Part shown: piece by piece, positions 1 through 10,460 of the stretch
How the letters are laid out: each line of letters begins with the position of its first letter
Numbering within the stretch: position 1 is the stretch's first letter
Assembly: GCA_044356215.1 (NCBI GenBank)
Contig: JBIKWQ010000096.1
Span: 1 to 10,460 of the forward strand
From: Bdellovibrionota bacterium
Lineage (GTDB): Bacteria > Bdellovibrionota_C > UBA2361 > OMII01
Length of the DNA: 10,460 nucleotides
Direction: 5' to 3'
The notes under the pieces: generated by a model
The model's database searches: none
What the model was told of the DNA's origin: nothing
What the model saw: the letters and a program-made list of their open reading frames with translations, nothing else
Program-made: the position numbers and the translations under genes

Positions 1-144
1 GCAATCACCGAAGTTTCCAAGCTCAAGTCTATTTATACGCGCTCGTATGACAGCTCTCGCTTTGACATCTTTCAAATGTAATAGCCAATCGAGAAAGGCG
101 CTCTTGCCACGCTTCTGCTCGTAAATAACTATCGTCTGATTCAT
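1..144 (-). CDS. RelE/ParE-superfamily addiction-module killer protein (HI1419/COG3657-like), 5' part; runs off the left edge
   Basis: Not in the ORF track. Manual translation from ATG 144 gives MNQTIVIYEQKRGKSAFLDWLLHLKDVKARAVIRARINRLELGNFGDC..., containing the family pattern F.DWL..LKD..A...I.ARI.RL..GNFGD. It has its own promoter. Confidence 0.85.
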   Translation of the reverse strand, partial: MNQTIVIYEQKRGKSAFLDWLLHLKDVKARAVIRARINRLELGNFGDC

Positions 145-150
145 ACCTAT

Positions 151-179
151 AATGTAGCTTTAAAGCTACTATGCGTCAA
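151..179 (-). promoter_or_regulatory. sigma70 promoter with palindromic operator for the left-edge TA operon
   Basis: Minus strand TTGACG-17 nt-TACATT-6 nt-ATG. A perfect 16-bp palindrome GTAGCTTTAAAGCTAC (154-169) overlaps the spacer and -10. Confidence 0.75.
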
Positions 180-209
180 GATTATAGTAAAACGTCCGTG
201 TTTTGAGTA

Positions 210-274
210 GGATAACAAAAGTGCCCACTCGGATTTCGACCTGCCGGTCGAAACCGGTGGCTCCGACATTATGC
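210..274 (+). mobile_element. attC-like cassette recombination site (R' degenerate)
   Basis: GGATAAC-AAAAG-TGCCCACT-CGG(A)TTTCGACC-TGCC-GGTCGAAACC-GGTGGCT-CCGAC-ATTATGC. R''/L''/L'/R' spacing with unpaired C and A; R' begins ATT instead of GTT. Confidence 0.7.
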
Positions 275-329
275 CATCTCGTTGCGCTTCACTCCTTGGT
301 GTGCTTTCATCGGCGACAGAGGTGAGGAC

Positions 330-1136
330 ATGATTCAGCCTGTACATTCCAACATTTTCTCAGAATTTAGCCATTTCGGAGACTCTCTGATAGCGAAGAC
401 TCGCGAGCTGGTGCTTTCCCTGTGGAGTAAAAACTCTATTCACTCTGAGCTGAAGGAGGATCAGACCCCGGTGAGCGAAGTTGATCTTCGCTGCGAAGAG
501 CTGGTTAGACGGCATGTAAGACAGGCATTCCCCTCTCATGGGATTGTAGGTGAGGAGTTCGGATGGGAGAACAAAGGAGCTGAATTTACATGGACTATTG
601 ATCCCATCGACGGCACTCAGAACCTCATTAATCGAATTCCAACCTTTGGAATCATCCTGGGACTCCTTCATAAAGGTCAGCCGATCCTGGGGTGGATTGA
701 TCATCCTGTCTTGGGGGATTCTCTTCGCGGTGGAGTGGGAGTGGGGACTTTTTTCAACGGCACCAAGGTAACCTTGAATGATATACCAGAGTCAGGGCTC
801 ACTCCGAACGATATAATTGCGACAAATTGCCCCGCGACATTTGCTAGAGGCGACCACTTGTCAGTTCTCGATGCGATTCTTCGGTTTCACCCATACTCCA
901 GGATCTACTACGACGTGTACTCTCACTCTCTCGCCATACGGGGTAGTCTCGCGGTAATGGTCGAATACAATCTTAAAATTTGGGATTTGTCGGCAACAAA
1001 GGCGCTTATTCTGGGCGCAGGGGGCGCATTTCAAGAGCTTGGTAGCGAAGAGCTGACTGACGGGATGAGGCTGTTTCACGCGGCATTTGGCAAGAAGCGA
1101 GCCGTGAATCTCATGGCACAAGCATTATTGGATTAG
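330..1136 (+). CDS. Inositol monophosphatase family protein (HisN-like histidinol-phosphatase possible)
   Basis: Motifs EVDLRCEE, GEE, WTIDPIDGT and KIWD. ATG 330 is preceded by GAGGTGAGG and is preferred to TTG 282. Confidence 0.88.
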   Translation: MIQPVHSNIFSEFSHFGDSLIAKTRELVLSLWSKNSIHSELKEDQTPVSEVDLRCEELVRRHVRQAFPSHGIVGEEFGWENKGAEFTWTIDPIDGTQNLINRIPTFGIILGLLHKGQPILGWIDHPVLGDSLRGGVGVGTFFNGTKVTLNDIPESGLTPNDIIATNCPATFARGDHLSVLDAILRFHPYSRIYYDVYSHSLAIRGSLAVMVEYNLKIWDLSATKALILGAGGAFQELGSEELTDGMRLFHAAFGKKRAVNLMAQALLD

Positions 1137-1179
1137 TTACGCGGCTCCTTTAAAGGGTATATCAGAGAGGCCGTGCTAA

Positions 1180-1188
1180 TGATACCGT
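1180..1188 (+). promoter_or_regulatory. Extended -10 promoter for the first brnT operon
   Basis: TGaTACCGT ends 6 nt before ATG 1195, the same spacing as three other TA promoters here. No good -35. Confidence 0.45.
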
Positions 1189-1194
1189 CAGACT

Positions 1195-1470
1195 ATGACT
1201 TTGCTCTTCGAATGGGACGCCTCCAAGGCCCGATCAAATATAAAAAAGCACGGAATCTCTTTTGAAGAGGCCACTACTATTTTCGGTGATCCACGAGCAA
1301 TTACCATTGAATCCTCAATAGTTAGCGGCGAGAAGAGACTGGTCACAATCGGCCGCTCTGCCAAAGGTCGGTTTGTCATAGTGGTGGTACATACCGATAG
1401 AAATGATAGAATAAGAGTTATAAGTGCTCGGCCCGCCAGCAGGGCGGAGCGGAAGCAATACGAGGGCTGA
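1195..1470 (+). CDS. brnT: BrnT-family ribonuclease toxin
   Basis: FEWD..KA.SN.KKHGISFEEA..IF.DP, E.R..TIG.S and IRVISAR.A...ERKQYE. Confidence 0.92.
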   Translation: MTLLFEWDASKARSNIKKHGISFEEATTIFGDPRAITIESSIVSGEKRLVTIGRSAKGRFVIVVVHTDRNDRIRVISARPASRAERKQYEG

Positions 1471-1474
1471 TGAT

Positions 1475-1684
1475 ATGAAGCAGGAATATGACTTCTCTGA
1501 GGGTGTACGGGGCAAATACTTCATGCGTTATCAGGCAGGCTCAAATGTGGTGATTCTCGATCCTGAAATTGCCAAGATATTTAAAGACTCTGCATCCGTA
1601 AATGACGCCCTCCGCGCTCTTATCCTAGCGGCCGGGCATAACAAGACTCTGCTGCGGACGCGCAAGGCGCGCCGCAGAGCGTAG
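1475..1684 (+). CDS. BrnA-like antitoxin; C-terminal tail encoded by the attC
   Basis: MKQEYDFSEGVRGKY...VILDPEIAKIF.DS.SVNDALRALI, starting 4 nt after brnT. ATG 1475 is preferred to the ORF-track start at 1424. Confidence 0.82.
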   Translation: MKQEYDFSEGVRGKYFMRYQAGSNVVILDPEIAKIFKDSASVNDALRALILAAGHNKTLLRTRKARRRA

Positions 1685-1692
1685 CGTCATCC
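1636..1692 (+). mobile_element. attC-like site overlapping the antitoxin 3' end
   Basis: GCATAAC-AAGAC-TCTGCTGC-GG(A)CGCGC-AAG-GCGCGCC-GCAGAGC-GTAGC-GTCATCC. R' reads GTC instead of GTT. Confidence 0.75.
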
Positions 1693-1710
1693 AGCTAAAC
1701 AAAGTAATGT

Positions 1711-2007
1711 ATGGGTTCAGAAGATATTCAAAACAAATTTAAAACTCGTGGGATTGGGCGAGGTGGAGCTCTTTTCCTGCGAGCAGATGGTGCACTCGAA
1801 TTAATTACCGAGGTAGATAATTCAAATTTACCAATTTTTGGAATCGAATGTTTTGTCTTAACTTCTGAGGAAGCCAAGCCATTACCTGGCCAGATGTTGG
1901 ACCTGTGGAATGGCGAAGCCGGAGATACCTGGGTGACGGCTAAAGAGCGCTTAAACTCGCGTGATGATAAAGGCTTTTGTTTTGAAGTCGTAGTTGGAGA
2001 TGCCTAA
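1711..2007 (+). CDS. Hypothetical protein resembling Imm40/colicin-E5-type immunity proteins
   Basis: 98 aa cassette-sized ORF starting 18 nt after R'. Pattern L.L...ALE.I......NLPIFGIECF.....W..AK..L.....FEVV recalls those immunity families (by eye only). Confidence 0.5.
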   Translation: MGSEDIQNKFKTRGIGRGGALFLRADGALELITEVDNSNLPIFGIECFVLTSEEAKPLPGQMLDLWNGEAGDTWVTAKERLNSRDDKGFCFEVVVGDA

Positions 2008-2014
2008 ACTGGCA

Positions 2015-2021
2015 GGATAAC
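2015..2021 (+). mobile_element. Isolated R'' box of a truncated attC
   Basis: GGATAAC lies 7 nt after the stop at 2007 and is near-complementary to this cassette's leading GTCATCC. The rest of the attC is absent. Confidence 0.4.
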
Positions 2022-2033
2022 ATATTAATCGCA

Positions 2034-2072
2034 ATAATAAGCCTTGCCTTATTATAAGCCCAAACTTATACT
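2034..2072 (+). promoter_or_regulatory. sigma70 promoter with two tandem ATAAG-N6-CTTAT operators
   Basis: TTGCCT(2044-2049)-17 nt-TATACT(2067-2072)-6 nt-GTG. Inverted repeats ATAATAAG-N6-CTTATTAT (2034-2055) and TATAAG-N6-CTTATA (2053-2070). Confidence 0.78.
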
Positions 2073-2078
2073 ATGTAG

Positions 2079-2411
2079 GTGAAGGTACGGTACTACAAAA
2101 CGGCGAGTGGTCGGAGCCCAGTAGAAGAGTTTATCTTGGGGCTGCCAGCCGCTACTCGGCTGGAAATCGTTGATGCGATAGTGCTTTTGCAGGGCGGGGC
2201 TCATTTATCAATGCCTCTGAGCAGGAACCTAGCTAGTATTAGACCGGGGCTTCATGAGTTGAGAGTTAGAGATCGGGCGGGACAGGTTCGGGTATTTTAT
2301 TACCTGAAGAGAGGTGAGGCGATTTACCTGATTCATGCTCTCCGCAAGAAGACTCAGCAGATCCCGGCGCGTGAGTTAGAGGTTGTGCTAAAAAGAATTA
2401 AGGAGATCTGA
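2079..2411 (+). CDS. RelE/ParE-family toxin (Gp49/DUF891, HigB-like toxin-first operon)
   Basis: YYKT.SGRSPV.EFI..L, L.MPLSR.L...GL.ELRV, RVFY and IYLIHA..KKTQ..P.RELE. Confidence 0.88.
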   Translation: MKVRYYKTASGRSPVEEFILGLPAATRLEIVDAIVLLQGGAHLSMPLSRNLASIRPGLHELRVRDRAGQVRVFYYLKRGEAIYLIHALRKKTQQIPARELEVVLKRIKEI

Positions 2412-2412
2412 T

Positions 2413-2694
2413 ATGCCGTGGAAAGAAATGAGTGTAGAGCAGCTGGCCAAATCTCTAGGAGCTAATGTGACAGAGGTGAGAGAAAAGCAGCGATTGATCA
2501 CTATGATCGTTAAAGTCCGAAAGGCAAAAAAAATGTCTCAGGCAGTATTGGCAAAGAAGCTAGGGGTGAGTCAGGCCCGGGTAGCCCAGATTGAAAGTGG
2601 CGTGGGGACGGCCAAGATAAGCTTCGATGTGATCTTTAGTATTTTAACGGCATTAGGATACGATTACAGAGTTACAACCCGTAAGGCGGCATGA
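2413..2694 (+). CDS. XRE-family HTH antitoxin
   Basis: RKAKKMSQAVLAKKLGVSQARVAQIESG helix-turn-helix. Starts 1 nt after the toxin stop; its TGA lies in the attC R'' box. Confidence 0.88.
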   Translation: MPWKEMSVEQLAKSLGANVTEVREKQRLITMIVKVRKAKKMSQAVLAKKLGVSQARVAQIESGVGTAKISFDVIFSILTALGYDYRVTTRKAA

Positions 2695-2744
2695 CAAAAA
2701 TATCCAGCAGAGGGCTGCCGCCTCTGCTGATACGGACGTTATCC
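2689..2744 (+). mobile_element. attC-like site
   Basis: GCATGAC-AAAAA-TATCCAGC-AGAGGGCTGCCGCCTCT-GCTGATA-CGGAC-GTTATCC. L'' minus one C is exactly complementary to L'; R'' reads GAC instead of AAC. Confidence 0.78.
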
Positions 2745-2770
2745 TGTATTCATAATTGGAAATTTTAGAT

Positions 2771-3112
2771 ATGCAATACGTGTTTAGAGAACCCAAGAAT
2801 CCCTCTTTTGAGAAGGTTGGAATTGTCGGACGGATATTCCCCAGTACATCTGCAAGTTCAAAGGTCGAATTCTTTACCGTTACTACTGAAACGGGTCATG
2901 AAACCGCAATCATCGAGCATGGATGTGATTTTTGCTATTACCTGCTCGAAGGCTCAGGAGTTTTTCTTATTAATGAATCGGAGCACCACTGTGAAAAAGG
3001 CGATCTTGTTGCGATTCCTCAGGGAACCAAATTTACTTATAGAGGAGCTCTTAGAATGTTTGTCGCCTCCGTACCACCTTGGAGCGAAGAGCAAGAAGAA
3101 ACTGTCGAATAG
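2771..3112 (+). CDS. Cupin-domain protein
   Basis: IEH.CDFCYYLLEGSG.F.IN and KGDLVAIPQGTKFTYRG cupin motifs. ATG 2771 preferred; TTG 2756 is the alternative. Confidence 0.8.
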   Translation: MQYVFREPKNPSFEKVGIVGRIFPSTSASSKVEFFTVTTETGHETAIIEHGCDFCYYLLEGSGVFLINESEHHCEKGDLVAIPQGTKFTYRGALRMFVASVPPWSEEQEETVE

Positions 3113-3180
3113 CTTTTACATATGAAGGGGTGATGAATTTAAATAAAAGTTGCCTATCTCAGCTGTGGTGATAGATTGAT

Positions 3181-3236
3181 GGATAACAAATCAACCCACT
3201 AGAGACTAAACGCTCTCGTGGCTTTGAACGTTATCC
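3181..3236 (+). mobile_element. attC-like site with intact cores
   Basis: GGATAAC-AAATC-AACCCACT-AGAGACTAAACGCTCT-CGTGGCT-TTGAAC-GTTATCC; R'' and R' are perfectly complementary. Confidence 0.8.
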
Positions 3237-3237
3237 T

Positions 3238-3569
3238 TTAAAAGCCGATCCTCGTTTTCTTCTGTTCGATCGGCTTCTCAAGTTGCGCGAGTAGAAATCG
3301 AATCTCTTGCAGCTCCTGCTCATGTTGCGCGAAGCCCTGAGCGAGGCGTTTCTCAATGTCTTGCAGGCGCCGCTTCAGCTCGCCGTGCTCGGCAAGCATC
3401 GTTCTCATGCGAATAAAGGTGCGCACGACCAGAATACTGGCGTGAATCGCGATCTGGCTGCTTAGGACGTTAGCGGCCATGACGGCACCATGCTCGGTAA
3501 ACACATATGGTCGATAGCGACGTCCGCCTTTAGGTGCATTTGAGGTCGCAAATTGCGACCTCAAACTTG
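3238..3569 (-). pseudogene. ORF6N-domain protein, 3' part (interrupted by group II intron)
   Basis: SLRSQFATS..GGRRYRPYVFTEHGAVMAANVL.S..A...SI.VVR.FI.MR, then a coiled coil and terminal KTRIGF. Joins in frame with 5608-5794. Confidence 0.88.
3539..3565. repeat. Perfect 13-bp inverted repeat inside the ORF6N coding sequence (intron target hairpin)
   Basis: TTTGAGGTCGCAA-A-TTGCGACCTCAAA, followed by CTTG and then the intron 5' end. Confidence 0.9.
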
Positions 3570-5607
3570 GTGCGAGTGGCATGTGTACGCGGTTCCGGTG
3601 AAAGACCGGAACGACGCCTTAACGGGAGGAAGTTAACACCTACGAGGCAAGGGCTTGCCCGCGAGGGTTGGTCGATTGGAAGCCTATGGTGAAGTATGAG
3701 CCTGAACGGATAGTGAAGCGTCTAAGAGGCTTAGAGGTGCGGGAGAGCGAGCCAACAGTCGCGAATCCCAATACCCGTTGGTAGCGCCCCTGAGTAGAGA
3801 CGACAGGTAGCATACGAAGCTGCGTACACTTACCCACTGAGAACTCTCGGCGTCCTGGTGGCAACACTAGGTAGGAACCGACTCGGGGAAGGCCCCAGGA
3901 ACCATAACGACGAGAGTAGTCGGATATCAGCATAGTACCCAAAGGGTCTTGAAAGAGACACCGAGTCCGCAGGTGACGAAAGCCGGTTAGGACAGGGAAG
4001 GCTGATACGGTAAGGAAAGAGGTGAGGCAACTAGGAATGTTTGGTAACAAAGCAGATAAATCTCGAAAGAGAACCGATTGTAAAGCGGGCGACAACCTAA
4101 TGACGCCTGTTCAGCAACCGGCCGCCAAGGTTACAAACAGGAAAGAGAATGCAACACCCGCAATAGTAATGGAGGAGGTAGCAAGTGTCGTAAATCTACA
4201 AAGTGCGTTTAGAAGAGTAGAACAGAACAGAGGAGCCCCTGGAGTGGACGGACAGAGTGTGGTGGCAGTAAGACAACACCTAACTGAAGTTCTCTTCAAA
4301 CTCTCCAAGAGCCTACTAGACGGGAGCTACAACCCAGGAGAAATCCGGCGGGTGTGGATACCAAAAGCAGGAGGAGGAGAGCGACCCTTAGGGATTCCCA
4401 ATGTGATAGACCGAGTAGTGCAACAAGCGCTTCTTCAAGTAATGCAACCAAACTACGAACCAACCTTTGATGACAGCAGCCACGGGTTTCGCCCTGGAAG
4501 GAGCTGCCATACAGCTATAGCGCAAGCTAAAGAGTATGTAAGGGATGGAAGCGAGTGGGTGGTGGACATAGACTTGGAGCGCTTTTTCGACACGGTGAAT
4601 CACCAAAGGTTACAGAGTAAGCTTGAACAGACGATAGAGGATAAGCGCATTATAAGACTGATAAAATTCATGCTGAAGGCGAAAGTTGTAATGCCGGATG
4701 GAGTGGTGATTGAAAATGAGCAGGGCACCCCACAGGGTGGCCCCCTGTCACCACTGCTGAGTAATATAGTGCTTAATGAGCTTGACCAAGAATTGCGGAA
4801 ACGTGGGCACAGCTTTGTTCGCTATGCCGACGATTGCAACATCTACGTAAGAAGTAAAGCAGCTGCGGAGAGAGTTTTAGAGAGTATATCACAGTTTATC
4901 GAACGGCGAATGCGCCTCAAGGTGAACAAAGTAAAGAGCGCGGTTGGCGAAACTGGCACGAGAAGTTTTCTGGGATTTAGCCTGGAATACAGTGTCGAAA
5001 CCGACTCAGTTGCCGTGAAACTCTCTGAAAAGAGCCTTAAGAAGATATCGCTCAAGATAGTGGAGAACTCACCCCGCAACTGGGGTGCCTCACTTGAAAG
5101 GTGCATTCTAAGCTGTAATCGATACCTGCGCGGATGGATGGAGTATTTCAAAATAATCAGTCCAACCGAACAACCGAAACTACAAAGATTAGATGCACAT
5201 CTACGCCGACGACTTCGAGCCATCCAGCTCAAGCAATGGCGGAGACGTAGGACGATAGTACAGCGCCTTACCCAACTTGGAGCGAGGAAAGCAACAGCGT
5301 GGCGCACGGTGTATGGAGGACGTAAATCCATCTGGCACCTGTCACATACCCCAGTAACACACCGAGCACTACGGAACGCATACTTTGCGAATCGAGGACT
5401 AGTGTCACTGGCGGAACGCTGGCAGCAAATTCAACCCAAACCTATTGTACAGATGCAGTTTGCGTTTGTATGACTTAGGTAGCAATACCGCTGGGGAACT
5501 ATGCCTCCGATGGAGGCAAACGTACCTAGCCCGAAGAGCCGTATGTGAGAACCACAAGTACGGTTCCGTGAGAGCAGGGGGAAGGTAACTTCCCCTAGCT
5601 ACTCGAC
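3570..5607 (+). mobile_element. Complete group II intron, IIC-like (2038 nt)
   Basis: 5' GTGCGAGTGGCATG. D3-like TATCAGCATAGTACCC...GGGAAGGCTGATA. D5 GAGCCGTATGTGAGAACCACAAGTACGGTTC (5536-5566). D6 5570-5604 with GTAA loop and bulged A5601. 3' end CTCGAC. Removal restores the host reading frame. Confidence 0.92.
4022..5473 (+). CDS. ltrA: Group II intron reverse transcriptase/maturase, no endonuclease domain
   Basis: GAPGVDG, IPK.GG.RPLGIP.V.DRVVQQA, SHGFRPGRS, VVDIDLERFFD, GTPQGGPLSPLL.NI, RYADD, FLGF and a class C-like thumb (RGW..YF; RRRLRAIQLKQW; AL.NAYF..RGL.SL). Start uncertain: 4022, 4037, 4100 or 4169. Confidence 0.95.
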   Translation: MRQLGMFGNKADKSRKRTDCKAGDNLMTPVQQPAAKVTNRKENATPAIVMEEVASVVNLQSAFRRVEQNRGAPGVDGQSVVAVRQHLTEVLFKLSKSLLDGSYNPGEIRRVWIPKAGGGERPLGIPNVIDRVVQQALLQVMQPNYEPTFDDSSHGFRPGRSCHTAIAQAKEYVRDGSEWVVDIDLERFFDTVNHQRLQSKLEQTIEDKRIIRLIKFMLKAKVVMPDGVVIENEQGTPQGGPLSPLLSNIVLNELDQELRKRGHSFVRYADDCNIYVRSKAAAERVLESISQFIERRMRLKVNKVKSAVGETGTRSFLGFSLEYSVETDSVAVKLSEKSLKKISLKIVENSPRNWGASLERCILSCNRYLRGWMEYFKIISPTEQPKLQRLDAHLRRRLRAIQLKQWRRRRTIVQRLTQLGARKATAWRTVYGGRKSIWHLSHTPVTHRALRNAYFANRGLVSLAERWQQIQPKPIVQMQFAFV

Positions 5608-5794
5608 CAACTTCTTGAACTTCCAGTTGAAACATGAAGTCCTCAGGGAAACGTTCGCGATTTCGCTTCACCTGTTCATTAAGGCGTTTTGTTGATGTCC
5701 CATACAGTCGAGCAAGGTCTTGATCGAGTATGACCCGTTGCCCCCTTATAGTGAGAATAGCGCCCTCTATATTCGTTGCTGTGTCTCGTTCCAT
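5608..5794 (-). pseudogene. ORF6N-domain protein, 5' part (interrupted by group II intron)
   Basis: IRGQRVILDQDLARLYGTSTKRLNEQVKRNRERFPEDFMFQL is the ORF6N signature. The ORF-track extension to 5405 is read-through into the antisense intron. Confidence 0.9.
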
Positions 5795-5846
5795 ATGGAG
5801 TATTAATCGACCATGCCCAGGGGAAGTTGCTTGATCGAGGGCAAGG

Positions 5847-5902
5847 TGATAACAATTGAAGCAAGCAGAGATCTACGCGTCTGCTGCTTCTAGCCGTTAT
5901 CT
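5847..5902 (+). mobile_element. attC-like site with intact cores
   Basis: TGATAAC-AATTG-AAGCAAGC-AGAGATCTACGCGTCT-GCTGCTT-CTAGCC-GTTATCT; the next ATG is 9 nt downstream. Confidence 0.78.
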
Positions 5903-5911
5903 CAAGAAATT

Positions 5912-6610
5912 ATGCTCCGAGCGCAACTAGAATCCGATCGATTCCACCACGAGTACTATTCAAGCCACGCTCTTTTCGAGGCAGGTACGTGGTTGGAAAA
6001 GCCGAACAGCTCCGTCATGGAGCTCGGCTCTTTCCTGGTAGGGAGAGATGGTGTCCGGGCTCTCGACTTAGGGGCCGGCGTTGGCAGAAACTCGATTCCG
6101 TTCGTTAAGTTGTTCGGTTCGGGAGCAGTGCTTTGCGACTGTGTGGAGATCTTGCCGATGGCGGTGGAGAAGCTGCGCGAAAATGCAAAAGTCTTCGACG
6201 TAGCGGACAGAATAGTACCGATTTGCTCAACAGTCTCCGAGTATCAGATAGCGCCGGAGGTATACGATCTAGTAATGGCGATGTCAGTGCTTGAGCACGC
6301 ATATGATCGCGATACTATCTCTAATGGAATAAGAACGATTCAGGCAGGTACCAAGATCGCCGGCTTTAACTGCCTTAGTTTCGCTACAGATTTAACAGAG
6401 ACTGACCTCGACACTGGACGAGCGCTAGAGCCACTCATTAGTACGCGGCTGTCAAAAGAAGAATGTCGCTCTCTTTTTTCCGCGCTCTACGCAGATTGGG
6501 AGATTCAAAAGTTAGACTTCTCTAGTTTTGGCGAGCAACTAAATCGGAACGGGAGAACGATTAGTTGGAGAGCGAATTATTGCATTTTCGTCGCTCGTAG
6601 AACTGGATAG
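5912..6610 (+). CDS. Class I SAM-dependent methyltransferase (TehB-like)
   Basis: Motif I ALDLGAGVGRNSI, acidic CVE after beta2, YDLVMAMSVLEH. The stop codon lies in the R'' box of the next attC remnant. Confidence 0.88.
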   Translation: MLRAQLESDRFHHEYYSSHALFEAGTWLEKPNSSVMELGSFLVGRDGVRALDLGAGVGRNSIPFVKLFGSGAVLCDCVEILPMAVEKLRENAKVFDVADRIVPICSTVSEYQIAPEVYDLVMAMSVLEHAYDRDTISNGIRTIQAGTKIAGFNCLSFATDLTETDLDTGRALEPLISTRLSKEECRSLFSALYADWEIQKLDFSSFGEQLNRNGRTISWRANYCIFVARRTG

Positions 6611-6675
6611 CAATACAAGGCAGATGGACCGCACCACGCCCGGGCTCTGGGCGGCCGCTGCTCGAAACCACATCG
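6605..6675 (+). mobile_element. Degenerate attC remnant (R' lost)
   Basis: GGATAGC-AATAC-AAGGCAGA-TGG(A)CCGC...GCGGCC-GCTGCTC-GAAAC, then CACATCG where GTT is expected. Confidence 0.5.
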
Positions 6676-6791
6676 ACTCAGCACTAAAATCCGAGTCTTC
6701 TCTCTTGGCCTCCGGTGGTTGCTCAAGTTTAGCTAATAGGAATCGTATTCCTGGAGCTCCTCCGCATGTTAAGTATTCTGATTGAGGGCCT

Positions 6792-8036
6792 ATGAAAAAG
6801 ACAATTAACGCGGATCGTTTCTTAAAAAACCTGAGGGACCAAGCGCGATTCGGCGATACCGATGATGGCGGAGTATCACGCACAGCAATGAGTCCGGAAG
6901 ATGTAGCGATACGACAATGGTTCCGGAGCATGATAGAGGCTGATAATTTTGAATACAAGTTTGACGGCGCGGGAAATCAATCTGCTATTTGGCGCTGTGA
7001 GATGCCACATGCCAAGACGCTTTTAATCGGCTCTCATCTCGATAGTGTTAAAAACGGCGGACGTTTTGATGGTGTTCTTGGCGTTCTGGCGGCATATGAA
7101 GTTCTTCTTACTCTAAGACAGTCGAAAGAGCGTCTTCCCTTTCACCTAGAGGTGGTTAATTTCACTGACGAAGAGGGAAGCATTCTGGGACAGATTGGGA
7201 GTTCCGCAGTGGCCGGGAGACTCTCTCTCGATCGACTTATGAACCCTCGTGGTGGTAGAGAGATCCTGATTGAAGGAATGAAGGGAATCGGTATCAGCGA
7301 CGAATCCGCTCTCAACGCAAAGCGTGATCCCTCTGAGGTTTTGGGGTATGTGGAAGTTCATATCGAACAGGGCACGCGATTAGAGAAAGCCAATCTGAAG
7401 ATCGGTGTCGTTTCGGCGATTGTTGGTCTGACCTCGTATCGACTACGCTTCCTCGGGGAGGCTGGGCATGCCGGAACAACTTCAATGCGGAATCGCAAAG
7501 ATGCCTTTCAAGGAGCAGCGGTATATTCAGAGCAAGCCAGGCGGCTAGTCATCGATCGATATGATCCAGGGGTCGTGAACTTCGGGGTGATATCAATAAG
7601 CCCAGGGCAGTTCAACCTCATTCCTGGTGAAGTCGTACTGGGGATGGAATTTCGCCATGGAGTACCTGGCGAATTAGCCTCCATGGAGCGAGAACTGCTC
7701 GACCTAGCCTCGCAGGTAGGTGACAAATATGGACTTAAGGTTGAATGTCAAGTGGTTGAGAAGTTGCCACCTACACTGATGTCTGAGCCGTTTATGGGAG
7801 CCGTTGAGCGGGCAGCCGATTCTCTTAACCTATCGCATACACGTCTGATGAGCTTTGCTGGACATGATTCACAGTCCCTCGCCGGATTTACGGAAACGGT
7901 GATGCTGTTTATCCCCTCTAAAGAGGGTATCAGTCACAATCCCCGAGAGTTTTCGAGTTCTGAGGACTGCGTTAACGGCGCAAACGCGCTTCTGCATACG
8001 GTCCTTGAGTTGGCCGCTTTAGAAAATGAAAAATAA
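6792..8036 (+). CDS. M20-family Zn-dependent amidohydrolase (allantoate amidohydrolase/N-carbamoyl-L-amino-acid hydrolase type)
   Basis: GSHLDSV..GG.FDG, DEEG, EVHIEQG, GHAGT, AGHD and GISHNPRE. RBS-like GAGG upstream. Confidence 0.93.
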   Translation: MKKTINADRFLKNLRDQARFGDTDDGGVSRTAMSPEDVAIRQWFRSMIEADNFEYKFDGAGNQSAIWRCEMPHAKTLLIGSHLDSVKNGGRFDGVLGVLAAYEVLLTLRQSKERLPFHLEVVNFTDEEGSILGQIGSSAVAGRLSLDRLMNPRGGREILIEGMKGIGISDESALNAKRDPSEVLGYVEVHIEQGTRLEKANLKIGVVSAIVGLTSYRLRFLGEAGHAGTTSMRNRKDAFQGAAVYSEQARRLVIDRYDPGVVNFGVISISPGQFNLIPGEVVLGMEFRHGVPGELASMERELLDLASQVGDKYGLKVECQVVEKLPPTLMSEPFMGAVERAADSLNLSHTRLMSFAGHDSQSLAGFTETVMLFIPSKEGISHNPREFSSSEDCVNGANALLHTVLELAALENEK

Positions 8037-8067
8037 TCGTGGTCGTAGCACTGCAGCAATAATTTTG

Positions 8068-8103
8068 TTGCACTGATTTAATTATAATTATACCATAATT
8101 ATA
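8068..8103 (+). promoter_or_regulatory. sigma70 promoter/operator of the second brnTA
   Basis: TTGCAC(8068-8073)-17 nt-TACCAT(8091-8096)-6 nt-ATG. Inverted repeat TATAATTAT-ACC-ATAATTATA (8083-8103). Confidence 0.65.
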
Positions 8104-8392
8104 TGAGCAAGCTTCAATTCATTTGGGATGAAGGCAAAGCCCTGGCAAATAAACGTAAGCATCATGTGACGTCTGATGAGGCGAAACCGTCTTCTATGAT
8201 GACAATGCGGAACTGATCGGAGATCCCGATTATTCTAGTCACGAAGATCGGTTTGTAATGCTCGGAATGAGTAGCCGCGCACGTGTTCTGATCGTGTGCC
8301 ACTGCTACAGGGAGAACAACGGGGTAATAAGAATTATTTCAGCCCGGAAAGAAACAAAAAATGAGCGGGCACAGTATCGGAGGTCCATATGA
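8103..8392 (+). pseudogene. brnT: Frameshifted BrnT-family toxin
   Basis: MSKLQFIWDEGKALANKRKHHVTSDEAK / TVFYDDNAELIGDPDYSSHEDRFVMLGMSSRARVLIVCHCYRENNGVIRIISARKETKNERAQYRRSI*. One base is missing at the A-run 8184-8186 (290 nt total), giving a premature TGA at 8214-8216. ATGA overlap with brnA. Confidence 0.88.
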
Positions 8393-8616
8393 GAAAAGAG
8401 TATGATTTTTCGAAAGGCATAAAGAATCCCTATATAAAGCGCCTGAAGAAGCAGATTACGATTCGTCTTGACGACTCCACCATCGAGTACTTCAAGGCTC
8501 TCGCTGAGGAAACCGACATCTCTTACCAGAATCTCATGAATTTTTACCTTAGAGAGTGCGCATCGCAGCGACGTAAGCCGCTTACTAGGTGGGTGAAAGG
8601 AAGCATACGCGGCTAA
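8389..8616 (+). CDS. brnA: BrnA-family (CopG/RHH) antitoxin
   Basis: MRKEYDFSKG.KNPY.K.LKKQITIRLD...IEYFK.LA.E..I.YQ.L.N.YLR.CA. Confidence 0.9.
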   Translation: MRKEYDFSKGIKNPYIKRLKKQITIRLDDSTIEYFKALAEETDISYQNLMNFYLRECASQRRKPLTRWVKGSIRG

Positions 8617-8624
8617 TAAATCCC

Positions 8625-8873
8625 CTAACCGCGCAATAAGCTATCGACTAATATATCCTCGTCGATACTTTCCCAGTGAATCCCTACCCCACCGCCAATG
8701 AGTCTCCACCCTTTTCTTTGTTTGGCAGTAGCCTTGCGCAGCCTCTCCGACCACTCAAGCGGCATACGAATTTCCCGACCGTCAGAAAGCATCACAACTA
8801 GGGAGCTTTTGGTGAATGAGACATCCTCTACGAGGGGCTCGAATGACAGTTTTCTATTCAGCGAAGAACTCAT
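8625..8873 (-). CDS. DUF2442-family protein (predicted antitoxin)
   Basis: V.L.DGREI..PL.W..RL..AT..QR..WRLIGGG.GIHWE.IDEDI.V..LL. ATG 8873 follows GAGGAGGT and is preferred to 8897. Confidence 0.85.
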   Translation of the reverse strand: MSSSLNRKLSFEPLVEDVSFTKSSLVVMLSDGREIRMPLEWSERLRKATAKQRKGWRLIGGGVGIHWESIDEDILVDSLLRG

Positions 8874-8904
8874 GCCACCTCCTCTCAAATAGCTCACGGT
8901 AACC
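8854..8904 (-). pseudogene. C-terminal remnant of a DUF4160-like partner gene
   Basis: Reads GYRELFERRWHEFFAE* overlapping the DUF2442 start, like the ending of DUF4160 proteins. Upstream sequence has no resemblance, and only about 60 nt remain before the next gene. Confidence 0.6.
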
Positions 8905-8963
8905 TTCGCATTTCCGCCATAGAGGCCAGAAACCGACGAGTTGAATTTGAGCCTTCAACGTCA

Positions 8964-9161
8964 TTATGCCGCAACGGTCTCGTACGAAAAATCTAGTTTC
9001 CCCTGCGCCTGCTTCGCATGCTCTATAGTCAGCACAACGACTTTGCCATCCTTATCGAGCTCCAAAAGCACATTGTCGTTAAGCTCTTCAGTTTGAGCAG
9101 GCTCTCTGTCGCTTAATTCAATGTAAAGAGTATCGGTGTCTTCAAAATATCTGACTTTCAT
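8964..9161 (-). CDS. DUF2283-family protein (predicted antitoxin)
   Basis: MKV.YF.DTDTLYIEL......T.EL..N.LL.LD..G.V...TIEHA. RBS AGGAG upstream. Confidence 0.85.
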   Translation of the reverse strand: MKVRYFEDTDTLYIELSDREPAQTEELNDNVLLELDKDGKVVVLTIEHAKQAQGKLDFSYETVAA

Positions 9162-9166
9162 CGCTC

Positions 9167-9408
9167 CTACTCCTTAAACTTTCGGTCGAAAAACGCGTTA
9201 TGCAATGTTTTGCCATCCTCTAGAAGGATGACTCTGTGATACCTGTTGCCCGCCTCGGCGATTTTACCCCACAGCCTTATTCTACCATCATCCTGAGTAG
9301 TTCTTCTACTTGGATTTCTTATCACTTCTCTAATCCATTCATCTTCAATAGCTCCACGATCGGGGAGAGAGCGGCTAAATTGGAAGTACTTAGTTTAGTG
9401 ACTTTCAT
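9167..9408 (-). pseudogene. Frameshifted DUF4258/RelE-like putative toxin partner of DUF2283
   Basis: Removing one copy of the tandem ACTAA (9390-9399) gives 78 aa MKVTKYFQFSRSLPDRGAIEDEWIREVIRNPSRRTTQDDGRIRLWGKIAEAGNRYHRVILLEDGKTLHNAFFDRKFKE*. As written it stops after 28 aa. Confidence 0.8.
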
Positions 9409-9449
9409 CTGATGCTAGTATGAGCTATCTCAATGAGTTAGTAGCCTAT

Positions 9450-9543
9450 GCATAACAATTCAATCCTCCAGATTGTCGCGCGTGAGTCTCGTGATAATAT
9501 GAGCTACATTAAAGCGCGACAACTACTGATTTATGCGTTATGT
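9450..9543 (+). mobile_element. attC-like site with intact cores and long variable loop (94 bp)
   Basis: GCATAAC-AATTC-AATCCTCC-AG(A)TTGTCGCGC...GCGCGACAACT-ACTGATT-TATGC-GTTATGT. Confidence 0.72.
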
Positions 9544-9560
9544 CTTTCTAAGTTTATGCG

Positions 9561-10280
9561 ATGAATCCCTCAGCCATCATCATTGGCGCATCATCGGGAA
9601 TCGGGGCAGCACTCGCTCTTGAGCTTAATTCTCATGGCTATTCTTTGGGACTTGCATCAAGGCGTACAGAGCTACTTCAAGAGCTCGCCTCAAAACTAAA
9701 GCACCGTGCTCACATTCGCGAACTAGATCTCGCTAATCCTGATGCAGCGGCGATTTCATTACGACAGCTTATCGACGAGATGAAGGATGTCGAACTGATT
9801 ATCATTTCGGCAGGTACTGGCTTTAACAATCCGAAGCTGGAGTGGGGCCCCGAATTGAATACCATTTCGGTCAACGTGACCGGCTTTGCTCGTGTCGTCA
9901 ATGTCATCGTCGAGTATTTCGAGCAGAGAGGCAGTGGGCATCTCGCTGCCATAACCTCGATCTGCGCGATTCGAGGTCATGGTGATGCGCCTGCATATGG
10001 TGCTTCAAAGGCATTCATGTCCAACTACCTCGGCTCTATTCGGCACCGATTCCGAGGGAAGAATCTTCCCATTTACGTTACGGAGATATGTCCTGGGTAT
10101 GTCGATACTGCCATGGCACAAGGAACTTCGTTATTTTGGGTTGCGTCGGTGCAAACGGCAGCAAAGCAGATTGTGCGAGCTCTGAAGGATCGTCGTGGCC
10201 ACGTGTACGTGACTAAGAGATGGAGACTAGTAGCGTGGCTTTTACGAGTTACTCCTTATGCATTGTACCGGAGGGGATGA
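9561..10280 (+). CDS. Short-chain dehydrogenase/reductase (SDR)
   Basis: GASSGIG Rossmann motif, SAG, catalytic YGASK and PGYVDT.M. Confidence 0.93.
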   Translation: MNPSAIIIGASSGIGAALALELNSHGYSLGLASRRTELLQELASKLKHRAHIRELDLANPDAAAISLRQLIDEMKDVELIIISAGTGFNNPKLEWGPELNTISVNVTGFARVVNVIVEYFEQRGSGHLAAITSICAIRGHGDAPAYGASKAFMSNYLGSIRHRFRGKNLPIYVTEICPGYVDTAMAQGTSLFWVASVQTAAKQIVRALKDRRGHVYVTKRWRLVAWLLRVTPYALYRRG

Positions 10281-10298
10281 ATAAGGTGGGCATTGGCA

Positions 10299-10369
10299 AC
10301 ATGACATCGATTGAATCAACTCGAGATGCCGCCCTGGTGGCGAGTTTCGGGTTATCGTTAGCGTTATAC
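10299..10369 (+). mobile_element. attC-like site (R'' degenerate)
   Basis: ACATGAC...AATCAACT-CGAGATGCCGCC-CT-GGTGGCGAGTTTCG-GGTTATC-GTTAGC-GTTATAC. ACATGAC nearly complements the SDR cassette's leading GTTATGT; the R''-L'' spacer is 8 nt rather than 5. Confidence 0.6.
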
Positions 10370-10382
10370 CTGAACCCCACTT

Positions 10383-10460
10383 ATGAATTATCCAGAAAAA
10401 GCAAATCTTGGCACCCCAGCTTTTGACCAGGTTTTTCGGGACTTTCTCGTTCGAGCCAAA
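10383..10460 (+). CDS. Start of the next cassette ORF, hypothetical, truncated by the window edge
   Basis: ATG 13 nt after R'. MNYPEKANLGTPAFDQVFRDFLVRAK stays open to the end of the window. Confidence 0.5.
   Translation, partial: MNYPEKANLGTPAFDQVFRDFLVRAK

Follow-up and report, generated by a model that had tools for sequence, protein, structure and literature searches.

The window analysed here is one whole contig of 10,460 nt (JBIKWQ010000096.1), both ends of which are assembly breaks. It carries more than one attC site and no nearby intI, a tyrosine recombinase search of the contig found none, and the arrangement of a complete integron, that is, an array adjoining both intI and attI, is absent from this contig. 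The window opens (1..268, minus strand) within an inverted HI1419/HI1420-type toxin-antitoxin cassette, of which it holds the 3' end in the array sense, with the toxin start at 1-144; the TIGR02683 match (E 5e-08) falls below the cut-off, the gene being a fragment, and a promoter scan placed a promoter-like site at 179-151 of the minus strand. Two composite plus-strand cassettes follow. The former (269..1686) combines an inositol-monophosphatase/HisN-like gene (330-1136) with BrnT (1195-1470) and a BrnA-like gene (1475-1684; PF00459, PF04365), and a 91% identical copy of unit 269-1687 lies directly behind attI in the relative G010. The latter (1687..2738) combines an ORF at 1711-2007 with a Gp49/HigB-type toxin (2079-2411) and an HTH antitoxin (2413-2694; PF05973, PF01381), for which the cassette's own promoter is predicted at 2044-2072; the ORF may be Imm40-like, a lead resting on an Atlas score of 0.82 to Imm40 clusters, below the 0.9 line. 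The array thus includes two-part "passenger + toxin-antitoxin" cassettes, and no conserved GTT core marks the left edges of their toxin-antitoxin tails; capture of passengers by toxin-antitoxin cassettes via attG insertion is unsupported, the GTT at 1136 not being conserved. Next come a cupin cassette (2739..3230, plus strand; ORF 2771-3112, with weak Pfam cupin matches), whose final 100 nt recur together with attC 4 behind ORF6N genes on contigs C49 and C87, and an inverted ORF6N cassette (3231..5896, minus strand), whose gene halves (5608-5794 and 3238-3569, PF10543 on each) are separated by a group II intron.

A SAM-methyltransferase cassette (5897..6668, plus strand; ORF 5912-6610, with Pfam methyltransferase matches) terminates in the broken attC 6 and is followed by the C-terminal remnant of a second inverted ORF6N cassette (6670..6775, minus strand; repeat D3), recognized from its translation and from matches in four relatives' loci. 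A composite plus-strand cassette that lacks both ends (6782..8598) encodes a hydantoinase/carbamoylase-family amidase (6792-8036; TIGR01879 over cut-off), a frameshifted BrnT (8103-8392) and BrnA (8389-8616). A deletion at about 8598 has removed the attC of this cassette (seven homology ends at 8597-8598), and its G006 counterpart begins with GTTCTGC and closes in an attC with R'' GCAGAAC. A truncated inverted DUF2442 toxin-antitoxin cassette (8599..8962, minus strand; DUF2442 gene 8625-8874, PF10387, the partner being a C-terminal remnant) comes next, positions 8596-8900 matching G010 at 97%. The inverted DUF2283 two-gene cassette behind it (8964..9537, minus strand; genes 8964-9161 and 9167-9412; PF10049) has a 93.6% copy among different neighbors on C36, with homology over 8965-9542, and in relatives seven left and seven right ends at crossovers. 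The SDR cassette (9538..10280, plus strand; ORF 9561-10280; PF00106) has lost its own attC, which is present in G006, and the broken attC 8 is followed by the start of a cassette at 10364 (plus strand; ORF from 10383), a start that is duplicated on contig C92.

Eight hairpins in the same orientation had been read as attC sites in an earlier note on this DNA, and for six of them the coordinates and layout hold. These supported sites, all on the plus strand, are attC 1 at 210..274 (R'' GGATAAC, R' ATTATGC, the crossover G replaced by A), attC 2 at 1636..1692 (R'' GCATAAC, R' GTCATCC, with GTT in relatives), attC 3 at 2689..2744 (R'' GCATGAC, R' GTTATCC), the canonical attC 4 at 3181..3236, attC 5 at 5847..5902 (canonical triplets; ten homology ends at its crossover) and the canonical, 94-nt attC 7 at 9450..9543. 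The attC hairpin layout (L boxes, unpaired spacer, extrahelical base) is present on the bottom strand. The other two plus-strand sites have each lost a box: attC 6 (6605..6668; R'' GGATAGC) lacks R' right at the crossover when aligned to the intact G010 site, and attC 8 (10299..10369), which belongs to another cassette, lost through an 11-nt deletion the true R'' that a relative retains. Pairing canonical triplets (R'' AAC with R' GTT) are therefore found in 3/8 sites (3181, 5847, 9450) and single-base-altered triplets in another 3/8 (ATT at 210, GTC at 1636, GAC at 2689). Altogether, 5/8 sites carry an alteration or a break, and another three attC sites are deleted; site alterations and attC deletions of this kind fit an inactive relic equally well.

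Two covariance models of our own support the six sites. R1, built from five sites on other contigs of the same genome, gave 31.7, 22.8 and 16.3 bits at 1636, 2689 and 3181, respectively, and was weak for 210, 5847 and 10299. R2, built from 35 sites (relatives plus one metagenome contig), scored 58.3 bits at 1636 (not an independent value, since 5/35 training rows are 94-98% identical to this site), 39.1 at 2689, 33.4 at 210, 22.4 at 3181, 16.2 at 5847 and 15.7 at 9450, against 7.5 bits for its top minus-strand match; it did not detect 6605 or 10299 at E<=10, and the E-values of both models are rough. Covariation in the R2 alignment, which was fitted to the structure, left 81.8% of cells paired vs. 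24-51% in slid controls. The bottom-strand folds proposed as a check were strong for 210 (z -3.7), 1636 (-2.4), 2689 (-3.1), 3181 (-5.4) and 5847 (-3.0), that is, z <= -2.3 in 5/8 sites, weaker for 9450 (-1.5), and failed to distinguish 6605 and 10299 (-0.5 each). An Rfam scan matched no attC family, and promoter and terminator counts across the window were at shuffle level. Attempts to add attC-like hairpins at 1131-1180 and near 8896-8946, the latter a coding remnant, gained no support from R1 or R2; rule-based genome scans for attC (415, 61 and 190 hits) were mostly false and served only for seed choice.

The proposed preference for GTTAT is borne out by a model-independent count of the cores directly behind attI sites, 36/51 of which start with GTTAT and 5/51 fit GTTRRRY; ORFs do start within 9-26 nt of R' at five sites (18, 11/26, 9, 17 and 13 nt), and stop codons do lie within R'' at 2694 and 6610. 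The claim that four cassettes carry a leading R' matching their own R'' fared less evenly: two of the four, the Imm-like and SDR matches, are coincidences, GGATAAC at 2015 belonging to the HigBA leader and not being followed by any attC, and ACATGAC being no R'' because the 11-nt deletion removed the true one at 10299. Over six window cassettes, leading R' and own R'' are complementary at 36/42 bases (12/720 permutations as high), and over a 15-cassette array in G010 at 99/105 bases (0/10,000 shuffles as high). The idea that the HigBA cassette has a GAC/GTC core that is compensated and heritable was ruled out, as G009 combines an identical R'' with GTTATGC in the leading position; a literature search on the GTTATGC core turned up only primers.

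Comparison with genomes of the genus shows that cassette order is not conserved, the same cassettes standing beside other neighbors with their edges at G|TT. Specifically, 50/99 homology ends lie within 8 nt of predicted G|TT crossovers vs. a chance expectation of 1.6%, and four G|TT-to-G|TT units (the unit ending at 268, 269-1686, 3231-5896 and 8964-9537) recur with other neighbors. For the first of these, homology in seven relatives' loci stops at 261-275, and the relatives' intron-less copies of the third begin at 3223-3239 and finish at 5889-5904. Elsewhere in the window's own genome, copies of two window cassettes occur at 94-97% identity, with edges at crossovers. Population contigs diverge from the window at crossovers 273, 1687, 3232-3234 and 8965, and no joint skipping exactly one cassette is among those listed; the known C36/C49 duplicates, or else other strains, may account for loose population ends. 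Hence, with models trained off the window backing six sites, and with variable gene order and cassette-precise boundaries in relatives, the earlier reading of an integron array with no adjacent integrase is supported, and we regard it as virtually certain that the stretch is a genuine integron cassette array.

The genome of this lake bacterium encodes one intact IntI, on contig C13, with an N-terminal DUF5710 domain (a literature search on which gave only an unrelated match), a TIGR02249 score of 435 bits vs. a cut-off of 265, the IntI-specific insert and the R-K-H-R-H-Y motifs, whose residues we take to have their usual catalytic roles. The adjoining attI core, GTTCTGC, matches R'' GCAGAAC of the first C13 cassette. 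This attI type differs from a second one, present as five promoter-attI copies on C5, C51, C55, C92 and C130, beside none of which an intact intI was found; since only 339 nt lie upstream of the C130 attI, intI is directly excluded only for C51, C55 and C5, and at 96% genome completeness the assembly may lack a further intI. The second motif adjoins a full intI in G004, G043 and G003, and the matching intI of the present genome is an internally deleted remnant (a pseudogene) on C74. These solo copies are attI by their motif, which lies beside intI elsewhere, and by the cassettes joined to them at G|TT (reversed-pattern controls, 0). Across the genus, which has at least three integrase/attI types and as many as seven attI copies of a single type in one genome, full-length intI adjoins 11/51 attI sites; some of the relatives' solo copies retain intI 5' remnants and many have none within 1.5 kb. 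The second attI type can sit inside arrays in relatives, two of which have a 1-kb unit of ORF6N, intI remnant and attI right behind an attC; the C51 attI follows a glycosyltransferase gene, and the platforms' start junctions, compared for a GWT junction, are too diverged. The first cassette of the window begins on C130, at a 61-nt gap from the window, and also on C51; on both contigs the second attI type stands at the head, no more than one cassette away. A run-X1 contig of about double depth extends 187 nt past the C130 end; the other exit that runs X1 and X2 show for this duplicated cassette could not be located in the assembly, and no contigs or reads join the window to attI.

Based on these data, we favor, with a probability of about 0.65, the hypothesis that the array continues from a promoter-attI platform that has no adjoining integrase, and that an integrase encoded at another locus would move its cassettes. 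By the known integron mechanism, IntI acts on the bottom strand of attC in its folded form, recombining it with attI or with a second attC; excision and insertion of the cassettes would take place at G|TT crossovers, while self-promoted toxin-antitoxin pairs would retain silent cassettes. From the sequence continuity described above, the array is probably headed by a solo attI, with C130 and C51 as the candidate contigs, and the chances appear even that the integrase serves the array in trans at present and still reshuffles its cassettes. An alternative that we consider unlikely is that several different loci once held complete integrons of the second type, each of which lost intI, and that the window is a frozen relic that no longer recombines. 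The pseudogene state of the cognate intI, the 5' remnants at some solo copies and the heavy decay within the window are consistent with such a history, and intI loss is listed among the origins of CALINs in PMC4889954; however, the genome has an intact IntI, two cassettes have copies of 94-97% identity with crossover edges, and many solo copies lack any nearby intI remnant.

It is improbable that the window represents the distal part of the complete C13 integron, split by the assembly at repeats. The C13 array does leave its contig where a multicopy element has entered an attC crossover, and repeats of this sort are breakpoints of arrays on C9, C55, C109, C36, C49 and C72, but the left end of the window continues the C130/C51 cassette, which lies under the other attI type on both contigs, an argument that is weaker for C130 given that this type can lie inside arrays. 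Growth of the cluster by successive insertions at secondary genomic (attG) sites with no attI involved is very improbable: IntI does insert cassettes at GWT sites, according to 10.1101/2022.09.11.507474, and contig C87 contains an attC with a GAT core joined to it, but both candidate upstream contigs carry attI, and the left edges of the toxin-antitoxin tails are without a conserved GTT core. A toxin-antitoxin island in which terminator-like structures form the hairpins by chance, as the two sites that fold no better than shuffles and the shuffle-level promoter/terminator counts might suggest, is refuted by the cassette-precise boundaries in relatives, along with the R1/R2 support and R'/R'' complementarity, leaving it a negligible chance.

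The kind of element is already known (integron array/CALIN), here in a multi-platform arrangement, and the window likely represents a stretch, now decaying, from the middle of a cassette array in a chromosomal integron. The earlier suggestion of an integrase-less attC cluster holds in that no integrase adjoins; as a bare cluster it does not, descent from a solo attI platform being most likely. The array differs from CALINs as defined in 2016 (PMC4889954) in probably being headed by its own promoter-attI, that definition ignoring attI because most attI sequences are unknown, which is also why detection tools miss attI-headed arrays; further, the contig is an assembly fragment, for which "no nearby intI" is valid over 10.5 kb only. 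With sedentary chromosomal integrons of Vibrio and Xanthomonas, as portrayed in 10.1101/2025.06.18.660453 and PMC8876359, it shares toxin-antitoxin cassettes that have promoters of their own and are often inverted, as well as environmental cargo, intI genes in decay and additional arrays at other loci, but its attC sites vary instead of forming a homogeneous repeat, its cores favor GTTAT, and its genus has the multiple integrase/attI types and same-type attI copies noted above. The attI-type and delta-attI cassettes of mobile integrons, as described in PMC12901181, likewise show that attI can bound an IntI-recombined unit; those come from class 1/2 resistance integrons, whereas here whole promoter-attI platforms, as identified from sequence, occupy many chromosomal loci. 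A narrow search of mostly open-access main texts found no description of many solo promoter-attI copies per genome.

The array itself is ordinary and decaying, and its interest lies in its setting. It is tempting, if rather speculative, to suppose that in this lineage the integron is distributed, with promoter-attI platforms spreading alone, partly in cassette-like form (e.g., the 1-kb unit of ORF6N, intI remnant, promoter and attI), one or two integrases loading and reshuffling many separately expressed chromosomal arrays, and toxin-antitoxin tails fused to passenger genes anchoring them. If integrase-less arrays commonly keep a promoter and attI, many "CALINs" would be expression-ready satellite platforms, and one integrase could let a cell express several first-position cassettes at once. 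In-trans use is directly testable in this genus, whose attI motifs are defined and which also offers intact integrases as well as cassettes held in common.

The intron of the ORF6N cassette (3570..5607, plus strand; 2,038 nt) encodes an RT/maturase at 4022-5473 and matches Rfam RF02001 and RF00029 as well as TIGR04416 over cut-off. Its insertion point is 4 nt past a 27-nt palindrome (3539-3565) of the ORF6N coding sequence, and the uninterrupted (empty) junction is found on contig C124, in relatives and in run X4. Specialization on ORF6N palindromes was ruled out, ORF6N being near 0/79 related intron loci, and a literature search for ORF6N with a group II intron found nothing. The stem-loop-adjacent insertion expected of group IIC introns is provided by the palindrome, and the insertion within attC that defines IIC-attC introns is not seen, the nearest attC being 240 nt away. 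A CGC triad in domain 5 is a group IIC feature; domain 5 here starts with an AGC-type triad instead, common to an 11-row clade in what is a quick version of the intron tree, whereas the remaining class C rows have CGC. Compared to group IIC and IIC-attC introns as described in PMC4424553, the intron thus departs in domain 5 and in its target, an intragenic palindrome that is neither attC nor terminator, and agrees in inserting a few bases past a hairpin and in its GsI-IIC-like RT, which gave no endonuclease domain match and has GsI-IIC as its closest solved structure.

On its contig, the window is an integron cassette array of the CALIN kind (an integrase-less cluster of attC sites), one of the two possibilities given in the earlier note, and no recombinase gene was found on this contig. 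The window spans an entire contig (C115); the assembly totals 3.24 Mb and is 96% complete, and the metagenomic runs that contain it come from lake and freshwater samples. A covariance model (R1) built from five sites of the same genome, each on a contig other than the window's, matched 1636-1692 at 31.7 bits, 2689-2744 at 22.8 bits and 3181-3236 at 16.3 bits, and the sites starting at 210, 5847 and 10299 weakly. A second model (R2), trained on 35 sites from relatives and one metagenome contig, returned six plus-strand sites at 15.7-58.3 bits, with a top minus-strand match of 7.5 bits; the score of site 1636 is not independent in this case since five training rows are near-copies of it. Folding gave z < -2.3 for five sites and -1.5 for site 9450, and placed 6605 and 10299 at shuffle level because these two have lost boxes: when aligned to intact relatives, the sequence at 6605 ends exactly at the expected G|TT start and an 11-nt loss at 10299 took R'' with it. 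Hence, based on model scores, folding and alignments together, six of the eight hairpins noted earlier are whole attC sites, three of which retain both canonical triplets, and the other two are broken.

Of the four proposed matches between a leading R' and its own R'', two are due to chance: the GGATAAC at 2015 belongs to a HigBA leader, and the ACATGAC does not represent an R''. With the units corrected, leading R' and own R'' match at 36 of 42 bases, a value as high being obtained in 12 of 720 permutations; the corresponding figures for a 15-cassette array in a relative (G010) are 99 of 105 bases and 0 of 10,000. An A replacing G at the crossover (window 268 and 8963; contigs C36 and C49) is seen repeatedly, at several sites in this genome and also in relatives.

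attC sites are described as being recognized by IntI through structure and recombined with attC or attI (PMC4889954), with the crossover falling between the first two core bases (PMC8876359). attC sites, cassette units and exchange at the crossover position are all observed here. Searching 35 genomes of the genus with the window minus its intron revealed 120 homologous-segment ends, 21 of which lie at the intron junctions; 50 of the remaining 99 are within 8 nt of the eight predicted crossovers (1.6% expected if ends were uniform), a count that leaves out own-genome loci, includes kin that are not independent, and uses one crossover (8963) itself spotted from the C36 copy. For instance, the phosphatase and BrnTA unit (269-1686) has a 91% identical copy directly behind attI in G010, and a 93.6% copy of the DUF2283 cassette is flanked by other neighbours on C36. 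Conserved gene order across relatives, which the earlier note named as speaking against its reading, was absent. Population contigs diverge from the window at 273, 1687, 3232-3234 and 8965, some of these being known duplicates. Three window cassettes are composite, each combining a passenger gene with a toxin-antitoxin pair that has its own promoter, and in relatives the same toxin-antitoxin tails are joined to other passengers. The array is decaying; three attC sites have been wholly deleted (behind the second ORF6N remnant, at ~8598, and behind the SDR gene).

A group II intron of 2,038 nt (3570-5607), overlooked in the earlier note, splits the inverted ORF6N gene; its insertion point is within the coding sequence, 4 nt past a 27-nt palindrome, and the empty junction was found on C124, in relatives and in one metagenome run (X4). 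Related introns lie behind assorted hairpins, with ORF6N at 0 of 79 other loci, which points to generic hairpin targeting. In a quick tree the intron falls in an 11-row clade (95% SH-aLRT; rows noted are window 3570-5607 and loci L120, L122, L043-L050 and L103) allied to class C, with AGC-type domain 5, and the members with a visible 5' end sit behind hairpins. Population contigs of runs X1-X3 contain a shortened, ORF-deleted version (joint 4173 to 5430) at higher depth. In many ORF6N genes (window 3539-3565; C49, C92 and C124; relatives), the DNA encoding the LRSQFATS segment is an almost perfect palindrome.

One gene in the genome passes the integron-integrase cut-off, on C13 (L001:1276-2664); it has the catalytic motifs, the IntI insert and an N-terminal DUF5710 domain, its attI core matches the first cassette behind it, and its array runs off the contig end. 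Among 24 other sampled genomes of the genus, 14 have IntI genes (E<=1e-40). Of 124 genomes of the class, three, all from this genus, contain the full fused DUF5710 N-terminus, and a fourth shows partial matches.

In this genome a second attI type is present in five copies (C5, C51, C55, C92 and C130); it adjoins full intI in three relatives, and the corresponding gene survives here on C74 as a remnant with an internal deletion. Two contigs, C130 and C51, contain the start of the window's first cassette, C130 stopping 61 nt before the window, and a run X1 contig of about double depth extends 187 nt beyond the C130 end, as expected for a two-copy cassette. Since C130 and C51 are both headed by a solo attI (a promoter-attI copy with no intact intI found beside it), it is likely that the window stems from one or the other, a connection that no read spans. 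The first cassette behind the C130 solo attI (L289:406-1929) encodes a 507-aa protein, OLD/AAA-type ATPase-like by eye, and is possibly a phage-defence cassette. A 76-nt palindromic repeat family is dispersed over dozens of contigs (e.g., C3:35-109, C7:4257-4332), and one copy occupies the expected attI place of the C74 pseudo-integron.

Across 35 genomes, two attI patterns matched 31 and 22 places (reversed controls 0), reduced to 51 by excluding one place without a locus and one false match. Full-length intI lies within 1.5 kb of 11 of these, the 1.5 kb upstream is free of it at 33, some with intI 5' remnants, and seven are too close to a contig end; one genome has 7 copies of a single type. 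In G047 (L277, on its C49) and G019 (L263, on its C271), an array contains, right after an attC, a 1-kb block made up of ORF6N in inverted orientation, a 5' remnant of intI, a promoter region and attI; the copy at C92:41050-41870 of the study genome is without the attI end. The GTTAT core bias noted earlier is confirmed independently of the models, with 36 of 51 cores behind attI beginning GTTAT and 5 fitting GTTRRRY. Vibrio repeats likewise end in GTTAT, and thus the bias is probably not unusual.

Under the model we favor, the array would be headed by a solo attI, toxin-antitoxin pairs would retain its cassettes, and an integrase with another attI type may serve it in trans. The main alternative holds that several integrons each lost intI and left a frozen relic; such loss is listed among the origins of CALINs. 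Arrays located apart from intI are already well known (10.1101/2025.06.18.660453) and attI-bounded cassettes have been described for mobile integrons (PMC12901181), whereas our narrow literature search, mostly of open-access papers, found no description of many solo promoter-attI copies per genome. The array is a known element, well supported, in a less described multi-platform arrangement.

Finally, a multicopy 2.4-kb element encodes a tyrosine recombinase (304 aa) and a 393-aa transposase, which we take to be IS91-like from its motifs. The element ends in inverted repeats and carries an attC-like hairpin of its own. It is inserted exactly at attC crossovers and breaks the assembly of several arrays, lying at the left ends of C9, C13, C55 and C109 and the right ends of C36, C49 and C72. 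ISShvi3 adjoining an attC is mentioned in PMC9229058. A full copy occupies L041:126-2530, in reverse orientation of the locus, and loci L038 and L039 have a class C intron in array orientation immediately before the element.

Follow-up and report, generated by a model that had tools for sequence, protein, structure and literature searches.

A class C group II intron inserted behind a conserved coding palindrome of an ORF6N gene in a putative Bdellovibrionota cassette array

Introduction

Class C (IIC) group II introns are described as harmless lodgers of attC sites and of the DNA behind terminators (PMC7306698, PMC4424553); by settling behind terminators, they are held to avoid coding sequence (PMC7306698). 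The locus studied here raises the question of how such an intron came to split a protein-coding gene. We analyzed a 10,460-nt contig of a Bdellovibrionota metagenome-assembled genome (JBIKWQ010000096.1, hereafter the window), in which a group II intron lies inside an ORF6N gene next to a perfect palindrome, and compared it with related introns, related genes, and lake metagenomes.

Results

A complete class C intron interrupts an ORF6N gene

The intron, its internal parts, and the two pieces of its host gene were located as follows.

3570..5607, + strand: complete class C group II intron, 2038 nt, starting with GTGCG and matched by RF02001 and RF00029
3655..3829, + strand: domain 1 core (Rfam RF02001, group-II-D1D4-3; 86.9 bits, E 8e-17)
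4022..5473, + strand: intron-encoded reverse transcriptase (RT)/maturase, longest frame 483 aa
5534..5607, + strand: domains 5 and 6, the 3' end of the intron (Rfam RF00029, 50.1 bits)
5608..5794, - strand: N-terminal part of ORF6N: 62 codons and base one of the split codon, with C5608 as IBS3
3238..3569, - strand: C-terminal part of ORF6N with its stop (translation, Pfam, and PDC-S05 profile matches)

The intron RT matches TIGR04416 at 395 bits and contains only the Pfam domains RVT_1 and GIIM, with no endonuclease domain. Its closest solved RTs in the PDB are that of GsI-IIC (6ar1, E 1e-116) and 7uim (E 2e-95), and the E.r. IIC maturase and the E.r. and R.i. IIC RTs are among its best PDB matches. 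The alignment with the GsI-IIC RT spans residues 49-470 and reaches the GsI-IIC C terminus; because this homology begins only at residue 49, the true start of the RT is probably an internal ATG. Judged by RT similarity, the missing endonuclease domain, and the Rfam matches to domains 1 and 5/6, the element is assigned to class C, which bears out the "IIC-like" of an initial annotation made from the window's sequence. A relative in the same genus, L212, is also 2038 nt long and aligns with the window intron from end to end, with 77% RT and 80% nucleotide identity. A blastn search with the first 130 nt of the intron returned no relatives among the first loci.

On the - strand, 5794..5608 reads ...FMFQLEVQEV and 3567..3238 reads SLRSQFATS... 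in translation, and the two halves match the ORF6N profile (PF10543) at positions 3-52 (7e-23) and 55-86 (2e-07). Rejoined, they give 187 + 332 = 519 nt, or 172 codons plus a stop, without gain or loss. Both halves, as well as an intact paralogue, match three PDC-S05 models of PADLOC at up to 1e-47, and by this similarity the interrupted gene would be a candidate anti-phage defense gene of the PDC-S05 type. As the intron lies antisense to ORF6N, splicing cannot repair the gene.

Empty and filled alleles occur in lake metagenomes

Six intact ORF6N genes from the same genus align with both exons at adjacent positions (x and x+1), so the insertion produced no target duplication. Two lake metagenomes, runs X2 and X7, include DNA contigs with exactly the 3569->5608 junction, which skips the 2038 nt from GT to AC; one such empty-site contig matches over 295 nt with 0 differences. 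The filled 5' junction is spanned by contigs in runs X1 and X3, of which X1 is possibly the sample that the window came from. On further contigs from the lakes, at least two different 5' exons precede this intron start (as loose ends). All genomes compared are metagenome-assembled, and the read evidence consists of assembled contigs rather than raw reads. We read the insertion as recent and, in lake populations, polymorphic. Several statements of the initial annotation hold at this point: excision restores a 519-nt, 172-aa frame without duplication, as the lengths and the six orthologues agree; the intron on the + strand is antisense to the gene on the - strand and cannot rescue it by splicing; and intron-less alleles, for which it had proposed a search, exist in the six same-genus genes and the two lake metagenomes.

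The intron follows a hairpin of ordinary geometry

The elements of the insertion site and of exon recognition are listed below.

3539..3565: perfect 27-nt palindrome, both target hairpin and conserved ORF6N palindrome; arms 3539-3551 and 3553-3565, 13 nt each with a 1-nt center, 100% complementary
3567..3569, + strand: IBS1 TTG, pairing with EBS1 CAA; one spacer nucleotide, C3566, separates it from the stem
3747..3762, + strand: domain 1 stem-loop with EBS1 CAA at 3753-3755 (covariation scan)
3797, + strand: tentative EBS3 G, partner of IBS3 C5608 (best-scoring column)

At the 5' junction, the palindrome is followed by CTTG (3566-3569) and then by GTGCG from 3570, just as the initial annotation had read it in placing the intron 4 nt past a perfect 13-bp inverted repeat. 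This repeat is the sole perfect pair among the 25 longest of the 49 inverted pairs in the window. Folded as DNA, positions 3530-3575 reach -14.8 kcal/mol (z = -6.97), a value that none of 200 shuffles equaled. The target hairpin comprises 12 pairs, with 4 unpaired nucleotides; the corresponding medians for 54 targets followed by a T-run are 12 pairs (IQR 11-14) and 6 unpaired nucleotides. The window hairpin therefore shares the geometry of ordinary IIC targets. A stem of ~12 bp, a spacer, a 4-nt IBS1, and a 1-nt IBS3 are likewise described for the E.r. IIC structure (PMC10190682). From its position and the known behavior of IIC introns, we infer that the hairpin played a role in targeting.

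In a covariation scan, the EBS1 loop was complementary to the last three exon nucleotides in all 14 related introns, including a compensatory change between the window (EBS1/IBS1 CAA/TTG) and L212 (CGA/TCG). The pairing in the window is only 3 bp long; the fourth position is a C-C mismatch. The scan result displaced another EBS1 candidate, a CTC/CAA difference near 3880, which was rejected. In 12 of 14 introns, the base in column 3797 is complementary to that which opens the 3' exon, and with only three informative variants (two for, one against) it hints that G3797 is EBS3.

No known target of the RT clade has a T-run

Phylogenetic trees place the window RT and L212 in a clade with a support of 98 in FastTree (20 rows) or an SH-aLRT of 94 (19 rows). 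A T-run is absent from all 15 known 5' exons of this clade, which is separate from 52 T-run introns and from five attC-associated introns, the latter being proxies from the same phylum that stood in for named IIC-attC references. The trees also group the window RT with introns behind terminators and set it far from a second RT that its genome encodes. Hairpins ending 0-8 nt from the junction can be folded in 12 of 13 clade exons; they are modest (median z -1.5 over the 13 exons), and the L096 exon has none. L212 itself follows, at a distance of 8 nt, a short GC hairpin with an A-run in front, that is, an opposite-strand terminator. Among 187 loci with RT homologues, ORF6N is split only in the window. 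When frames spanning the junction were collected from 11 clade members, 0 of 18 pieces matched Pfam, so there is no evidence that these other members sit in genes; the frames are probably GC-rich artifacts.

These results divide the claims made for the target. The initial annotation correctly placed the site at a hairpin inside ORF6N, neither attC nor terminator, as the insertion maps within coding sequence. The RT phylogeny and table of 5' exons that it proposed did yield a separate clade lacking T-runs, but the nearest relative occupies a different hairpin and no second ORF6N insertion turned up among the copies examined. The "different hairpin class" that it proposed finds no support in the L212 site, the other lake 5' exons, and the ordinary IIC geometry, nor in the single split ORF6N among the 187 loci and the 14 truncated ORF6N copies that are free of introns.

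The host gene lies in a probable integron-type cassette array

Two attC-like imperfect inverted repeats border the putative ORF6N cassette.

3181..3236: attC-like repeat (...ATAAC ... GTTAT...) on one side of ORF6N, folding at -11 to -13.4 kcal/mol with z -5.0 and -5.7
5848..5903: attC-like repeat at the other edge; weaker fold, z -2.0 and -2.6

Their distances to the two ends of the intron are 334 and 241 nt, matching the ~330 and ~240 nt first estimated. Neighboring genes resemble typical cassette genes, including BrnT/BrnA and Gp49/HTH pairs (Pfam), and no integrase is encoded on the 10.5-kb contig. The intron runs on the same strand as most cassette ORFs, whereas sites of the attC lineage lie on the attC bottom strand, opposite to cassette transcription. 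In a search for a named integron-borne IIC-attC intron, four regions were taken from 802 plasmid records with RT matches, and none was in an integron.

Discussion

We consider it likely (probability about 0.8) that a generalist class C intron, from a sub-lineage whose targets lack T-runs, retrotransposed behind the ORF6N hairpin in an integron-type cassette array. The case shows that hairpin-seeking introns can use gene-internal hairpins, and it does not imply specialization.

Were the intron family instead a specialist homing to the ORF6N palindrome, terminators and attC sites would be joined by a third dedicated target class. It would be a dependable target, being conserved in ORF6N genes of seven phyla, and an abundant one, with 150 listed ORF6N matches and 39 further ones in the phylum, where 66 of 124 genomes have the gene; same-genus orthologues retain the identical CTTG/C site. 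Yet all six orthologues with a fitting site are empty, and the window is the only split gene among the RT-homologue loci. Just four of the 150 listed ORF6N matches end at profile position 50-53, namely the window and three others that are intron-free, and the 14 truncated copies fetched gave 0 group II matches. L212, the nearest relative, and the other lake copies are located elsewhere. We regard dedicated homing as very unlikely.

The cassette setting suggests another origin, in which an IIC-attC intron of the integron missed attC and landed in a nearby hairpin. Besides the two attC-like sites 334 and 241 nt away, the phylum does harbor attC-associated class C introns, three of which (L214-L216) adjoin whole ORF6N genes, and PMC7923331 reports that IIC-attC introns can still use other hairpins. 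Against this, the window RT groups apart from the five attC-associated introns; the intron points the way that most ORFs of the array do, where IIC-attC introns run opposite to cassette transcription (PMC3001079, PMC7923331); and its site reads CTTG/C rather than the published TTGT/T. Such a miss strikes us as extremely improbable. We give equally little credence to a coincidental hairpin, with the site chosen by short sequence alone or the intron brought in by recombination with another copy. An IBS1 of just 3 nt does make suitable sites ubiquitous, and upstream hairpins are weak in several clade members. It would nevertheless have to be chance that the insertion falls 4 nt past the only perfect 13-bp repeat among the longest inverted pairs of 10.5 kb and that 12 of 13 clade exons carry a hairpin at the junction, and the exact junction, with neither flanking duplication nor foreign sequence, is what reverse splicing predicts.

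The terminator-targeting class C introns B.h.I1, GsI-IIC, and E.r. IIC share with the window intron the RT family, the lack of an endonuclease domain, and the GTGCG start, and both use a ~12-bp hairpin, a short spacer, an IBS1 of 3-4 nt, and a 1-nt IBS3 with relaxed sequence specificity. The window intron differs in having no T-run after its hairpin, in an RT clade separate from the T-run introns, and in a hairpin that lies inside coding sequence, so that the gene is disrupted. With the IIC-attC group (S.ma.I2 and relatives; PMC3001079, PMC7923331), it has in common its class, residence in what is probably an integron-type cassette array, and a hairpin that is not a terminator. Unlike that group, it lies outside the attC site, in the orientation of most cassette ORFs, and at CTTG/C instead of TTGT/T; nor does its RT cluster with those of the attC-associated introns known from this phylum.

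In the mechanism that we propose, a mobile IIC intron would have retrotransposed into the + strand of the cassette array, landing just behind the hairpin formed by the ORF6N coding palindrome. DNA shape, together with the 3-nt IBS1 (TTG:CAA) and one IBS3 base, would guide the choice, with the palindrome supplying both the canonical geometry (12-bp stem, short spacer) and a fitting TTG. The intron RNP may recognize the hairpin as single-stranded DNA and reverse splice at the replication fork, and ORF6N function was presumably lost through the interruption. This live, polymorphic insertion disrupts a gene, contrary to the view of coding avoidance in PMC7306698 and PMC4424553. Here the gene itself provides a terminator-shaped hairpin, for an RT clade with T-run targets in 0 of 15 known cases.

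The palindrome is retained across ORF6N genes with compensatory, sometimes non-synonymous changes, and the window copy occupies the same codon position and belongs to the commonest sequence type. By this comparative evidence, we regard it as family-wide in ORF6N genes, conserved and covarying, and no accident of the window gene. New here is that a hairpin-seeking retroelement has landed at the conserved ORF6N palindrome: machinery that reads DNA hairpins can use it, and the intron offers a handle on whether the palindrome folds in vivo. One bolder reading, which we think doubtful, is that the palindrome extrudes in vivo as a functional single-stranded DNA hairpin, that the insertion is a footprint of this, and that it marks a standing weak point at which T-run-independent IIC elements knock out a candidate defense gene that is widespread. 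If so, conserved gene-internal hairpins would form a further recurrent IIC target class beside terminators and attC sites.

As a separate observation, the family-wide conservation of the palindrome had no place in the initial annotation, and our literature search found no published account of a conserved ORF6N coding palindrome. A viral-contig scan with the intact ORF6N paralogue gave only five loci, and named plasmid records were used instead. Searched for a palindrome end followed by 4 nt and GTGYG, viral contigs gave 21 matches, all by chance, which lacked the palindrome as well as any group II 5' end. The palindromes gave no signal of strand bias; visual inspection of the coding strand showed three A-C and three G-T mismatches.

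A class C intron interrupts an ORF6N gene

The initial annotation placed an IIC-like group II intron behind a perfect 13-bp repeat inside an ORF6N gene, and this arrangement is real: the repeat, the Rfam domains, the reverse transcriptase (RT) and both parts of the ORF6N gene are present in the window.

Features of the interrupted gene and the intron
3539-3551/3553-3565: inverted repeat, 13 nt per arm, perfect
3655-3829: group II domain 1 (Rfam)
3751-3758, + strand: EBS1 loop, closed by stem 3747-3750/3759-3762
4022-5473: RT frame, RVT_1 and GIIM without an endonuclease domain; TIGR04416 at 395 bits
5534-5607: group II domains 5/6 (Rfam)
5794..5608 and 3569..3238, - strand: ORF6N gene parts, profile positions 3-52 and 55-86, 519 nt in total

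The window has 49 inverted pairs; of the 25 longest, the repeat at 3539-3565 alone is perfect. As DNA, the hairpin folds at -14.8 kcal/mol (z -6.97), a value equaled in none of 200 shuffles, and it is followed by CTTG and then by GTGCG at 3570.

The element is a class C (IIC) intron. Its closest solved RT relatives are the GsI-IIC RT (E 1e-116, aligned over 49-470) and then the E.r. IIC maturase (2e-95), with R.i. and E.r. IIC RT fragments also among the best, and LtrA and other classes far behind. We also searched the domain 1 alignment columns of 14 related introns with known junctions for complementarity to the last exon bases. One loop fits, with 3 nt in all 14 introns and 4 nt in 8; in the window, its CAA (3753-3755) pairs with the IBS1 TTG (3567-3569), whereas the 77%-identical L212, the nearest relative in the same genus, has CGA facing TCG, a compensatory pair. 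A candidate EBS3, G3797 with partner C5608, fits 12 of the 14 introns on the strength of three informative cases. The IIC rule, as set out in passages of PMC7923331 and PMC10190682, is an IBS1 of 3-4 bp behind a stem-loop.

Empty and filled alleles

Empty sites in orthologues and lake contigs prove where the intron begins and ends. In six uninterrupted ORF6N genes of the same genus (L171, L172, L173, L177, L180, and L189), 84-87% identical to the window in exon A and 76-79% in exon B at the nucleotide level, the 3′ and 5′ parts abut exactly (x/x+1); two more uninterrupted genes, L175 and L187, agree within 2 nt. We compared Logan contigs from four lake-metagenome runs with window positions 3000-6100 and found the joint from 3569 to 5608 in runs X2 and X7, skipping exactly 2038 nt (GT..AC); the X7 contig, 295 nt long, has 0 differences to the window exons. 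The filled 5′ junction is spanned by contigs in X1 (3164-3641, 0 differences), possibly the window's own source sample, and in X3 (3175-4557). Intron-less alleles, a check proposed in the initial annotation, were thus found, and because empty and filled contigs occur across runs, both forms of the locus exist as natural DNA. The insertion is clean, recent, and mobile.

The same genome has a decayed paralogue of the ORF6N cassette (contig C124, 270-420) that also crosses the intron site without an intron; it is deleted from 4 nt past that site to the start codon, and its other end is cut as well.

Consequence for the host gene and its array

The intron lies on the strand opposite ORF6N, as had been noted; it therefore cannot be removed from ORF6N transcripts by splicing, which leaves the gene broken. 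The case departs from the picture in the relevant passage of PMC7306698, in which class C introns sit behind terminators so that coding sequence is spared; three types of bacterial target, namely homing sites, terminators, and attC, are named in a section of PMC4424553. The ORF6N halves and their paralogues match three PADLOC PDC-S05 models, at up to 1e-47.

The window is a whole contig, one of 131 in a 3.24-Mb assembly that is 96% complete, and it is present in 20 metagenome runs (15 studies) of lake or freshwater origin. It looks like an integron-type cassette array, in which imperfect inverted repeats (starting ...ATAAC and ending GTTAT...) lie between small unrelated genes (inositol monophosphatase, BrnT/BrnA, Gp49-like/HTH, cupin, methyltransferase, M20 peptidase, DUF2442/DUF2283, and SDR); the 10,460-nt contig carries no integrase gene. 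Unlike the IIC-attC introns as portrayed in part of PMC3001079, the intron is co-oriented with most array ORFs, so read-through array transcripts could carry and splice it.

Two further features of the array were observed. A second BrnT toxin gene (8103-8392) is frameshifted, its first frame ending at the stop at 8214-8216 and the remainder continuing in another frame from about 8189, with its BrnA partner (8389-8616) intact. Contigs in X1 and X2 link 5650 back to 3132, a step of 2519 with the intervening letters not known, which could reflect cassettes in a different order, an ORF6N remnant that is truncated and lies beside a cassette edge of similar kind, or a circular form.

Relatives of the intron

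RT scans of genome and metagenome contigs (80 places each; 76 and 80 loci) returned identities of at most 59%, and closer relatives in the same genus emerged when 124 genomes from the phylum were searched. L212 is 77% identical in RT and 80% in nucleotides over the full 2038 nt; L228, which is 5′-truncated, and L233, which leaves its contig end, are partial copies with 84-85% identity. None of the three lies inside ORF6N. A 7-bp GC hairpin, with an A run before it, ends 8 nt upstream of L212 and looks like a terminator of the opposite strand.

We extracted 161 distinct RT proteins, of which 96 came with 25 nt or more of 5′ exon; a T-run is present in 52 of these and absent from 44. In a FastTree phylogeny of 102 rows, the window pairs with L212 (support 100) within a 20-row clade (support 98), and all 15 known 5′ exons of this clade lack a T-run. 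The remaining 81 rows hold all 52 T-run introns and a five-member group (L214-L218) with long imperfect, attC-like hairpins, beginning with an ...AAC box, as 5′ exons. A quick IQ-TREE run (59 rows) again keeps the clade together, with 19 rows split from the rest by a single branch (SH-aLRT 94). The RT phylogeny suggested at the outset sets the window in a clade with no T-run among its known 5′ exons, apart from T-run and attC-associated introns; with these five as stand-ins for named IIC-attC sequences, its distinction from the published attC lineage is shown only by proxy. Other clade members also have genuine, if modest, upstream hairpins: in 12 of 13 exons one ends within 0-8 nt of the junction, and the median z over the 13 is -1.5.

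A generalist rather than an ORF6N specialist

We built an ORF6N HMM from 41 proteins and ran it on six-frame translations of the 187 RT-homologue loci. ORF6N occurs at four: split at the window alone, a result that goes against ORF6N as a recurrent 5′ exon, and whole at L214-L216, beside an attC-associated intron. These three introns (G035:C113, G061:C11, and G121:C80) are class C with RTs 44-47% identical to that of the window, and probably adjoin ORF6N because it is a common cassette in such arrays. ORF6N is found in 66 of the 124 genomes, with 150 matches listed and 39 more. Among those listed, four end at profile positions 50-53, the window and three others; neither these three nor 11 further truncated copies contain a group II intron by Rfam (0 of 14).

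In lake contigs, loose ends at 3567, 3569, and 5607 show that the intron also occurs elsewhere, with at least two further sequences in front of its 5′ end and a different one behind its 3′ end. An ORF-less, internally deleted form (joint 3649 to 5449, 1799 nt missing) in X3 and X7 occupies another site, where the 5′ exon also ends in TTG.

The window hairpin, with 12 pairs and 4 unpaired nt, has the geometry of ordinary IIC targets (54 T-run exons: median 12 pairs, IQR 11-14, and 6 nt) and agrees with the stem of roughly 12 bp described for the E.r. IIC complex in a portion of PMC10190682. The "different hairpin class" of the initial annotation holds for this copy, which sits behind a coding palindrome, but is not shown for the element, since L212 and the lake copies lie elsewhere. 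The intron is a generalist, and the best-supported reading is that a class C lineage independent of T-runs, guided by shape, inserted opportunistically into a hairpin which ORF6N genes happen to retain. Our literature search found no paper combining ORF6N and a group II intron; papers matching ORF6N and "palindrom..." were, by title, on CRISPR and a phage genome.

The palindrome of the ORF6N family

In the window's genome, each of the four other ORF6N copies also has a palindrome at this codon position; the sequences differ, and one copy encodes a quite different peptide there. Across the phylum, the palindrome is perfect in 41 of 45 distinct copies, with arms measuring 8-16 nt (≥11 nt in 39) and a fixed offset of 23-31 nt downstream of the FPxDFMF motif; the remaining four copies are cut off before this position. 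It recurs, perfect or with one mismatch, at all 13 further loci, namely plasmids of Treponema, Legionella (2), Bacteroides, Segatella, Sulfuricurvum, Butyrivibrio, and Haliovirga and five viral contigs.

When the synonymous codons of 45 intact genes were resampled, the best arm averaged 4.8 nt versus 11.8 nt observed, and the observed arm was reached in 456 of 9000 resamples, mostly in genes with one mismatch. In the 45-sequence alignment, both sides have changed in 13 of 16 palindrome pairs; double-change cells number 83, whereas column shuffles give 27 and none of 500 reaches the observed count, and 86% of cells are paired versus 30-42% with the partner slid 1-3 columns, figures that overstate independence because the sequences are related. 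The palindrome may be kept by selection, for its hairpin or for a symmetric site at which a protein binds. Another possibility is that template switching corrects one arm against the other and so maintains the perfection of an old palindrome. Mismatches show no strand preference: by eye, the coding strand has A-C and G-T three times each.

The palindrome may also be a breakage or recombination hot spot. Shortened ORF6N copies tend to stop just before it (profile 50-53) or just after it (62-65), including L198-L206 among the matches listed; L201 has a second palindrome downstream. In another ORF6N gene of the window's genome (contig C5, about 51224-51399; L084/L085), whose palindrome has one mismatch, an insert of about 180 nt interrupts the gene at profile position 37; it is bounded by terminal inverted repeats and looks like a MITE. 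Many ORF6N matches lie 200-1000 nt from contig ends, which suggests repeat-rich, assembly-breaking regions such as cassette arrays.
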